64,000 bases of DNA from positions 8,264 through 72,263 of IMG/VR virus record IMGVR_UViG_3300027798_000035, one strand, 5' to 3'. Shown in pieces: positions 1-64,000 of this stretch. Position numbers and translations under genes: made by a program. The notes under the pieces were generated by a model. The model was given only the letters and a program-made list of their open reading frames with translations, was not told the origin of the DNA and ran no database searches. Each line of letters begins with the position of its first letter. The first letter of the stretch is position 1. Source of the DNA: a virus.

Positions 1-168
1 AAGAGCCTTTAAGGTAACCCACTTTCCCATAACATCTGTGGTCTCCTGCTCCATGACTTCTTCCGAAGGGAGCGAAAACCCAGCCATCTCGGCAATTTCT
101 TGACCGTCCTCTGGGGACATAGTCAGAAGGAATGTCCTATGGTTTAATGGCTCATACTCTTCGTTCAT
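1..168 (-). CDS. Hypothetical protein, N-terminal part (runs off window start)
   Basis: ATG at 168 overlaps the polymerase stop (ATGA); frame MNEEYEPLNHRTFLLTMSPEDGQEIAEMAG... stays open to position 1. Confidence 0.6.
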   Translation of the reverse strand, partial: MNEEYEPLNHRTFLLTMSPEDGQEIAEMAGFSLPSEEVMEQETTDVMGKWVTLKAL

Positions 169-2264
169 TTTCCCTTAGCCTCCGACCATGAGTTTGCTGA
201 ATGACAGGATACCTTCAATGGGATACCAGCGATAACTCGGTCTTGACCCATGGCTTGAACCATTACTTTTTGTGCTTCTTCTATATTTTCATTTGGAACT
301 GCTACCACTAATTCGTCATGCACCTGTACCAGTATCTTGGCATTGAAAGGTTTCAATGCTTCGTGGACATCAATCATAGCAATTTTGCAGATATCAGCCG
401 CTGAACCTTGAACAATAGCATTGATTGCTTGGCGTTCTGCTCGTGCTCGTAGACCTTCATCACGACTTGTAAGTTCAGGTAGCCGACGACGACGACCCGA
501 CAAAGTACTCACATACCCGCGCTGTATTGCTTTTACTATTTCAGTATTCTTCCACGCAGATATTCCACTAAATTGTTTGTAATAGTTATTAATTACTTCT
601 CTTGCTCTTTTTTCAGTAATACCTGTAGTACGAGCAAGTTTCTGTGCACCACCACCGTACGCTGTCAGGAAGTTAACTCCCTTACCTAACTGTCGTTCTT
701 CGGAAGTTACATCTGCGACTGGTTTGTTTAAGACAAGGGCGGCAGCGCCAGCGTGGATGTCCTGCTCCTCAAGGAAGAACTTACTCATATTCTTATCCTT
801 AGAAAACATACACATAACCCTTAGTTCAATCTGATCATAGTCAGCCACAAGCAAGGTATGACCGGCTGGTGCTACGAACAAACTCCGGATGCTGGAGTCT
901 CTTGGAATGTTTTGAAGATTGGGGTTACTGGAAGATAGGCGACCAGTTGCAGTTCTGTGGAGATGGTATGAGGGGTGGAGGCTATTGTTGACCAACTTCA
1001 AAAGGAGACTCTCAACATAGGTTGACTTCATCTTCTTTACTTCTTGCCACTCTAGGATTAAGGGAATAAGTGGGTGAGCATTTTCAATGAAGCGCAATGC
1101 CTCTTCGTCAACAGAGGACGCACCCTTGGCAGTTTGTTTATGGGACTTTAAACCAAGACCACCATCTGCCTTGCTTTTAAATAAGAACTCTTGCTTGCTC
1201 TTGTTGCTATCGGGGTTGAACCCTAAGGGAGTGAACTGAGACATTTCATTTAAGAGATCGCGCATGCGACCGTCTAGTTCCCTACCGAGAACGACCATGG
1301 CGCTTTTCTTGACAGGAATGCCAATATCTTCCATGTCCATAATGACACGGAGTACGACCATATCCTGATCAAGGGCGTTCCGTAGACCTTCTTTATTCTT
1401 GATCTTGTTCCACAGTCGCTTGTATAGCATCCATGTCCAGCGAGCATCTAGGTGCACATACTTAGTAGCCGACGAGAATGCCACGGTATTGATGATCTTG
1501 CCAAGTTTGCCCTCTTTGTAATAGGCATCATGACCGTCATAGTTGTGTGCGATTAAATCCGTCAGGCTGTAGCCACGAAGGTTCTCATTTACGATGTGTT
1601 GCATGAGCATCGTGTCCATGAATCCTGACAAAGGCAACTCAACATTTAAGTACTTGCGAATTGAGCGAGCGTCAAACTTGACATTATGACCCACCTTGAT
1701 GATATTTGGGTCAGCAAATAAAGGTTCTAAGGCTTTAAAAACATCAGAACGAGATAACTGTTCGGGTGGTGCACTGAACACAGCGGGGATACGGTAACGA
1801 ATCTTTGCCTCAGATTCCGTTCCATCCTTTTTTAGTTTGCGGTAGCCAGTAGGGGGGACGGTTGAACCGTCACCAACCTCTTCGGGAACAAGAATTTCAC
1901 CGCACAGATGACCCATTGGTATAGCCCAGGAATGACCATCAGTGGCTATACCAATCCAAAAGACTTCGTTACGCAAGGGGTCAAGGGCGATGATACCTCG
2001 CCACTTTTCCATCAGTCGTTCTTGCGTGGCTTCCCTAACCGCTGGGGAAGTAGTCACCATGTCGGCTAAGTGCTGTTTGAGTTCAGTGTTAAATGCATTC
2101 ATAGCGTCTGCATGACGCTCAACTATTCCGCGTGTTTCCACATCAAATGCAAAAGCGCCTACGCTTTGTATGATCTTAACGATCTCATGGATTTCTTCAA
2201 TCGTAGAAACAACAAGGGGAGGGGTTGTTAGACCCCTCCCCTCGCTACGAGTACTTACGCTCAT
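165..2264 (-). CDS. polA: Family A DNA polymerase (3'-5' exonuclease + polymerase)
   Basis: ExoI FAFDVET, ExoII GHNVKFD, TATGRLSSSNPNLQNIP, motif A ADYDQIELR, motif B RQLGKGVNFLTAYG, motif C QVHDEL. Confidence 0.97.
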   Translation of the reverse strand: MSVSTRSEGRGLTTPPLVVSTIEEIHEIVKIIQSVGAFAFDVETRGIVERHADAMNAFNTELKQHLADMVTTSPAVREATQERLMEKWRGIIALDPLRNEVFWIGIATDGHSWAIPMGHLCGEILVPEEVGDGSTVPPTGYRKLKKDGTESEAKIRYRIPAVFSAPPEQLSRSDVFKALEPLFADPNIIKVGHNVKFDARSIRKYLNVELPLSGFMDTMLMQHIVNENLRGYSLTDLIAHNYDGHDAYYKEGKLGKIINTVAFSSATKYVHLDARWTWMLYKRLWNKIKNKEGLRNALDQDMVVLRVIMDMEDIGIPVKKSAMVVLGRELDGRMRDLLNEMSQFTPLGFNPDSNKSKQEFLFKSKADGGLGLKSHKQTAKGASSVDEEALRFIENAHPLIPLILEWQEVKKMKSTYVESLLLKLVNNSLHPSYHLHRTATGRLSSSNPNLQNIPRDSSIRSLFVAPAGHTLLVADYDQIELRVMCMFSKDKNMSKFFLEEQDIHAGAAALVLNKPVADVTSEERQLGKGVNFLTAYGGGAQKLARTTGITEKRAREVINNYYKQFSGISAWKNTEIVKAIQRGYVSTLSGRRRRLPELTSRDEGLRARAERQAINAIVQGSAADICKIAMIDVHEALKPFNAKILVQVHDELVVAVPNENIEEAQKVMVQAMGQDRVIAGIPLKVSCHSANSWSEAKGK

Positions 2265-2989
2265 GCGTCTTCGGATGAAATTGCGAGTAATTCTTTACGA
2301 CTGGGGATCGGGATGATCTCCTCAGTATAAGCACTCCGAAGAAACTTGCCTAAGTCGTCATCGCCCAAGTCCTGAACGCCCCATTCCTCTTCAAGGTCAC
2401 GAGCCTTTACCAATTGATGGTTGGTAGCGGTGGTCGCGCCCTTGCCTGAGCGTGAAACTGCCCAGTAGTGCTTGGGGAGTGGTCCTTGGCGAGGATCATC
2501 ATTGAAATTCTTTAACTGGTCAATGACGCGTGAGCCAACTTCGTATGAACGAAGTACGGGGTCTTCACCTTGAGTCAACAGGACCACATTGAATGCAAAC
2601 TTGTTGCTGGGCTTGTTACCTGATTCGCACAGTGGGCACCCACGATCATCAATATTGGCGATGCAAGTAAATGACTTCTGACCAGTGCGCTCCATCCAGT
2701 GTTGGCGATAGGCGGCGTATGGTGCGGCTTCAAGGAACTTAATAACAATTGGTTCTTCAGCAATCTTGAGGCGCTGTGCGTATGACGAGTCAGTGACACT
2801 TGACTTCAACTGGGAGACACCTTCCCAACCACCGCGAATTACTTTGCGGGGTGCTTCTGCAACTTTAGTTGCTTTACGCACAGGGGCATCATCTTCGTCA
2901 TCGTCCTCAATGGCTCGTGACTTTCTTGGGGCTTCGTAGGCGACTTCGTCTTTTTCAAAAGCGTCGTCGTCATCATCGTATCTCGGCAT
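2261..2989 (-). CDS. Single-stranded DNA-binding protein, T4 gp32-like
   Basis: H...C...CPLC zinc motif, aromatic OB-like core, acidic segments; adjacent to polymerase. Confidence 0.7.
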   Translation of the reverse strand: MPRYDDDDDAFEKDEVAYEAPRKSRAIEDDDEDDAPVRKATKVAEAPRKVIRGGWEGVSQLKSSVTDSSYAQRLKIAEEPIVIKFLEAAPYAAYRQHWMERTGQKSFTCIANIDDRGCPLCESGNKPSNKFAFNVVLLTQGEDPVLRSYEVGSRVIDQLKNFNDDPRQGPLPKHYWAVSRSGKGATTATNHQLVKARDLEEEWGVQDLGDDDLGKFLRSAYTEEIIPIPSRKELLAISSEDA

Positions 2990-3123
2990 GGTGTTTTCTT
3001 TCTCGTGTGTGTTTGTGTTTGTTGGTTACCTGTCGGGCGCCTATTGGCGACCGATAAGTTCTTGGTGACCGAGCATATCTTGCGATTTGCTGTTCGGCGC
3101 GTTTTTCTTAAGAATATCCCAAG

Positions 3124-3552
3124 TCACTTGGGCCAATTAGTTATTGCATAATGCCTAAAGTCATTCCAGTGCTTGGAGTTTCTGTCGTCCAAGTTGAAGC
3201 GCTTTATACAGTCGTTCAGGAATTCTACTTGCTTGCGAGTATACAGGCGACGACCCTTGGGCACTTTGTTCGGTAATTGTGACTTCCGAGGTGCGGATGT
3301 CCTGTAGTTGGTTTTTGGTATCCAACCTTGATGCTCCCACATTCTTAATGTACTTGCTGATCGGTTAATTGCTTTTCCTGCTTCACCAATTGTAAACATT
3401 TCTATATCTATGCCATTAATGCGGTAATTCTTAGATCGCGCACCATTGATGGTATTTATTGCAATTGGTTTGTTTTTACCTCTATTTTTAGGTGGACGAG
3501 AACCAGGCCAGTCGGGCAATCCTCCCATTAATTCAATTGGGTCAATCCCCAT
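3124..3552 (-). CDS. MerR-like HTH DNA-binding protein
   Basis: FTIGEAGKAINRSASTLRMWEHQGWIP...RRLYT. Confidence 0.8.
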   Translation of the reverse strand: MGIDPIELMGGLPDWPGSRPPKNRGKNKPIAINTINGARSKNYRINGIDIEMFTIGEAGKAINRSASTLRMWEHQGWIPKTNYRTSAPRKSQLPNKVPKGRRLYTRKQVEFLNDCIKRFNLDDRNSKHWNDFRHYAITNWPK

Positions 3553-3554
3553 TG

Positions 3555-3719
3555 TTATTCCTCGTAACTAATAATACCGTCAGACAAGTTATCGCACCAT
3601 GCGACTATCCGTTCTTGTTCATCTAATGAAACACCAGTTTCAGAATCACATAATGCATTTGCTAAGTCTTCAGTTGGACATACGGAGATTACTCGTAAAA
3701 GACTGACAATGGCATCCAT
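3555..3719 (-). CDS. Hypothetical protein (54 aa)
   Basis: MDAIVSLL start just after the upstream stop; tight packing. Confidence 0.55.
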   Translation of the reverse strand: MDAIVSLLRVISVCPTEDLANALCDSETGVSLDEQERIVAWCDNLSDGIISYEE

Positions 3720-3721
3720 GG

Positions 3722-3904
3722 TTAGGATGAACTCGGAGTCTCCTTTGTAGGTTTTTTGGTTGTCGTTATGAACGGTACGGCGCCACCAGTGTGTCGGGAA
3801 CACAGAGGTGGACCGTTTGTTGGGATCATCGTCTCCAGTAGAGAGCCACATTTCGGACATTCCCATCTCCCGGGAGGCACTTGATCGGTTGTTGACTTAG
3901 ACAT
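3722..3904 (-). CDS. Small zinc-ribbon protein
   Basis: GGGAGG RBS; WECPKC...LCSRH. Confidence 0.6.
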   Translation of the reverse strand: MSKSTTDQVPPGRWECPKCGSLLETMIPTNGPPLCSRHTGGAVPFITTTKKPTKETPSSS

Positions 3905-3937
3905 GACTGCCTCCCTTTGTTTTAAGGTTATCATGTA

Positions 3938-4372
3938 TTACTTTTTAGGTTCAATGACTTTAAAAGCCCATGATTCCTTCTCGGAGTACAGTTCCTGGAT
4001 TTCTGACTGCATTTCGGGGTGTTCCCAAGCCACTGTGGCGAGGGCATCTTCATCCAACATCTGAACGGTAACGGATATCTGATCCCACAGGTCATTCTTT
4101 TCAGCCCATTCACGGGCTGACTCATGATTCAAAGAAACTGAGACGCGACGCTCGCGCTTTAATTGAATACCACCCTTGGTCTCAATCCATTTGCTCCCCT
4201 TATGGTCGGCATACCCATCAGTGTCAACTAGCGCCGACAACTCTTTTTTCAATTCGTCGGTACGGGCAGTGGCTAAATCACTGAAGGTCTTTGACTTGAG
4301 GTATTCCTCGGTAAGTCTTTGGATGTAGTTGTCCTCAGACGGTGATGGTTCTTGTCTAATAATTTTGGGCAT
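3938..4372 (-). CDS. Hypothetical coiled-coil protein (Gam/Gp157-like)
   Basis: AAGGAGG RBS; helical N-terminus and LDEDAL motif; inside the replication module. Confidence 0.5.
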   Translation of the reverse strand: MPKIIRQEPSPSEDNYIQRLTEEYLKSKTFSDLATARTDELKKELSALVDTDGYADHKGSKWIETKGGIQLKRERRVSVSLNHESAREWAEKNDLWDQISVTVQMLDEDALATVAWEHPEMQSEIQELYSEKESWAFKVIEPKK

Positions 4373-4412
4373 TTGGTCCTCCTTGGTTGGTTTGTCAATA
4401 TAACAGCGCAAA

Positions 4413-5330
4413 TTACCAGTTTGGCATTTGCGTTGAGTTTAGTAGTCCGAGTTCTATCTCGTCGTTGGTCATGTCACCAATATCCTTGGCGGTAGTCCCC
4501 GAATAATCCCACCACCATACACCTTTGCGGAAGTATGGCAAGGTTTTAAAGAACTTCTTTGATGATTGTTTCCCAGCATCATCGTTATCCATTGCAATGA
4601 TTACCTTGTCAGCAACCGACGCAAGAAGACTAATCTGTTTAATACTGACAGCCGCTCCAAAAGTTGCTAATGCTTGTGGCTTGTCAAAGACACTGGCAAA
4701 ACGCACGACATCAAGTGGTGATTCAACCAGTATTGCTGTACCACCTTTGAAGCGTTCAATACCAAACAGGCTCTCGGATTTCTTGACACCAACTGGAAAG
4801 TTGCGTACCCAGTCCCGAGCCTTGGTCTGCCACCCCTGCAGATCACCAAACTGATTGACAATGGGAATAATCCAGGCGGCGCGCGATGTATCCCATCGGA
4901 TACCATGACTTCGGGCTTGGTCGGGGTCAATCGCTCGTTTCCTGAGTTCTATTTCGGGTGCGGCACCAAACTTTGAAAATGAAATCCAATCAACTTCGGG
5001 TTTCTTTTTAACAACTTCTACATCAGAAGTAAGTCTTTCTAAGTTACGGTCAATCAAAAAGTGGTGAACAGCCATAATTGCGTCTGGTTCGCCAGTCAAT
5101 TCTGAGACCAGCATGCTTAAGGTTCCGCGGGCACCGCATGAGAAACAAATCCATAGACCAGTCTCTGCGCTCATGCTCCATGACGGGGAACCATCATCGC
5201 GTCCCGTGACGCGCTTGTGCACGGGACAGCGTCCTGAGATTTCCTTACCCTCGGCACGACGAATGTCTACGCCAAGTGTTTTAAGGACATTCCCAAGATC
5301 AGTCAAATGCGTCTCCGACACCATAGCCAT
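4413..5330 (-). CDS. DNA primase (Zn finger + TOPRIM)
   Basis: CPVH...CFSC zinc-binding domain; VESPLD and MDNDDAG TOPRIM motifs. Confidence 0.93.
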   Translation of the reverse strand: MAMVSETHLTDLGNVLKTLGVDIRRAEGKEISGRCPVHKRVTGRDDGSPSWSMSAETGLWICFSCGARGTLSMLVSELTGEPDAIMAVHHFLIDRNLERLTSDVEVVKKKPEVDWISFSKFGAAPEIELRKRAIDPDQARSHGIRWDTSRAAWIIPIVNQFGDLQGWQTKARDWVRNFPVGVKKSESLFGIERFKGGTAILVESPLDVVRFASVFDKPQALATFGAAVSIKQISLLASVADKVIIAMDNDDAGKQSSKKFFKTLPYFRKGVWWWDYSGTTAKDIGDMTNDEIELGLLNSTQMPNW

Positions 5331-6552
5331 CCGCAGTCACCTCCGAGAAGTCCATGTTCTCCCAGTCCCACTTAATGTGTACTTCACCTGTGGGTGCAGA
5401 ACGAGCCGCGACAACGCGAATGATTGCTTGGTCGTCTAAGTCAGGGTTGCGCTCAACGCCGAGTACTAGGTCTGCGTCTTGTACGAATGACGACGAGTAG
5501 CCGATTGCGTCGGTAGTAATTGCTCGCGTCTTTTTATTACCAAGTTTCCAACTAAGAGCCTGCGTCGTTGCTACGACAGGAATGTCAAGTTTTTGAGACA
5601 TACGCTTTAGACCACGGGTGATGTTGGTTAACGCCTGTGGGCTTCCTTTGGCTTCACCTTCCTCGTCATCCATGAGGTACACGCCGTCAACAATCAACAG
5701 ATCAGGTGAGTACTCCTTGACCTTTCCTGTTAGGGCTGAGATAGTCGTGAGCGATGAGGTGTCCTCACTAAAAATAAATGGTTGCATGTTCTTGCGTTGC
5801 ATAAGGGAGCGACGAATGCGTTCCATTTCTTTGTTGTCTAACTCACCACGCAAAATCTTGTTGAATGGAGTCTTGGAGATGATTGCGTCGTAACGCGCTT
5901 CTTGTTCCTCAATACTCATTTCAAAAGAAACGAACATGGGAATCTTGCCATGAATGTGGCAGGAGTTAGCAATGATAAGAGCAAATAAGGACTTACCACG
6001 CTTTGGCTCACCCACGAACACAACGAACTGTTGCGGTCTGAGACCTGAGGTAATTCTGTCTAAACCAAAGAACCCAGTAGGAATACCTCGTAGGGAGTTT
6101 GGTGTGCTACGCATTTCTTCGTAGCGCATAACGCGCGTTTCCCAGTTTTGAATAATATCAATGTCCCGCATACGGGACACTTCAACTGCGGCTGTTTGAA
6201 TACCAACCGTCAGCGTGTCTAGGGCGTCTTTGGTACGACCAACATTCAACAACGGCATAGTTGTTGAGATGACCTCAATCAAACGGTGCTGGGTATGTGC
6301 CTGAAAGATTTCTTCAATGAGCCGTGAGAAAGTTTCTGCCTCGGCATCAAACAACTGGATGTCAGCGTATTGAGATTTAAATACACGCGCCGTTGGTACG
6401 GCATTGTGCTCTCGGTAAAAGCCTGTAAGCCACTGCCATATGTCCTGCCATGTGTCTGAGAAGTGCTCAGCCTTAACTCCGGATTTTAACGGAGTAGAGA
6501 TATCCGAAGTTTGGATGATCTTTGAAACTAGGAGATGTTCGGGTGAGGACAT
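5299..6552 (-). CDS. dnaB: DnaB-like replicative helicase
   Basis: GIPTGF, Walker A GEPKRGKS, SFEMS, LLIVDG, QDADLV. Confidence 0.95.
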   Translation of the reverse strand: MSSPEHLLVSKIIQTSDISTPLKSGVKAEHFSDTWQDIWQWLTGFYREHNAVPTARVFKSQYADIQLFDAEAETFSRLIEEIFQAHTQHRLIEVISTTMPLLNVGRTKDALDTLTVGIQTAAVEVSRMRDIDIIQNWETRVMRYEEMRSTPNSLRGIPTGFFGLDRITSGLRPQQFVVFVGEPKRGKSLFALIIANSCHIHGKIPMFVSFEMSIEEQEARYDAIISKTPFNKILRGELDNKEMERIRRSLMQRKNMQPFIFSEDTSSLTTISALTGKVKEYSPDLLIVDGVYLMDDEEGEAKGSPQALTNITRGLKRMSQKLDIPVVATTQALSWKLGNKKTRAITTDAIGYSSSFVQDADLVLGVERNPDLDDQAIIRVVAARSAPTGEVHIKWDWENMDFSEVTADGYGVGDAFD

Positions 6553-6554
6553 TA

Positions 6555-6992
6555 TTACCACGCTCTTTCAGACCCAAGTACTGTAGCGCGCATCCCAATG
6601 ATTGCTTGCTGTTCTTGTGTAGCAACATAAATAACATGAATGCTTCTGTTGAAACGCAGGTCTTCTGCCAATGTTTCAATGTCAGGGTAAGCCTCTACTG
6701 AAGTGGAAACGCCCTTACGGATTAGCCAATGTTCAATTTCGGGTACTGCCTCAACTGGCATGAGCGTATAAACCAATGTGCCAATACCGCGTCGGTTAAT
6801 TGAGTCGTTGAGTGACTTCAGAGGTAACTCGTTTGGCTTCATGGTGTTAACCAAAGTCGGCATGTCTTTGGCTTTTGATGCAAACCAATTGCGGACTGAC
6901 TTTGTACCTTTTGGGTAACTTGCCAGCACTCCCTCAAATAAAACAGCCTGTTGTATGGGTGCGTAGGGTGCTAGGTCATTACCCTGCATCAA
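6555..6992 (-). CDS. Hypothetical protein (possibly degenerate HAD-like)
   Basis: Coupled ORF; VLFEGVLA resembles a degenerate HAD motif I. Confidence 0.5.
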   Translation of the reverse strand: MMQGNDLAPYAPIQQAVLFEGVLASYPKGTKSVRNWFASKAKDMPTLVNTMKPNELPLKSLNDSINRRGIGTLVYTLMPVEAVPEIEHWLIRKGVSTSVEAYPDIETLAEDLRFNRSIHVIYVATQEQQAIIGMRATVLGSERAW

Positions 6993-7582
6993 GACACCGT
7001 TGTGATGGTCATGTCCTCTAGGACAGTCGCAACACGGTCACCATACCGACGAATAAATTCAGTTGGGGAGAGGTGGGTTGTAATGATTGTTTTGCGAAGG
7101 TCTTCGTTGCGTCGGCGTAGCAAACTACCAACTTCATGTTGTGAGAATTCGGTGGATCGTTCGTGCCCAACTGCATCAAGCACAACAATGTCAAAAACAC
7201 CCTTGAGGTATTTGACGATGTGTGGCATTGAGTACATCTCGGGAAGTTCGTTATCATTATCAAATTGGTCCTTGAGCATTTCAACATAACGCTCAGAGGT
7301 GATACACCGACCTGATAAGGGTTTGGTGTTGAGAATATCCTTCAGGATTCCAACAGCGATTGGTGTCTTTCCTGAACCACTTGGGCCATGTAAAAACAAA
7401 CCGTTTGATTCACCGTTGGTGAATTTAGCAATGGCGTGATAAGTCTTGTCTGATACCCGAGACGAGTCGTACTCAGCGCGCTCCCACCGTGGTGGGAAGT
7501 TTGCCCATGCAAGGCGCTCTTCTAGCGGACGGTTCTGCCACCATCGTGCAGATTTCCAATCGGTCGGCGGTGCTGAGATCAT
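6989..7582 (-). CDS. DnaC/IstB-like AAA+ helicase loader
   Basis: GLFLHGPSGSGKT, VVLDAVG, TIITT, R..D.R pattern; directly after the initiator. Confidence 0.88.
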   Translation of the reverse strand: MISAPPTDWKSARWWQNRPLEERLAWANFPPRWERAEYDSSRVSDKTYHAIAKFTNGESNGLFLHGPSGSGKTPIAVGILKDILNTKPLSGRCITSERYVEMLKDQFDNDNELPEMYSMPHIVKYLKGVFDIVVLDAVGHERSTEFSQHEVGSLLRRRNEDLRKTIITTHLSPTEFIRRYGDRVATVLEDMTITTVS

Positions 7583-8796
7583 TTTGTGGTTCCCTTTGTG
7601 AGTTGATAATTAATTACTGCTTGCTTGAGCGACGGTGCAAGTTCACGCAAGTTCTTGCGAGCAATAACATCTGCTGGTATTTCTACTCCAGCGTCAACCA
7701 AAATATTACGCACAGGCTCAAGGTCATTGTCAAGCATTGTCGTGCAGTTTGTTAAAAGAAACGAGGCTGACTGGATCAGGGTGTCAAACATGGGCATGTC
7801 GTCAAATGACACCTCAGCAATATTCACCAACAATTCGGGGTACCTGTAGGCAACATCCATTCCTCGTCTCCAAATAATCTTTTGCATTTTTTGATTAATG
7901 CCATCACCCCACGGGAGGTCCTCGCCATGCTCAAAGTCATCGGACACCCATCCCAATATTGGGGATTTCTGCGAGACCCCCGTCATTTTGGACATCATGC
8001 TAATTTGGACTTCTCGGGAACAGAAAGTTTTCCATGGGGATGCAGATTCCATGTTTCGTGACAGGGCAAAGAATTCCTCGGTCATCTTTGTTAGGTCAGA
8101 GACCTTGACTCCAGCGGTAATCAGTCGCTTGATCTGAGCGCGGAATGCTGGTCGTTCACCCACGGGGGTTGTCTTCCCACCGACCCTGCGGGCGGTGAGT
8201 TCAAAATGATCTAGGACTTGTGAAATTTCACTGGTGGTTTTCTTTAGGGCGATGTTCTCATCCCACGGTCGGTCATTGTCAGGGTCGGCACCAAAAGTGG
8301 GCATAGGTTCTCCTTGTTGTTTTCTCGGGCGAAGCCCACAAAGGAAAATGTCGTTAGACATTTTCCTTTGTACTATATCTAAAGTACTATCTATAGAGAC
8401 GCGTTGTCCCTGCTCACAGCCTCGTGGGGGGTTCACTGGTGACCCCCCTGGTAGGTCACTGGTGACCCCCCCTTTGTTTAGGGTCAGGTCACTGGTGACC
8501 CCCCTCTTAGGCTTGCGGTAATTGACAATTATGCTCTTCCCGCGGTTTGCCGAGAGTATGGTTGAGGTTACCACTTTATGTAATTCTAACCACTTAATTG
8601 ATCGTTTAACCGTAGACTGTGACATACCTGAAATGTTCGCAATGTCATCAATTGTCATGATCGGATTACCATCAAAAGGAGTCAGTCGGATGATGCACAT
8701 GAGAATATGGGAATGGGTCGGATTGCCCTTTTTAACGATCAAATCAATCGCCCATACTGGGACCGCCGCAAACGGTCCGTTAAGTTTTCTAGACAT
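7579..8796 (-). CDS. Replication initiator with N-terminal winged HTH
   Basis: AAGGAG RBS; TIDDIANISGMSQSTVKRSIKWL HTH; internal repeats; precedes the DnaC-like gene. Confidence 0.75.
   Translation of the reverse strand: MSRKLNGPFAAVPVWAIDLIVKKGNPTHSHILMCIIRLTPFDGNPIMTIDDIANISGMSQSTVKRSIKWLELHKVVTSTILSANRGKSIIVNYRKPKRGVTSDLTLNKGGVTSDLPGGSPVNPPRGCEQGQRVSIDSTLDIVQRKMSNDIFLCGLRPRKQQGEPMPTFGADPDNDRPWDENIALKKTTSEISQVLDHFELTARRVGGKTTPVGERPAFRAQIKRLITAGVKVSDLTKMTEEFFALSRNMESASPWKTFCSREVQISMMSKMTGVSQKSPILGWVSDDFEHGEDLPWGDGINQKMQKIIWRRGMDVAYRYPELLVNIAEVSFDDMPMFDTLIQSASFLLTNCTTMLDNDLEPVRNILVDAGVEIPADVIARKNLRELAPSLKQAVINYQLTKGTTK
8431..8504. repeat. Three iteron-like repeats (GG)TCACTGGTGACCCCCC; putative replication origin
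   Basis: Copies at about 8431, 8454 and 8487; core GGTCAC-TG-GTGACC is palindromic. Confidence 0.75.
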
Positions 8797-8941
8797 GGTG
8801 GCTCCTTGTGGTGTCGGAAAGCATACACAAGAAAGGGGGAGAAGGTGTTGCACACACTGTTTTCTTTCTGTATGATTTACACACCGAGTTGGTGGTTCTC
8901 CTCGGGTTCGCTGATCTCCTTGCTCAGCGTGGTGGTTATGG

Positions 8942-8982
8942 ATGGGGCGCTATAGTGTAGAGTTATACTATAAGCGCCCCAT
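8942..8982. promoter_or_regulatory. Inverted repeat containing divergent -10-like hexamers
   Basis: ATGGGGCGC-TATAGTGTA/TATACTATA-GCGCCCCAT between divergent operons. Confidence 0.55.
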
Positions 8983-9000
8983 TCCATACAAGGAGTCCAC

Positions 9001-9264
9001 ATGGCCCCCCGTAAAGCAGAAGACCCAAAGCGGACAGCACAGTATTACCGAGATAACCCTGAGGCTCGTAAGAAAAAGGCTGAAACAGATAAGAAATTTA
9101 ACGCTAAGCCTGAGCAGAAGGAGAAGCGCCGTGAACTCTCAGAGGAGCGACGCAAGCGTGGCATTATGGGTAAAGGTGGGGATGATCTGTCTCACACAAA
9201 AGATGGTAAATTAGTTAAGGAAGACCCATCCAAGAATCGCGCCCGTAACCGAGGAAAGAAGTAA
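9001..9264 (+). CDS. Small basic protein (degenerate HNH-like C-terminus)
   Basis: AAGGAG RBS; DLSHTKDG...NRARN. Confidence 0.7.
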   Translation: MAPRKAEDPKRTAQYYRDNPEARKKKAETDKKFNAKPEQKEKRRELSEERRKRGIMGKGGDDLSHTKDGKLVKEDPSKNRARNRGKK

Positions 9265-9266
9265 CT

Positions 9267-9551
9267 ATGGCAACTAGTAAAAAGACTGAAGCGTGGACAC
9301 GCTCTGAGGGCAAAGACCCCGAGGGTGGACTTAATGAAAAGGGGCGCAAGTCCTATGAAAAGGCAAATCCTGGTAGCGACCTTAAGCCACCAGTAAAGAA
9401 GGAACAAGCCGCTAAGTCTCCAAAGTCAGCGTCTCGTCGTGCCTCTTTTTGTGCGCGCATGGAGGGTATGAAAGAAAAGAACACTTCATCCAAAACTGCC
9501 AAAGACCCTAACTCCCGTATTAACAAATCTCTTCGTGCTTGGGACTGCTGA
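9267..9551 (+). CDS. Small basic conserved phage protein (DUF6321-like)
   Basis: GGLNEKGR...RRASFCARM...LRAWDC; family name recalled, not searched. Confidence 0.7.
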   Translation: MATSKKTEAWTRSEGKDPEGGLNEKGRKSYEKANPGSDLKPPVKKEQAAKSPKSASRRASFCARMEGMKEKNTSSKTAKDPNSRINKSLRAWDC

Positions 9552-9715
9552 TGGCTGCTAAAAAGAAGGTATGGGAAACCAAAGACCCCACTAAGTCTGA
9601 TAAGAAACTAACCCCCGATCAGAAGGCTAAGGCAAAAGCCGCCGCCAAGGCCGCGGGCCGGCCTTACCCTAATCTTATTGACAATATGAAAGCGTCTAAG
9701 AAGGGAGGTAAATAA
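9551..9715 (+). CDS. Small basic protein (54 aa), not in ORF track
   Basis: TGATG overlap; MAAKKKVWETKDP...AAGRPYPNLIDNMKASKKGGK. Confidence 0.75.
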   Translation: MAAKKKVWETKDPTKSDKKLTPDQKAKAKAAAKAAGRPYPNLIDNMKASKKGGK

Positions 9716-9716
9716 T

Positions 9717-9830
9717 ATGTGCACAGCATGTGGATGTGGTATCAAAGACAAGAAGGACCCTGGCTACGGAAAAGGTCCAGCAAAAGCCAAAAAGGCACCA
9801 GCCAAAAAGTCTCCCGCTAAAAAGAAGTGA
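9717..9830 (+). CDS. 37-aa peptide with CxxCGC N-terminus and PAKK repeats, not in ORF track
   Basis: GGAGG RBS; MCTACGCGIKDKKDPGYGKGPAKAKKAPAKKSPAKKK. Confidence 0.7.
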   Translation: MCTACGCGIKDKKDPGYGKGPAKAKKAPAKKSPAKKK

Positions 9831-9835
9831 ATAAC

Positions 9836-9863
9836 AAAAACACCCCCCGAAAGGGGGGTGTTT
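9836..9863. terminator. Intrinsic terminator between convergent genes, probably bidirectional
   Basis: AAAAACACCCCCC-GAAA-GGGGGGTGTTT. Confidence 0.85.
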
Positions 9864-9895
9864 CACATTGTGGCTACATTTTTAAATGAATGTGG

Positions 9896-10675
9896 CTACA
9901 TCGCAAGGTGCTGTACTGCACTCAGCAGGTCTTCCACATGAGTGATCCTGTCATTAGCAAACAAGTAGCAAATTGAAGAACCATCAGAGCGATAGATGAC
10001 TACTGAGGTAGCGGATGTTTCCTCAATGATTGCTGGCTCAACCAAACCAATGTCATCAAGACCATTCAGCAGGATACCAATGAGTTGTTCCTTGGTCGTA
10101 GTCTTCTCAATTTCAATACCAAGCAATTTAGCCTGACGGCGCAGTGAAGCAATTGGTTGTGAGCGTAGTTCCGCCTCAGTGAATGCTCCCGATTCAGGAG
10201 CGTCAACAAACTCTTCAAGGGTTTCAACAACTGCGGGCGCTTCTTTAATTTCCTGAACATCAACGACATCAATTGGTGCAAGTGCATTTGTGAGGTCCAG
10301 CAAACGGATACCGCTGGCGTGAGCCTTAAGTAATGTGTCCTCAGTTTCGGGAGAGTCATCCCACAAAACGAGCAATGACTTTTCACCCGCTAATCGTTGT
10401 ACATAGTTGAGTACTGCTGAGTTTGCATCCTCAGTGTCTTCCCAATCCTTGGCATCTTTTAAGACCGAGCGCGGAATACGATTACCGACCATGATGTATT
10501 CATGACCGAAGTCAATGATTGCGGTGTAGACGCGGTCAAGACTTTCGTCAGGCTTACCGCCGTACCACGGCAGGACAAAGATACTGCCATTGACTAGTTC
10601 GGACAATGAGTCTTCAATGATGTTGAGACTGGCGTTACCTTTTCCGATAACACCAATAACTTTCTTGGTGGGCAT
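9896..10675 (-). CDS. Hypothetical protein with Rho-N/HeH-like domain
   Basis: ELRSQPIASLRRQAKLLGIEIEKTTTKEQLI; Rossmann-like N-terminal strand VIGVIGKG. Confidence 0.6.
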   Translation of the reverse strand: MPTKKVIGVIGKGNASLNIIEDSLSELVNGSIFVLPWYGGKPDESLDRVYTAIIDFGHEYIMVGNRIPRSVLKDAKDWEDTEDANSAVLNYVQRLAGEKSLLVLWDDSPETEDTLLKAHASGIRLLDLTNALAPIDVVDVQEIKEAPAVVETLEEFVDAPESGAFTEAELRSQPIASLRRQAKLLGIEIEKTTTKEQLIGILLNGLDDIGLVEPAIIEETSATSVVIYRSDGSSICYLFANDRITHVEDLLSAVQHLAM

Positions 10676-10684
10676 GTTGTTCTC

Positions 10685-10939
10685 CTATTGGAAGGACTGG
10701 CGTATTGATGAATCACCTACGAGAGTGATCAATCGCAACACCGAGTGAGTGGCACTGGCAATTGTAGCCATAGCCAACCCACTAAATACAACATCCTCTG
10801 AAGATATGAAGACAGAGATAATGATTCCCAGGATTGCCCCAGACAAAACAATGACCCAACCATTAAGTTTCTTTGGTAAGGCACTTGTAATGATATGGAT
10901 AACTTTATAAACGGCTAAGCCGCCTATAAGTAAGGTCAT
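10685..10939 (-). CDS. Small membrane protein (holin-like candidate)
   Basis: 84 aa with 2-3 hydrophobic segments. Confidence 0.5.
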   Translation of the reverse strand: MTLLIGGLAVYKVIHIITSALPKKLNGWVIVLSGAILGIIISVFISSEDVVFSGLAMATIASATHSVLRLITLVGDSSIRQSFQ

Positions 10940-13209
10940 AATGCTGCTCCTGTGTATCCCGGAATTTGATTAAACCTCAGACTAGCAAGTGCATAAGTTG
11001 TTTCGGTTACAGGAACTATGTATTCAATCATTCTCTTGGTTGCCTCAACTACACGACGATAATCAGCAGTGTAGTACGAAAACTTTGTATGGGCCGTACT
11101 TGCACCCCAACGATAATCAGCCGCTCCTGCACCACCAGCCGCACCACCAAGCCACCCACCATTATCACTGTTGCCATCAAAATATTCACCAGGAGATGAT
11201 GGCTCAAGTAATGGTTTACCGACTCGCAAAGGAGTTGTTGCTGTAGCCGTGGCAGTGATTTCTATATGATACAAGTATGAATTGCTTGGGTACCAAGGAT
11301 AATTATCAACAAACTCTAATTTCCAATATTTACGCTTTGCAATACCTGAAATTACTGTTTCAATATAAGGAGTCGTGGCTGAGGCTAAGGTGATTGAACC
11401 ATCTAGATTCTTTATGCTCACTTTAACAATATTATTTTCATAATCATCAATTGATAAGAAATAATCAGTACCACTGTTAATTGGTGTGTACTGCATACCA
11501 CCATTGTTTACATCCGTGGATAATGTGACAGACGCCGAAGTGCTTGGCGTTCCAATAAACACTCTATTTGCAACAGCGGCAGATACTGTGCCAGAGGTGG
11601 TTGCTACTCGCCAATAAGCCACAGTGCTAGTTGCCTGTGATGAAGTACTCGGTGTATTTGTAAACTGCGGATCACGGACCAGGTTTAACCTACGAGAGTA
11701 AACATCTATGTAATAAGGATATCTATTTAGTGTAGTAACTTTATTAGGAATAAGGTATAAAATACCTGTATCAGAAGATCGGGATGCAATCCACATATGT
11801 AAGTACAAGTCTGTTGTACCTAATGAGCCATTTCCACATACACCAAACTCAACGGGCCACTCAAAAACACTCGTAGAACCAGTCGTAGTGGTTCTAATAA
11901 AGTTAGGAAGTGTCGTAGAGGCACCCGTTAACGGAGCATAGGAAACTGATGCGCTTGGTATTACTGACGCTCCTAACCAGCAACCAACAACGCTTGCCCC
12001 CAAGCCGCTGTATGCTGCACCAAAATCCATGTACAAGCGACTTGCTTGGCTAACACTTTGTACTTTTGTTTTTAAGCAAGCCATCTGAACGCTTGCGCCA
12101 CTTGAATGTGTGATGGCTAAAGCCTTAGTTGTCGTAAACATATTTGAGTATGGGTAGGCACTAGCGGCGGTCATGGTGTGTGCTGAACTTTGCAACAACC
12201 ACTGGTTAGTAGCAGGAACAGCGGATGCAGAGGTAGTTACTGATGCGGAAGTCATAGCGTGATGAGTACTAGTCAGTAGATCAGGTTGAGAGGCGTTAAT
12301 ACGGGTATTACAACCGCTGATAGCCGTAATATATTCCTCTACACCAGTAATCAAACCCTCATTCTGAGTCAGATATGTAAAGTCAGCAATTAACTCACGG
12401 AGTTTTGCGGTACCTAGATCAGCAACTGTCAGCGGTAACCCTACTTCTACAGCCAGTTTTTCAACCATTTCGCTGTTAGCAACAAATGGGTCTTTTTGTC
12501 TCATCACATAATCAATGATTGTTTTGATGACATTGATTTCCCAACCAAAGACATCAAGCATGCGTTGTAATGGTCCGGCTATTTTAAGGTGCTCAGGGAG
12601 ACCTACTATTTTGTTATAGTAAGGATCATTTGTGGGGATTAATAGATTAGTTAAACCAATCTGCTCGTCCTGAACTCTGTAATGTAATGGTATTCTTCGG
12701 AAAAGATTGTCAGAGTAACCATAATCCTTAGGTACAAGTACCTCAGTTGAGACAACTCGTTCATACCATGATCTGCTATCAGTTGATTCGTACTTAGCAA
12801 ACAGCGTGTAGTAAACCCATTTACCACTAGGTAAGTCAGTATGTGTAAACGACGAGGCGCTATTCTCTGCTTTTATTTGAATAAGGGATGTACCCTCAGC
12901 AAGTGTTTGCGGTGGCCCAACTAACGAATAGCGCAAATCTAGCGTTGTAACAGCAGGTATTGACACAACCGTTGTAGCCAATTCTGTTGTAATGCCCCAT
13001 GATAGGTAAACCTTGTCATAGTCAGTTGGTGATGCTGATAAAAATGATGAAGACCCAGGAACACTTGTTGGAGTAGTCACATAGCCATCAGCCCTTAATG
13101 CCGATGGGTTATCTGCACCATAGTTAACAGAAGCAGCCTGAAGAAATGATCCAGTAGTACTAGCCGCACTACCAACATTACTTTTTAGTGTAAAAGATAT
13201 ACGGGCCAT
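10936..13209 (-). CDS. Baseplate wedge/tail protein (P2 gpI-like domain plus beta-rich domains)
   Basis: LFRRIPLHYR...GPLQRMLDVFG motif; follows baseplate J. Confidence 0.65.
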   Translation of the reverse strand: MARISFTLKSNVGSAASTTGSFLQAASVNYGADNPSALRADGYVTTPTSVPGSSSFLSASPTDYDKVYLSWGITTELATTVVSIPAVTTLDLRYSLVGPPQTLAEGTSLIQIKAENSASSFTHTDLPSGKWVYYTLFAKYESTDSRSWYERVVSTEVLVPKDYGYSDNLFRRIPLHYRVQDEQIGLTNLLIPTNDPYYNKIVGLPEHLKIAGPLQRMLDVFGWEINVIKTIIDYVMRQKDPFVANSEMVEKLAVEVGLPLTVADLGTAKLRELIADFTYLTQNEGLITGVEEYITAISGCNTRINASQPDLLTSTHHAMTSASVTTSASAVPATNQWLLQSSAHTMTAASAYPYSNMFTTTKALAITHSSGASVQMACLKTKVQSVSQASRLYMDFGAAYSGLGASVVGCWLGASVIPSASVSYAPLTGASTTLPNFIRTTTTGSTSVFEWPVEFGVCGNGSLGTTDLYLHMWIASRSSDTGILYLIPNKVTTLNRYPYYIDVYSRRLNLVRDPQFTNTPSTSSQATSTVAYWRVATTSGTVSAAVANRVFIGTPSTSASVTLSTDVNNGGMQYTPINSGTDYFLSIDDYENNIVKVSIKNLDGSITLASATTPYIETVISGIAKRKYWKLEFVDNYPWYPSNSYLYHIEITATATATTPLRVGKPLLEPSSPGEYFDGNSDNGGWLGGAAGGAGAADYRWGASTAHTKFSYYTADYRRVVEATKRMIEYIVPVTETTYALASLRFNQIPGYTGAAL

Positions 13210-14702
13210 TAGACTGCTGTCACTCCTCCAAATGGATCAATATCAACAATACCTAATTTAGGAAGTTTATTAGACGCTACAACAATTTTTCCATTTGTAT
13301 CAATTGTAGTAGACCCACCTGATGTAGTTGTAAATCCCTTAACAATCACATAGTCAACCCCAGCAATAGACATTGCTGTTCGGTATACCTCTCCCACCGT
13401 CACTGTCTGTCCGAATGATACATTACTAAAGTTGAATAACTCTTCTAATGCAGATTTTACCTCTGCTTCAACCACTGATTGGATATAGTTAGATTTTACA
13501 TACAAGTCTAAGTAATTATAAATTTTAGTAAAACTAACTGAAGAAGGAACACTAATTAGCGTTACCCCAAGCATTGCACTTTCTAATAACTCTCGTGAAA
13601 CACGGTCACGCAAATCTTGAGCAACACTTACTGAGGCAGCACCATCAGTTAAGTATGCAGTCTGATTAGCAATAACTGTTGCTGTAATAGAGGCACCAGT
13701 AGACGCTGATCCAAGATATGAAATAACAGCCTTAGATACACCTTGAGTTATTAAGGCAATATCACCAAAGTCTGACAAGGTTACGGCACCATTGCGGGTA
13801 CGCACAGTACTAGGAATAGCCTGTTTAATAGAATCAATTGTTTCAAAGTCTAAGCCACCACCAGCCGCTACAGCATTGGTTACATTAGTGATTGTTGGAT
13901 ACAAACTATTACCAATGGTGGTGATAGTTCCTGCTGAAACATTACCAGTAGACCCAGACGATTGAATGTAAGTAACTGTAATTGGAGAGTTAATTGGTGG
14001 AATTCTTCCGTTGATTCCATTACCAAACACAACCTGAGTTACTCCCGAGGAAGTAACCGCTACTGAGAATACTGAGTCATCAGGACCATACGGGACAAGG
14101 CTGTTAACTCGTGTCCAAGTCTTAATTTCTCCAAACGAACCTTCAGCAATATTAACAACTACAGATTCTGCATCCACACTTTGGCGATAGATGTTAAATC
14201 TTTGACTAGCATTACCAGTACTTTTAGTTGAGTTAGCATTACTATCTGAAATAGCAGGTTCATCCAAGTATTTAACACCCTGACGAACAACTACAGTACC
14301 ATTTGATAATGCCGAAATGGTTGTTGCTGTTTCATTAAAAAAGTACAAACCACTCGTTGACACAAATGGTGTATTTGCCGCAATACTTACAGATGCCGCA
14401 CCACTATTAGTAAGCGTCAAAGTAGCAGTTGATGAACGCATATAGTTAGGGGTATAGCCGTAGAGGCTTGCCATTGCCAAAACGCTTTCGCGCTGTGTAG
14501 CAGTTGTTAGAAATGCTTCAGTAGAAGCGCGGTCAATGTAGTAGTGCATGATGTCTGCGTTGTACGCCCATAGGTCAATCAATGTTGACATAAAGTCCGA
14601 GGTGTCATTTCCAGACCATTCCGGAATAGAACTAGTGGCTCGTTCCTGGAGGGACAAGCGGATGGCGTTATAGTCTCGCGCTGTGTAATCAAAATTAGGC
14701 AT
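13209..14702 (-). CDS. Baseplate wedge protein (gpJ/T4 gp6-like)
   Basis: DYTARDY, EAFLTTA, FGNGINGRIP, AVTLSDF. Confidence 0.9.
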   Translation of the reverse strand: MPNFDYTARDYNAIRLSLQERATSSIPEWSGNDTSDFMSTLIDLWAYNADIMHYYIDRASTEAFLTTATQRESVLAMASLYGYTPNYMRSSTATLTLTNSGAASVSIAANTPFVSTSGLYFFNETATTISALSNGTVVVRQGVKYLDEPAISDSNANSTKSTGNASQRFNIYRQSVDAESVVVNIAEGSFGEIKTWTRVNSLVPYGPDDSVFSVAVTSSGVTQVVFGNGINGRIPPINSPITVTYIQSSGSTGNVSAGTITTIGNSLYPTITNVTNAVAAGGGLDFETIDSIKQAIPSTVRTRNGAVTLSDFGDIALITQGVSKAVISYLGSASTGASITATVIANQTAYLTDGAASVSVAQDLRDRVSRELLESAMLGVTLISVPSSVSFTKIYNYLDLYVKSNYIQSVVEAEVKSALEELFNFSNVSFGQTVTVGEVYRTAMSIAGVDYVIVKGFTTTSGGSTTIDTNGKIVVASNKLPKLGIVDIDPFGGVTAV

Positions 14703-15096
14703 AGATATCCTCACTCAAGAAGTCGCTCACACTCAGTGTAACACTGGATTTTTGTGATGGTAATATTTCATAAAATACAGATATAGATATGGATGCCTGT
14801 GTATTTGACATTTGGCTTTGGTCATTATCTGATATAACAATATCTCGGATAGTCACACCACGAACATGATCAGAGATTTCTCGCATAGCAACTTCTTTAA
14901 AATCTTCCCAAATAAGTGGGTCAATTAATTCGTAAAGCATGGCATATGCCCCAACACCATAATCAGGGTGCATGACTCGTTCTTCCCTGGATACTGTCAG
15001 GACATCTAAAATCTGTTGTTTGACAATGGCGTCAAAGTCACCAACGGTGGCAACTTTTCCATTTTTAAATTGAAATGGCATATATATTGCTTTCAT
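14695..15096 (-). CDS. Baseplate protein gp25/gpW (sheath initiator)
   Basis: ERVMHPDYG motif. Confidence 0.9.
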   Translation of the reverse strand: MKAIYMPFQFKNGKVATVGDFDAIVKQQILDVLTVSREERVMHPDYGVGAYAMLYELIDPLIWEDFKEVAMREISDHVRGVTIRDIVISDNDQSQMSNTQASISISVFYEILPSQKSSVTLSVSDFLSEDIYA

Positions 15097-15212
15097 TTTA
15101 TATCACCTTGTGTATTTTTATATAAATCATAAATACACAATGAAACATAACTACTCATAATAACTGTCAAAATAAGAGTTATTGAAAATCCTTTAATAAT
15201 TAACTTAGACAT
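15093..15212 (-). CDS. 39-aa single-TM peptide, not in ORF track
   Basis: GGAGG RBS; MSKLIIKGFSITLILTVIMSSYVSLCIYDLYKNTQGDIK; overlaps both neighbours. Confidence 0.5.
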   Translation of the reverse strand: MSKLIIKGFSITLILTVIMSSYVSLCIYDLYKNTQGDIK

Positions 15213-16368
15213 AGATATCCTCCATCTGTCTAGATGATCGCCAAGTATTATTTACAAACGCTGATTCTGGTACCTCAGGCATATTTGACCGCATAGTCAT
15301 GTATGCATTGATATCGTTAGTGTCGTTTCGTGAAACTGTCATTTGGGTAAAGAATTCGTCACGAGTAACCGTATGCGTAACTTCTTTTACATACCAAAAA
15401 CCTTCAAAGTTAGATTCAAAGTTAGAGATACTAACGATCCCACCAGGTAGTACTCCCGCAGTTCCAGTAAGAGATAACCTTGCGGTAAGGGTGCTGATAC
15501 CACGATTGTGTGCAGAAACAAGAGTATCTGCCATAGTAGTAGAAGTAGCATTAACACTGACGCTGTCAGTAATTCCTAAATCAATTTGTTTACCAAACCC
15601 CGTGGTCTCACTAAACTTATTTGAAGTGTAGGTATTACCTTGGTTATCTAATACGGTTGCTGATACTGAATGTCCACTTAATGGGTCAATAGAGTCACCA
15701 AAAGTACCTTGCATGGATAATATTACTGCGGGGTATGTCTTAACATCACCATTACGCGCTTTAATGTTTTTTAGTTCATGATAAGAGATTTGTCGGCCCA
15801 ATGAGTTCATAGGGTTCCATACATGTATATGTGTTCCATGCATTGACACAGATAATCCATACATTTTGGCAACCTTATTTAGGAACTCCCAGTCTGATTC
15901 TTCCGACTGGACAATGCGGGGGTAAGAAAATGATTCGGTCACAGAGGAAACACTGAACTTATATTCGTCTGCCAATGCTGTAGCAACACTTTGAATAGAT
16001 GCGTTTTCCCATAGTCGTGTCTTTTTAGCGCGCATTTTGTAGGATGCACCCATACATACAAGTTCAACCAACTGAAAGACGCTTCCATTGATAATGCCAT
16101 CAGAGTTTTTAAACGAAGGCTCAACTGAGGCAACATATCCACAGAATTCATGCTTATCTATGCCAAAGCCCCAATAACAAAGAACGGGTTTAGATAAATA
16201 TTCGGTAAGCAACTGTGGTGGCACTCCAGCCACACGGACACGCAGGATGTCATGCTGGTTCTCAGCAAGACCTAATTCTATTTGAACAATAGACATATAT
16301 CGCATAGGGGCGTTGTCTATCACAAAGTTAATATTTGGTGATATGCGACTATGCGATGTAAAAATCAT
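15205..16368 (-). CDS. Baseplate hub (gp27/P2 gpD-like)
   Basis: QSEESDWEFLNKVA; GFWYVKEVTH. Confidence 0.85.
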   Translation of the reverse strand: MIFTSHSRISPNINFVIDNAPMRYMSIVQIELGLAENQHDILRVRVAGVPPQLLTEYLSKPVLCYWGFGIDKHEFCGYVASVEPSFKNSDGIINGSVFQLVELVCMGASYKMRAKKTRLWENASIQSVATALADEYKFSVSSVTESFSYPRIVQSEESDWEFLNKVAKMYGLSVSMHGTHIHVWNPMNSLGRQISYHELKNIKARNGDVKTYPAVILSMQGTFGDSIDPLSGHSVSATVLDNQGNTYTSNKFSETTGFGKQIDLGITDSVSVNATSTTMADTLVSAHNRGISTLTARLSLTGTAGVLPGGIVSISNFESNFEGFWYVKEVTHTVTRDEFFTQMTVSRNDTNDINAYMTMRSNMPEVPESAFVNNTWRSSRQMEDIYV

Positions 16369-16625
16369 TTGATTGGAATCCTAACCAAAGTACCCACAGG
16401 GATTTCATCAGGAAAAGGGACATGCGGGTTTAGGTCCGCAATCTCCCAGTATCGTTCTGAATCAAAAAGAGCACGATAGGCAATGCGATCAAAAGTATCA
16501 CCCTCAATAGAGGTATAAACATAGTACCTTGAACCACTCCCATACTTACGGGTAGAAATGTAGGAACCACTACCATCAGGTGATGGTTGCGTGGAATAAC
16601 GGGATATTGATTGCACAAACGCCAT
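16365..16625 (-). CDS. LysM/P2 gpX-like baseplate protein
   Basis: EGDTFDRIAY...YWEIADLNP...GTLVRIP. Confidence 0.85.
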   Translation of the reverse strand: MAFVQSISRYSTQPSPDGSGSYISTRKYGSGSRYYVYTSIEGDTFDRIAYRALFDSERYWEIADLNPHVPFPDEIPVGTLVRIPIK

Positions 16626-16627
16626 GG

Positions 16628-18460
16628 TTATTTAATTCCTTTTTGAAAATCAACATGTTTAAAACATATGCTTTTTGCGTACAAGGCGCTGGTATCTTTA
16701 ATAGTTGTTGAGTACACCGATTTATTAGAACTATTTGCCTTAGATATCCTTGCAGCAAATGCTATTTCAATATCCAAGATCAATGGCGTCATTAGTTTAT
16801 TTGCAGATAGTGCTCCGCTTAAATATAAGTCTTCTGCTTTGTCCTTTGATGCACCTGATTCTCTAAATATTCCATTAATTATATTGTCGTAAGCAGGGTC
16901 TCTAGTCCTATCTTCACTTCCATAACTGCACCATTTTTTCCATGAGTCAAAATCAGTAGCAACTGCTTTTTGACCAGTAATGTCCAAAAGAAGAACATCA
17001 CGACTCATAGTGGAGCCATACTTAGTCCCTGGTCCCTTTTTTGCACCTGATGCTGTTACACCATTTTGTTTTTCTTGATCTTTTTCAGTACCTGCAAAGG
17101 ATCGCCATAACTTAATTGTTGGTTGATGTTCAATAGATAACTCATAGTTTGAGTCATAAAACAGTTTATTAAGCCCTTTGTAATTTGATGGTTGTCCTTG
17201 GAATAACTCAACATTAACAAACCCAGCAACTAACAGAAATGTTTCATAATCTAATATTTTATGAATTTGTTCGTAACCCCTATTACTCAACACTCCATCA
17301 AGTGGGTTATACAATCCATAGTTTCTTTCACTATCGTCATAGAAATAGGCATTATCTAGTGGGTTGTTAAATGGTGGATGATCATTAGTGCTGGTACCAC
17401 CAACAGCAATTTGATACTTTCCTGACTCTTTAAGTGCCGCAACAAGTAGATCATAGTCAGTACCCTTTTTAATTTCAGGTAATGGAGTAGCACCACCAGC
17501 ACCAGGTGAATTAGGAGCAGGAATCAACTCATTTAGTGACTTTGTTAAGTATGTATCTTTCTTAGCAAAACCAATATACTTTGCCTCAACAGTTACATTA
17601 ATGGTACACATAGTTGGTACCATTTTTGTGTTGAATTTAGTGAAGTTGACAGAAGATGATTGAATAAATCCATCAACCATAAACATAGATGAGAAGACAA
17701 TCCGAACAGGTGTGCTAACTAGAAAAGCGCTGTTTCCTTTAACTGCCTCAAATGCGCGAGTTGCTTCTGTTTCTGAAATAAAGTTAGAAGTTGCAGATGC
17801 TCCTGAAGAAGAGTCAGCAGGTTCCCATGTACTAGAAAGACTGGTCATCTTAGATAAAGCAGAAATAATATCTTGAGAGATACCCTGACCAATAACACTG
17901 TCCATAACCATTAGGTCTGCGAGCACACCAATTTGCCCAACATCTTGAGATGTTGGTGTTCCTACTACTTTTTTTTCATTTCCAGGAGTGCCAGGAAAAC
18001 CACCACGCCAAGGACCACGGTCTTCAGTTGTTTGTTTACCTGAAAAGTTAGTGTGATTATTAACTTCCATTTCTCGGTTAAGCAAAATGTCAAATGAGAA
18101 AGTGGCGTTACCTGGAGTTGCAACTGAGAACTGTCCTGGGTCTTGGAATAACATGTTTGTCATCCCACTAGAGAGTGAAACGCTACGCATAATGCGTTCA
18201 GGGTTAAATTGAAAGAAGAAGCGTCGGTTAGGCAAACTCTGTGCTGCACCAGTTGGAACTTCATCCAATAGGCACCGCATAAATCCTCGGTGTATCGTGG
18301 TATCTGTTTTCCCAATACCAAGGTTTTTACGAAGTTTTCCTGGGAACATAAACTCAGGATTGTCTTTATCAGTGCGCGCTAAATTATTGTGATTACCTGG
18401 ACCACTTACACCATTTGGCAAGTTGTACCACTGATTTGATGTATAAGAGTTAATTGCCAT
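16628..18460 (-). CDS. Tail tube initiator (CIS tube-2-like) with long C-terminal extension
   Basis: FQFNPERI motif; GFIQSSSVNFTKF; position between TMP and LysM. Confidence 0.65.
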   Translation of the reverse strand: MAINSYTSNQWYNLPNGVSGPGNHNNLARTDKDNPEFMFPGKLRKNLGIGKTDTTIHRGFMRCLLDEVPTGAAQSLPNRRFFFQFNPERIMRSVSLSSGMTNMLFQDPGQFSVATPGNATFSFDILLNREMEVNNHTNFSGKQTTEDRGPWRGGFPGTPGNEKKVVGTPTSQDVGQIGVLADLMVMDSVIGQGISQDIISALSKMTSLSSTWEPADSSSGASATSNFISETEATRAFEAVKGNSAFLVSTPVRIVFSSMFMVDGFIQSSSVNFTKFNTKMVPTMCTINVTVEAKYIGFAKKDTYLTKSLNELIPAPNSPGAGGATPLPEIKKGTDYDLLVAALKESGKYQIAVGGTSTNDHPPFNNPLDNAYFYDDSERNYGLYNPLDGVLSNRGYEQIHKILDYETFLLVAGFVNVELFQGQPSNYKGLNKLFYDSNYELSIEHQPTIKLWRSFAGTEKDQEKQNGVTASGAKKGPGTKYGSTMSRDVLLLDITGQKAVATDFDSWKKWCSYGSEDRTRDPAYDNIINGIFRESGASKDKAEDLYLSGALSANKLMTPLILDIEIAFAARISKANSSNKSVYSTTIKDTSALYAKSICFKHVDFQKGIK

Positions 18461-21144
18461 TATGCACTCCTCATATTCTTTAATCGCATTTCGCGCTCAA
18501 TAATCATTGTTACCTCACGGGCAATTACCTGTGCATCAGCCTGTGGGTTACCGCTTCCGTTTACATTAATGATTGGAGCAATATTAAAAGTCGCCCCAGT
18601 TGTTAAAGTAGAAATACTCGTGCCGCTACCTTGCGCTGAGGAACGCATATCAGGGTCACCGCTGTCACTAAATCCTGCGTTTGTAACCACCTGTCGGGCG
18701 GCGTCAGCGTTAGTGCTATACATTGGGTCCTTACCCTTATAAGAACCCCATGCATAAAAGTCTTTACCGCCAGACATTTGGAAGGCGGCTTTCATATTTG
18801 CTGCTGGGTCATACAGGTCTTCATTACTAGAAAGACCAAATTGCTTAAGACGCGCTGGACCAAGATTACCCAACATGTTGATCTGCATGAGACCATACGA
18901 CAAGTCTTTGGTGGCGGCGTTAGGGTTATATGACCCAGCGTTCCACCTACTTTCACGGTAGGCAATAGCAACTGCTTTAACTAGGTTCTCACCACGGAAT
19001 CCAGCGTTGTATGCATATCGTGCTACATCTTCACCAGTTAATTGACCGCCAGCCTTAGTGGGTGCAGTTGCTGTACCACCAACACCACCTCGTCGCCGTG
19101 GACTTCCTCTGCCACCACTTAGCCCAGTAGAGCCAAGGAACCCACTTGCGCGAAAAGCAGAGATAGCGTCAGCCATACTCATACCCGCAAAAGATGCAGT
19201 GGTTACTCCTGAAGTTGTGGTGTTGCCACCGCCATAGGAGTTACTGGCATGCTCAGTCTTTCCTGATGGACCACTTCCTGATGACATGGGTTCACCACCC
19301 CATGGTCGCCCCTGTTTTTCGTATTCAGTACGACCGTTAGGAAGTTCCGATGGCTGGACATGCCAAGGCTCCCCCATACTGTCAAAGTGCTTCAAACCAA
19401 ATCGGGCGGCGTTAGCGGTAACCCATGCCAAGTCGCCAGTTAAGTCAGCGGCAAGACCAATTTCGTGCATTGATCGCCCAGGAGGAGCGGCCTGAGCGCC
19501 ACTCACATGCTCCCAGTAAGAACCATCCCATTCCCAGTTTTTCTTACCATTAGAATCAACGGCGCTACTTGTCTTACGGTAACGCGAGCGGAACATAGTT
19601 TCCTGCTCGGCCTTACTACGATAACCCGTACCAATACCGACCTTGCCACCTGATGCCGCAATTAGTTGATCAACTCGTTGTTGCATTGTGGGGTGCATTT
19701 TTCCTGAGCCACCAGAGGGTCCTGGATCACCAGTTCTACCGATTGACGGTAGGTTACGACCGGGACCTGGGTCACCATCCATGGCGCTACCAACCGCAGT
19801 TGCGGCGGCACCAATTAGCATTAGTGGTACACCAACAGCGGCTCCAGCGCCAGTAGCAGACAAAGCCGCACCAGCCATCATTGCGGCTGGGCCTACTGCC
19901 TTAAGTGCACCACCAGCCAACTTACGGTTAGGTTTGGTCTCAATGCCTTTACCAATAATCCCTGAGAGCCTGGATTCAAGTCTCCCAAACATCTGTTCAA
20001 GACTCTGAGTTGCCTTTTCAAGTTTGGCAAAGTTGTCCTGTTGAGTACCATAAAAGTCTTCTTCACGGTTAGTTTTAACCTTCATGGTTTCTTCAATTTG
20101 AGTAGAGAAGTTATCCTCAATACCCATCATCTGCCGCTGGCTTTTACTGGCTGGGTCATACATACCCTTGCCACCCTTGGCACCATATTGTTGGTTTGCC
20201 ATGGCATATTGAATAACTAAATCTTGAGTTGCAGAGTCAACACCCATGTCTGCCAAGCGGGAGCGCGTGTTACTACCCTGCTGTAATGCTCCACCAGGGT
20301 TTTTAAGGTTCATCAAACCTGACGACCTTGCTAGGTTTTGAATAACCTCAGTACCGCTACGCTGACCACCACCTGGCTTGTACAGACTTTGACCAGTCAT
20401 CATAAACATACGGTTAGTGGTTTGGGCGCTACCCAAACTAGTAAGCATGTTAGTTACTCCTTGGGAACCAAGGCTATATCCCGATAGGGCGTTTAGACCT
20501 TCAACGGTAGAAGCATTACCGAGGGCACTAATACCAGTAGAAGCCTGCATTGCCATTAGATTATTAATACCACCTTCACCAAGGCGATAGTTAGTTAATG
20601 GTTGGCGATAGGCATTACGAACACCAGCGTTACTGAGACCAGTAATCTGTTGGTACATAACCGACATCTTGTCAGCGGATGAGGAGTACTCATAACCGCG
20701 CGCAATACGCGAATCCATTGCCCCAACACCAGCACCGATTACATTACCAACAGCCATTGCCCCCATGGCAATACCGCCCCCAGGGCTTTGTTGCAGCATC
20801 TGCATTGCAGACATACGACCGCCACCACTTGCGTATGGATTAAGGCTGTAGTTAGTGTTACTGCCAGTGGTAGATGCTGGTCCACTGTTAACCAGCACTG
20901 GGTGTCCTTGCGATCCCTGAGCAACGCCAGTGGTGACGCCCCCAGTAGTGCCAGCAGTAATACCCTTTAGAGCCGCGGCGGCCTTAGTTCCCTTAGAAGT
21001 AATGGCATCTAATGATCTAGCAACACCAGCAAGAGCAACCGATAATGCGGTGGCCTCTTGCGTCATCTTTGCAAGACGACCTTTTCCACCAGTAATGCTA
21101 GGGGTAGGTGTAGAACCGTTTCCCGCTATGTTTGGTTCTGTCAT
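18460..21144 (-). CDS. Tape measure protein with M15 peptidase and lytic transglycosylase domains
   Basis: Ala/Gly-rich N-terminus and TM segments; GYRS...SMHEIGLAAD...EPWH (M15); RESRWN...YGLMQIN (SLT/lysozyme-like). Confidence 0.88.
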   Translation of the reverse strand: MTEPNIAGNGSTPTPSITGGKGRLAKMTQEATALSVALAGVARSLDAITSKGTKAAAALKGITAGTTGGVTTGVAQGSQGHPVLVNSGPASTTGSNTNYSLNPYASGGGRMSAMQMLQQSPGGGIAMGAMAVGNVIGAGVGAMDSRIARGYEYSSSADKMSVMYQQITGLSNAGVRNAYRQPLTNYRLGEGGINNLMAMQASTGISALGNASTVEGLNALSGYSLGSQGVTNMLTSLGSAQTTNRMFMMTGQSLYKPGGGQRSGTEVIQNLARSSGLMNLKNPGGALQQGSNTRSRLADMGVDSATQDLVIQYAMANQQYGAKGGKGMYDPASKSQRQMMGIEDNFSTQIEETMKVKTNREEDFYGTQQDNFAKLEKATQSLEQMFGRLESRLSGIIGKGIETKPNRKLAGGALKAVGPAAMMAGAALSATGAGAAVGVPLMLIGAAATAVGSAMDGDPGPGRNLPSIGRTGDPGPSGGSGKMHPTMQQRVDQLIAASGGKVGIGTGYRSKAEQETMFRSRYRKTSSAVDSNGKKNWEWDGSYWEHVSGAQAAPPGRSMHEIGLAADLTGDLAWVTANAARFGLKHFDSMGEPWHVQPSELPNGRTEYEKQGRPWGGEPMSSGSGPSGKTEHASNSYGGGNTTTSGVTTASFAGMSMADAISAFRASGFLGSTGLSGGRGSPRRRGGVGGTATAPTKAGGQLTGEDVARYAYNAGFRGENLVKAVAIAYRESRWNAGSYNPNAATKDLSYGLMQINMLGNLGPARLKQFGLSSNEDLYDPAANMKAAFQMSGGKDFYAWGSYKGKDPMYSTNADAARQVVTNAGFSDSGDPDMRSSAQGSGTSISTLTTGATFNIAPIINVNGSGNPQADAQVIAREVTMIIEREMRLKNMRSA

Positions 21145-21146
21145 GA

Positions 21147-21293
21147 CTACCCTCCATTACTTTGCCACCGTGCTAACTTTCCCCAGAACAGCCGTTCTCT
21201 GACGGGCATGTTCTTTATCTCGTTTAAAGAAAATCCTTTGTAGACAGTGGCTATGGAGTTGTATTCCCAGTATATATTATCAATATTAACCAA
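21147..21293 (-). CDS. Small tail/hub assembly chaperone ORF, possible frameshift extension
   Basis: LVNIDNIYWEYNSIATVYKGFSLNEIKNMPVRERLFW...; overlaps the upstream stop; no clear RBS. Confidence 0.65.
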   Translation of the reverse strand: MVNIDNIYWEYNSIATVYKGFSLNEIKNMPVRERLFWGKLARWQSNGG

Positions 21294-22056
21294 ATAAAAG
21301 TGAGACCCAGTCAAACATCAATGTAATCTCTTCACCACAGTGTCCGCACGGAGCATTCACCTCCCGAGGACTCGGGCCAACTTTGGCGTTGAATACTGCA
21401 CTGATAATGGTAGAACGATCCGCAATGCTTAGACTTCGTGCCCATTGTTCTTTGTTAGACACATCAATCTGAGCGCAACGGGCGATCATCATGGTATTTT
21501 GTTGGGCTGTATTTTTACCTGAACGACCAATCCGTGCGCTGTCATCCGAGTTAGGGTGATTCAAGATAAGTGTTGAACCATCCCTGAGGATAACTTTGAT
21601 CTCCTTACGGGCTGATTCCTGATCTCCCTCAATTGGGAAGTCGGAATTCAGGTCAATAAGTAGATCGTTTGACTGGTTGCAATGCGGGCACGAGACTTTG
21701 AATTCTCGCGTTTCACCGTATGTGGCACGGATAACTGCCAAGAATAGTAGGTCACGGTCCCCAATAATTAACTCGTTGAGAACTGCTGGAGTTTGCTTAA
21801 CTGAAATGTCACCAATTGAGACAACAACGCGCTTCAACAAGGCAAGTACATACTCACCATAGTTAGAAGTCGTTCGGGCTTCCATACTGGAAAGGAACTC
21901 TTCGTCCTCACCAGTCATTTCCCGAACGATTGCATTTGTAATCCAATCACTTCCTAATTGAATTCCACGAATAAGTTCAACACCTGTGTTGGGTGACTTA
22001 GTTATGGTTGGCGCACTCTCCGTAGAGATAGCGTCAAAACTTTGTACATCTTTCAT
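21286..22056 (-). CDS. Baseplate hub/tail assembly chaperone (T4 gp26-like)
   Basis: VREMTGEDEE, GDRDLL..IR..TYG, CPHC and CGHC. Confidence 0.8.
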   Translation of the reverse strand: MKDVQSFDAISTESAPTITKSPNTGVELIRGIQLGSDWITNAIVREMTGEDEEFLSSMEARTTSNYGEYVLALLKRVVVSIGDISVKQTPAVLNELIIGDRDLLFLAVIRATYGETREFKVSCPHCNQSNDLLIDLNSDFPIEGDQESARKEIKVILRDGSTLILNHPNSDDSARIGRSGKNTAQQNTMMIARCAQIDVSNKEQWARSLSIADRSTIISAVFNAKVGPSPREVNAPCGHCGEEITLMFDWVSLLFG

Positions 22057-22109
22057 ATAATGCTCCTTGTTAATTACTTTTAATGTAGCACTCTAATAAG
22101 GGTTATGCA

Positions 22110-22715
22110 TCAGGTTGGGTCCCAATTAATTTCAAAACCTTCATGGTTAACTGTCATCTGCTGGATCATGATTGAACTGTTACCAGCATTGAGGTCACCT
22201 AATGCAAAACCAGCGGGCCAAGCGTTGTAAATTGTGAATTCAAGTTTCTTGTTTCCAGGAACAACATTACGACCAGACGAACCTGGATCAATTGCATAGC
22301 CAGCGTTACCGCTACCATCTGCTGCTGCCGCCGAGAACGGGTGGTCATAAACGGTAACAATAATGTTACAACGGTAATCATTACGACTGCCAGTGCTACC
22401 AGTATTGTCAGCAAGAGCGCCTTGGGTCCAGGAATGCATAAATTGCTGCCAGCGCCACAACTGATCCTGCTTTTCAAACACACCACGGCTAAATGTAATG
22501 GGGTTGAAGTCAGACTGACCAATCATCTTGTGAGGATGAGTATTCATACCACCTTCACGATAAGGGATCATTTCGTTGGTAACACTTAGTCCAGTAACAA
22601 CGGCAAAACCAAGGTTGCCGATACCCGTGGTAGCGTCTTCCAGTTCCCCTGTTGGGATAATTTTTACCGTGAATTTAAAGTCACGCAATGGATCGGTACG
22701 AGTTAAAACTGCCAT
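22110..22715 (-). CDS. Tail tube protein (T4 gp19-like)
   Basis: DPLRDFKF, YREGGMN, ITFSRGV, NAWP, HEGF. Confidence 0.92.
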   Translation of the reverse strand: MAVLTRTDPLRDFKFTVKIIPTGELEDATTGIGNLGFAVVTGLSVTNEMIPYREGGMNTHPHKMIGQSDFNPITFSRGVFEKQDQLWRWQQFMHSWTQGALADNTGSTGSRNDYRCNIIVTVYDHPFSAAAADGSGNAGYAIDPGSSGRNVVPGNKKLEFTIYNAWPAGFALGDLNAGNSSIMIQQMTVNHEGFEINWDPT

Positions 22716-22723
22716 GTTTCTCC

Positions 22724-24286
22724 TTAGATAGTTTCAATGGTGGTAGTTCCACCAAGCCATTGACTTACATTAATAACAATAAATTCTGCTGGGTACAACA
22801 ATGACACACCGATTTGTATATTCACTTGTCCGTTATCAATAGATGTCTGTGTGTTATTTGTGGAGTCACACACAACATAGAACGCTTCGCTTGGAGTACG
22901 ACCCTTAAGTCCACCTGATCCCCATAGGTCAGCCAGGAACTTATTAAGTTTTCCAGTAATACTTGCCCACAAACGCGAATCGTTGGGTTCAAAGATGGCA
23001 AACTTAGTGAGGTCTTTTGAACCATTCTTGACATAGTTCAGAGTACGGCGTACGGGGATGTACTTGTCAGGCTTAGTTAAGTTCAAGGTACGGGCACCCT
23101 GGATAATGATTCCAGCACCAGGCACTGCCTTAAAGGTATTGACACCTGAGTCATACAGCAAGCCGACTGTTGCTTCTGAGAATGTGGTAACAAGCCCGAG
23201 AGCGTTACGAACTTCAAGGCTGTAACCTGCGGGGGCTTTAGCAATTGTGCGCTCTACTTCAGTACGGGCAAACATACCAGCGACTGCACCGCCTGGGAAT
23301 GTATTACGGATTGCTCCGACACCAGTCTTAGTGGGGTCAGTCATTATCAACATTGGGTAGTACATTGCGCCATAACCCTGATTAGCATTATAGGTGTTAG
23401 CCACTCCCGAGATATCAACCTGTGTGGTTAGTGCTGGGTTTGGGTCAATGACTACAAACGAGTCTCCGCGAGTATAGGCAATCGCAAGAGCCTTCTTAAC
23501 AATTTCGGAACGGAACTGCCCAACTGCATTGATAATGAGGGGCTCAGGAATATCAACCAATTTATCAAGAGCGGCGGAAAACGGGATGTCCCAGTCTGCT
23601 GGGGCCGCTTCTCCAGCAGCGGCTGCTCCTTCAGTTCCACCAGTAAGTGACTTTGTAACAAATCCAGAAACGCTTGCGTTGCTGTAACTGAATCCAGCAG
23701 ATGCTGATGTCTGTGCAACAAAGTTAGTGATCTTCACATACGAAGAATATGTGTTAACAACAGTTGGTGCGTAACGGCTACTGCTTGGTGATGGACTGAG
23801 TTCATTCCATGATTCAACCTCTGAACCATTCAATGATACCGACAAGTTAAATGTTGGGAAAGTATTTGTAGCCACATCCAACGGCGTAGTGCCAGCAGCC
23901 GTAGTCAACGAGATGTTGTTACCAAAGGTGCCTGGATCAAGAGCCGAGGCGCTAAACAAGGATGCTGATGCAGTACCCGTATTTGCCTTGTAATACATAA
24001 CCGAACTAGCAGTGGCGGTAACCGCATTAGCGTAGGCGGCACGAGATGCATAGCAACTACGACCACCATTGGCGAAGAACTGGTATACGGCATATCCCAA
24101 GTCGTAAGCCTGATTCAAATCACCAAACTGTGCGGTGTATGAAGACCATGAAGTAATCATGGTTGGGGTAAGCGGTCCACGAGAGTTAAGACCAACAAAA
24201 GCCGCAGTAGCGGTCCCATTGTCTGCTCGTACGATTGTCTTTAACGGAGATTCTGTTACATAGACTCCGGGGCGGGTATAAGCCAT
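22724..24286 (-). CDS. Tail sheath protein
   Basis: RPGVYVTE, FFANGG, KAPAG, GARTL, YIPVRR, FEPND, PAEFI. Confidence 0.96.
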   Translation of the reverse strand: MAYTRPGVYVTESPLKTIVRADNGTATAAFVGLNSRGPLTPTMITSWSSYTAQFGDLNQAYDLGYAVYQFFANGGRSCYASRAAYANAVTATASSVMYYKANTGTASASLFSASALDPGTFGNNISLTTAAGTTPLDVATNTFPTFNLSVSLNGSEVESWNELSPSPSSSRYAPTVVNTYSSYVKITNFVAQTSASAGFSYSNASVSGFVTKSLTGGTEGAAAAGEAAPADWDIPFSAALDKLVDIPEPLIINAVGQFRSEIVKKALAIAYTRGDSFVVIDPNPALTTQVDISGVANTYNANQGYGAMYYPMLIMTDPTKTGVGAIRNTFPGGAVAGMFARTEVERTIAKAPAGYSLEVRNALGLVTTFSEATVGLLYDSGVNTFKAVPGAGIIIQGARTLNLTKPDKYIPVRRTLNYVKNGSKDLTKFAIFEPNDSRLWASITGKLNKFLADLWGSGGLKGRTPSEAFYVVCDSTNNTQTSIDNGQVNIQIGVSLLYPAEFIVINVSQWLGGTTTIETI

Positions 24287-24308
24287 GAGTAATCCTCCAG
24301 TGGATTAA

Positions 24309-24989
24309 TTAATAGGTTTCGGTCAGATTGGAGTTTGTATTAGAAATACTACTACTAATTGTGGCGACTCGCTTAGAGGCTACCATACTCGTAGTTGTCA
24401 TTTCTGCGGACAATTTTAGTGTATATACTTTTCTAAATATCCTCTTTCGGTAGCCAGCCTCAGGGTCAAGAAGGTCGGCTGTAACCCAATCAAGGAGATC
24501 AAATCTGCGGATGGTTCCATCCTCAGGTACATCTATGAAGCCATAGCGCAAACGAGCGCGGTTATGGAGCATTTGAGAACTTAGTTGGCGATCATGCAAA
24601 GCAGAGCGCGTGTATGTAGATACCTGGTACAGGATGTCTACTGGCAAGAATTCCGTGGTAGTAACCACAGGAGCAGACGCGGAAAATTGCGTAAAGTTAT
24701 GATGCTCGCTAGGCCAGTATTCAAGAGAATTTGGTCCTGTGTATTGTAAGGAAGCGGCCCCACTAGTAGATGCATACAACTGGACTTCTGAATGCTGGCG
24801 GTCCAAGGCATGAACAATGTCAATCATTTCAATAGTAATAAATGGGTAAGTACGCTCTGTGTCACCCTCAGGGTAACGGAAGAACACCTGTACGGGTCGT
24901 GCCGCATTTTTATCATCGGTAACGGTCATTCCCGAGAAACGGGTTTTTACGGCAGCATCTTCTGCCAAGAGGAATCCAGGGTTGGGCAT
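24309..24989 (-). CDS. Putative tail terminator/neck protein
   Basis: YPFITIE motif; immediately upstream of the sheath gene. Confidence 0.6.
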   Translation of the reverse strand: MPNPGFLLAEDAAVKTRFSGMTVTDDKNAARPVQVFFRYPEGDTERTYPFITIEMIDIVHALDRQHSEVQLYASTSGAASLQYTGPNSLEYWPSEHHNFTQFSASAPVVTTTEFLPVDILYQVSTYTRSALHDRQLSSQMLHNRARLRYGFIDVPEDGTIRRFDLLDWVTADLLDPEAGYRKRIFRKVYTLKLSAEMTTTSMVASKRVATISSSISNTNSNLTETY

Positions 24990-25396
24990 TACATAACCTC
25001 GGTTAGGGCATTGTCAATGATTTTAGCAAGAATGTCACCACTATTTGCCATTGAACGGACACGACCACCCGCTGCATTATTAGGTCCACCGTACTCAAGT
25101 TTCATGTACTTTTGCTCAATGTCAGAGCCACCCTGTACGGAATATGAAAGTGATTGACCATCCGTAGAGAGTCCAACCATAAGGTGGGGGGCAACTTCAG
25201 CCCACTCGGGAAACATACCTAAATTAGAGCGCGCTTCTTTTTCATACTGTTTAATGCCATTCATAACGGACCTACTAAATTTATTATCCTTGCCATTAAA
25301 GGCTTCAACCATCTGAACAATGGGGTCGTCTTCGGAGATAGGTATTAGTGAGTCTTTATTCGCCATAGATTTGATACCAAAGGTATAGAAAGACAT
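24989..25396 (-). CDS. Putative tail completion/neck protein
   Basis: AAAGGAGG RBS; LEYG motif; position. Confidence 0.5.
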   Translation of the reverse strand: MSFYTFGIKSMANKDSLIPISEDDPIVQMVEAFNGKDNKFSRSVMNGIKQYEKEARSNLGMFPEWAEVAPHLMVGLSTDGQSLSYSVQGGSDIEQKYMKLEYGGPNNAAGGRVRSMANSGDILAKIIDNALTEVM

Positions 25397-25459
25397 AACT
25401 ACCTCCTTTGAGAATCTAGGCAATGTACATTGAAGACGCGCATCTCCAATACATGCATT

Positions 25460-25999
25460 TTATCCTAAATTTGCTATTGATGTAGGCCAAGGAAGGTTAG
25501 ATACTGAATAAGCCGCGGGACCAGGATCATTGACCATTTCCTGTGAGATATAGGTTTCAATACCTTCAACAACAAGCATGACATCATCTCGCGCTCGCCC
25601 ACGGACTCGGTAGGACACCACGCTGAAATAACGCCCGTCATACTGGAACATATCGTTAAGACGGTTTTGGTATTCCCAAGGGGCAGAAATACCAGCGGCT
25701 CGGAAGTCATCAATAGACGCCACAAAGTTAGTCAATTGAGTGGGTTGACGGCCCTCAGGAATAGCGCGCTTCTGATCCTCAGATTCCGTGATCATTAGGA
25801 CAGGAACGACTACACCAGCCTTGTAGCGACGACCACCATTACCATAGGTACCTTCGTCGTAAACATCGTCGTAGAGGCTGGATGCTGAGGCGCTAGTGCC
25901 CAATGGTACAAACTCATACCATACGATGGCTTCACCAGCCTGAGAATGGTACGAGCGGTAATGCTTCCTGATGACGGATAACTCTCTGCGGACATCCAT
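25460..25999 (-). CDS. Putative head closure protein
   Basis: DDVYDEG...D.FQYDGRYF; position in the head-tail region. Confidence 0.55.
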   Translation of the reverse strand: MDVRRELSVIRKHYRSYHSQAGEAIVWYEFVPLGTSASASSLYDDVYDEGTYGNGGRRYKAGVVVPVLMITESEDQKRAIPEGRQPTQLTNFVASIDDFRAAGISAPWEYQNRLNDMFQYDGRYFSVVSYRVRGRARDDVMLVVEGIETYISQEMVNDPGPAAYSVSNLPWPTSIANLG

Positions 26000-26004
26000 G
26001 GTTA

Positions 26005-26805
26005 TCAGTAATACGCGATGTTAGAGAATGATCCAGTAGGAATTGCGCCATCAATAAGAACATCCGTACGGAGTTCTTCCTTCTTAATCTCAGTTTCCAC
26101 AACCCCAGAGTCAATTTCGGGCCACAAGCGCTCAGGAAATGCGTAGTCCCCAAGTTCACGCGAGCGGTATATAGGTACGAGGTATCCCGTGCTACGAGAG
26201 TTACGGCGCAGAGTAAAGACTTCAACGCGATCAAAACCAATATTAAGGGCGGTGGCATGTCGCTTGTATTCGCCTTCCCATTGAGACAGGAGGGATTGCA
26301 CCATGCGGAAACGCTGGCTGGCTGGAATGTGGATGGACTCTGATGTCATGACATCAATATCACGACTGAACTCAGTCATTAGCGCCCAAAGTGATTCACA
26401 GATCGTAGCAATACCAATGGCATTAATAACAAGATCAGACAGTTCTTCAAGACGGAACCCTAAGTTACTGGTGTGTTTTTCAATGGCCCGCTGGGCGTAA
26501 AAGGTAAGGTCACCTGGGGTAACCCATTCATAATAGTAACCCTCAACTAACAGAGTTGTACTTGATGACAGCGTGTTAGATAATCGGACAACACCATTAC
26601 GGGGGTCAATCGTGTATTCGCTGGGAGCCAATGTTGAGGCTGATCCTGAACCCGAGTACTTGGCAACCCAAATAGTGCTGGTGTCAATGTTGATATGACC
26701 CAACTCATATGTGCGACCTACTACAGGAAATGATACCTGAAAGAACTTCGGAAAGTCCCGTAGATAGGTTCTTGCAATTGTTTCAACATCTGTGATGGTT
26801 GCCAT
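26005..26805 (-). CDS. Putative head-tail adaptor
   Basis: Position; DIDV...IPASQRF motif. Confidence 0.55.
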   Translation of the reverse strand: MATITDVETIARTYLRDFPKFFQVSFPVVGRTYELGHINIDTSTIWVAKYSGSGSASTLAPSEYTIDPRNGVVRLSNTLSSSTTLLVEGYYYEWVTPGDLTFYAQRAIEKHTSNLGFRLEELSDLVINAIGIATICESLWALMTEFSRDIDVMTSESIHIPASQRFRMVQSLLSQWEGEYKRHATALNIGFDRVEVFTLRRNSRSTGYLVPIYRSRELGDYAFPERLWPEIDSGVVETEIKKEELRTDVLIDGAIPTGSFSNIAYY

Positions 26806-26819
26806 GAACACCTATCTTA

Positions 26820-26975
26820 CTATTGATCGCCGGAACCTGCTCCCGGAATTGAGTCTTGGGCGGCCTGATTGACGCCAGGTTGAGTATCACGCAGTCGGTG
26901 GACCATAAAACCGCGCTTCAGAATGATCTGCTCCGCGGCAACATTTTCAATTGGTTCAATAGGTGTATCGCTCAT
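26820..26975 (-). CDS. Hypothetical protein (51 aa), not in ORF track
   Basis: ATGA overlap with the upstream gene; MSDTPIEPIENVAAEQIILKRG... Confidence 0.55.
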   Translation of the reverse strand: MSDTPIEPIENVAAEQIILKRGFMVHRLRDTQPGVNQAAQDSIPGAGSGDQ

Positions 26976-28384
26976 GTGTGGCGAATAAACCAGCGAACGC
27001 GGATGCTCTTAGAAAGGATGCTGAATGCACTAGTGGAACCGTTGCTACTAGTAGTACCTGCAACAGTTCCCACATTAATAGTGGTTGTAGTATCACCAAT
27101 AACGGTGTTTACTGCAATGCTTGTAGGAATAGTAATTGATGCGGTACCGCCAGTACTAGAACTACCAGTAAGTGTATCAGCAGTTGACCTAATAGCCATA
27201 CCATTACTACCTTGCTGACTCCACGGTGGGACTACATATCCTGCGGTATCATAAGTATTTGTAAGAGTTGTAGGAAAAGCCGCATTATTTGCCGATTCAC
27301 CATTATAGGTATAGTGTCTGTGGGCTGTACCACTGACAGAACCAGTTAGCGTGGTAGCAGAGGCAGGGTAACCAGTCTTAGTACCAAAACTTGTTGTTCC
27401 AGACTTATTTCCAACATTGGTGCTATATGTGTGGTCGTGGGCGGGGAGTGTAGACAGGCTTAGAGTAGCCGTGTTTGACGAACTTGCTGTCTTTCCACTG
27501 GTATTAATTTCTGCTGGGCTTGCTCCAACTATACCCGTATCAGTAGTTAAGTTTGGCAGTGAGAATGAGTCACCACTTCCACCAAATGTATAACCAATAG
27601 CATTAAATAATGCTAGATATTGGTTTGAGTTAGCGCTCTTAGAGAGAGACTGACCATTACATTCAAGGTAATAAGTAGAGGAAGGTGAGGCGCTGGTGTT
27701 ATATGTACCAGCAAAAGCAAAGATACTACCAATGGGAATCTTGGCGCCTTCAACATCAGTAGTTGTTGATAACGCCGACCAAACACCCGATGTAGTTTTA
27801 ATGTAGGTAACGCCACCAGAAATAACCGTGTCTCCAATAACATCCTTAGCATTAGAGGTGGGGACAGACGCAGAGGCATAAGTAACGGGCGCTGAGTTTA
27901 CGACGCGTTTATCCACCACATTTGCGGCAGTTAAGGAACCCGATGGGATGCGGTATACGGTAGCAATCAAAACATCAGTACTTGGGTAGTAATTAAACCC
28001 AACTGAGGCACTAGTACCACTAGCAAGAGTATTGATACTCTGGGGTAGCGTAGGGTTAGTATCGCTCTCAGCGCCCGAGATTGAAGTAGTCGTGGCAGTG
28101 CTTCCTGACAGGCGAACTACAATCAGGTCAAAGCGTGTCTGAGTTGCGTCGGCGGGCGTAAAGGAGTTCGCATCAAAAGAATATGGCACTCCATTAATAA
28201 TGGCTACACCAGCGGCAACACTTACTATTGTGCCACTTGAAACCGTAACCCCACCGCCACTGCGAATATAATTCAGGGTATTCCCAAGTGCTTCAAAGTC
28301 AACCGAGTCGGGTTCGGCTTGGTTAATGTTTGAGTACTTGTTAGAGGACCCTGTCGCAGTAGCGTTGGGGACGATCAGTGCCAT
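26972..28384 (-). CDS. Fibre protein with phage tail collar domain
   Basis: PIGSIFAFAG...YLECNGQSLS...LFNAIGYTFGG...FSLPNL; paired HxH motifs. Confidence 0.85.
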   Translation of the reverse strand: MALIVPNATATGSSNKYSNINQAEPDSVDFEALGNTLNYIRSGGGVTVSSGTIVSVAAGVAIINGVPYSFDANSFTPADATQTRFDLIVVRLSGSTATTTSISGAESDTNPTLPQSINTLASGTSASVGFNYYPSTDVLIATVYRIPSGSLTAANVVDKRVVNSAPVTYASASVPTSNAKDVIGDTVISGGVTYIKTTSGVWSALSTTTDVEGAKIPIGSIFAFAGTYNTSASPSSTYYLECNGQSLSKSANSNQYLALFNAIGYTFGGSGDSFSLPNLTTDTGIVGASPAEINTSGKTASSSNTATLSLSTLPAHDHTYSTNVGNKSGTTSFGTKTGYPASATTLTGSVSGTAHRHYTYNGESANNAAFPTTLTNTYDTAGYVVPPWSQQGSNGMAIRSTADTLTGSSSTGGTASITIPTSIAVNTVIGDTTTTINVGTVAGTTSSNGSTSAFSILSKSIRVRWFIRHT

Positions 28385-28392
28385 TAGTTACC

Positions 28393-28662
28393 TCAGAGGG
28401 TGTCGTAGATGTTTGAGTGCTGTACGAGGTATGAGTGGAGGTCGCGTGGGAGTTTGTAACGCTTACCGTCTACAAAATCAAAAGTCTCACGGCCCCAGTA
28501 CATTTTCCATGTACCTTTAACGCGACAAGTGATGTAATCACTTGCTGGTGCGCTGGCCTTAGACTCAGTGACAGCCTTAGGGGTTTCTTCCAAGACTTCC
28601 ACTGTTTCATCAATGTCATCCTGTTGTTCTGCAAAAGCCTGCGTGTTTTTACGCGATGCCAT
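28393..28662 (-). CDS. Hypothetical head-associated protein
   Basis: AGGAG RBS; follows the capsid gene. Confidence 0.65.
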   Translation of the reverse strand: MASRKNTQAFAEQQDDIDETVEVLEETPKAVTESKASAPASDYITCRVKGTWKMYWGRETFDFVDGKRYKLPRDLHSYLVQHSNIYDTL

Positions 28663-28698
28663 GTTTTTCTCCTGTTGTTTGTTGTATGAGATTATTAA

Positions 28699-28722
28699 TG
28701 GTGGGGGATTGCTCCCCCACCA
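28699..28722 (-). terminator. Stem-loop after the major capsid gene (probably a partial terminator)
   Basis: TGGTGGGGGA-GCAA-TCCCCCACCA then TTAATAAT on the minus strand. Confidence 0.7.
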
Positions 28723-28747
28723 CCAACACTAAATTGATCCCGAGGGA

Positions 28748-29857
28748 TCAGGCGATTGAACCACCGAGGGTGTTCAAGATAACGCGGGATTCGTGAGTAA
28801 TAACTCCGAAGCCCCAAATTGCGTACCAAGCCAAACCATGCTCACGACCGAAGTCAATGACTCCACCGTCACGGAGTTCCACTGGCAATGCAATGGCGTG
28901 TCCGAAGGCGTTGTCACCGATCATGATGGCGTTGAACGCGTTAGCGTTTTCTTGGAATCCAGCCGCTGAAGCGCTGTCAAGTGTGGCACCAAGTTCGTAC
29001 AGAGGGGCGCCAGACGCAGTTGCGTCCAAGCCCTTCTTGACTTGCGTGGTTTCAATGAACACGACATCGTACAAACGACCGATTTCACCGAGCATGAAGT
29101 TGCCAGGTGCGGCGTACTTCGTGACTTCAATGAATTCGGGCCAGTCGCGGAGCGAGCGGCTTTGTGATGGGTGAACGAAGCAGACATAGGTGTCTCCCAA
29201 ACGCGGGATGTTCTGACCAGCAAGAACTTCAACTGCGTCCTTGATGGATGCAGGCGAAAGGAAGCCAGGTGCAGAAGCAGTACCAAGGGTACCTGCGTCG
29301 TATGGGCTGATTGCGCCACGAGCCGAAGCGGCGGTGCGACCGAAGACGACCGACGGAGCGACAGGAGAGCCGCCACCGAATGGAACGCCAGCCTTGTACA
29401 AGGTGTTACGAGCCTGGATGTCCATGCTTTGTGCCATGTGGCGACCGAGCAAGCGCGATGACGAAGCCATAACATCGTCAAATGCCGCGTTGAGCAAGAG
29501 TTCGGTAACGGCAACTGCTTGACCATGTTCGGTCACGGTGATCTGAATCTGGCTTGCTGACAAAGAAACAGGCTCCATACGCACACCTTCGGTGAGCGTG
29601 GCGCCTTGTGATTCATCAACGCTGAGGTTGTTGTATCGCATGAAGTTGATGGTCAAACCAGGCTGAACGCCTAATTCGGTCTTCTTTACTGCGAACTGCT
29701 CAAAGCGCAGAACTGGCATTGCTTGGAACAAGATTTCCTTGGACCAAATTTGTTGAATTGCGGGTGAAAGAGTTGCGTCACTGGAATAGCCGGTCGTGGT
29801 AATTGAACCAAGACCTGCTCCTGTAATCGCACCTCCTACTGGGGCGGGAAGGGCCAT
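28748..29857 (-). CDS. Major capsid protein (HK97 fold, N4-gp56-like)
   Basis: LTEGV, YVCFVHP, GEIGRLYDVVFIET, DFGR; strong codon bias; follows the scaffold gene. Confidence 0.92.
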   Translation of the reverse strand: MALPAPVGGAITGAGLGSITTTGYSSDATLSPAIQQIWSKEILFQAMPVLRFEQFAVKKTELGVQPGLTINFMRYNNLSVDESQGATLTEGVRMEPVSLSASQIQITVTEHGQAVAVTELLLNAAFDDVMASSSRLLGRHMAQSMDIQARNTLYKAGVPFGGGSPVAPSVVFGRTAASARGAISPYDAGTLGTASAPGFLSPASIKDAVEVLAGQNIPRLGDTYVCFVHPSQSRSLRDWPEFIEVTKYAAPGNFMLGEIGRLYDVVFIETTQVKKGLDATASGAPLYELGATLDSASAAGFQENANAFNAIMIGDNAFGHAIALPVELRDGGVIDFGREHGLAWYAIWGFGVITHESRVILNTLGGSIA

Positions 29858-29899
29858 TTTAATATCCTCCGTGGATAGTTAGTTGTTGGGTTATTTGGT

Positions 29900-30685
29900 T
29901 TAGAAACGGCCTCGGGAAGTCCGAGTCGCTTGCATGAGCCGTTCGCGCATTTTCGTGTACTGATCCATCGGCATATTACGGATATCATCCGCAGACATCG
30001 TTTGGTATTCCTGTTGGTTGTCCATTGGCCCAGTTGGGGGCGCAGTTACCTGCGATCCCCGCAGACGACCACTTTGGGAGGTTGCCTGCTGGATTGATTC
30101 AATTATAGCACTACTACGATCACGAAGTACTGCAATACTGTTTTCAATATCTTCTTCGCTATTACCCGCAATAAGGTCAATTAATTCTGGGATAATAGTT
30201 TCTTGCTCTTCCGTCACACGGCGTTGACGATAAGACTCAATTTGCTGGATGCGTCGTTCTTTTTCAAGAAGGGCTTCCTGCACTTGGCGCTGTTGTTCCA
30301 TGTCTTCAAACTTGGAACGCCATTCCTGCTCAACCTGGTTAATACGGCTATTGAACTCATCTTCGCGCTTAGCGAGGAGTTCCTTTGCGCTGAGTTCCTG
30401 AATCTCACGCTGGCGGAGGATTTCAGACTCAGACTTAGAGCGCTCCTCGGCTTCTTTGCGAGCGACTTCGCGCTCCTGAGCGATGACACCCAATTGCTCT
30501 TCAAGGGTCTTGACACGACCGTCAGCGTCTTCAACGCGGCGATACAACTTGTCTTTCTCCTGACGGCGAATTGCTTCAACCTCAGTCTCAGTGAACACGC
30601 GACCCTCAGTCTTAGGGGCCTGCTGTTCTTGGGATGTGCTTTCAACGGGGATCATAATCCCGTCACCATTAAAGGTGTTACTCAT
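29900..30685 (-). CDS. Capsid scaffolding protein
   Basis: Acidic coiled coil between portal and capsid genes. Confidence 0.8.
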   Translation of the reverse strand: MSNTFNGDGIMIPVESTSQEQQAPKTEGRVFTETEVEAIRRQEKDKLYRRVEDADGRVKTLEEQLGVIAQEREVARKEAEERSKSESEILRQREIQELSAKELLAKREDEFNSRINQVEQEWRSKFEDMEQQRQVQEALLEKERRIQQIESYRQRRVTEEQETIIPELIDLIAGNSEEDIENSIAVLRDRSSAIIESIQQATSQSGRLRGSQVTAPPTGPMDNQQEYQTMSADDIRNMPMDQYTKMRERLMQATRTSRGRF

Positions 30686-30737
30686 TTTCCTACCTCTTTG
30701 TTGTTGGGCTTTTATTAGCAGTTGTTAAATAACGGTT

Positions 30738-32411
30738 TTATTCTTCGTTGGGCACACGACGCTGGGCAAGCCTTGCTCCGTATGCTCGTTGAATTATGTT
30801 GTTAACCATCTGTCCTTCGGCGTCACCGATACCTCCCATAGGAGGACCTGCTTGTCCTTCGGCTGTGTTTTCATCACCAGATACTACACTATTCTCTCCG
30901 TCTTGTCCGGGGAAAATACCAGTAGTAATCATTACTGCTTGTTGTATTTGAGCGCGCACCATATCTAGTGCACCTTGGTCCAATGCGTCGTCACGCAATT
31001 CCTCAAAGATTTCAAGCAATTTCTCACGGGGGAACTCTTCACCAAGAGCGCGTAATGCGCCTTCTTTGGACTCTAAACCAAGAGCCATCTTGGCTTGAAC
31101 TTCGTTAAGTTTGATAAGAACATCAACAGGCAATGGCTCAGGCCAGTGGACCTGAGTCTGGTAGGTAACAGGGTCAGCGGGGTCAAGCACATACGCCTGA
31201 TCAGGCTCGGGCATTGCCCCAAGACCTGGGTTGTACTGAAGCATTTGTGGTTCAAAGACAGCCGCAGTACGGATGATTACTTCGTTGATCTTTTCTAGAC
31301 CCTTAGTGAAGTGAATCTTCTTTTGGTTGTACTTATTCATCATTGGCTGGTATTGGATAGCCAATGCCACGCCTGATGTATTAGAAACTGGTTGGAACTG
31401 ACCTAAGGCTGTCTCGGGTACGCCAGTAATTTCATGCATGGCGCGCTTAATGAATGTGATGTACTCCAAGGCACCAGCCATGTTTCCACTGGATTCAAGG
31501 TTGAATACATTGGCTTCCTTAGGAAGACCAGCCCAGACCTTCTTAGGTCCACGCTCCAACTGGCTTGCCTTGGCGCCAGTGATGATAGTGACTGGTGCGG
31601 CGTGGTAGTTAATAATGTCCGATACTTCGGTCATCTTTTCGTTTAGTTCGCGGTTCAGAGAGATGATGTCCCAAATATCTGACTGACCCCATGGTGATGA
31701 TGAGATAGTCATGTTAGGAATGTGGACAATCGGGATAACACCAATGGCATTGTCGTACTGGTCAATCAGTTCATCATTGATGTACTGCTCCACAGAATCC
31801 TCAGTCAGGATTTCGGTGAAGGTGTACACCTGACGGGTGCCCTCAGGACTGGTGCCCCAAAAGCGGTACTTCAACTTGAACCGCAGGATGCGATCACGGT
31901 CGTGTGGGTGATACTCGGGGAAACAATGCGCTGGGTTCAGCGGGATAATACGGATACGACCAGCATGGGTAATACCAGCAGAGTCAATAAAGGGTTCTTC
32001 GTAGGCGACTTTGACGAAGCAGTCACCAGTTACACCAGCCAACTGACCCATTTCCCATAAGACATAGTGCTTAGAGTTATGTTGTTCCCATACTGTTTGG
32101 AGCAGATGCGGGATGATGGCTGCGTTTTGTTCTGGCGTTTTGAACTGGATACCCTTACCAAAGCAGAAGTTAGTGATGTAGTCCGACATGGTGCGGACAT
32201 AGTTCATTGTGATGTTCTGTTCGCCCATCTCACGGCGGTAGGACCAGTGGTGACCGAGGTACCATGCCCAGCACGATGAATAGCGGTTTAGGCGCGGTCC
32301 ATGTACTTCAAATTCCTCATCGGCTAATTCCACCAAGCCCAAAGGCGAGATAGAAACCGTGAGGTCGCTAGATGATGCTCTGTAGGATGGTGACCAAAAG
32401 TCAACGGGCAT
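30738..32411 (-). CDS. Portal protein (SPP1 gp6-like)
   Basis: IPIVHIPN, WGQSDI, SGVAL; 557 aa. Confidence 0.9.
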   Translation of the reverse strand: MPVDFWSPSYRASSSDLTVSISPLGLVELADEEFEVHGPRLNRYSSCWAWYLGHHWSYRREMGEQNITMNYVRTMSDYITNFCFGKGIQFKTPEQNAAIIPHLLQTVWEQHNSKHYVLWEMGQLAGVTGDCFVKVAYEEPFIDSAGITHAGRIRIIPLNPAHCFPEYHPHDRDRILRFKLKYRFWGTSPEGTRQVYTFTEILTEDSVEQYINDELIDQYDNAIGVIPIVHIPNMTISSSPWGQSDIWDIISLNRELNEKMTEVSDIINYHAAPVTIITGAKASQLERGPKKVWAGLPKEANVFNLESSGNMAGALEYITFIKRAMHEITGVPETALGQFQPVSNTSGVALAIQYQPMMNKYNQKKIHFTKGLEKINEVIIRTAAVFEPQMLQYNPGLGAMPEPDQAYVLDPADPVTYQTQVHWPEPLPVDVLIKLNEVQAKMALGLESKEGALRALGEEFPREKLLEIFEELRDDALDQGALDMVRAQIQQAVMITTGIFPGQDGENSVVSGDENTAEGQAGPPMGGIGDAEGQMVNNIIQRAYGARLAQRRVPNEE

Positions 32412-32416
32412 TGGGG

Positions 32417-33064
32417 TTAATCCTTAGGTAATCCGAGTTGTTCGGCTAAAATTGATGCTTCTACGCCGACCATTTCTTGACGAGGTGGAAGAATGCTTAC
32501 ACGGCGTCGTCCCGATGTGGGGTTAATGCCCTTGTCTGTCATAAGAGGTGAAGTTCCCTCATGCCAAAATTGATCTGGATGTAGATGCGTAGGAATTCGG
32601 ATATCACCCAAATAGGACTTGTTGGCTGTGGGTCCAACATTACCTATGGAATCTTGACGACCCAATGCCCCAATTTGCATAGCGGCTTCAAGACCACCAG
32701 CAGTTTTTGGTAGTGCTACAGAGGCATCTTGCTGGACAATGCCAGTTGACGGGTCATGCCAGCCACCTTGAATCATATTTGCGCCTGGGGAACCCAGTAC
32801 ATCTGCGTTTCGTCGGTTAAAGTCAAGAAGTTGGGTAGTTGCAGGTTCAGAGGGGTCTACTGGAACTTCAGCCCCGCGACCTGATTCGGGTGCATAACCA
32901 ACAGAAAGAACATTACGAGCAGGACCACCTGCACCATGACCAGATGTGCGTATAGAAAACCCATCATCAGGATTTTGTGGCCCATGCTTTGCAATTTCAG
33001 CGGGTGACAGTTCACCACGACGAGTATCAGCGCGTGAACCTCGGTTTTTACGGCGTAGACCCAT
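32417..33064 (-). CDS. Hypothetical protein, possible SAM lyase-like domain
   Basis: GGWHDPSTGIVQQDAS...A...G....QDSI pattern. Confidence 0.45.
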   Translation of the reverse strand: MGLRRKNRGSRADTRRGELSPAEIAKHGPQNPDDGFSIRTSGHGAGGPARNVLSVGYAPESGRGAEVPVDPSEPATTQLLDFNRRNADVLGSPGANMIQGGWHDPSTGIVQQDASVALPKTAGGLEAAMQIGALGRQDSIGNVGPTANKSYLGDIRIPTHLHPDQFWHEGTSPLMTDKGINPTSGRRRVSILPPRQEMVGVEASILAEQLGLPKD

Positions 33065-33345
33065 TAACTGTCCCCTGACTTCTTTATCTTTACGGGAGTA
33101 ATAGACCTAATCATACCACGAGGAATATGCATAGGATTTGAACAAATCAGTATACCATCATCGTCGTAATAGAAGGACGAGTACAAGGTCAAGTACTTCT
33201 CGGCGTACTCGTCTATAACCCAACCAATAGTAATGGGGTCAATAATGTGTGGTTCGTACTTGGCTGGGTCAATCCAACCACCAGGTCCGTCAAAGGCGTC
33301 ATCCCAAACGACAACAACTGCCTTAAGGTTTTCCTTGTCAGACAT
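33064..33345 (-). CDS. Hypothetical phage protein
   Basis: VVWDDA...GW...TIGW...IPRGMI pattern. Confidence 0.65.
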   Translation of the reverse strand: MSDKENLKAVVVVWDDAFDGPGGWIDPAKYEPHIIDPITIGWVIDEYAEKYLTLYSSFYYDDDGILICSNPMHIPRGMIRSITPVKIKKSGDS

Positions 33346-33359
33346 ACGACCCCCACTAA

Positions 33360-34505
33360 TCATTCCGGAGAGTAAACCTTACCACGGAAAAAAGCGGCCT
33401 TATTATGGATAGGTATCTGTTCATACCAAAAGGCGCCTTCGCCGTCCTCATAAGACACTACGGCTAGACCCTGTTGCCAATCCTCCACAATGGTCATTGG
33501 GCGACCGTCTAGGTCTATACCGCCCTTGGTACTGGGTACGGCACCGTCACAGCGGGCTAGTGTCCCTGGGGACGCCGCCATGATGGTCTTTGCCCCATCC
33601 CAGTCTTCTCGTGACCGTTCAGCCCATTCCCTACGGTGAATGTGCCCGTAGATGACGGATACCTTGCTGTCGTTGAGGTAGGCGTGGGCGGTTGAACCGT
33701 TAGACCTGACCTTGTTTCCGTGGATGACTTTGAGCCTTTGATTAATCCATACTTGTCCAGCAGGGTAGCCAGCCACATAATTAACCCCGTAGTCATTGAA
33801 ACGGCATAAGTAAGGCACACTAAGGCAAGGCCAAGAGTCTGGAGTATTCCCCCGACGCAAGCCGAACGAAACCTTTGCATTGTCCAAGATGAAGTTGACG
33901 AGGCGTTCTTCATGGTTACCTGAAATCCAATCTATGACGGCGTTTGGTGCTATGGCACGAAGTTCCGCACACAAGGTTGTGGCGCGGTCAATAGATGCCT
34001 GAGTAGTAATTGCATATGCTGGGCTGAGACGGTACTTACCGAACTCAGGAAAGTCAAGGTTGTCACCGACCATGATGATTCGGTCAGGGTTCAATTTCTT
34101 GATAATCGCCATGGAGATAGAGAGAGCCTCTTCATCATGGGTGGGTTCCAGGCTCCCGTCAGCGTTTCGGTAGTAACCGATCTGCATGTCGGGGAGGATA
34201 ACCGCTACTTTGTAACCCTCTGTATTACTTTGTATTACTTTGCGTACTGGGAGTTTGATTGATGGTCCTGGTTGTACCACGGGCCAATCAGGTCCTTCAG
34301 CCCACTTGGGGTTGAATTGGATACCCATGAGGTCGTGAACCTCAGCCTGACCTTGGTCATTCTTAGTGAGTGACTGATAAAGGGATACGCGCTTGATTGA
34401 TCCCACTTCTTCAACATCAATGTTATTGCGGTTTAAAAGTTCCGCAATCTTTCCCAATGTTGCTTTTGCTGGGGGTGTTACTAGATCATCACTAAGGCTT
34501 GCCAC
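33360..34505 (-). CDS. Calcineurin-like metallophosphoesterase
   Basis: DMQ, GDNLD, GNHE, HG, GHIH motifs. Confidence 0.9.
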   Translation of the reverse strand: MASLSDDLVTPPAKATLGKIAELLNRNNIDVEEVGSIKRVSLYQSLTKNDQGQAEVHDLMGIQFNPKWAEGPDWPVVQPGPSIKLPVRKVIQSNTEGYKVAVILPDMQIGYYRNADGSLEPTHDEEALSISMAIIKKLNPDRIIMVGDNLDFPEFGKYRLSPAYAITTQASIDRATTLCAELRAIAPNAVIDWISGNHEERLVNFILDNAKVSFGLRRGNTPDSWPCLSVPYLCRFNDYGVNYVAGYPAGQVWINQRLKVIHGNKVRSNGSTAHAYLNDSKVSVIYGHIHRREWAERSREDWDGAKTIMAASPGTLARCDGAVPSTKGGIDLDGRPMTIVEDWQQGLAVVSYEDGEGAFWYEQIPIHNKAAFFRGKVYSPE

Positions 34506-34758
34506 AACTGCACTTCCCCTTTATATGTCGTTCTATGGTGCTTCGGCTAATTTGATGTCCGTGCTTAATTAGCACATTCGCTAACCACATAGAAGAATAC
34601 ACCTTAGACCTACCCTTACCGGGGTCAGTCATAATTCGTTCTAATGCGGTGTTTAATGCGACTAGTTCATCTCCGTGAAGTTCGTCCCTAAGGGTGGCAA
34701 TACCACACCCCCAATTAGTGGGACCACGCGAGAGCAATTCGTTACTTAACTCGCTCAA
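34492..34758 (-). CDS. HTH protein with Cys/His motif
   Basis: AAGGAG RBS + TTG; ISRSTIERHIKGKCSC. Confidence 0.65.
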   Translation of the reverse strand: MSELSNELLSRGPTNWGCGIATLRDELHGDELVALNTALERIMTDPGKGRSKVYSSMWLANVLIKHGHQISRSTIERHIKGKCSCGKP

Positions 34759-34966
34759 CCTTCTGCTCCTTATTGTGTGGCATTTTCTGGATTCCTCCAA
34801 GAACTGATAGCAACCGTAGCACCTCTTGCTCCTCTGTGTGACCACGAGGCGCAAGTCTCGTAAGATATTGTGTAATTAATGCGGCATCTGACGGGCGCAT
34901 ACTCTCTCCTTCTACTGGGAAGGAAAGGTTATCAGAGCCTAGAAAATGCTGTTATTGCTATAACAA

Positions 34967-36322
34967 TTAGAACAGTGTAAGTTGTCCTTTTTCTTCAGGA
35001 GTAGGTGGTTTTTCTGTTGCCGTAGTCTCTACTGCCTTTGCTTTTTTGGCAAGTGCTTTTTGAGACTTGTTGTACTCATCGTCTTCACCAAGGTCATATC
35101 GGCGGTAATCCGTCCATGCAATTGCTTGAGCGGCTCGTGGAGTAATTGTCTCACCATGAATACCAAATTGAGAAGCGGCTCGTCGTGTGGCTTCTTCATT
35201 AAATGAATGTCTAATCTCATCAGGTTGAACTGATTTCTCAAACACACCTCTACCTTTTGCTACTACTAAGTCCTCTTGTGCGGCTCGGTGACTCTTACCA
35301 GTAGTTCCACGAGAAGCGGCTACCTGAGCCGTCATGGCGTTCATTACATAATCTTCAACAGTTTCGTCAGCGCCTACTGCTGTTTTTGGATCAAATCCAG
35401 TTTCGTCAGACGCAGACCACAAATGACCCTGACGGAATGTACTTTGACCACCTTTTCCATCTGCTTCTACAAAGGTAGGTGTTTGAGCCATTCGTCGGAA
35501 TACTTCACTGTTGTATCTGTCTTCGCCTTCACTAGCGAGATGTGCACCACGAGCGTAGTTACGAGTTTTTGGAGTTGGTCCGCTAACTTCATCAAAAGTT
35601 TTACCACGGGCAATAGCAACGGTTCTAGTGGCATTATCACGACCCACTGAATCTAGGGTTACTCCAGTAACTTCTCGTGGGGTAAACCTTTCAGAGGCAA
35701 GAGCATGACCCTGTTTATTTACCTTGCCCATGTCTTTAAGTGCTTGAGTTTCGGCATAGCCAATATGGGCGACATCAGTGTTTGAAAAATCACCAATGCG
35801 GTGTTCCCCTGCGGTAATGTCTGAATTACCCATATGAGGAGCCATCTCAGGAGTAATTGTTACCTTACGATCAGGGTCAGCGGCGATATGACCCGCTGAT
35901 TCAGCGGCTAGTCGTTCTTTAGCGGGCGTATTACGGGCACTTGCGACAGCACCAGCATCAATGATGCTTCCGATTCGGGTACCAGTTCTGTCAGCAACTT
36001 CACGGTATTTCTTTTGGTGCTCGCCATACCAAAGTGCTCCCTCAGGTACATATGAGCCTGGAGCCATACGACCAATAGCCGCTTGAATAGAGTTTACGCG
36101 TGTCGCCGTTGCGTCAGCCATTCGGATTGGTGCGCCGTACACCCGCATACCCGCTTCTGCTACTGCACGATCAATAGTTGGCCTGTCTTTAGCAGGAAAA
36201 TCCCGATATGAGGGGGCTTTTGTAGGTAATGGGTAGCCAGGATCAACAGGGCTATCTCCCTCAGAGGCAACTCTTTTTGGGGTTGCTAAACGCTTCTTTG
36301 GTGCTGGTTCTTTCTTAGCCAT
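34967..36322 (-). CDS. Hypothetical protein (HhH-GPD/DUF7178-like motif order) ending in QLTLF
   Basis: WY...AVASAR...PKTRNY...TVED...AQAIAW; C-terminal GQLTLF. Confidence 0.5.
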   Translation of the reverse strand: MAKKEPAPKKRLATPKRVASEGDSPVDPGYPLPTKAPSYRDFPAKDRPTIDRAVAEAGMRVYGAPIRMADATATRVNSIQAAIGRMAPGSYVPEGALWYGEHQKKYREVADRTGTRIGSIIDAGAVASARNTPAKERLAAESAGHIAADPDRKVTITPEMAPHMGNSDITAGEHRIGDFSNTDVAHIGYAETQALKDMGKVNKQGHALASERFTPREVTGVTLDSVGRDNATRTVAIARGKTFDEVSGPTPKTRNYARGAHLASEGEDRYNSEVFRRMAQTPTFVEADGKGGQSTFRQGHLWSASDETGFDPKTAVGADETVEDYVMNAMTAQVAASRGTTGKSHRAAQEDLVVAKGRGVFEKSVQPDEIRHSFNEEATRRAASQFGIHGETITPRAAQAIAWTDYRRYDLGEDDEYNKSQKALAKKAKAVETTATEKPPTPEEKGQLTLF

Positions 36323-36795
36323 TACAGAACCTTAAACTTTCCTGGGGTATATGAGTTATGCCCAAATTGACCAGGGGCATAAGAAGACTTACCAGCCTTA
36401 TAACGGTTATAAGAAGACACGCCCTTACGGCGCAACTTATTAGAATCAAACTTCTGACCAGGATTAGTGATCGTAGACTTACCGTACTTACGGCCTTCTA
36501 GGTCTAACTTCTCAGACTTGAAGTTTTGCATTGGATCAAGAACGAATTCACCAATACCTGATGCGTAGCGGGGCATGTTTAATGACCGCTTACCGCCAAG
36601 TGGGCTAGGTATAAATGGGCTAGAAATCTTGGTAGCAACACCAAAATCCTCAGCGCGCGCCGTAACAAGTTCATTACCTTTTTGGACGCGACGAAACATC
36701 CCCGCAACTGCCGCATAAGTGGACAGTTCGGGGGATGACCCAATCGTACTACTCGGTACTGAGCCAGTTACCGAGAAACCCTCGGCGTTGCTCAC
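36322..36795 (-). CDS. Hypothetical basic protein
   Basis: Coupled ORF. Confidence 0.6.
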   Translation of the reverse strand: MSNAEGFSVTGSVPSSTIGSSPELSTYAAVAGMFRRVQKGNELVTARAEDFGVATKISSPFIPSPLGGKRSLNMPRYASGIGEFVLDPMQNFKSEKLDLEGRKYGKSTITNPGQKFDSNKLRRKGVSSYNRYKAGKSSYAPGQFGHNSYTPGKFKVL

Positions 36796-36797
36796 AA

Positions 36798-37199
36798 TCA
36801 GTCGTAAACGACAGTTGGGTTCGGGCGGTTCATGTGACCACCCGTGTTGTACGAGAATTCAAATTGCGGGATAGAGTCTCCAGCCATTGAACCCTGTACA
36901 AATTCACCGAGTACGCTTGGGGCTTCAATCCACGAAGACGACCCGATGTGGGCGCGCTCGCGCATTGTTTCCTCAGCGTACTTGTAGAACATCTCAGGGT
37001 TGTTATGGTTCTGTCGCATGGGCGACGGAGCGGTGTCCTCGTAAGCACCAACGCCGAAGTCATAAGGGACATCGGTATCGGTGGCTACGCCTTCTTCAAA
37101 GCGGAGCGGGCCACGGTTACCCGGGATGCTTGGGGCGTACGAACGCTCAAACACTGGGGTGCCTTTTTCTGGAAACATGGGAACAGGTGCAACTGCCAT
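36798..37199 (-). CDS. Hypothetical protein (probably structural)
   Basis: AGGAGG RBS; capsid-like codon bias; LRFEEGVATDTDVP. Confidence 0.7.
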   Translation of the reverse strand: MAVAPVPMFPEKGTPVFERSYAPSIPGNRGPLRFEEGVATDTDVPYDFGVGAYEDTAPSPMRQNHNNPEMFYKYAEETMRERAHIGSSSWIEAPSVLGEFVQGSMAGDSIPQFEFSYNTGGHMNRPNPTVVYD

Positions 37200-37248
37200 C
37201 TATGGATTCCTCCTAGTAGGGGTTTATCTTTACTTATCGTACCATAGT

Positions 37249-38823
37249 TTACCTGTAAAAGGGAGAGTTAAATGACTCAACCATTGGCATCACTTCTAGT
37301 GCTGTCATACTGCAAGCAATTGCAAGAGAATCTGGGTAGTCATCAAAGGCACCCTTCTCATCAGGAGCGGCGGCTAGTAGATATGGACCACGGTAAATCT
37401 TTTCAAGGTCGCACATCTGCTGGTTGAACTTCTTCCATGATCGGGTACGGCGCGCCTTGGAATGCCCAGGAATAATCAACTGCTCCCGTTGCATTAACTC
37501 GGTTAGGTGGACCCAACGCTCGTTCTGAGTTTTGGCGTCAGACGAGACAGCCAAGACCTCAATCTCAGGGAGTAGGAGTTGTAGTCGCTCGGTAACAGCG
37601 CCACCCACGCCTTGGGAGTCCACACCAATGCGGTAGACATCAAAGTTACGAATGAAGTCAATGATTTCAAAGTATTGCTGTTCCCACTCAACATTGTTGA
37701 TTTCCAACCAGTCAAGGACGCGGTGCTCAAAGAAACCAAACCCATCAGGGTGGTCCCAGTCAACCCACACGGCAGTAGCCACGGTGGAGTCATTAGTTCG
37801 CGCCACATCTATGCCCATGACAATGGGGCTACGCCACCACTTCTTCACAATAGCCATAGACGGGTCGTAGAGGCGCTCTAGGCGTTCCTCGGTAACAAAC
37901 ATACCCTTTTCCAAAATCCACTTGTTGCAGTAGGACATTTGGAACTCGTCTGAATCTTCACCAATACGGGTCTTTTCTTTAGCAATAAACTTGCCGTAGT
38001 TATCGTTGTATTTAGCGGCAACTCGCCAGTCGTATTCAAAGTGAGACTGCCTGTGGCCCCGTCTGGCGTTTGTGTCACGGCGCTTATTAAACTGGATCAT
38101 CTTATAAAAGTAAGACTTATTCCTAGTAGCCGTGCCAGTAAGAACGATTGATCCGTTGTTGAACGCCAACATCGGCTTAATTGATTTAGAAATCATGAAC
38201 TCGTCAGCCTCTTGGGCTTCGTCAATCATGACGAAGTGGTAGGTCTTAGATTCAATCTTTGCCTTAGGGTTACAGGTCTGCATACGGCAAAGCGATCCTG
38301 ACTTCTTCAGGCTAATAATACGACCCTTACCGCGGGCGCCACCTGATGCTGCCTTGTCGTCAATCTCAGGATCAAGCAGGAAGTTCATGGCATGTTCGCT
38401 AGTCAACTTGCTGACGATACGACCAAACACGGTGTCAGCCTGATCCTCAACAGGGGCGAACACACCGCACCAAAAGCCCTTATCAAACTTACCCAGCCAT
38501 GTGGGGTAGACCTTGGACAGGCGCGGGAGAATGACCATCATGGATGCCATGACATTAGAAAGAACCTCAGACTTACCCGACTGGCGGGTAGCAACGAGGG
38601 TTATTTCTTCACCGTCGCCAAGGACAATTGATTCAATGATCCGATAAGCAATTGGGACCTGATAAGGGAACAAGGTGACATTAGTGAACTCTTCGGTAAA
38701 GACGATTAACTTCATGACCAGTTGGTCAACGAATTCCGTAGATGTTTCGTCTAGTTCTTCCTCTTGATAGTCACCAATGTCTTCGTTGTATTCCGTATCC
38801 TCAACATCTGATTCTTCACTCAT
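37249..38823 (-). CDS. terL: Terminase large subunit
   Basis: LFPYQ, Walker A TRQSGKS, Walker B MIDEAQ, LTGT, nuclease GIDVA and DDYPDS. Confidence 0.95.
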   Translation of the reverse strand: MSEESDVEDTEYNEDIGDYQEEELDETSTEFVDQLVMKLIVFTEEFTNVTLFPYQVPIAYRIIESIVLGDGEEITLVATRQSGKSEVLSNVMASMMVILPRLSKVYPTWLGKFDKGFWCGVFAPVEDQADTVFGRIVSKLTSEHAMNFLLDPEIDDKAASGGARGKGRIISLKKSGSLCRMQTCNPKAKIESKTYHFVMIDEAQEADEFMISKSIKPMLAFNNGSIVLTGTATRNKSYFYKMIQFNKRRDTNARRGHRQSHFEYDWRVAAKYNDNYGKFIAKEKTRIGEDSDEFQMSYCNKWILEKGMFVTEERLERLYDPSMAIVKKWWRSPIVMGIDVARTNDSTVATAVWVDWDHPDGFGFFEHRVLDWLEINNVEWEQQYFEIIDFIRNFDVYRIGVDSQGVGGAVTERLQLLLPEIEVLAVSSDAKTQNERWVHLTELMQREQLIIPGHSKARRTRSWKKFNQQMCDLEKIYRGPYLLAAAPDEKGAFDDYPDSLAIACSMTALEVMPMVESFNSPFYR

Positions 38824-38856
38824 AAGAGTAAGTATAAAACAAAAAGCAAGGCAGTA

Positions 38857-39078
38857 TTACTTACTGATATCTCTGGAGGAGATTTCTTTTAATATCTCGT
38901 GGAATACTTCAGCGGCTTGGAGTACCTCATCGTTAGTGCCATCACGATAGCGCCAGTTGTCAAATGACTGACAGGTGTAGATCAGACACTGCTCTCCCCA
39001 TGTGGCTAACTCACTCTTAGTCATCTTTTGGAGTCGGGCAATCTTTGGGAGATCAGTCTTAGGCTTGCGTCGCATCAT
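38857..39078 (-). CDS. Hypothetical protein
   Basis: Coupled ORF upstream of terL. Confidence 0.6.
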   Translation of the reverse strand: MMRRKPKTDLPKIARLQKMTKSELATWGEQCLIYTCQSFDNWRYRDGTNDEVLQAAEVFHEILKEISSRDISK

Positions 39079-39482
39079 TTCCAGTCCCTGATTTCTTTTG
39101 CTTTGGCTTTAAGGAATCGTCCCTGAACGGCGGTCATTAAGCCATCGTCATCAGACATATCAGAACCTACCTTAGAAAGACCAATTTGAAAGGTATGTTT
39201 CCTAAGTTTTATTTGGATGCCCTTACCTACTCGCCAAGGTGCAGATGTCTGGCGCATAAAACCAGGTGCAATAAGTGGGGTGCCAGTGGGTACCACATCT
39301 CTGTAAATCCAGTACACAGGACCTACCGACTGAACGGCATTCATGGTGTCTTTAAATATCAAGAATGATATAAAGCAACTGATTAGTAAAGCGATACTCA
39401 GCATGAGTGACATGGATATAAGACTTATAATTACCCAAACGACTGACGCCAGCCATACTGATATGGCTAGAAATGCTTTCAT
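39075..39482 (-). CDS. Membrane protein
   Basis: Two N-terminal hydrophobic helices. Confidence 0.65.
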   Translation of the reverse strand: MKAFLAISVWLASVVWVIISLISMSLMLSIALLISCFISFLIFKDTMNAVQSVGPVYWIYRDVVPTGTPLIAPGFMRQTSAPWRVGKGIQIKLRKHTFQIGLSKVGSDMSDDDGLMTAVQGRFLKAKAKEIRDWK

Positions 39483-39497
39483 TGTTATTCCTTGTTG

Positions 39498-40070
39498 TTA
39501 GACGGGCCAATTGCTCTTAGTATAGCCAAATGGTTCAAGAATCTGCTTAATACCCTTACCTTTAGAACTGTATTCACGGTAATTGCGGTAGATATCTAAT
39601 GGCATGGGTCCATATTTGTAAACGCCACTGGTGGCTCCAGCGCGGTTACGAAACATCACATATGTATAACCAAGGATGTTATATGAGGAACCACCCTTAG
39701 AGCGGTCCGTCTTTTTAATCCTAGAGAACTGCTTAGAAAGGATATCTATTCCCTCATCAACGCTATCTCCAATACCCATGTCTTCAGTTACTTCATCCCT
39801 AGTAGCAACGGGAATGAACACATGAGCCACGACGCAAGAACTCTTTGTCGGACCCATGTAGTACTGGTCCACTGGTTGTACCCAGTAGACATCAAGGTCG
39901 CCACCGCTTGGGATAAGGGCGTTTAAGCCCTGTGCAAGGTCAGTAGGCGGCAAACGGGCGCCCGTAGTTTTATCTATGCGGCCCGTAGAGCCACCGTCTT
40001 CTTTTCCTTGTTCTAATCTGTCCCACAGGCTTTGAACCCCTGGACCTAATCCTCGTTTTTTAGTTGCCAC
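39498..40070 (-). CDS. Hypothetical protein (C-terminus KTSC-like)
   Basis: VMFRN...YKY...Y....SKGK pattern. Confidence 0.55.
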   Translation of the reverse strand: MATKKRGLGPGVQSLWDRLEQGKEDGGSTGRIDKTTGARLPPTDLAQGLNALIPSGGDLDVYWVQPVDQYYMGPTKSSCVVAHVFIPVATRDEVTEDMGIGDSVDEGIDILSKQFSRIKKTDRSKGGSSYNILGYTYVMFRNRAGATSGVYKYGPMPLDIYRNYREYSSKGKGIKQILEPFGYTKSNWPV

Positions 40071-40076
40071 TATTTA

Positions 40077-40886
40077 TCAGCCGAACATGGCTTTCCATGT
40101 CGTCGGACCAACAACACCATCATAGGTAAGACCTTTGGACTTCTGCCAGTTACGGACAAGTTCATGGGTCTTGGCGCCAAAGTTACCATCGGGCTTTGCG
40201 CCAACGATTGCCTGAACCAACTTGACGGCGTCACCGTTTGAACCCTGCTTAACGGGTGTTCCTGGGTAGGTAAAAGTAAGTGCGGGTGCGCCCGCTGGAG
40301 CAGGTGCTGGGGCAGAAGCAACTGGTGCGGGAGCGGGTGCGCCATTAGGCGTGGCATCACCAAGGCAGTACTGCCAGTGCCATGCCTCAAACTCTTTTGA
40401 CTTTGGGTCAGAACCCTGCAAGTAGAAACCGTATGAGGGTGCATTAGCGCACATCCACTCAAAACAAGCGCCACCCATTGATGCGGTCTTTCCGCCCTGA
40501 TCATAACCAAGGTCAATTGCTAGTCCCCAGCCATGGTTTGAACCCTTGAGACCAGTGGGGTCTGGAGCGGCTGAAGGGGCTTTGCCTTTCTTGAGGTACC
40601 AAGTCTTACCATCATATTGGCGCTTTACGCCAGTACCAGTATCTTCGGTGACATAGCGATCAAGAAACATTGATAACTGGCTATCAAATGAGCGGTAGTC
40701 GCCCACATTCTTCAACTTGAAGCCAGCGGCGAGAGCGGCGTCGTACAACTTATTGAATTGCTCTGCAACTGGTGCGTACATCTTTCCGCCAGTCTTAACA
40801 GAAGCCAAAACGCTTGGGTTCAACTGACCATTCTTGTACTGCTTAAGTGCGGTTGGGACCACCAATTTGATGCAGGGGTAATTCAT
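40077..40886 (-). CDS. Endolysin: M15 (VanY-like) peptidase + peptidoglycan-binding domain
   Basis: DYRS, SNHGWGLAID, EAWHW; Pro/Ala linker; DGNFG..T, DGVVGPTTW. Confidence 0.92.
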   Translation of the reverse strand: MNYPCIKLVVPTALKQYKNGQLNPSVLASVKTGGKMYAPVAEQFNKLYDAALAAGFKLKNVGDYRSFDSQLSMFLDRYVTEDTGTGVKRQYDGKTWYLKKGKAPSAAPDPTGLKGSNHGWGLAIDLGYDQGGKTASMGGACFEWMCANAPSYGFYLQGSDPKSKEFEAWHWQYCLGDATPNGAPAPAPVASAPAPAPAGAPALTFTYPGTPVKQGSNGDAVKLVQAIVGAKPDGNFGAKTHELVRNWQKSKGLTYDGVVGPTTWKAMFG

Positions 40887-40897
40887 AAGTATCTCCT

Positions 40898-41158
40898 TTA
40901 GGCTGATCCACCGTGGATGCCAGTAGTTGTCTTTAACCAGAATACATTAGAAAACTGGTCGTCGTCGCTTGCAACAATGATCATATCACCCGGTGTGGGT
41001 ACGGACCAGACACCACTAATTGCCTTACGATCTACATAAGAAAGAGGTAAGTAACTGTTTTCGCCCATAACATGGGGCAAAGATACATAGATTTCACCTG
41101 TGGTGCTATCAGATGATTTAACAAGCGCCCTATAAATCTTGCCACCTGGATTAAACAT
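40898..41158 (-). CDS. Stand-alone gp5/gpV OB-fold-like spike domain
   Basis: YRALV...GEIYVSLP...VPTPGDMIIV...VFW. Confidence 0.6.
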   Translation of the reverse strand: MFNPGGKIYRALVKSSDSTTGEIYVSLPHVMGENSYLPLSYVDRKAISGVWSVPTPGDMIIVASDDDQFSNVFWLKTTTGIHGGSA

Positions 41159-43004
41159 TGGATTCTTCCAATTGTTTAATTCTTTCAGTCAATGACTGAA
41201 CAGTTGCGTCAAGTTCTTTAATAGAAGCCACTGCTATTGCAGTAAGCGCCAAATTATCAAGTCCTGAGTATTCCCCGTCATTGTCAATACTTGTTGCCTG
41301 CGGAATCACTGCACCAACTTCCTGTGCAATAAAACCGATATTCCCAATTTCCCAGTTCTTGGTCCACGGGCACGGGTTTTCGGCGGTGCCCTTACAGTTA
41401 TCACGAGCGCAATCATGCCTTAGTTCATCGGACTGGTATGGCTCAAGGCCCTTTGAACTGCGGATTTTATTAAGACGGGAAAGGGCCATTACTCGTCGTG
41501 GGTCACTCGGTAATTGAGCAAAGTGGAGTTCTTCTTTCCATCTATAGTTGACAGGTCGTAATTGGCGCACAATATTTAATCCTGTTAGTATTTCGTCTTC
41601 ATTAACTGCCGCCCCCGCAGAACGAAGCGTCAATGGGAAAGACCCGATATCCTGCTTGATATTGGCTGATGACGGTGCGATGATATATGCATGAAGCGAG
41701 ACAGCAACACTGTTATCAGCATTTTGCAAATAAACAGTATTGCTTGATGCGCCAACACGGAACTGCGGAGCAACGCCACTTGCCCATAATGCCATTCCTG
41801 CGGCAGCGCCACCATACCCACCCTGCAATGCTTGACCCGTGTGTCCAGCATCAAAGGTACTGTATTGCCCCCAAAAAATTGACGACACAAACTTAAGTGT
41901 GTTAGATGAACCTGCGGTAGTAGCAGTAGCAGCGTTACCAGTAGTGTTATCGGAAGTTCTCGCACTGTCAACACGAACACCATAAGTATTGAGACCATTC
42001 CAACCCATAAGAGTTGGATATGTACTTGACCAATTAATCTGAGGATTAGTATTATTTACTGCACCACCCGAAGGGGAAGTTGACTGCGAGGCGTCAAATA
42101 TTGTATGACCATTTCCATAGTGTTTCCACACAAGTTGACCAACAACAGCAGAGATTGTTCCGTTGGTACTCCAGTTACCGGAATTAGTAGAAAGATTAGT
42201 TGCTGTAGTAGCATTACCTGAAAAAGTAGGTGCTGTTACTGTGCTGGTAAATCGCCCAGTTCCCATGACATTCAATGTATTGGTAACTTCAGAGTCATTA
42301 GGTTGTGCGCCAATAAGAACATTATCTGCAGACCACATATATTTAGTTGTGCCAGCACTATTGCCACGGAAACCCATACGATATGAACCCGAAACCGTTT
42401 GGAAGAAAGACCATCCTGTTTGACCTTGCAACACAGGACCTTGCGCCCAAGGAAGTGCCGCGTCAGGTGTGTTTGCTGTAGCAATAAATGCACCAGTTGA
42501 ACTTGAAAGACCGATATTGCCAGAGACAGTTAATTGACCGACAACTGACAACCCTGTTGAGTTAAAGGTTGCCACAGTATTGTTCACATATTTAATTCTG
42601 ACAGTCTGATTAGAGAAAACCGTGAAATCATTATTGGCTGTGCCAACACCCGACACAGTGTAATGCTCACCAATTCGGGTAGTTAAAGTTGGATAATTGG
42701 TGTTGGAAAGAACTACCGCGTAAGCATCAGTTGTTATATTTCCTAAAGTTCCTATGTTTACAGAGTTATTAACGGCAGTAATACCTGTGTAAGAACCGCT
42801 AATACGCGCTGATGGGATAACGCCAGCAAGATCACTAGCGTCTGTTACATATAGAAGGCTACTCCACGCCGTGGAACCAGTGCCGACCTTAAGTTTTCCT
42901 GTATCTGTTTCAAAGCCCGTCTCACCAATGGCAAGGGTAGGGTTTACTGAGGCCCAATTAGCCGCAGTGTCACTTCTCAGTTGTATTAAGTCGTTCCTCG
43001 GCAC
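41151..43004 (-). CDS. Tail fibre: Mtd-N-like N-terminus, C-terminal peptidase S74 chaperone
   Basis: IQLRSDTAANW...GETGFETDTGKLKVG; SS..IKQDI, LRPVNYRW, GFIAQEV, terminal coiled coil; probable GTG start at 43004. Confidence 0.88.
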   Translation of the reverse strand: MPRNDLIQLRSDTAANWASVNPTLAIGETGFETDTGKLKVGTGSTAWSSLLYVTDASDLAGVIPSARISGSYTGITAVNNSVNIGTLGNITTDAYAVVLSNTNYPTLTTRIGEHYTVSGVGTANNDFTVFSNQTVRIKYVNNTVATFNSTGLSVVGQLTVSGNIGLSSSTGAFIATANTPDAALPWAQGPVLQGQTGWSFFQTVSGSYRMGFRGNSAGTTKYMWSADNVLIGAQPNDSEVTNTLNVMGTGRFTSTVTAPTFSGNATTATNLSTNSGNWSTNGTISAVVGQLVWKHYGNGHTIFDASQSTSPSGGAVNNTNPQINWSSTYPTLMGWNGLNTYGVRVDSARTSDNTTGNAATATTAGSSNTLKFVSSIFWGQYSTFDAGHTGQALQGGYGGAAAGMALWASGVAPQFRVGASSNTVYLQNADNSVAVSLHAYIIAPSSANIKQDIGSFPLTLRSAGAAVNEDEILTGLNIVRQLRPVNYRWKEELHFAQLPSDPRRVMALSRLNKIRSSKGLEPYQSDELRHDCARDNCKGTAENPCPWTKNWEIGNIGFIAQEVGAVIPQATSIDNDGEYSGLDNLALTAIAVASIKELDATVQSLTERIKQLEESNV

Positions 43005-43128
43005 TATCTTGCCCCTTCTGTATAGCGTCAATCGTAGCCTCTAGGACTGCGATACGCTGGGCCTGCTGTGAAATCTGGTTCACGAGCGATTCAACTACTT
43101 TATTGACATCTAGTTGTACATTGGACAT
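42970..43128 (-). CDS. Small coiled-coil protein (52 aa), not in ORF track
   Basis: AAGGAG RBS; MSNVQLDVNKVVESLVNQISQQAQRIAVLEATI... Confidence 0.7.
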   Translation of the reverse strand: MSNVQLDVNKVVESLVNQISQQAQRIAVLEATIDAIQKGQDSAEERLNTTEK

Positions 43129-43142
43129 TTTGTTCTCCTTAG

Positions 43143-43370
43143 TTATGCGAGCGAGTCGTGCTCTGCAGCAATGGCAGCGTGTGCAGATTCAATGATTTCA
43201 AGGTTACTCGTAAACTGAGCGACCTGAGTCTCTTTTGCCTCATCGTCAGGAAGGCTTTGTGCCACCAACAATGCGGTTTCATTGCTTAAATACTCTTGTT
43301 CCAACTGATTGAGACGACCAAGCAGAGCCTGCTTTTTTCCTTCTACGGGGTCAAGTGTTCTAAATTCCAT
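43143..43370 (-). CDS. Small coiled-coil protein
   Basis: AGGAG RBS. Confidence 0.7.
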   Translation of the reverse strand: MEFRTLDPVEGKKQALLGRLNQLEQEYLSNETALLVAQSLPDDEAKETQVAQFTSNLEIIESAHAAIAAEHDSLA

Positions 43371-43505
43371 TTTGTTTCTCCTGGGTTAGGTAGGTTTTAT
43401 AGTTCCTGGTTGCTAATTTATCACATGCGCCTCGTGGTTTGCGCAACCGAGCGATACGCTGGATTTGTTGTAAAACCTTTTTTGCGCCTAGTTGTACATT
43501 AGACA

Positions 43506-43886
43506 TTAGTTATTCTCCGTTTCAAGCCATTTTAAAAATTTATCATATATGTCAGGACTGTAGTTTGCTACTGAACTAGGAAGATGAACCTCATCAACTA
43601 TTTCCGTGGTGTCACCATCAATGTCACGCAAAGCGAATACGCAATACCAAACAGTGTTATCTTCTAACGCAACAATCTTATGGCGCAATCCCTTGCGGAT
43701 AACAATGAATGTTGGGGCAGTAAACTGTTTGGGTTTACCGTTGTTTACTGTGACTTCAACACTACCGCTAGTAAGTAAACTAATGTGGTCGTGCGTATGT
43801 GCATGACCACCAAGAATATCTCCAGCCTTTTCCATATAGTTCTGTCGGACCCAAATGTTTCCGACGAACCCTAGTTCCTCAATCAT
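43506..43886 (-). CDS. Cupin-domain protein
   Basis: GHAHTHDH...GSV...H.IVALED. Confidence 0.85.
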   Translation of the reverse strand: MIEELGFVGNIWVRQNYMEKAGDILGGHAHTHDHISLLTSGSVEVTVNNGKPKQFTAPTFIVIRKGLRHKIVALEDNTVWYCVFALRDIDGDTTEIVDEVHLPSSVANYSPDIYDKFLKWLETENN

Positions 43887-44092
43887 TCAAATACCGCAAC
43901 AGTTGTTTCGGGTACATTGGCTTCACGATGTTCAAACAATCCTGTTTCGGAATTGTATGCGTCGTTCACTATGACGGGTGAATCTTCAGGTAAAGGAATG
44001 AAAGTATAAATCTTTTCTAGAAGTTCATCATATTCATATAATACAACATTGATAACAATATTGTCTTTTAGCATTGCGTGTCGTGTTCCCAT
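43883..44092 (-). CDS. Small fibre-associated protein
   Basis: HAMLKDNIVINVV; follows a fibre gene. Confidence 0.6.
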   Translation of the reverse strand: MGTRHAMLKDNIVINVVLYEYDELLEKIYTFIPLPEDSPVIVNDAYNSETGLFEHREANVPETTVAVFE

Positions 44093-44096
44093 AATA

Positions 44097-45206
44097 TTAT
44101 CCAAACCAACTAATAGCAATGATGCCTTGATTTCCTGCATAACCATTATTGGCGGCTCCAGAACCCAATCTCATTACCGAACTAGCACCGCTACCGTAAC
44201 CACCGTAAACAGTAGGAGCAAGACCTGATGATACAATCCTAGTTTGAGGTTCCAAATCAACTAGGTAAGTTGATAAAAAGTCAAGATTCAAACTGTTTTG
44301 CACTCCATTAGCACAAGAAACAGAACCAAAAGTAGTACTAGTAGCATACGAATGAGATTGCGAATACGCTAGATTAGGAACTACATTTCTAACTACTATT
44401 GGTGATTGACCAGAGTTTGCATACGCAGAATTACTACCGTAACTACTATTGTTAAGTTGATATCGTGGTGGTGCTACTGCCGCACCATATCCGTATCCAC
44501 TACCCCAGCCGTATGTGCCAGAAATAACCCAATCAGGACTTTTTGCGTCATAAGGATATTGCACGATACTAGTATTTCCACTATTGCCACCGTTAATTCC
44601 AGTACCGCCTGTACCGCCTGCACCAACGGCTATTCCCCAAGGTTGAGTAAAGGTAGTGGAGTTAGTAGAAGAATATGAGTCACTATAAAAAATAGCCTGC
44701 ACGCCACCAGCACTACTACCATTTTCTGAAATAGCAACTTGCGAACCACTAGTCGCCGCAATGCCACCCGAGCCACCACCGCCACCAATAACAGTTATAA
44801 TAGCCATCTTAGCATTAGGGCTTACAGTACTAGGAGTAATTGTCGTGCTACTTGTGTAATAACTAGTACTAAGAAACTTTAATGAACCCGCTACAGTAGC
44901 CCACTTAACACCAGTAGCCGTAGAACTATCAGCAGTCAACACCTGATTGTTAGTACCAACAGCAAGTCTAGTGGGAGTACTAGCCGCACTAGTAGCAAGA
45001 ATATCGCCCTTGGTAGTAAATGTAGACTTAGGAACAGAAACATCAGTTGTATACGCTAGAGAAGTCCACGCTGTAGAGCCATTACCAATCTTGAACTTAC
45101 CTGTGTCCGTTTCAAACCCCATCTCACCAGCGGCAAGCGTAGGGTTAGTTGAGGTCCAGTTAGCGGCGGTATCACGCCGTACTTGTATGAGTGCGTTACG
45201 AGCCAT
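44097..45206 (-). CDS. Tail fibre: Mtd-N-like N-terminus, Gly-rich C-terminus
   Basis: IQVRRDTAANW...GEMGFETDTGKFKIG; TTKGDIL; IGGGGG. Confidence 0.82.
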   Translation of the reverse strand: MARNALIQVRRDTAANWTSTNPTLAAGEMGFETDTGKFKIGNGSTAWTSLAYTTDVSVPKSTFTTKGDILATSAASTPTRLAVGTNNQVLTADSSTATGVKWATVAGSLKFLSTSYYTSSTTITPSTVSPNAKMAIITVIGGGGGSGGIAATSGSQVAISENGSSAGGVQAIFYSDSYSSTNSTTFTQPWGIAVGAGGTGGTGINGGNSGNTSIVQYPYDAKSPDWVISGTYGWGSGYGYGAAVAPPRYQLNNSSYGSNSAYANSGQSPIVVRNVVPNLAYSQSHSYATSTTFGSVSCANGVQNSLNLDFLSTYLVDLEPQTRIVSSGLAPTVYGGYGSGASSVMRLGSGAANNGYAGNQGIIAISWFG

Positions 45207-45376
45207 TATTCGGCCTGCCATTCTTCGGGGGTGTTACCTTCAGCGAGCCATGTTAGATACGCCTGCCATAAAGGGTTCTCGTCATATTGTGTTATTTGTG
45301 CGCCATCTTCAAGCATCACAATCTGAAATGGTTGCCCATTCATATCCGTAACTTGTTGAGTAAAATATTTCATCAT
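45206..45376 (-). CDS. Small fibre chaperone-like protein
   Basis: N..WQAYLTWLAEGNTP motif. Confidence 0.7.
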   Translation of the reverse strand: MMKYFTQQVTDMNGQPFQIVMLEDGAQITQYDENPLWQAYLTWLAEGNTPEEWQAE

Positions 45377-47091
45377 AGTTCCGCCGATGCAACCCAATGA
45401 CCATACATATTACCACTAGCATAACTACCACCTATTTGCACATAGGGTGTAAAACTTGTATCTGTAGCATAAGCAGTAGTCGGGTTAGCCGTACCTGTCG
45501 TGCCGCTAGTATTGCCGTAATCCCAACCAGTTAAGTTTGCGCCACCACTACGGTAGTAAGTAATTGTCGTAGGAGTAACTCGCATCGGCACTCTTAATTG
45601 GATTGTGCCAAGTAACAAACCATAAATATTGCTACTCCCATAGAAAGCATAGAAGCCTGCGTCGGTTGATGTACCAACAGTAACGCTAGTACCATAACTT
45701 TTCTGAAAGTACCGCTGACATAACGCTAGTTCAGTTTGCATAGGTCGCTGCTCAAAAGGTGTAGCAACAGAACCAACCTCAAGTTGCACCTGCGTCACCT
45801 CATACCAAACCGTGTCCGCAACTGCGGTGCTACCTAGATTTGTAAAACCAAACTGCACGCTAACATTATTTGCGCTACTAGATATTGTTCCTGATACTGT
45901 GTACTTTGTCCATGTCGTTGGTAAAGACCCGTTAGTAATGGTCGTACTACTACCGCCGTCGTATCCTGTAGTTCCCATAGCAGCATCAGTTGTTGAAGTA
46001 TTCCAATTAATTGTACCGCCAAAATTTCCATAAGGTGTTGCGGTTGATGATGTTGCAGTTGCGCTAGAGAACCTAACCCAAAACGATAATGTTACGGTTT
46101 TACCACGCAAAGGTATTGAGTCACCTGACTCTAATGCGGTGTCTGCCCACATTCGTGTTCCACCAGCATTTTCAGCAGTAGTGCTACTACCAACCTTTAA
46201 TGCATATCGTGTTTGCATACCAGTAACAGGCGTAACGGTAGTTCTTTGATGTGAGCCATTTTGGTACTGGCGAATTGTCCATCTATCAGCGAGATATGAC
46301 CCTGCATTTAGATATGTCCGTGCTGTGCCTCGTTGCCAAAACTCAAACGAACCGTTAATAATCTTGTTACGGAAACCCTGATAAGGACTATGGTAATCCG
46401 TACCCTGAAGGAATTGCGTAGCCTTGGTTACGCCGTTAACATCAAGTTTTTCGGTTGGGCTAGATGTACCAATACCAACACGGTCATTAGTTACATCAAC
46501 ATACAATGTTGATGGAGGACCAGTAGCAGTTCCTCCCGACGAATAGGCTCCACCCGTAGAGCCATTAAATAACGAAAAGAAGAATTGTGTAGAACTGACT
46601 ACAGTTATGGTTGCCGTGCGGTTGAACGAACTCGGTGTTATGCCAGTTACCGCAACAGTGTCGCCAGTAACAAAATTATGTGGTGTTGAAGTGTTGTAGT
46701 TAGTTGTTCCAAAACCTGAACTAAATGAAGCGCTAGATATAGCGACTGCCCCTGAACCTGCTTTTACTGTTTTTAATGTTGTAGTTCCAACTACATCTAG
46801 TGCTGTAGAGGGTGACGATATACCTATACCAACACGATTATTTGTTGAATCAACTTTCAAAGTAGTTGTATCAATAGTTAAGTCACCAGTAACTGCTAAA
46901 GAACCTAGTGCGCCAACAGAAGTTAAAGACGACCCAGTAACAGTTGATTTAATAGTAGTACCAGGGAGAGTTTCAGCACTAAAAGAAGTGCTGTTATAGG
47001 TATTCCAAGTAGTACCATCATAAATCCATGTCTTATTACCTACCGTGTAGGTGGCATTAGTTGTTGGTGTATTGGGAAAGTCAATTGCCAT
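45373..47091 (-). CDS. Tail fibre with carbohydrate-binding-like C-terminal domain
   Basis: MAIDFP, VGIGT repeats, NKIINGSFEFWQRG, VQLEVGSVATPFE..ELALCQRY. Confidence 0.85.
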   Translation of the reverse strand: MAIDFPNTPTTNATYTVGNKTWIYDGTTWNTYNSTSFSAETLPGTTIKSTVTGSSLTSVGALGSLAVTGDLTIDTTTLKVDSTNNRVGIGISSPSTALDVVGTTTLKTVKAGSGAVAISSASFSSGFGTTNYNTSTPHNFVTGDTVAVTGITPSSFNRTATITVVSSTQFFFSLFNGSTGGAYSSGGTATGPPSTLYVDVTNDRVGIGTSSPTEKLDVNGVTKATQFLQGTDYHSPYQGFRNKIINGSFEFWQRGTARTYLNAGSYLADRWTIRQYQNGSHQRTTVTPVTGMQTRYALKVGSSTTAENAGGTRMWADTALESGDSIPLRGKTVTLSFWVRFSSATATSSTATPYGNFGGTINWNTSTTDAAMGTTGYDGGSSTTITNGSLPTTWTKYTVSGTISSSANNVSVQFGFTNLGSTAVADTVWYEVTQVQLEVGSVATPFEQRPMQTELALCQRYFQKSYGTSVTVGTSTDAGFYAFYGSSNIYGLLLGTIQLRVPMRVTPTTITYYRSGGANLTGWDYGNTSGTTGTANPTTAYATDTSFTPYVQIGGSYASGNMYGHWVASAEL

Positions 47092-49067
47092 TATGCGCTA
47101 CCTCCATCTAGTCCAGAACTTGGTGAACCTACTTCAATCCAGAACGAATCATAATACACATACATTGCGCCAGTATCAGATTTGTACCATAAGTTACCTG
47201 CAACTGGTGAGGTTGGGGCAGTATCAGATACCGCGATTAGAGCAACCGTACCTGAAGCATTAGGAAGCGTGATAGTTCTATCAGCGGTGGGGTCCGTAAC
47301 ACTCAAGGTTGTTTCAAAGCCATCGGCAGTTGCGCCTTCAAAAACAACCGACCCTGTTAGGGCAATATTGCCTACGACATCAAGTTTTTCGGTTGGACTG
47401 CTTGTACCGATGCCAACATTTCCCGCACCAGTGATACGCATACGCTCAGTAGTCTTTACGGCAGCATCATTAGTAGCACCAGTACCTACACCAAATGATA
47501 AATATTCAGTAGCCCAAGCACCAGTAAACCCTGCTGAAATGTCTGCTGCACGACGAACGGTATTATCGCCAGTTCCCACAAAAGTAGGATAGAAAGAATA
47601 CCCAGCAAGTAATCCTTGTGCGGATGAGTCTGCTCTTGCACAAAAATTATGGGAAACACCATTACCAAAGTTTTTGATACTGTTTACTGGACCAACAAAA
47701 TCACCTGAAGAGTTGACTGTTACTAACGCTGTTCCACTTGAGTTTTGTATTTCAAACAATGAACCTGATTGTGATGCAGCACCCTTAACAACAAACGCTT
47801 TATCGGCAGCAGTTGTATTAACTATTTGTGCCATCGCACCACTAGTTAGTAACGCGCCTACACCTAGACGACCAGCCATATAGTTGGCTGCTGTACCGTT
47901 TGCCATAAAGTTCCAGCGACCAGTACCTGAAGCAATATCGGAGTAAAAGCCATAGTTGTTTGTTGCGCCAGTCATTGCAGAGTCAACAACAAAACCTATT
48001 TGTGTTGTGACTGTAGACCCAGCACCAAACGACACCTGTGCCGCCTGAAAGTGAAAGAGCGAAGAAAGTGTAAAAGCAGAAGCAACAGTATTTGCACCAC
48101 TACGGTAATAGGTGGCTGACGCCGTAACATCAGATTGTATAACACCATTGTTCAAAATACCAAAAGAAGTAGTTGCGCCAGTTATCGTTTTAGTTAAAGT
48201 AAGAGTGCGACCAACAGAAGGTGTAACACCAATACCAACATTGCCTACGGAGTTAACTTTGAACTGTGATGTTCCACCAGAGTCCTGAATATCAAGGAAG
48301 TCACCTGATTGTGATGCAGCACCTTTAACTACTAAAACTTTAGCGGCGGCAGTAGAAGTTGTAACTATTGTTCCGTTTGAAGCGAATGTGGCAATGTCTG
48401 TAGTGCCCGAACCAATACGAACATCAAATGCGGCTGTGCCACCAAAAGCAACATAGCCCATATCGGTTGCATCAATAGTTCTTTGGATTTTTGCTTGCGC
48501 GCTAGTCCAGTCAGCACCAGTAGATACACGCCTGTATTTTGTATAAATAATGTCTTGGTTGGCGTTTGTTGCTCTAACTTGCGTAGCAATAAGTTCATCA
48601 CCAGCAGTGCCTCCTAATGCACCACTGGCAACATGCAAAAACGAACTAGGTGAGGCAGTTCCGATGCCGACGCGATTGTTAGTTGAATCAACTTTCAAGG
48701 TAGTTGTGTCAACGGTCAAGTCACCAGTAACTGTTAAGGCAGTTAAAGTACCTACAGAAGTAATTGCTGTTTGAGCCGCACCAGTTACAGTTGCAGCAGT
48801 ACCAGTAGTGTTTTGGTTGAGAGTAGGAACATCCCCTGCACTAATGGTTGCATTTACCCAGTTAGTTCCGTTGTATCTTACGAATTGAGTCGTAGCGGGA
48901 GATGTAATAACAACATCAGTAAGGTCGTTTAATGCCGCTACTGCTGATCCACCGACAGAAGCCGCCCCAAACTTAGTTCCGTTATATACAAGGGCATCAC
49001 CATTAGAGGCTCCTGCGGTATCAATTTCAATGCCCTTAACCTTGAGAGCCTTTAGAAAGTTAGACAT
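47091..49067 (-). CDS. Tail fibre-like protein
   Basis: LNDLTDV, VGIGT repeats, DPTADRTITLP, GNLWY. Confidence 0.8.
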   Translation of the reverse strand: MSNFLKALKVKGIEIDTAGASNGDALVYNGTKFGAASVGGSAVAALNDLTDVVITSPATTQFVRYNGTNWVNATISAGDVPTLNQNTTGTAATVTGAAQTAITSVGTLTALTVTGDLTVDTTTLKVDSTNNRVGIGTASPSSFLHVASGALGGTAGDELIATQVRATNANQDIIYTKYRRVSTGADWTSAQAKIQRTIDATDMGYVAFGGTAAFDVRIGSGTTDIATFASNGTIVTTSTAAAKVLVVKGAASQSGDFLDIQDSGGTSQFKVNSVGNVGIGVTPSVGRTLTLTKTITGATTSFGILNNGVIQSDVTASATYYRSGANTVASAFTLSSLFHFQAAQVSFGAGSTVTTQIGFVVDSAMTGATNNYGFYSDIASGTGRWNFMANGTAANYMAGRLGVGALLTSGAMAQIVNTTAADKAFVVKGAASQSGSLFEIQNSSGTALVTVNSSGDFVGPVNSIKNFGNGVSHNFCARADSSAQGLLAGYSFYPTFVGTGDNTVRRAADISAGFTGAWATEYLSFGVGTGATNDAAVKTTERMRITGAGNVGIGTSSPTEKLDVVGNIALTGSVVFEGATADGFETTLSVTDPTADRTITLPNASGTVALIAVSDTAPTSPVAGNLWYKSDTGAMYVYYDSFWIEVGSPSSGLDGGSA

Positions 49068-49087
49068 TGTTGTCCTTTAATGACGGA

Positions 49088-50320
49088 TTAAGCAAGAATA
49101 ACGACTCGGTACTGGTTGGCAGTCGGGGCAGTTGCAAAAGAGACTGTTGTGGTACTACTGGTGTTCACGACATCAGCGTACACAACTTCTCCAGTAGATA
49201 CTTCATATACAGACACAATGAGGTCAGCAGTAGCCAAACCGTGTGTAAGGGTATAAGAAGTAGCACTTGTTGACAAAGTGGCGTAATGCCTTGTTTTGGT
49301 CCATACGGGGGCACTAGCACCTGCGAGTAACTGGTAGCCAGTTGTACCTAACGCAAGGGTTGAAGTGGCTCCTGAGCCAGTCTGGTAAACAATAGAACCA
49401 GCGGCACCACCAGTAACATTGGTTGCAGTCGTGGCAGTTGAAGAGTTACCCGTGTACTGGGAAACTGAAAGAACTTCAGTACCAGCAATCTTTAGGACTT
49501 TGCCCGATGCGAGGTTGATGTGCTCGGAAGAAGTCCATGAATCAGTAGCGTCAACCCAGTTCCAAGTCTTGTCTGTACCACCCCTAAGAGTAATACCACC
49601 ACCATCTGCTAAGGAATCCAGTGTGTTACCATCTGCCAAAACAATGTTCTTATCATCAACACTCATGGTGGTTGAGTTAATTGTGGTAGTTGTACCGTTT
49701 ACGGTTAAGTTACCCGCAATTGTTACCGTACCTGCGGCATGACCAATGTTGATCGCAGTAGCCGAACTACCAAATTCAATGGTAGTAGCCGCGGTAGTAA
49801 TAAGGCCAAAAGTAGTGCTGGAGGTGGTAATTGAAGTTACGAACGAGGGGCTGGTGTTAAAAACAAGAGAACCAGAACCAGTTTCATCTGAAAGAACTCC
49901 CGCTAGTTGTGCTGATGTAGTAGCAGCAAACTGAGCAAGAGTGTTAGTAGTTAAGGCCACATTAGAAATTGCGCCACTAGAACCATTAACTGTGGTTACA
50001 CCAGTACTTGAGGTTAAATAGGTAGCAGTATCAACTGACCAAGTACTAGAACCATTGGTCTTAAGGAAGCCTGCGGTACCAGTAAGGGCGGCAATCGCCG
50101 TAAGGTCAGCATCTGCTGGTTGCCAGGTGCCCGAACCACCAGATGAGAGTTCTACCCATGCGGAGCCGTTGTGATACTTAAGTTTGTTAAGTCCACCGTT
50201 GGTATCAAAATAGATACCACCAAGTTTTGCGTTAGCGGTAGGAACAGTACCTAAGTTATGGATAACGGGGTTTTGGAGTTCGTTACCATTTAAGTTGATG
50301 TTTGTTAGAAACTTGGACAT
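49088..50320 (-). CDS. Tail fibre-like structural protein
   Basis: DADLTAIA, GNLTVNGTTTT..VDDK, THGL. Confidence 0.75.
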   Translation of the reverse strand: MSKFLTNINLNGNELQNPVIHNLGTVPTANAKLGGIYFDTNGGLNKLKYHNGSAWVELSSGGSGTWQPADADLTAIAALTGTAGFLKTNGSSTWSVDTATYLTSSTGVTTVNGSSGAISNVALTTNTLAQFAATTSAQLAGVLSDETGSGSLVFNTSPSFVTSITTSSTTFGLITTAATTIEFGSSATAINIGHAAGTVTIAGNLTVNGTTTTINSTTMSVDDKNIVLADGNTLDSLADGGGITLRGGTDKTWNWVDATDSWTSSEHINLASGKVLKIAGTEVLSVSQYTGNSSTATTATNVTGGAAGSIVYQTGSGATSTLALGTTGYQLLAGASAPVWTKTRHYATLSTSATSYTLTHGLATADLIVSVYEVSTGEVVYADVVNTSSTTTVSFATAPTANQYRVVILA

Positions 50321-50327
50321 TTAAACC

Positions 50328-50750
50328 TCACGACAAATAGGCTTTACCGCCAAAAGAGGCGTTAAAGGACACAGAAAGTGTGTTTGCTGATATATATGTT
50401 ACATCACCAATTACAAGGTTTTCCCCGCTGTCTACAACAGAAACTGCTGGGTAATAGCCTAAATTATGATTTATTGTCCAAGTGGATGCTGACGCGCTTT
50501 GTGTGTGTATATAACTACCTGAAACAGGTAATACGAAGTTTAGTACTTGAGAAGGAATGGTACCTGTAATATTTACGGCGGCTGTACCTGTAGTAACAGT
50601 TCCAACCGTTAGAACATTAGGTGGACCAGCCACACCAGGGTCGTGTATCTCCAGCAGACGATCAGCGGGTTCTGAGACCACCGAGTCTGTCTTAGTGCGG
50701 GTAACCGTAATAAATTTGCCCGCGGGCTTGGATACCTCTACAGTGCTCAT
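50328..50750 (-). CDS. Fibre-associated structural protein
   Basis: TWTINHNLGYYPAVSV...GKAYLS. Confidence 0.7.
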   Translation of the reverse strand: MSTVEVSKPAGKFITVTRTKTDSVVSEPADRLLEIHDPGVAGPPNVLTVGTVTTGTAAVNITGTIPSQVLNFVLPVSGSYIHTQSASASTWTINHNLGYYPAVSVVDSGENLVIGDVTYISANTLSVSFNASFGGKAYLS

Positions 50751-51484
50751 GCTGGGGGCGTAGACACCGCTTGCTGGACAAATAGAGTTCCCGATGCGAG
50801 GTTGTCCCAATCCCCAGCGGAGTCCTTAACAAACAGGTCAAATGCGTGATCACCAGCGGGGATACTGTTCTTATCAGAAATATGAATTTCTAAGGTAGCG
50901 CCAGCGGCGGGGGCAATATATCCGCGACGGTTAGCCGTTAAGGCAAGTATTGTAGCCTCATTGGGAGCGGTGGCGTACCAGCGTAGGTCTAGGACCGTAG
51001 TACCTGCGGCGTTCTTTGCCTGCATATATGCGTCTGTGACTGCAATAATGACATCATCGGCATCGCGCCAAGTAAATTTACGACGGAAGTCCACATACTG
51101 TTTGAATCTGATCTCCATTGCCTGTGAGTCCTCCGAAGGTGTAATATCGTCCGATTCTGCTACTGAAATGATTCCACGGACGACTGGTTGGGTAATTGTT
51201 GGCGTTTGACCTGTGTAATAAACCAATCGGTTGCAGGTAGCAATAACATCAAATTCAAGATCGCCAACTGGTAATTCTCGTGTCTGCTCAGCGGTCAAGC
51301 AAATCAGTATTTCACCCTTATTAGTAAGTGTAATAGCAAATTCACTAACGGTATTACCGCTAGTTTTAATGGCGCCACGGGCCTCAGAAACTGCTACCAG
51401 ACGGTGCGTACGGCGATCTTTGACGACGACGAGTCTTTCCCATGGTAAACCCTTAGTAAGTGTATATGCGGCCCGATTCGTCAT
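50747..51484 (-). CDS. Structural protein with two BppU-like repeats
   Basis: LTAEQT..LP.G..FD...G.I and IPAG..FDL...GTL. Confidence 0.55.
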   Translation of the reverse strand: MTNRAAYTLTKGLPWERLVVVKDRRTHRLVAVSEARGAIKTSGNTVSEFAITLTNKGEILICLTAEQTRELPVGDLEFDVIATCNRLVYYTGQTPTITQPVVRGIISVAESDDITPSEDSQAMEIRFKQYVDFRRKFTWRDADDVIIAVTDAYMQAKNAAGTTVLDLRWYATAPNEATILALTANRRGYIAPAAGATLEIHISDKNSIPAGDHAFDLFVKDSAGDWDNLASGTLFVQQAVSTPPA

Positions 51485-51498
51485 GGTCTAATAATACC

Positions 51499-51669
51499 TC
51501 ATTCATCGTCATCAGGGGTAAATACTCCTGCCATATGAAACAACAATGATACTACTGCAATGACTACACCAAGGTCACGAGTTGACCCTGAGAGTGTAAT
51601 AAGAACTAATCCAGTACCTCCAAGGGTCCAGGCCAATCCTGATGATTCTTTCCATAATTTCTTAAACAT
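51499..51669 (-). CDS. Small two-TM membrane protein (56 aa), not in ORF track
   Basis: MFKKLWKESSGLAWTLGGTGLVLITLSG...VSLLFHMAGVF. Confidence 0.7.
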   Translation of the reverse strand: MFKKLWKESSGLAWTLGGTGLVLITLSGSTRDLGVVIAVVSLLFHMAGVFTPDDDE

Positions 51670-51671
51670 GG

Positions 51672-52985
51672 TTACTGCTTTCGGGTCACTGGGGTGGGCA
51701 TTGCGAATATAACTGCTGTTGCCGCGACTATTGCTCGTCGTGCCCCTACCGAGACCGCTGATCCCGTTGGCACATAATTATCAAATTGTCCGCCGAACAC
51801 ATTAATCTGGTCCTGGAATTCTTCTTTTACATCGTCAGGGGCGTCTGTTAGTGCTTCTGAAAGAGCCGAAGCCTGTTCATCAGACAATTCACTCGGGACG
51901 ATGGCATCAATAAGTTGCGTTACTTGCTCATCGGATAGTTCGTTAAGTACTTCTTCGCTAAAGACAGCGGAGATTGATTCCTCGGTTAATTCACTTACAT
52001 CAATAGATTCTACTAGTTCAGTAATTTCTTCATCAGATAATTCGTCAATTGAGGAAACTAGTTCATCCGCTAATTGATTTACTTCTTCTGTAGTGGGGTT
52101 ATCAGGTATTACTGTGTCTTCCTCAGGTACGGTCGTTATAGGTGTCTCTGTACTCTCTGGAATCTCTGGAATCTCTGGAATCTCTGGAATTGTCGTAGGT
52201 GCAGATGTAACAGTCGGGGGCGCACTCGTGCTTGATGTCGTCAAGGGTGTCGGGAAAAAGGGACTTGTAGTAGTTGTAGGAGTCAGAGAAGTTTGCGGGG
52301 GCGCCACAGTCTCCACAGATTGGCTCGTCGTAGGCATTGTAGAAGGCGCCACAGTGTCCGCAACAGTAGTGCTCGTAATCTCCGTAGTCGTCGGGGACTC
52401 TGTTGTCGTTGGGACTTCCGTTGTCGTTGTTGCCTCGGTGGTCGGGACTTCCGTTACAGGCACAGTCGTTGTTGGGGCAATAGTAGTAGAGGTCGTCGGT
52501 GGTTCCGTGGATGTTGTAGTTGGTACCCATGTTGTAGTCGTCTCCGGAATAGTTGTTGTTTCAGGAATAGTAGTCGTTGTATTTACGGGATTACCATTAA
52601 ATGATAACTCATATTGAATGTTCCAAGTGATACCATCACGCCAAACATCTGGTTCCCAGCAACAAGTACCTGCTCGTAAGCGGTAATTACCTGCTGGTAC
52701 TTCTAAGTCAATCTTAGATTGAAGACCAATGTAATCATCATTAGAAATGATTAATTCCCCAGTATCGTCGTTGTACAACCAAAGTTGGGGGTCTGACTCA
52801 AATCCAGGTGACTGATATGTTTGTGCCAAAAACTGGGTTGGTTCTGAGTAGGAGAACCAGAAGTCGGTAATTTCCGTAATTATTGGGTTTGTATCAGCCT
52901 TAGCCGATGGTACTGGGAATAATGCGATGACTATTAAAGCCCATTGTAGTAATTGTGTGATGCGCCGAAATACGGCTCGTTTCAC
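51672..52985 (-). CDS. Exported mucin-like protein (signal peptide, PPC-like domain, Thr/Pro stalk, acidic repeats, C-terminal anchor)
   Basis: AKA signal; DPQLWLY...NDD; TTT/IPE repeats; ELSDE repeats. Confidence 0.75.
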   Translation of the reverse strand: MKRAVFRRITQLLQWALIVIALFPVPSAKADTNPIITEITDFWFSYSEPTQFLAQTYQSPGFESDPQLWLYNDDTGELIISNDDYIGLQSKIDLEVPAGNYRLRAGTCCWEPDVWRDGITWNIQYELSFNGNPVNTTTTIPETTTIPETTTTWVPTTTSTEPPTTSTTIAPTTTVPVTEVPTTEATTTTEVPTTTESPTTTEITSTTVADTVAPSTMPTTSQSVETVAPPQTSLTPTTTTSPFFPTPLTTSSTSAPPTVTSAPTTIPEIPEIPEIPESTETPITTVPEEDTVIPDNPTTEEVNQLADELVSSIDELSDEEITELVESIDVSELTEESISAVFSEEVLNELSDEQVTQLIDAIVPSELSDEQASALSEALTDAPDDVKEEFQDQINVFGGQFDNYVPTGSAVSVGARRAIVAATAVIFAMPTPVTRKQ

Positions 52986-53164
52986 TTCTTCTTTTCTAAG
53001 AAGGATGCAATGTTGGGGTTACCGATAAGGGTAGAAGCCCAAGCCATTACAGCGGATACAGCGGGCATAAGAATAACTGCAAACTCAGGGTTATTACGGA
53101 AGCCGTAGGCAATAAGACCTAAGACTGCGCCCTTACCTGTCTGGTCAACGATTTGGTTTTTCAT
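52982..53164 (-). CDS. Small membrane protein
   Basis: Two hydrophobic segments. Confidence 0.6.
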   Translation of the reverse strand: MKNQIVDQTGKGAVLGLIAYGFRNNPEFAVILMPAVSAVMAWASTLIGNPNIASFLEKKK

Positions 53165-53423
53165 TCCGGTCCTCCAAGTGTGTGTTAAAGCGGTTCTCTA
53201 AACGGTTTTGATCCTCACGAAGGTACCTTACATCTACTTTTACTTCAGTAACGCTCGTGTGGGTATCAACAATCTTATCAGACAACTGATCTAACTTATT
53301 TTGAACGAGGGCGTGATCCTTGGCATTACTCCTAGTAAATTGAGTAATCAAAGTAATTAAAATGCCACCAATTGCGGTAACTACTGAGGCTTGTACAACT
53401 TCTGATACGCCGAATGCAAACAT
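53145..53423 (-). CDS. Membrane-anchored coiled-coil protein
   Basis: N-terminal TM then heptads. Confidence 0.65.
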   Translation of the reverse strand: MFAFGVSEVVQASVVTAIGGILITLITQFTRSNAKDHALVQNKLDQLSDKIVDTHTSVTEVKVDVRYLREDQNRLENRFNTHLEDRNEKPNR

Positions 53424-53426
53424 GAC

Positions 53427-53585
53427 TTAACGGGAAACGGTGAGTGTCACAGACCATGAATTAGGCCCAACTGGGTAGGTACTCATCACTACGACATTCC
53501 GCCAACCCTCAGCCTTGGCTCGGCGCATCGCAATAGAGCGCACATCGCCAATATACGGGGTATTAATGTCGTAGGTGATGATCAT
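53427..53585 (-). CDS. Hypothetical protein (52 aa), not in ORF track
   Basis: MIITYDINTPYIGDVRSIAMRRAKAEGW...; fills the gap. Confidence 0.6.
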   Translation of the reverse strand: MIITYDINTPYIGDVRSIAMRRAKAEGWRNVVVMSTYPVGPNSWSVTLTVSR

Positions 53586-53602
53586 AAGTTATAGAAGTAT
53601 AA

Positions 53603-53779
53603 CTAGTATTTTTCATCTGTTTCTGGGTTTGGCATTCTTCCACCAATATACGGGTTATCTGCATCGTAGCCATAGGTCTTCCTATGTTTACGAGCCGCAG
53701 AACCAGCACGAAGTTCTTCAACAGCATGCATCCATGGACGAGCGCCCGTGTTTTGTCCGCGGTGGTTAGTTACCGTCAT
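53603..53779 (-). CDS. Small protein, paralog of 53776..54045
   Basis: NHRGQNTGARPWMHAVEELRAG. Confidence 0.65.
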   Translation of the reverse strand: MTVTNHRGQNTGARPWMHAVEELRAGSAARKHRKTYGYDADNPYIGGRMPNPETDEKY

Positions 53780-54045
53780 CCGCGGCGACCCATGTTGCCA
53801 GCAATGGTGGATACTTCTGCTTCTTGCAACCACTGATCAGCCATGTCGCCAGCACCTTCAGGGTCACCGCTTACTGCGGGGACTGCTCCGTACTGGCCCT
53901 GCATTTCAGCGGCTTCCTGCTCGCCCATGCGACGACCACTAGTTGCATGCGTTACTGATCCACGACGCGCTCCTGCGCGCATGTCTTCAACGCCATGCAT
54001 CCATACTCGGGCGCCAGTGTCTTGTCCTCTGTGATTAAGTGCCAT
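53776..54045 (-). CDS. Small protein, paralog of 53603..53779
   Basis: GGAGG RBS; NHRGQDTGARVWMHGVEDMRAG. Confidence 0.7.
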   Translation of the reverse strand: MALNHRGQDTGARVWMHGVEDMRAGARRGSVTHATSGRRMGEQEAAEMQGQYGAVPAVSGDPEGAGDMADQWLQEAEVSTIAGNMGRRG

Positions 54046-54121
54046 TATAAAACCTCCGTAATTCGGTATGGTTTTATTTTACACGATATATCACTACCGT
54101 GGGTTGCTTACAAGTTAATGA

Positions 54122-54388
54122 TTACCAGTCAAGAGGCATGACGACAATTGGAGTATTTTCACCAATCCAAGCGCCAAGGATATTAAATTCAATGAACTCC
54201 ACGGCGTCTTCAAAGTCCATATTGTCACGCTCTGTCAGGATTGCAATAATCTTTTCCCAACTATAAACAGCGAGCACAGGCTCATTGATTCTTTGCGATG
54301 TGCCAATGATGGCATCGTCCAGACCATCCATTAATAGCAGGTCGTCATGGATACTTGCGAGGTGCTCGCGGATAAGGTTAGAACTCAT
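54122..54388 (-). CDS. Hypothetical phage protein
   Basis: DGLDDAIIG...VYS...EDAVEFIEFNILGAW.GE.TP. Confidence 0.75.
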   Translation of the reverse strand: MSSNLIREHLASIHDDLLLMDGLDDAIIGTSQRINEPVLAVYSWEKIIAILTERDNMDFEDAVEFIEFNILGAWIGENTPIVVMPLDW

Positions 54389-54439
54389 GTGATTCTCCTA
54401 ATTGTGTGGTTTTTTCTTATATTACTTTTTAGTTACTTT

Positions 54440-54991
54440 TTATGTAAAAGATGGACCGTTAATGCCAGTCACCCTTAGGTGTTCTTCCGGATCGTAGACC
54501 GTCACATCTGCGTCTGGACTCCACGCGGCGATACTATCGCGGTTGCCATGATAACCCCAACTTGAGAGTGTGTCAGCAACATTTTCAGTGTGCTTATTGG
54601 ATTTTGCCCAATTATGGACTGCCTGATTACCTTTACCATAATGGCTCATGTCAAAGTGACCACCGTGGTCATCTAACCATTCTTCAGGGTCAGATTTACC
54701 GTAGTCATGGTAATCATTCAGCGCCTGAGTAACTTGACGCTGATTTTCTAGGTGTGGGTCGTCATTAACATCACCATATATACGCAATGCACGAGTTGGT
54801 TGTGTTGTGACAACATGGTCACCCCATGCGCGGGCGTCAACCTCACGGGTAGTCATGTATGCGCCAGGGATACCTGCAATTACATCATCACCTGAGGGTG
54901 ATATACCGTGCTGAAGAATACTCTTAACATTATGTCCGCTAGTTCCATGGAATAACTTTTGGTCTTTATTAATGTACTCGTGAGCAGGCAT
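54440..54991 (-). CDS. ADP-ribosyltransferase-fold protein (H-Y class)
   Basis: LFHGTS..NVKSILQHGI...GAYMT...A.AW...VYDP. Confidence 0.65.
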   Translation of the reverse strand: MPAHEYINKDQKLFHGTSGHNVKSILQHGISPSGDDVIAGIPGAYMTTREVDARAWGDHVVTTQPTRALRIYGDVNDDPHLENQRQVTQALNDYHDYGKSDPEEWLDDHGGHFDMSHYGKGNQAVHNWAKSNKHTENVADTLSSWGYHGNRDSIAAWSPDADVTVYDPEEHLRVTGINGPSFT

Positions 54992-55236
54992 TACTCCGTC
55001 TTTTCAATCTTGTCAAACACTGAGTTGATCTCTTTAGCGTCTAACTTACCATCATCAATGTATGCCCGCGCAAGTCCTTCAATAACTGTGGACATACCGC
55101 CGATACCAGCCATGAGGCAGGCTTTCCATAATGGTACACCTGCGATAGCGCCCGCTCCAACCACACCAAGTGCTGAGGCGGCAAATACTGCCAGAATCCT
55201 CATACCAATGGCTTTAATGTTTGTAATGTCTTTCAT
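54991..55236 (-). CDS. Small membrane protein (holin-like)
   Basis: Two TMs followed by DDGKLDAKEIN. Confidence 0.65.
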   Translation of the reverse strand: MKDITNIKAIGMRILAVFAASALGVVGAGAIAGVPLWKACLMAGIGGMSTVIEGLARAYIDDGKLDAKEINSVFDKIEKTE

Positions 55237-55916
55237 GACTGGTCCTCTCCAAATAATGATTGCTGTCCCTCAATAGGCTGACCGCGCTTAGTCTTAGGCG
55301 CCTTCTCTTCCTTACCGCGCCGTACGCGACCCACCAATGTATTACGCGCCTCACGAACAACATCAGGGTGAATTGCTTCTACCCCTTCGTTTCCGTCATA
55401 CTCGTGCATATAATTGCTAAAGAGGGGCATGACTCTCCCCTGTTGTACCGTTGCTCGTTTTGGCACATCGCGTTTGTCAACAACACCAAACTTTGCAAGA
55501 TGACGGACAACTCTGTGGCTATCCCGTGTCAGGGACTGGTCAGGGATTAACGGCAAACCAGACTCAGTAGCATCCTGATGAGCAAGAGCCATTAGGCTCA
55601 TTGCCGTGGTGTTATTACCACCCATAGTTCCAGCCATCATGGACAATTTACGGTGCGCTGGTTGACCATAATCAGCAAACAGACGACCCTGACGGGAAGT
55701 CTCTGCATTTGGGTTTGTATTGTAGTCCTTGGGGTACCGTATTTTGTCTGGTGGATTGTCGTTAGCCCGCTGGGTGTCATCGTGGTGTTCTACTCTGACC
55801 ATGCCCAAATCACGCTTACTATGCGGGTCAAACGCATAGTAAGTAGTTTCTGCGGGTGAACGCACACCACCAGAATCTCTTTTTGGTGTATGGAATCTAC
55901 GGTACTCAATCGGCAT
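55233..55916 (-). CDS. GNAT-like paralog family member 3
   Basis: Similar to the genes at 57069 and 57806; QGRLF and QQSLF motifs. Confidence 0.6.
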   Translation of the reverse strand: MPIEYRRFHTPKRDSGGVRSPAETTYYAFDPHSKRDLGMVRVEHHDDTQRANDNPPDKIRYPKDYNTNPNAETSRQGRLFADYGQPAHRKLSMMAGTMGGNNTTAMSLMALAHQDATESGLPLIPDQSLTRDSHRVVRHLAKFGVVDKRDVPKRATVQQGRVMPLFSNYMHEYDGNEGVEAIHPDVVREARNTLVGRVRRGKEEKAPKTKRGQPIEGQQSLFGEDQS

Positions 55917-55937
55917 ATTTATGATTATACTATGTCT

Positions 55938-56441
55938 ATGCATGCAGAAGCCTGGTCATTCCTAGTTAGTAAATCATTAGAGATATCCCCATCATCAATT
56001 ATTGATATTGGTGGTAGAAATATCAACGGGACACCCCGTGATCTCTGGCCTAGTTCCGAATATGTGGCGCTTGACCATATTGGTGGTGATGGTGTAGATA
56101 TTGTGGCTGACGCCACAAATTGGGAACCAACGAGTAAATGGGACATGGGACTCTGCACGGAGGTGTTTGAGCACATCACTCCTGAGGATTATCGCAAGAT
56201 GTTAGTTACCTTGGGAAAGGCCATTAATCCTGGTGGCACACTCCTAGTTACTTGCGCTACTGACCCACGCCACCCGCATGCCGCTATTGGTACACCTGGT
56301 ATGCCAGTTGATGAGTTTTACGGCAATGTGGATGTAGAAGACCTATCCAAGGCTCTTGTTGAGACCAACTGGCAGTGTGTGGATATCATTGTTGATCGCA
56401 CACATGGTGACATCTATGTTGACGCCATTAATATGAACTAA
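55938..56441 (+). CDS. Class I SAM-dependent methyltransferase
   Basis: IIDIGG, GVDIVADA, CTEVFEH, INPGGTL. Confidence 0.88.
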   Translation: MHAEAWSFLVSKSLEISPSSIIDIGGRNINGTPRDLWPSSEYVALDHIGGDGVDIVADATNWEPTSKWDMGLCTEVFEHITPEDYRKMLVTLGKAINPGGTLLVTCATDPRHPHAAIGTPGMPVDEFYGNVDVEDLSKALVETNWQCVDIIVDRTHGDIYVDAINMN

Positions 56442-57076
56442 AAGGGTTCTGGTACAGTCCCAATACTCACTGGAAACAAGTCGTAATGTCGGTAGTACGG
56501 GTCCAAATGGTTTAGCCCCACCCATGCTTCAGCGCGATGTCGTATATCTTTTTCACAGATACCTAGCATGGCAATGTGCTTACCTGTTGCCCACCAGAAG
56601 TTGCCACCCCAAAATGGGTTTTGGTTATCAAAGTTATTGGGGTAGTAATGACATCCAGCGGTGGTGAAACCTTCGTCTAGCACTTCTACGGCTCGTTCCC
56701 ATTCCACGATGTTATAGCGTGTCATACCATTACGCCAGACTTCGTTGATTGGGGCAAAGTTAGCCGCGCCCTTGGTATGTGCATACACATAGTATGCATC
56801 AGGGTCATTGACAGCCATTTTGTATAGCGAATCAAGAGTTACTTGTTCCCATCCATCCGGGCTGGTTGTGGCGACAGTATAGTGCAAACCCCTTAAAGTA
56901 AGGTATTCCTGAGCCATAAGAATGTTCTGCGGGGTGCCCACGAACCCAATGTTCAGTGATGCAAGGTTTGCGTACAGACCATACTGGACTACTGCGCGGA
57001 TATGGTCAGGTACACACATCTGCCAATTTCCATCCGCAAATAAGTGATAGAAATGATGAATTCTTTTGTCAGTCAT
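56438..57076 (-). CDS. Putative glycosyltransferase-like protein
   Basis: E..TL, YAHTKG, GGNFWWA, R..AE.W. Confidence 0.5.
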   Translation of the reverse strand: MTDKRIHHFYHLFADGNWQMCVPDHIRAVVQYGLYANLASLNIGFVGTPQNILMAQEYLTLRGLHYTVATTSPDGWEQVTLDSLYKMAVNDPDAYYVYAHTKGAANFAPINEVWRNGMTRYNIVEWERAVEVLDEGFTTAGCHYYPNNFDNQNPFWGGNFWWATGKHIAMLGICEKDIRHRAEAWVGLNHLDPYYRHYDLFPVSIGTVPEPF

Positions 57077-57809
57077 CCCACAGGCTCAGTTGTTCAGATT
57101 TAGGCTCTGCATTAAGATTTGGTGCAGATCGCCCCATCGCTTGACGAATACGAGCCTTTGCGTGGGGTAGTCGTGAGTTTAAGTGTTGGCGCGGAGTTTG
57201 GTGACTGTATGGGTAACGATCAAGTTTGTTTGCTGCATAATTAAACCCAATACCATTATCCTCTCCCTTTCCTGGCATATCCTCATCAGAGATAGCACCA
57301 GATTTATGTAATTTACTAACTAATGCATAACTATGAGAAGAAAGATTGCTAGATGGTTTTAAAGACCTACCAGTTGTAGTTGTAGAAGCGATGTCAGCCA
57401 TACCTACTAAGTTCATTGCGGATGTTTTACCAGCCAAACTGTCGCGGGCGTATAAATCAGTTACCTCAGATCGTGCTGGCCTATGGTAAGTTCCAAACAT
57501 TGCTAATTGCTCCCCTGACTGAGCGGGGCGAGTCATACCCTCACGCCAAGATGCGGCACGATCATAATCATGCGTTCTCTGACCCTCAGCAATTAAGGTG
57601 TCTTCAGCCGTATCAGGGGTAAAGGTAGTCATATATGTGCTGGTAACATCTGGCTGATGAAAAATACTAGCCATAGCAATGGCTTGACCATCTTCATCAT
57701 GTGCAAAGTACTCATCCGACCCACCATGCTTGGCACCATGTGACACATAGTCGGATGATCTATTTTGCTCCCGATCACTGGGTGGTGCATAGCGTGAGTA
57801 GCGTGTCAT
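57069..57809 (-). CDS. GNAT-like paralog family member 2
   Basis: YFAHDEDG...LYARDSLAGKTSAMNL...; EQLAMF, C-terminal EQLSLW. Confidence 0.65.
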   Translation of the reverse strand: MTRYSRYAPPSDREQNRSSDYVSHGAKHGGSDEYFAHDEDGQAIAMASIFHQPDVTSTYMTTFTPDTAEDTLIAEGQRTHDYDRAASWREGMTRPAQSGEQLAMFGTYHRPARSEVTDLYARDSLAGKTSAMNLVGMADIASTTTTGRSLKPSSNLSSHSYALVSKLHKSGAISDEDMPGKGEDNGIGFNYAANKLDRYPYSHQTPRQHLNSRLPHAKARIRQAMGRSAPNLNAEPKSEQLSLWDD

Positions 57810-58606
57810 TCAAAACCCTCCAGTTGTAGTTGCTCAGCCTTGGGTTCAGTATTAAGGTTTGGCGCAGATCGTCCCATTATTTGACGGATACGAGATTTTG
57901 CGTGGGGTAGTCGGTCATCAATACTAATAAGTTCGTCATCATTAAACATATCACTATGACGACGATTAAGGAAGTATTCAGCATCATTCCTTGTAATGTC
58001 ATTAACACTGTCCGGACCAATGTTGTCAGGCATATCCTCATCAGAGATAGCGCCCCTTTGATGTAAATGATTTACTAGTCCAAGACTATGTTCTGACAAA
58101 CTGTCAGATGGTAATAAACTACTACCAAGTGCATCTCTAGTGGCGTTGTCAGCCATTCCTAGTAAATTCATTGCGGCACTTTTACCACGAAGACTGTCAC
58201 GGGCATACATAATATCTACTTCTCTACGAGCAGGTTTATGATCTATACCAAACATGACTAACTGTTCACCAGGTCTGGCGGGAACAGTACCAGTACGACT
58301 AGTAGAAGTATCATACCCAAGAGCGCCGGGGCGAAGGGGATGACGGTCAGGGACATCTGTGCGCTCTGAATCGGCAATAAGTTTGTCTTTATTAACAGTA
58401 AGACCAGTCATATGGGTATCTGTCCTACCCGGGTGTTGTACTACTTCCACAAATGCCTGTGCTACACCGTCTTCATCATGTGCAATATAAGTATTAGTAC
58501 CTGCGGTTGCATGGCTGAATTGGCTTTTGCGAATGTTGCTTTTTGTAGAGTCATGATCCATTTGATATTGTGAATGATCGCCATGTATCCGTGAGTACCT
58601 AGTCAT
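57806..58606 (-). CDS. GNAT-like paralog family member 1
   Basis: YIAHDEDG...MYARDSLRGKSAAMNL; EQLVMF, C-terminal EQLQL. Confidence 0.65.
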   Translation of the reverse strand: MTRYSRIHGDHSQYQMDHDSTKSNIRKSQFSHATAGTNTYIAHDEDGVAQAFVEVVQHPGRTDTHMTGLTVNKDKLIADSERTDVPDRHPLRPGALGYDTSTSRTGTVPARPGEQLVMFGIDHKPARREVDIMYARDSLRGKSAAMNLLGMADNATRDALGSSLLPSDSLSEHSLGLVNHLHQRGAISDEDMPDNIGPDSVNDITRNDAEYFLNRRHSDMFNDDELISIDDRLPHAKSRIRQIMGRSAPNLNTEPKAEQLQLEGFE

Positions 58607-59163
58607 TTGTTCACATCCAATGGATTAACGGCAGTCAGACCGTGACCGCCAAAGCGTACACCCTCTGCGAATACATGTGATCGCAGATTAGCGTTTGTTC
58701 CTACTACTTGGGTACCCATAAACTCATCACCCAATTGGTACTTCTGAGTACCAGGAATTCGTTCCCGTAGGCGCACAAGACCTGGTTTAGTGGGAACATT
58801 AAAGATTTTCTGATTGTCTAACAATACGGCACCCTTGCCACGGAACTGGACTGGGGTCTCTTCACCCTCAAGGTCCTCCACTGGCCTGCCCTTAACAAAC
58901 ATATTGCGGGTCTTAGCGCCATTATTATTAATAGACTGCTCTAACTGAAACTTGTCATATTGGAGGTGCGGTTGAGCCAGTTGACCAGCGGTGGTGTGCC
59001 CGAGCACCCGTTCTCCCAATACGCCCTTAGCATTTCGTACTTTGCCACCAACTGAATAGATAGGAAACCCTTGTTCCTCACTAGCGGGGCTATGTTTATG
59101 GATAGATACTTCATTGCGGTCCGTTAACTCAGACCAATCAATCATGTTTAGTTTCTGTCCCAT
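58603..59163 (-). CDS. Hypothetical protein
   Basis: TAAAAT 6 nt before ATG; coupled to the next gene. Confidence 0.65.
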   Translation of the reverse strand: MGQKLNMIDWSELTDRNEVSIHKHSPASEEQGFPIYSVGGKVRNAKGVLGERVLGHTTAGQLAQPHLQYDKFQLEQSINNNGAKTRNMFVKGRPVEDLEGEETPVQFRGKGAVLLDNQKIFNVPTKPGLVRLRERIPGTQKYQLGDEFMGTQVVGTNANLRSHVFAEGVRFGGHGLTAVNPLDVNK

Positions 59164-59185
59164 AGAACTATTTTACCTTAAATAG

Positions 59186-59314
59186 TTAGTAGATGCCCTC
59201 ACAACAGGCGTCTCTTTGCCCACAATCAACGCATTTATAGTGTGCATGCTCAGGACGCAATTCTCCGCCACAATAGACACACTGTGTGGAGGTATCGCAT
59301 TGATCAGTAGGCAT
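59186..59314 (-). CDS. Cys-rich zinc-ribbon mini-protein (42 aa), not in ORF track
   Basis: MPTDQCDTSTQCVYCGGELRPEHAHYKCVDCGQRDACCEGIY. Confidence 0.7.
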   Translation of the reverse strand: MPTDQCDTSTQCVYCGGELRPEHAHYKCVDCGQRDACCEGIY

Positions 59315-59341
59315 AATTAAGCGGCAAATTTTTACCCTTAC

Positions 59342-59737
59342 TCAGTCGTATTCGCCTATCGCGATTCGCAACGGGCTGATGTTGTGGCGGTTCGCAACGG
59401 CATCACGGATATCATCAACACCAGAAAGGTGATTGTTATATTCCGTTTTTGTCAATTTTGTTAGGTTTGGTCCACCCTTGTCACGGCCTGTCCGCAAATC
59501 ACGGATTACATTGTAGGATTGGCTAACAGACACTGGGGTACGAATATCAGCGCCCAGATAGGCTCGTTCTTTTCCTAACGCGGGATGAATCGCACGGAAG
59601 TGGTTTTCGTACAATTCAGAGCCTTCATTGAAATTATTAAAATGATTCGCCATATCCTCTACATAATCTTTTCGTTTGTCATCTAGATGGATTGCGAGTA
59701 GTCGCTGGATGCGGGGTAATTCTCTGTATCGTGCCAT
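59342..59737 (-). CDS. Hypothetical protein, paralog of 59748..60125
   Basis: GAGGAG RBS; ELPR...LDD.R...FR..H...G.DI..PV. Confidence 0.7.
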   Translation of the reverse strand: MARYRELPRIQRLLAIHLDDKRKDYVEDMANHFNNFNEGSELYENHFRAIHPALGKERAYLGADIRTPVSVSQSYNVIRDLRTGRDKGGPNLTKLTKTEYNNHLSGVDDIRDAVANRHNISPLRIAIGEYD

Positions 59738-59747
59738 GATGTTCTCC

Positions 59748-60125
59748 TCAGCGGTAGTACTTGTAAGCGTGACGGATATCGTCGCGTTGGTACTTATTGT
59801 CCTGACCTGAGTCACGATTCTGTCGGTAGTTCTGAAGCATTTCCCCTGCGTCACTCTCTTCTACGGGGTCTTCAATGTCTGAGCCAGTATCTCGGCGGTA
59901 TGGTCCTGCGATGGAGTGCGTCCCACGAAATTCTTCCTCAGCCTCACCGTTCTCAGGGTCGTCGTAATTGTCGTCGTTACCATATTCTGCTTGGTGTTCC
60001 TCCCGTGAATCGTCCAAGTATGAACTAAGAGCGGCACTCAAGCGGGGTAGTTCAGAACGGCCCTTAGGTTGGAACTGTTCGGACAGGTGTGCTGGACGCT
60101 TTGCAATTGCTTTTTTCATAGCCAT
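59748..60125 (-). CDS. Hypothetical protein with HLSEQF tag
   Basis: AAGGAG RBS; paralog of 59342..59737. Confidence 0.7.
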   Translation of the reverse strand: MAMKKAIAKRPAHLSEQFQPKGRSELPRLSAALSSYLDDSREEHQAEYGNDDNYDDPENGEAEEEFRGTHSIAGPYRRDTGSDIEDPVEESDAGEMLQNYRQNRDSGQDNKYQRDDIRHAYKYYR

Positions 60126-60151
60126 GGGAGACTCCTTATCGGGTAATGCTT

Positions 60152-60449
60152 ACTATTATATATCAGAGTTACTTGCCAGGTACAGGAGGACCGTCATTGT
60201 CCTGACTCCAGTCGTAATACGAGGCACTACTAACTGGTGGCTTAGATGCTTTTTCATTTTCAGACTTGGAGGTTATATAAGAACCTGTCAATGTCGCTCC
60301 AAGAAATAGTGCTCCTCCAATGAGCAGACCACCGTTCCCCCCAGAAGGGTATGGAATGCTGGTTCGTCCTCTGGTGGTGACTGGTCCGCCTCTAAATTGT
60401 TCGTTAGATAAGTTTCTGTGTTTTCCCATACTGACTATTATATATCAGA
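60152..60449 (-). promoter_or_regulatory. Two identical 16-bp promoter elements TCTGATATATAATAGT (60152-60167, 60434-60449)
   Basis: Exact repeat containing TATAAT; a variant TCTGATGTAAAATAAGT lies at 61306-61322. Confidence 0.7.
60169..60429 (-). CDS. Small single-TM protein with NLSNEQF tag
   Basis: TATAAT 7 nt before ATG; LLIGGALFLGATL. Confidence 0.65.
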   Translation of the reverse strand: MGKHRNLSNEQFRGGPVTTRGRTSIPYPSGGNGGLLIGGALFLGATLTGSYITSKSENEKASKPPVSSASYYDWSQDNDGPPVPGK

Positions 60450-60450
60450 A

Positions 60451-60900
60451 TTAGTTCTCGCTATAGCCAAAGTACTTTTTTGGTCTTCCGTACATATTCT
60501 TATACTTATCAGTGGTGTCATACATAGGGTTACTGTCATGGATCACGGGAATATCTACCTGATGACCTCTTTCTTCCAAATCTAAGGCAACTGAGAGGCG
60601 GTGGTGACCATTACCCATACGGAACTTAGTTGTGTGTGGGGCTGTCTCTAGGACAATATGGTTCATAACACCGTCAGTTTCAATACCATCGTGTAATCCT
60701 GAATCTATAGCCTCTCCCAGTTTCTCATTATGGAGGTCGCTGTAGGGGTAATCGCGTGGATCATCAATACCTTCATCATCAAGAAAACTGTGTAGTTTGT
60801 TCAAAATCTCATGTGGACGCATGAACATCTGCAACTGTTCAGGGTTATTGCCAGGATTTCTAGTCACTTTGGCGAATTGTTTGCTGATGTGTGCTCTCAT
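60451..60900 (-). CDS. ParB/Srx-like domain protein with HISKQF tag
   Basis: GIETDGV..I...MGNGHHRL.VA...IPV. Confidence 0.75.
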   Translation of the reverse strand: MRAHISKQFAKVTRNPGNNPEQLQMFMRPHEILNKLHSFLDDEGIDDPRDYPYSDLHNEKLGEAIDSGLHDGIETDGVMNHIVLETAPHTTKFRMGNGHHRLSVALDLEERGHQVDIPVIHDSNPMYDTTDKYKNMYGRPKKYFGYSEN

Positions 60901-61302
60901 TCAGTCACCAGGTCTTCCTGAGTACATACCCTCTGTCCCCGAGATGTATTCGTCATCATCAGGCTCGTAGGCAGTTCGGTCATAATACTTATCCTCAAAT
61001 TTTTCAGCCATATGGGTGGAGGCTGGGTGGATAGTGCGTCCCCAGTCAATAAATGACTTGGGGTAGCGGTCGTACAGGTGCTGCATGAGTGCCTGACCGT
61101 GACCCTGCCCCTCGCGGTGACTCTTTAGGTAGTCCACCTCAATGCGCGATGTTGGGTCCATCAGCGGATCGTTGTGGTGATCATATGTGACCGTCGCCAA
61201 ATGGGAACTGTCGGGGTTAGATAGGGTCAACTTATGTGAACCCTTGCCCATTTTTTCATGAATGACATGAAATTGAGTGCTCATATGGCGCATAGGATTC
61301 AT
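60901..61302 (-). CDS. GNAT-family acetyltransferase with HMSTQF tag
   Basis: IEVDYLKSHREGQGHGQALMQHL (acetyl-CoA binding Q/RxxGxG-like). Confidence 0.75.
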   Translation of the reverse strand: MNPMRHMSTQFHVIHEKMGKGSHKLTLSNPDSSHLATVTYDHHNDPLMDPTSRIEVDYLKSHREGQGHGQALMQHLYDRYPKSFIDWGRTIHPASTHMAEKFEDKYYDRTAYEPDDDEYISGTEGMYSGRPGD

Positions 61303-62069
61303 ACCACTTATTTTACATCAGAATAGGGCTACATTTGGGCGAATTAGGGGTACCCCATCTGAGCGTAGTACCCCCTCGCTCCTCAGAATAGGGCTATTTG
61401 GCAGTTGGGCAGTGCTTGGCTCCTCGCCTCTACCCCCCTACCGATTTCCCGACCCCACTTAACCATGGGGGGGTCACCCCCTGTTCCCCTGTGGGACTGT
61501 CCCCTGCTCACACGGCTAGTTGACTGAGTGGCGCGCATAAACCCCAATGAAATCAGGTGTATTTGCCCATTATGCAAAGTAGTTGCAAATGCAACAACCT
61601 CTATAAATGGGGCTACCTCGGGGCGTCGCGCGGTGGTTGGGGGATAGGGGTAGGAACTGACGCTAGGCGTCTCGTTATCCACAGATAAATCATTGTTATG
61701 ACATATCCCCTGCATATCGGTATCAAATGACCACAACACTACGGCACAGCCCATTTAAATCGCTTCTGACAGCCTCTACCCCCCTTCTGCCCCTACCACT
61801 CATTTCCTCCCTTCTAAGCCCTCAGAGGGAAAGAGAGGGCGCGCTCCGTGTACCCAAAGCCCCTGCTCAGTGGGCACTTTTTAGCCATTTCTAACCTAAC
61901 GAGTGAATATGCCCCTGTCCCGAGTCGGTACAGCCACAAAATGCCTGCATTTACCCCCATTTGAAAAGAAATCTAAAGTTTTTTTATGTGCTCTGACCAG
62001 CACTTTTGTACCAAATCCTTGGCAGACATTTGGCTCAGAGCGATATCACTTGGCATGATCTGAAGGTAA

Positions 62070-62809
62070 GGAAAACGAGCACCTGAGACATCTCACTGCT
62101 CCGACACTGAACTTTGACAAACAGCGAAAAGTGCTCAGACCGACAGGTAGTTCTGCCCCACCCAGTGGGAACGCCAGCCAGCAATACGGCGGTGAACGAA
62201 ATGCGAAAGCAACCTGAAAGTCTGCCCACCTAGTACGACTCACCACACCATGAGACCACACCTCTGATCTGACCTAGTCAGCCATCAACGGGTGTCTGTG
62301 CAGAATGAACCTCCCACCAAACGACAAGCCAGTAGCCATGACAGTTTGCCAAGGTAAGCGTTCAGTGTCCCCTCGGGGACTCGGTAGCAGACACTCAGCA
62401 GAGTAGAGACTCAAACACTCAAGCATCACAGGCTCACGCCGTGATGGTTCTCCCCAGCAGATGTTCTGCATTACGGGAGCGACCGAGATGCGCCCCAGCG
62501 ACGCTGGTGAGTGTGAGAGCGACCGCCGAGCCGATGACCACTGATGATGTTCACCAAGATCAAGTGACAAGCGAATGCACCGCCACCTGTGCCTGCTTGA
62601 GAGTCCGATGGATAACCCGAAATACAAACAACGATGTATCGGCGCCCAGCAAGCGCCAAGGTTGGCGAGCCGTTCACAAAAGATTGCAGTGCATCCAATC
62701 CCCTCGGGTGAAGCAAGGGAGGGGAGTCCACCGATCTTGGACTCATACATGATCGTCGCAATTTGGGCAGGCGCCTCGGGCGTAGGGTTTCAATCCCACC
62801 TGTCCGCCA
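62070..62809 (+). ncRNA. Putative large structured ncRNA ending in a tRNA-like domain
   Basis: No RBS-supported CDS; many hairpins and several 8-10 bp long-range complementarities; 3' end ...CCTGTCCGCCA. Confidence 0.6.
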
Positions 62810-62849
62810 TGTCCCGACTCGGGACAGTAGCAACCAAAGGAACCACCAC

Positions 62850-63605
62850 ATGAATCCAGTTGAGCAGATATTCGCAAACGCCTTTTCAATCACCACCACC
62901 AAGGAGAAGCCAGTGAAAACCACCACCAAAAAAGCCCGTACCCACACCATCAAGCCTGTCGCTGTTGAAGCGCCTGCTGTCGCTGAGATCATTGAAGCGC
63001 CCGTTGACATCGTGGCAGTCACCGCCTCGGCAGTTGCCGAAGTCATCAACTATGACGGCGCCGTTGAGAATGCCAAGTTGGCGCTCCGCTCGGCATGCAT
63101 CGCATCCAGTGTCGCCGTTGACGCTGGTGTGTCGCTCCGTACCCTTGAGGCTGAGTCAAAAGTTGCTGGCAAGAAGATCGGCAAGTCAACCTTCAGTCGC
63201 TACGCCAAGGTCGGCGCTCAGTTGATCGTTGACCCGTCGCTTGATGCCGACGACCTTCTCAACAAGGTCTACAAGGCTGAGGTCAAGGCTCGCAATCAAG
63301 CCGAAAAGGCTAAGGCAAGCAAGGCAAGCGCCGAGAGCGACACCGACAGCACCGACAGCACCGAAGCAGTGGTCGCTCTGACCCTTGCCGAGATCGTCGC
63401 TGACCTCACCGAGAATGGCGCCGAAGCCATCGGTGGCATCGTTGCCAACCTCGTCGCCTCGCTTGACGATGACCACTCAGTGTTCGCACTGCTCGCCGTG
63501 GCACTGCTTGAGGCGAGCGCCAACACGGCTCCGCTTGACGCCGACGAGACCAAGCAGGTGCTCCAAGTGTGCGCCATCACGGTCGGCGTTCAGATCGGCG
63601 CCTGA
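62850..63605 (+). CDS. Hypothetical Ala-rich protein with possible HTH
   Basis: AAAGGA RBS; GVSLRTL...IGKSTFSRY; strong C-ending codon bias. Confidence 0.75.
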   Translation: MNPVEQIFANAFSITTTKEKPVKTTTKKARTHTIKPVAVEAPAVAEIIEAPVDIVAVTASAVAEVINYDGAVENAKLALRSACIASSVAVDAGVSLRTLEAESKVAGKKIGKSTFSRYAKVGAQLIVDPSLDADDLLNKVYKAEVKARNQAEKAKASKASAESDTDSTDSTEAVVALTLAEIVADLTENGAEAIGGIVANLVASLDDDHSVFALLAVALLEASANTAPLDADETKQVLQVCAITVGVQIGA

Positions 63606-63691
63606 CCAACCTCGGGGTGGCTGTCCCGTGTCGGGACAGTCGCCCCAACCATCACTATCGCCAACCACCACCAACGCCTGAGGAGGCAACC

Positions 63692-64000
63692 ATGGACATT
63701 GACTACACCAAGACCACCACCGTGACACACAACGGCTGGGCATTCGTCAAGAACGCCCGCAACGAAAAGTTCGTATGGCTCCAGTTCACTGGTGTCCAGT
63801 CTTTGTACGACAACGAGGGCGATTACCTCTTTTTTGTTTTTGAAGGAGTCAATCCCGAAGAGTCCTTCAAGGGCAACGCCATCATCCATATTGACAATGT
63901 GCACGACATCTTCTACCTTGAAGAGCGCCCAGTGACATTGCTCGCAGAGAACACCGACATCACTGTCATCGGCTTTGACACCGTGCAGAAGTTAGATCGG
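63692..64000 (+). CDS. Hypothetical protein, partial (runs off window end)
   Basis: AGGAGG RBS; MDIDYTKTTTVTHNGWAFVKNARNEKF... open to 64000. Confidence 0.7.
   Translation, partial: MDIDYTKTTTVTHNGWAFVKNARNEKFVWLQFTGVQSLYDNEGDYLFFVFEGVNPEESFKGNAIIHIDNVHDIFYLEERPVTLLAENTDITVIGFDTVQKLDR

Follow-up and report, generated by a model that had tools for sequence, protein, structure and literature searches.

A freshwater myovirus of ~91 kb has, between its leftward genes and its rightward early module, a non-coding region of ~790 nt (62057–62849; all positions are those of the window, the whole stretch of 64,000 nucleotides analysed). The region is kept, with covariation, in seven distinct sequences and is closed by a 45-nt element at 62765–62809, which lies 41 nt ahead of a start codon at 62850; the protein encoded downstream has 57 homologues. 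The parts of the locus are the following.

62084–62119, no strand assigned: palindrome TGAGA-CA-TCTCA (62084–62095) and TTGACA (62114–62119), upstream of the structured region
62120–62809, + strand: candidate large structured non-coding RNA, from covariation and conservation, with the element as its last module and a provisional 5' end
62632–62758, + strand: preceding 3' sub-domain, closed by helix 62632–62640/62751–62758 (RNAalifold helix 30)
62759–62764, + strand: linker CAAUUU, 6 nt, leading from the preceding domain to the element; position −1 is U
62765–62771, + strand: closing ('acceptor-like') stem, 5' strand GGGCAGG, paired with 62799–62805 in the MFE structure
62772–62782, + strand: hairpin 1, CGCC-UCG-GGCG, four pairs, in place of D and anticodon arms
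62783–62798, + strand: T-like arm, comprising a U-A closing pair, a bulged A, a GGG/CCC stem and a UUUCAAU loop
62799–62805, + strand: closing stem, 3' strand CCUGUCC, paired with the 5' strand in the MFE structure
62806–62809, + strand: single-stranded tail, a discriminator-like G and CCA
62810–62826, no strand assigned: TGTCCCG-ACT-CGGGACA, a 17-bp palindrome or hairpin directly adjoining the tail on its 3' side

At 62765–62809 the window reads GGGCAGG-CGCCTCGGGCG-TA-GGG-TTTCAAT-CCC-A-CCTGTCC-G-CCA, as first described, and the MFE structure of the isolated 45-mer is identical to the fold drawn in the preliminary description. It is composed of a 7-bp closing stem whose third pair is G3:U and of two hairpins, one of 4 bp capped by 3 nt and one of 3 bp capped by 7 nt, and it ends in the four nucleotides GCCA; the energy is −19.5 kcal/mol and the ensemble frequency 0.69. 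The stability of the element is unremarkable (z-score of −1.62, with 14 of 200 shuffles equally or more stable; z-scores of −0.16 to −2.77 for the homologous elements with flanks). Nor is the occurrence of the pattern in a single sequence beyond chance. A 7-bp stem with at most one G:U, an interior of 25–60 nt and a following N+CCA is found at 29 places on the two strands of the window; 100 random sequences of 64 kb generated from a second-order Markov model have 27.4 such places on average. When a hairpin abutting the 3' strand is added to the pattern (at least 3 bp, 6–7-nt loop), the element is the one place left in the window, and the random mean is 1.95, with at least one such place in 84 of the 100 random sequences. 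The element is judged real because it is conserved among homologues, and not from one-sequence statistics.

Repeated scans of viral contigs gave one set of six contigs each time, in addition to that of the window. Sixteen stretches came from a metagenome scan, three of them homologous (L025, which is identical to the window, L031 and L022) and the remaining 13, L018 included, chance matches. The 18 stretches from a scan of genome contigs, mostly Erythrobacteraceae, have only a 20–27-nt word in common and give no evidence on the host; L033 is unrelated coding DNA rather than a homologue, and the 'phages' collection holds no match to 61500–64000 of the window. Wherever a homologous region extends far enough, the element is single-copy. 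A covariance model of the element (R1), run on 129,844 bases from 10 sources, recovered its own five build sequences or copies of them and gave two noise matches at 11.8 bits; it found no second copy and missed the L031 variant.

Across the five distinct close homologues (the window, L003, L004, L008 and L012), the 14 base pairs are kept as standard pairs in all 70 cells. Both strands of the closing stem and hairpin 1 are invariant, 13 of the 14 pairs do not vary, and substitutions are confined to one compensated pair, the loops and the tail. The compensated pair, in the middle of the T-like stem, occurs in three Watson–Crick forms, G-C in the window and L003, C-G in L012 and A-U in L004 and L008, with a covariation score matched by 13 of 500 shuffles. 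Because the other 13 pairs are invariant in the close homologues, covariation support for the closing stem comes from one divergent sequence, L031.

Occupying the same site in L031 is an 88-nt four-way junction in place of the 45-nt element, set behind the common GUCGCAA anchor and followed by the same palindrome. Its closing stem has 6 bp with the 5' strand GGGUAG, in which pair 4 is changed from C-G to U-A, a compensated substitution, and pair 3 is G-C instead of G:U. Hairpin 1 is longer and is built around the shared CCUCGGG centre, and beyond it are a UGGG/CCCA hairpin with the loop UUCGCAA and an ACCA tail.

The fold put forward in the preliminary description is supported as a conserved one, made up of a closing stem, short hairpin, T-like hairpin and 4-nt single-stranded tail; a pyrimidine (U or C) at position −1, a G-C as pair 1 and a purine discriminator are each present in six of six variants. 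The proposed check for covariation in homologues likewise came out in favour of the fold, with pairs kept, the middle T-like pair compensated and the L031 stem pair compensated. Each variant folded alone gives a closing-stem pair probability of about 1.0. The linker is CAAUU[U/C] in five homologues and CAAGUC in L031, and the T-like loop carries U-C-purine in all six; the window and L031 have a loop of 7 nt, the remaining four variants one of 6 nt. As for the tail, the window ends in GCCA, L012 in ACGA and L004 in GCUA, and ACCA is found in L003, L008 and L031. The 45-nt element is best explained as a genuine, conserved RNA module with a three-way junction.

Preceding the element is a region with the properties of a large structured RNA. 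Nucleotide identity among homologues is 77–92% in this region, and neighbouring proteins on the same contigs are 52–68% and 59–64% identical in amino acids. There is no conserved open reading frame within the structured region of the homologues. On the + strand, 39 of 167 predicted pairs have compensatory changes, a count reached by none of 500 shuffles. One pair of helix 30 is U-A in three sequences and U-G in three. The last helix ends at 62758, 6 nt before the element, and C-UCG-G hairpins similar to hairpin 1 are abundant throughout. The architecture is that of a conserved core with swappable ends: in L022 the whole 5' domain is replaced, with the ~130 nt after TTGACA unrelated to the other sequences, and the TGAGA-CA-TCTCA palindrome and TTGACA are kept in all six sequences reaching there, L022 included.

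Contigs from the RNA libraries of four studies all lie within 62238–62758. A metatranscriptome contig from run X17 covers 62621–62758 and stops at 62758, a stop that is a weak hint only, as these are assembled contigs and uninformative on RNA ends. None of the contigs from the four RNA runs lies over 62765–62809 or the flanking genes, a lack of cover that proves nothing. Rfam gave no match at the gathering score in the whole window, and at E up to 10 in 61900–63000 it gave only RydC and a PhotoRC-I hairpin, both noise. Also noise were two − strand matches, CRISPR-DR56 (E of 0.074), resting on ATTGAAAC, which is not conserved in the homologues, and chrB-a, and a match of L031 to RsmW on the opposite strand (24 bits against 52). 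Among the papers listed by literature searches, none was seen to describe this large RNA or a module like mascRNA in a phage. One motif of a catalogue of 8,495 structured-RNA candidates from IMG/VR, described as 29–151 nt long, might overlap the region (PMC10690425).

The 17-bp palindrome behind the tail belongs to a rare pattern: GTCCC-N5-GGGAC is found at two places in the window, 62811 and 63623, where 0.06 would be expected. Its closing pair covaries (helix 37; A-U in four sequences, G-C in two), and the palindrome recurs between + strand genes in L003. In a consensus scan, neither a sigma-70 site on the + strand nor a terminator beyond the element was called. None of the six proteins tested near the element belongs to a PHROGs family, and three of four distant structural proteins match families of tail fibres, endolysins or proteins of unknown function. 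Pfam assigned no family among 10 open reading frames adjoining the element, and only an SNF2 helicase among seven downstream reading frames in L003. Domains of reverse transcriptase, TROVE/Ro and the CCA-adding enzyme (PF01743) were found in none of three related phage genomes, and neither were tyrosine or serine integrases (PF00589 and PF00239); two of the three genomes are at least 98% complete.

A miss or a low score with tRNA finders had been expected, and ARAGORN indeed called no gene in the window. It called none in six homologous loci and nothing in the excised elements at default settings; calls made at thresholds lowered to 50–70% lay off the element and were discarded. The tRNA model RF00005 gave no match at E up to 10 in 61900–63000 or 62740–62835, and none at E up to 1 in the three related genomes, which are those of phages without tRNA genes. 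A partial match of L031 to tRNA-Sec (12.4 bits and E of 7.7, against a gathering score of 47) is noise. No tmRNA was found by ARAGORN, permuted forms included, in the window and the six loci, and none by Rfam; the strands of the closing stem are 27 nt apart, unlike the ends of a tmRNA. The proposed likeness to tRNA and tmRNA is accordingly one that no tRNA or tmRNA model recognizes.

In tRNA, the T-loop motif comprises 7 nt, U54-U55-C56-R57-A58, on a 5-bp T stem beside a 7-bp acceptor stem. The element in the window has the 7-bp stem. Its T-like stem has 3 bp and a U-A pair beyond a bulged A, against those 5 bp; the first base of the loop is A in two of six variants, and L031 has C at the equivalent of A58. 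The 7-nt T-loop-like loop of the preliminary description is not supported as a general trait, the loop being 6 nt long in four of six variants and starting with A in two. The G3:U70 pair, presented there as an alanine identity element, is present in five of six variants and is G3-C70 in the divergent L031, and the five G:U cases amount to one observation, because the close homologues have one invariant stem. The encoded CCA is kept in four of six, with CGA in L012 and CUA in L004, and the A73 discriminator is found in four of six, with G in the window and L004. Judged from these sequences, alanine identity, and hence alanine charging as a selected function, is unlikely, because L031 has G-C at the G3:U70 site and CCA is lost in two of six variants.

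The most economical reading of the element is that of a processing signal maturing the upstream RNA, because a long stretch of conserved non-coding sequence ends with it on the 3' side. We tentatively propose a tRNA-mimicking 3' module that may recruit host tRNA end-processing to free a ~700-nt + strand RNA, a proposal that we put at somewhat below even chances. The large RNA would lead the rightward module of early genes. The 3' module would imitate the acceptor/T-arm half of a tRNA through its G1-C stem, pyrimidine at −1, purine 'discriminator', usually-CCA tail and U-C-purine loop, such that host tRNA end-processing enzymes might take it for a pre-tRNA. RNase P would then cut between 62764 and 62765, and the cut would free the large RNA, with its last helix ending at 62758, from the small module and the downstream early message, in a maturation that may parallel that of MALAT1 at its mascRNA. 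The strand, the RNA ends and the contact with RNase P are what we infer here, beside the observed sequence, fold, conservation, covariation and absence of a conserved reading frame. Bacterial RNase P is reported to act on non-tRNA substrates, phage regulatory RNAs among them, and tRNA-like 3' structures are the sites of cleavage in MALAT1 and MEN-beta (PMC4919922).

Alternatively, the element could be an ordinary terminal three-way junction of the large RNA or of an early-operon 5' leader, with a coincidental likeness to tRNA and no tRNA enzyme involved, a possibility that we regard as rather unlikely though a serious one. The chance-level frequency of the motif in random sequence, the lack of any tRNA model match, the loose T-loop signature and the variable CCA all agree with such a junction, as do the many similar C-UCG-G hairpins in the region and the short distance to the start codon at 62850. 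It is opposed by the two architectures, of 45 and 88 nt, that keep one feature set at one site beyond the needs of a generic junction: a closing stem started by GGG, a hairpin with a U-C-purine loop beside its 3' strand, and a purine-C-N-A tail.

An alanine-accepting mimic, or a decoy for enzymes acting at the acceptor end (AlaRS, or defence toxins targeting the CCA end or the acceptor stem for modification or cleavage), is improbable. Minihelices of acceptor stem and T-arm can be alanylated (PMC11392972), and toxins linked to defence are described whose target is the 3'-CCA end and which also inspect the acceptor stem (bioRxiv 10.1101/2024.07.05.602228). The G3:U70 of five variants and the single-stranded NCCA tail of four would suit such a role. 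Against it are the G3-C70 of L031, the missing CCA of L012 and L004, the G discriminator of two of six variants, the non-independence of the five G:U cases, which come from one invariant stem, and the three related genomes, with neither a CCA-adding enzyme domain nor a tRNA in any of them. Anticodon nucleases cannot be decoyed by the element, because it has no anticodon arm.

The closing stem could also be one state of a switch, or non-native. In the + strand MFE structure of 62120–62830, the local stem is replaced and its 3' strand CCUGUCC pairs instead with 62142–62148, closing the molecule through seven Watson–Crick pairs (62142–62148/62798–62804), and the altered 3' strand of L031 can still form 5 bp with the unchanged GGUAG of the 5' region. 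In the same register, however, L031 breaks three of these seven long-range pairs, and the local stem keeps six of seven. A switch through the 5' strand had been suggested earlier: its proposed partner, GTCTGCCCA, is indeed present at 62220–62228 and is able to form nine pairs with TGGGCAGGC, but it is altered without compensation in L012 and L008 and is absent from L022, in which the 5' domain is replaced. The RNAalifold consensus contains neither the 62142–62148 nor the 62220–62228 pairing. A switch, or a non-native local stem, is improbable.

The large RNA is probably read from the + strand. The − strand alignment has the lower consensus energy (−134.4 against −116.8 kcal/mol) and the lower single-sequence z-score (−2.57 against −1.66), and its 31 compensated pairs are a count reached by none of 500 shuffles. 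The + strand has the higher covariation score (0.211 against 0.171) and more compensated pairs (39 against 31); a cell test of G:U against A:C is ambiguous, with the + strand rich in A and C. The more stable − strand fold and the operator-like 17-bp palindrome could be taken to mean that the element acts on the − strand, within a long leader preceding the leftward genes, or as a DNA operator, origin or attP core, making the + strand tRNA-like reading irrelevant. This we consider a slim prospect, as the closing-stem G:U becomes an A-C mismatch on the − strand in five of six variants, the − strand consensus hairpin at this place is broken in L031, and an operator is not expected to have compensatory changes in stems. 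An attP core formed with the 3' end of a host tRNA is unlikely because the three genomes have no tyrosine or serine integrase; the 5' strand of the stem is also present, and the T-like stem is not tRNA-like.

Closest to a processing signal that matures the upstream RNA are mascRNA of MALAT1 and menRNA of MEN-beta/NEAT1, small tRNA-like folds directly 3' of a long non-coding RNA body. The placement of the element, 6 nt after the last helix of a conserved, ORF-free and covarying region, is of the mascRNA type. The mammalian RNAs are eukaryotic and nuclear, have a full cloverleaf-like fold and receive their CCA later, whereas the phage element is two-armed (four-armed in L031), has a mostly encoded CCA and is a putative substrate for cleavage. 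In the tRNA-like domain of tmRNA, a G3:U70 acceptor stem is combined with a T-arm and an NCCA end, and the anticodon arm is missing. The window element has the same G3:U70 stem, a T-like arm, no anticodon arm and NCCA; it differs in that the stem of tmRNA joins both ends of the molecule and tmRNA holds a tag reading frame, and in the loss of the G:U in L031. Y RNAs contain a tRNA mimic that is internal, not 3'-terminal. The bacterial Y RNA YrlA, a non-coding RNA with a tRNA-like domain (PMC4201824), is similar in that the phage RNA also carries a tRNA mimic; Y RNAs work with Ro60, and the TROVE domain is the one noted above as absent from the three genomes.

The mature 3' end of the long RNA that precedes mascRNA or menRNA is produced by RNase P, which cleaves on the 5' side of the small fold; other non-tRNA substrates of RNase P are 4.5S RNA, the C4 antisense RNA of P1/P7 and OLE RNA (PMC4919922). 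The latter are a precedent for maturation by bacterial RNase P both of regulatory phage RNAs and of one large, structured non-coding RNA, although they have no sequence or model relation to the element and are not described as two-arm 3' tRNA mimics of a ~700-nt RNA. Plant RNA viruses carry 3' tRNA-like structures (PMC7749636 and PMC5723415), viral RNAs that also end in a tRNA mimic with a CCA-like tail. Those are the ends of RNA genomes, with pseudoknotted acceptor stems, and are aminoacylated; the phage element would belong to the transcript of a DNA phage, has a plain stem and is doubtful as a substrate for charging. Phages and prophages carry GOLLD and ROOL, ornate RNAs of very large size and unknown function that are often found near tRNA islands, and the GOLLD linker sometimes holds tRNAs (bioRxiv 10.1101/2024.12.08.627333). 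With these the present RNA shares a lake-derived phage origin, a length of ~700 nt and a conserved core with swappable ends. Unlike them, it matches no Rfam model even at E up to 10, the phages have no tRNA genes, and the element is a mimic, not a tRNA.

A bolder proposal, which we offer as speculative and doubtful, is that of a ~700-nt ornate RNA in a family of lake phages with an exchangeable tRNA-shaped 3' 'handle', either two-armed (45 nt) or four-armed (88 nt), hijacking host RNase P and 3'-end enzymes for its release and capping. It would give the MALAT1–mascRNA pair its first counterpart in bacteria or phages, and such handles may suggest why GOLLD and ROOL accompany tRNAs, for processing or docking.

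The alanine-identity idea can be set aside. A new large structured RNA, represented in freshwater metagenomes and in the RNA libraries of several studies, would have its 3' boundary at the element, and definition of the end is the first need for expressing the large RNA for probing or cryo-EM. If the tRNA likeness is coincidental, the element would still be useful as the conserved terminal domain of a large RNA. If it is a true processing handle, a mechanism of mammalian nuclear long non-coding RNAs and plant organelles would be extended to phages, and there would be a concrete, testable reason for giant phage RNAs being associated with tRNAs, as has long been noted.

At the end of a gap of about 790 nt between two divergent gene blocks is a 45-nt tRNA-like element (62765–62809, plus strand), placed there because the leftward genes end at 62056 and the rightward genes start at ATG 62850. 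The window is the final 64 kb of a 72,263-bp viral contig, assigned to a myovirus by Pfam matches to DNA polymerase A, portal, terminase, sheath and baseplate J, all on the minus strand; complete genomes of related phages measure 91–92 kb. The last minus-strand ORF before the gap, of 27 codons and with its start at 62056, may be the first leftward gene, and in one relative the rightward genes are small ORFs followed by an SNF2 helicase. G+C content is 0.56 in 62001–64000, against about 0.46–0.48 over the 10 kb before, and the AT skew becomes strongly positive (+0.158) right where the coding strand switches; thus the rightward module differs in composition. No Pfam family (E up to 0.01) was found for the eight ORFs tested at 57806–61754, in the leftward stretch 54440–62056, or for the two downstream ORFs, and no PHROGs family for the six element-flanking ORFs run, a subset of these ten.

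Features flanking the element
61973–62056, minus strand: 27-codon ORF, first codons kept in the homologous stretches L031 and L022 (2 synonymous, 2 replacement changes)
62084–62119: short palindrome TGAGA-CA-TCTCA with a TTGACA box, kept in all homologues
62810–62826 and 63622–63638: 17-bp palindrome with a GTCCC-N5-GGGAC core; near-copy around 61916

The 17-bp palindrome immediately follows the element's CCA, with a second copy beyond the next gene (two in the window, 0.06 expected); it recurs between plus-strand genes in the homologue L003, and its innermost pair covaries. The short palindrome and TTGACA box persist in L022 although the sequence after them is unrelated, and the rightward RNA may have its regulated start within 62084–62119; no −10 box to match the TTGACA at 62114–62119 was found.

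Folded alone, the 45-mer adopts the structure given in the preliminary description, whose sequence of 62765–62809 was also borne out: a closing stem of 7 bp whose third pair is G:U, a hairpin (4 bp, 3-nt loop), a second hairpin of 3 bp capped by UUUCAAU, and a free GCCA tail (−19.5 kcal/mol; ensemble frequency 0.69). Taken alone in a single sequence it is not remarkable (z-score −1.62; 14 of 200 shuffles at least as stable). A scan for a 7-bp stem, 25–60 nt interior and N+CCA gave 29 matches in the window and a mean of 27.4 in 100 random 64-kb sequences; with an extra hairpin beside the 3′ strand, the element was the only place left (random mean 1.95), and 84 of the 100 random sequences held at least one. 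ARAGORN, expected to miss the element or score it low, called no tRNA or tmRNA, and Rfam gave neither at gathering score nor at E up to 10; the element falls outside tRNA, tmRNA and the alanine identity set alike. A weak minus-strand Rfam match to CRISPR-DR56 (62787–62818, 19.4 bits, E 0.074) was rejected: it depends on GGGATTGAAAC, which is complementary to the T-like loop and is not kept in homologues.

Comparison among homologues indicates that the fold is real and selected. Five close sequences vary at 7 of 45 columns: two belong to a single base pair, three to loops, one is the discriminator and one the central base of 'CCA'. Standard pairs fill 70 of 70 pair cells, and 13 of the 14 pairs are invariant; the exception, in the middle of the T-like stem, is G-C in two sequences, A-U in two and C-G in one. 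The covariation score was reached by 13 of 500 shuffles. The informative variant is L031, in which an 88-nt element with a four-way junction fold follows the same anchor (GUCGCAA plus 3 nt). Its closing stem, GGGUAG/CUACCC, has lost pair 7, replaces C-G by U-A at pair 4 with compensation, and has G-C for G:U at pair 3; inside are a long hairpin around the same CCUCGGG centre, one extra hairpin, and a UGGG/CCCA hairpin with loop UUCGCAA, followed by an ACCA tail and, again, the palindrome. In all six variants, each folded alone, the closing stem has a probability of about 1.0 and a 4-nt tail follows; a U or C precedes the stem at position −1, the first pair is G-C, the discriminator is A in four and G in two, and the tail reads CCA in four, CGA in L012 and CUA in L004. 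Searched against 129,844 bases, a covariance model of the 45-nt form detected the element once in each genome and nowhere else.

The gap as a whole is conserved and appears non-coding. It is present in six IMG/VR and three metagenome contigs, representing seven distinct sequences, with nucleotide identities of 92% (L003), 81% (L004 and its copies) and 77% (L008), while neighbouring proteins on the same contigs reach only 52–68% and 59–64% amino-acid identity. None of the ORFs that the window has in the gap is maintained as a reading frame by the homologues, and the sequences differ in length by numbers not divisible by three. The RNAalifold structure of the seven-sequence alignment has 167 pairs, 39 with compensatory change (shuffle mean 21.0; 0 of 500 shuffles reach 39); sliding partners by 1–3 columns leaves 2–5. 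Seven pairs of one 10-bp helix (62290–62299/62387–62396) are rewritten in L012 and L004. The region is modular, with a constant core at about 62238–62690: L022 has an unrelated 5′ domain (about 62100–62235), and L031 a replaced 3′ domain, without about 62690–62750, yet with the larger tRNA-like junction.

The weakest point of the case is the strand. The large RNA is probably read from the plus strand, which has more compensated pairs (39 versus 31), a higher covariation score (0.211 versus 0.171) and a stronger covariation term (−7.5 versus −1.4 kcal/mol). Conserved G:U pairs in helices with Watson–Crick neighbours (alignment A4 columns 290–398 and 452–486, and element pair 3) also favour it, because they become A-C mismatches on the minus strand; L031 also breaks the hairpin that the minus-strand consensus forms over the element. 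Consensus folding energy (−134.4 versus −116.8 kcal/mol) and single-sequence z-score (−2.57 versus −1.66) favour the minus strand; the count of G:U versus A:C cells is ambiguous. A minus-strand or DNA-level role for the element is given little weight.

Part of the stretch is present in six RNA runs, and contigs of four of these, from four studies, were compared with 61700–63300. Five metatranscriptome contigs matched, all within the gap.

RNA-run contigs
62248–62591
62424–62606
62450–62601
62621–62758
62238–62597, plus a 120-nt 5′ extension of L022 type

At least three end within 62591–62606, and one stops at 62758, the end of a helix (62632–62640/62751–62758) closing the domain that precedes the element, although strand and ends are not readable from these data because the contigs are assembled. 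The flanking gene blocks had no cover from the four runs, where holes in cover prove nothing. The contigs are compatible with an abundant RNA from the central domains.

The leading reading, held tentatively, is that the element is a tRNA-shaped processing module. Host RNase P would cut at 62764/62765, the tail and stem would give a defined end, and the cut would separate the large RNA from the early message. In PMC4919922, OLE RNA and regulatory RNAs of phages are described as substrates of bacterial RNase P, and tRNA-like structures as the sites where MALAT1 and MEN-beta mature in the manner proposed here. A purely structural role, as an end domain or part of a leader, is somewhat less likely.

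It is improbable that the element accepts alanine or acts as a decoy for acceptor-end enzymes: the alanine signature noted in the preliminary description is, unlike the fold, not selected, as all five variants with G:U have the same unvarying stem, G-C stands in the only variant that is independent of them, and two of six variants lack CCA, as two of six lack A73. Equally doubtful is one state of a switch, or a long-range closure. The switch partner proposed earlier, 62220–62228, can form nine pairs in the window, but L012 and L008 carry uncompensated changes in it and L022 lacks it. Perfectly complementary to the element's 3′ strand (ACCUGUC, 62798–62804) is GACAGGU at 62142–62148, and the full-length single-sequence MFE pairs the two, a contact that would close the RNA by joining its two ends; in L031 this pairing breaks at three of seven positions in the same register, a shifted 5-bp pairing being possible, and the local closing stem has the better comparative support. 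No integrase was found in three genomes, which makes an attP core unlikely, and a retro-element primer or Y-RNA role was set aside, its protein partner not having been found in the same genomes.

Three genomes of these phages lack both tRNA genes and a CCA-adding enzyme, and the element is therefore not part of a tRNA island. Its closest known counterpart is mascRNA in placement and the tRNA-like domain of tmRNA in anatomy. In size, habitat and origin from phages the large RNA is like GOLLD and ROOL, the former of which can carry tRNAs in its linker (bioRxiv 10.1101/2024.12.08.627333), but it matches no Rfam model. The interest of the element depends largely on this large RNA.
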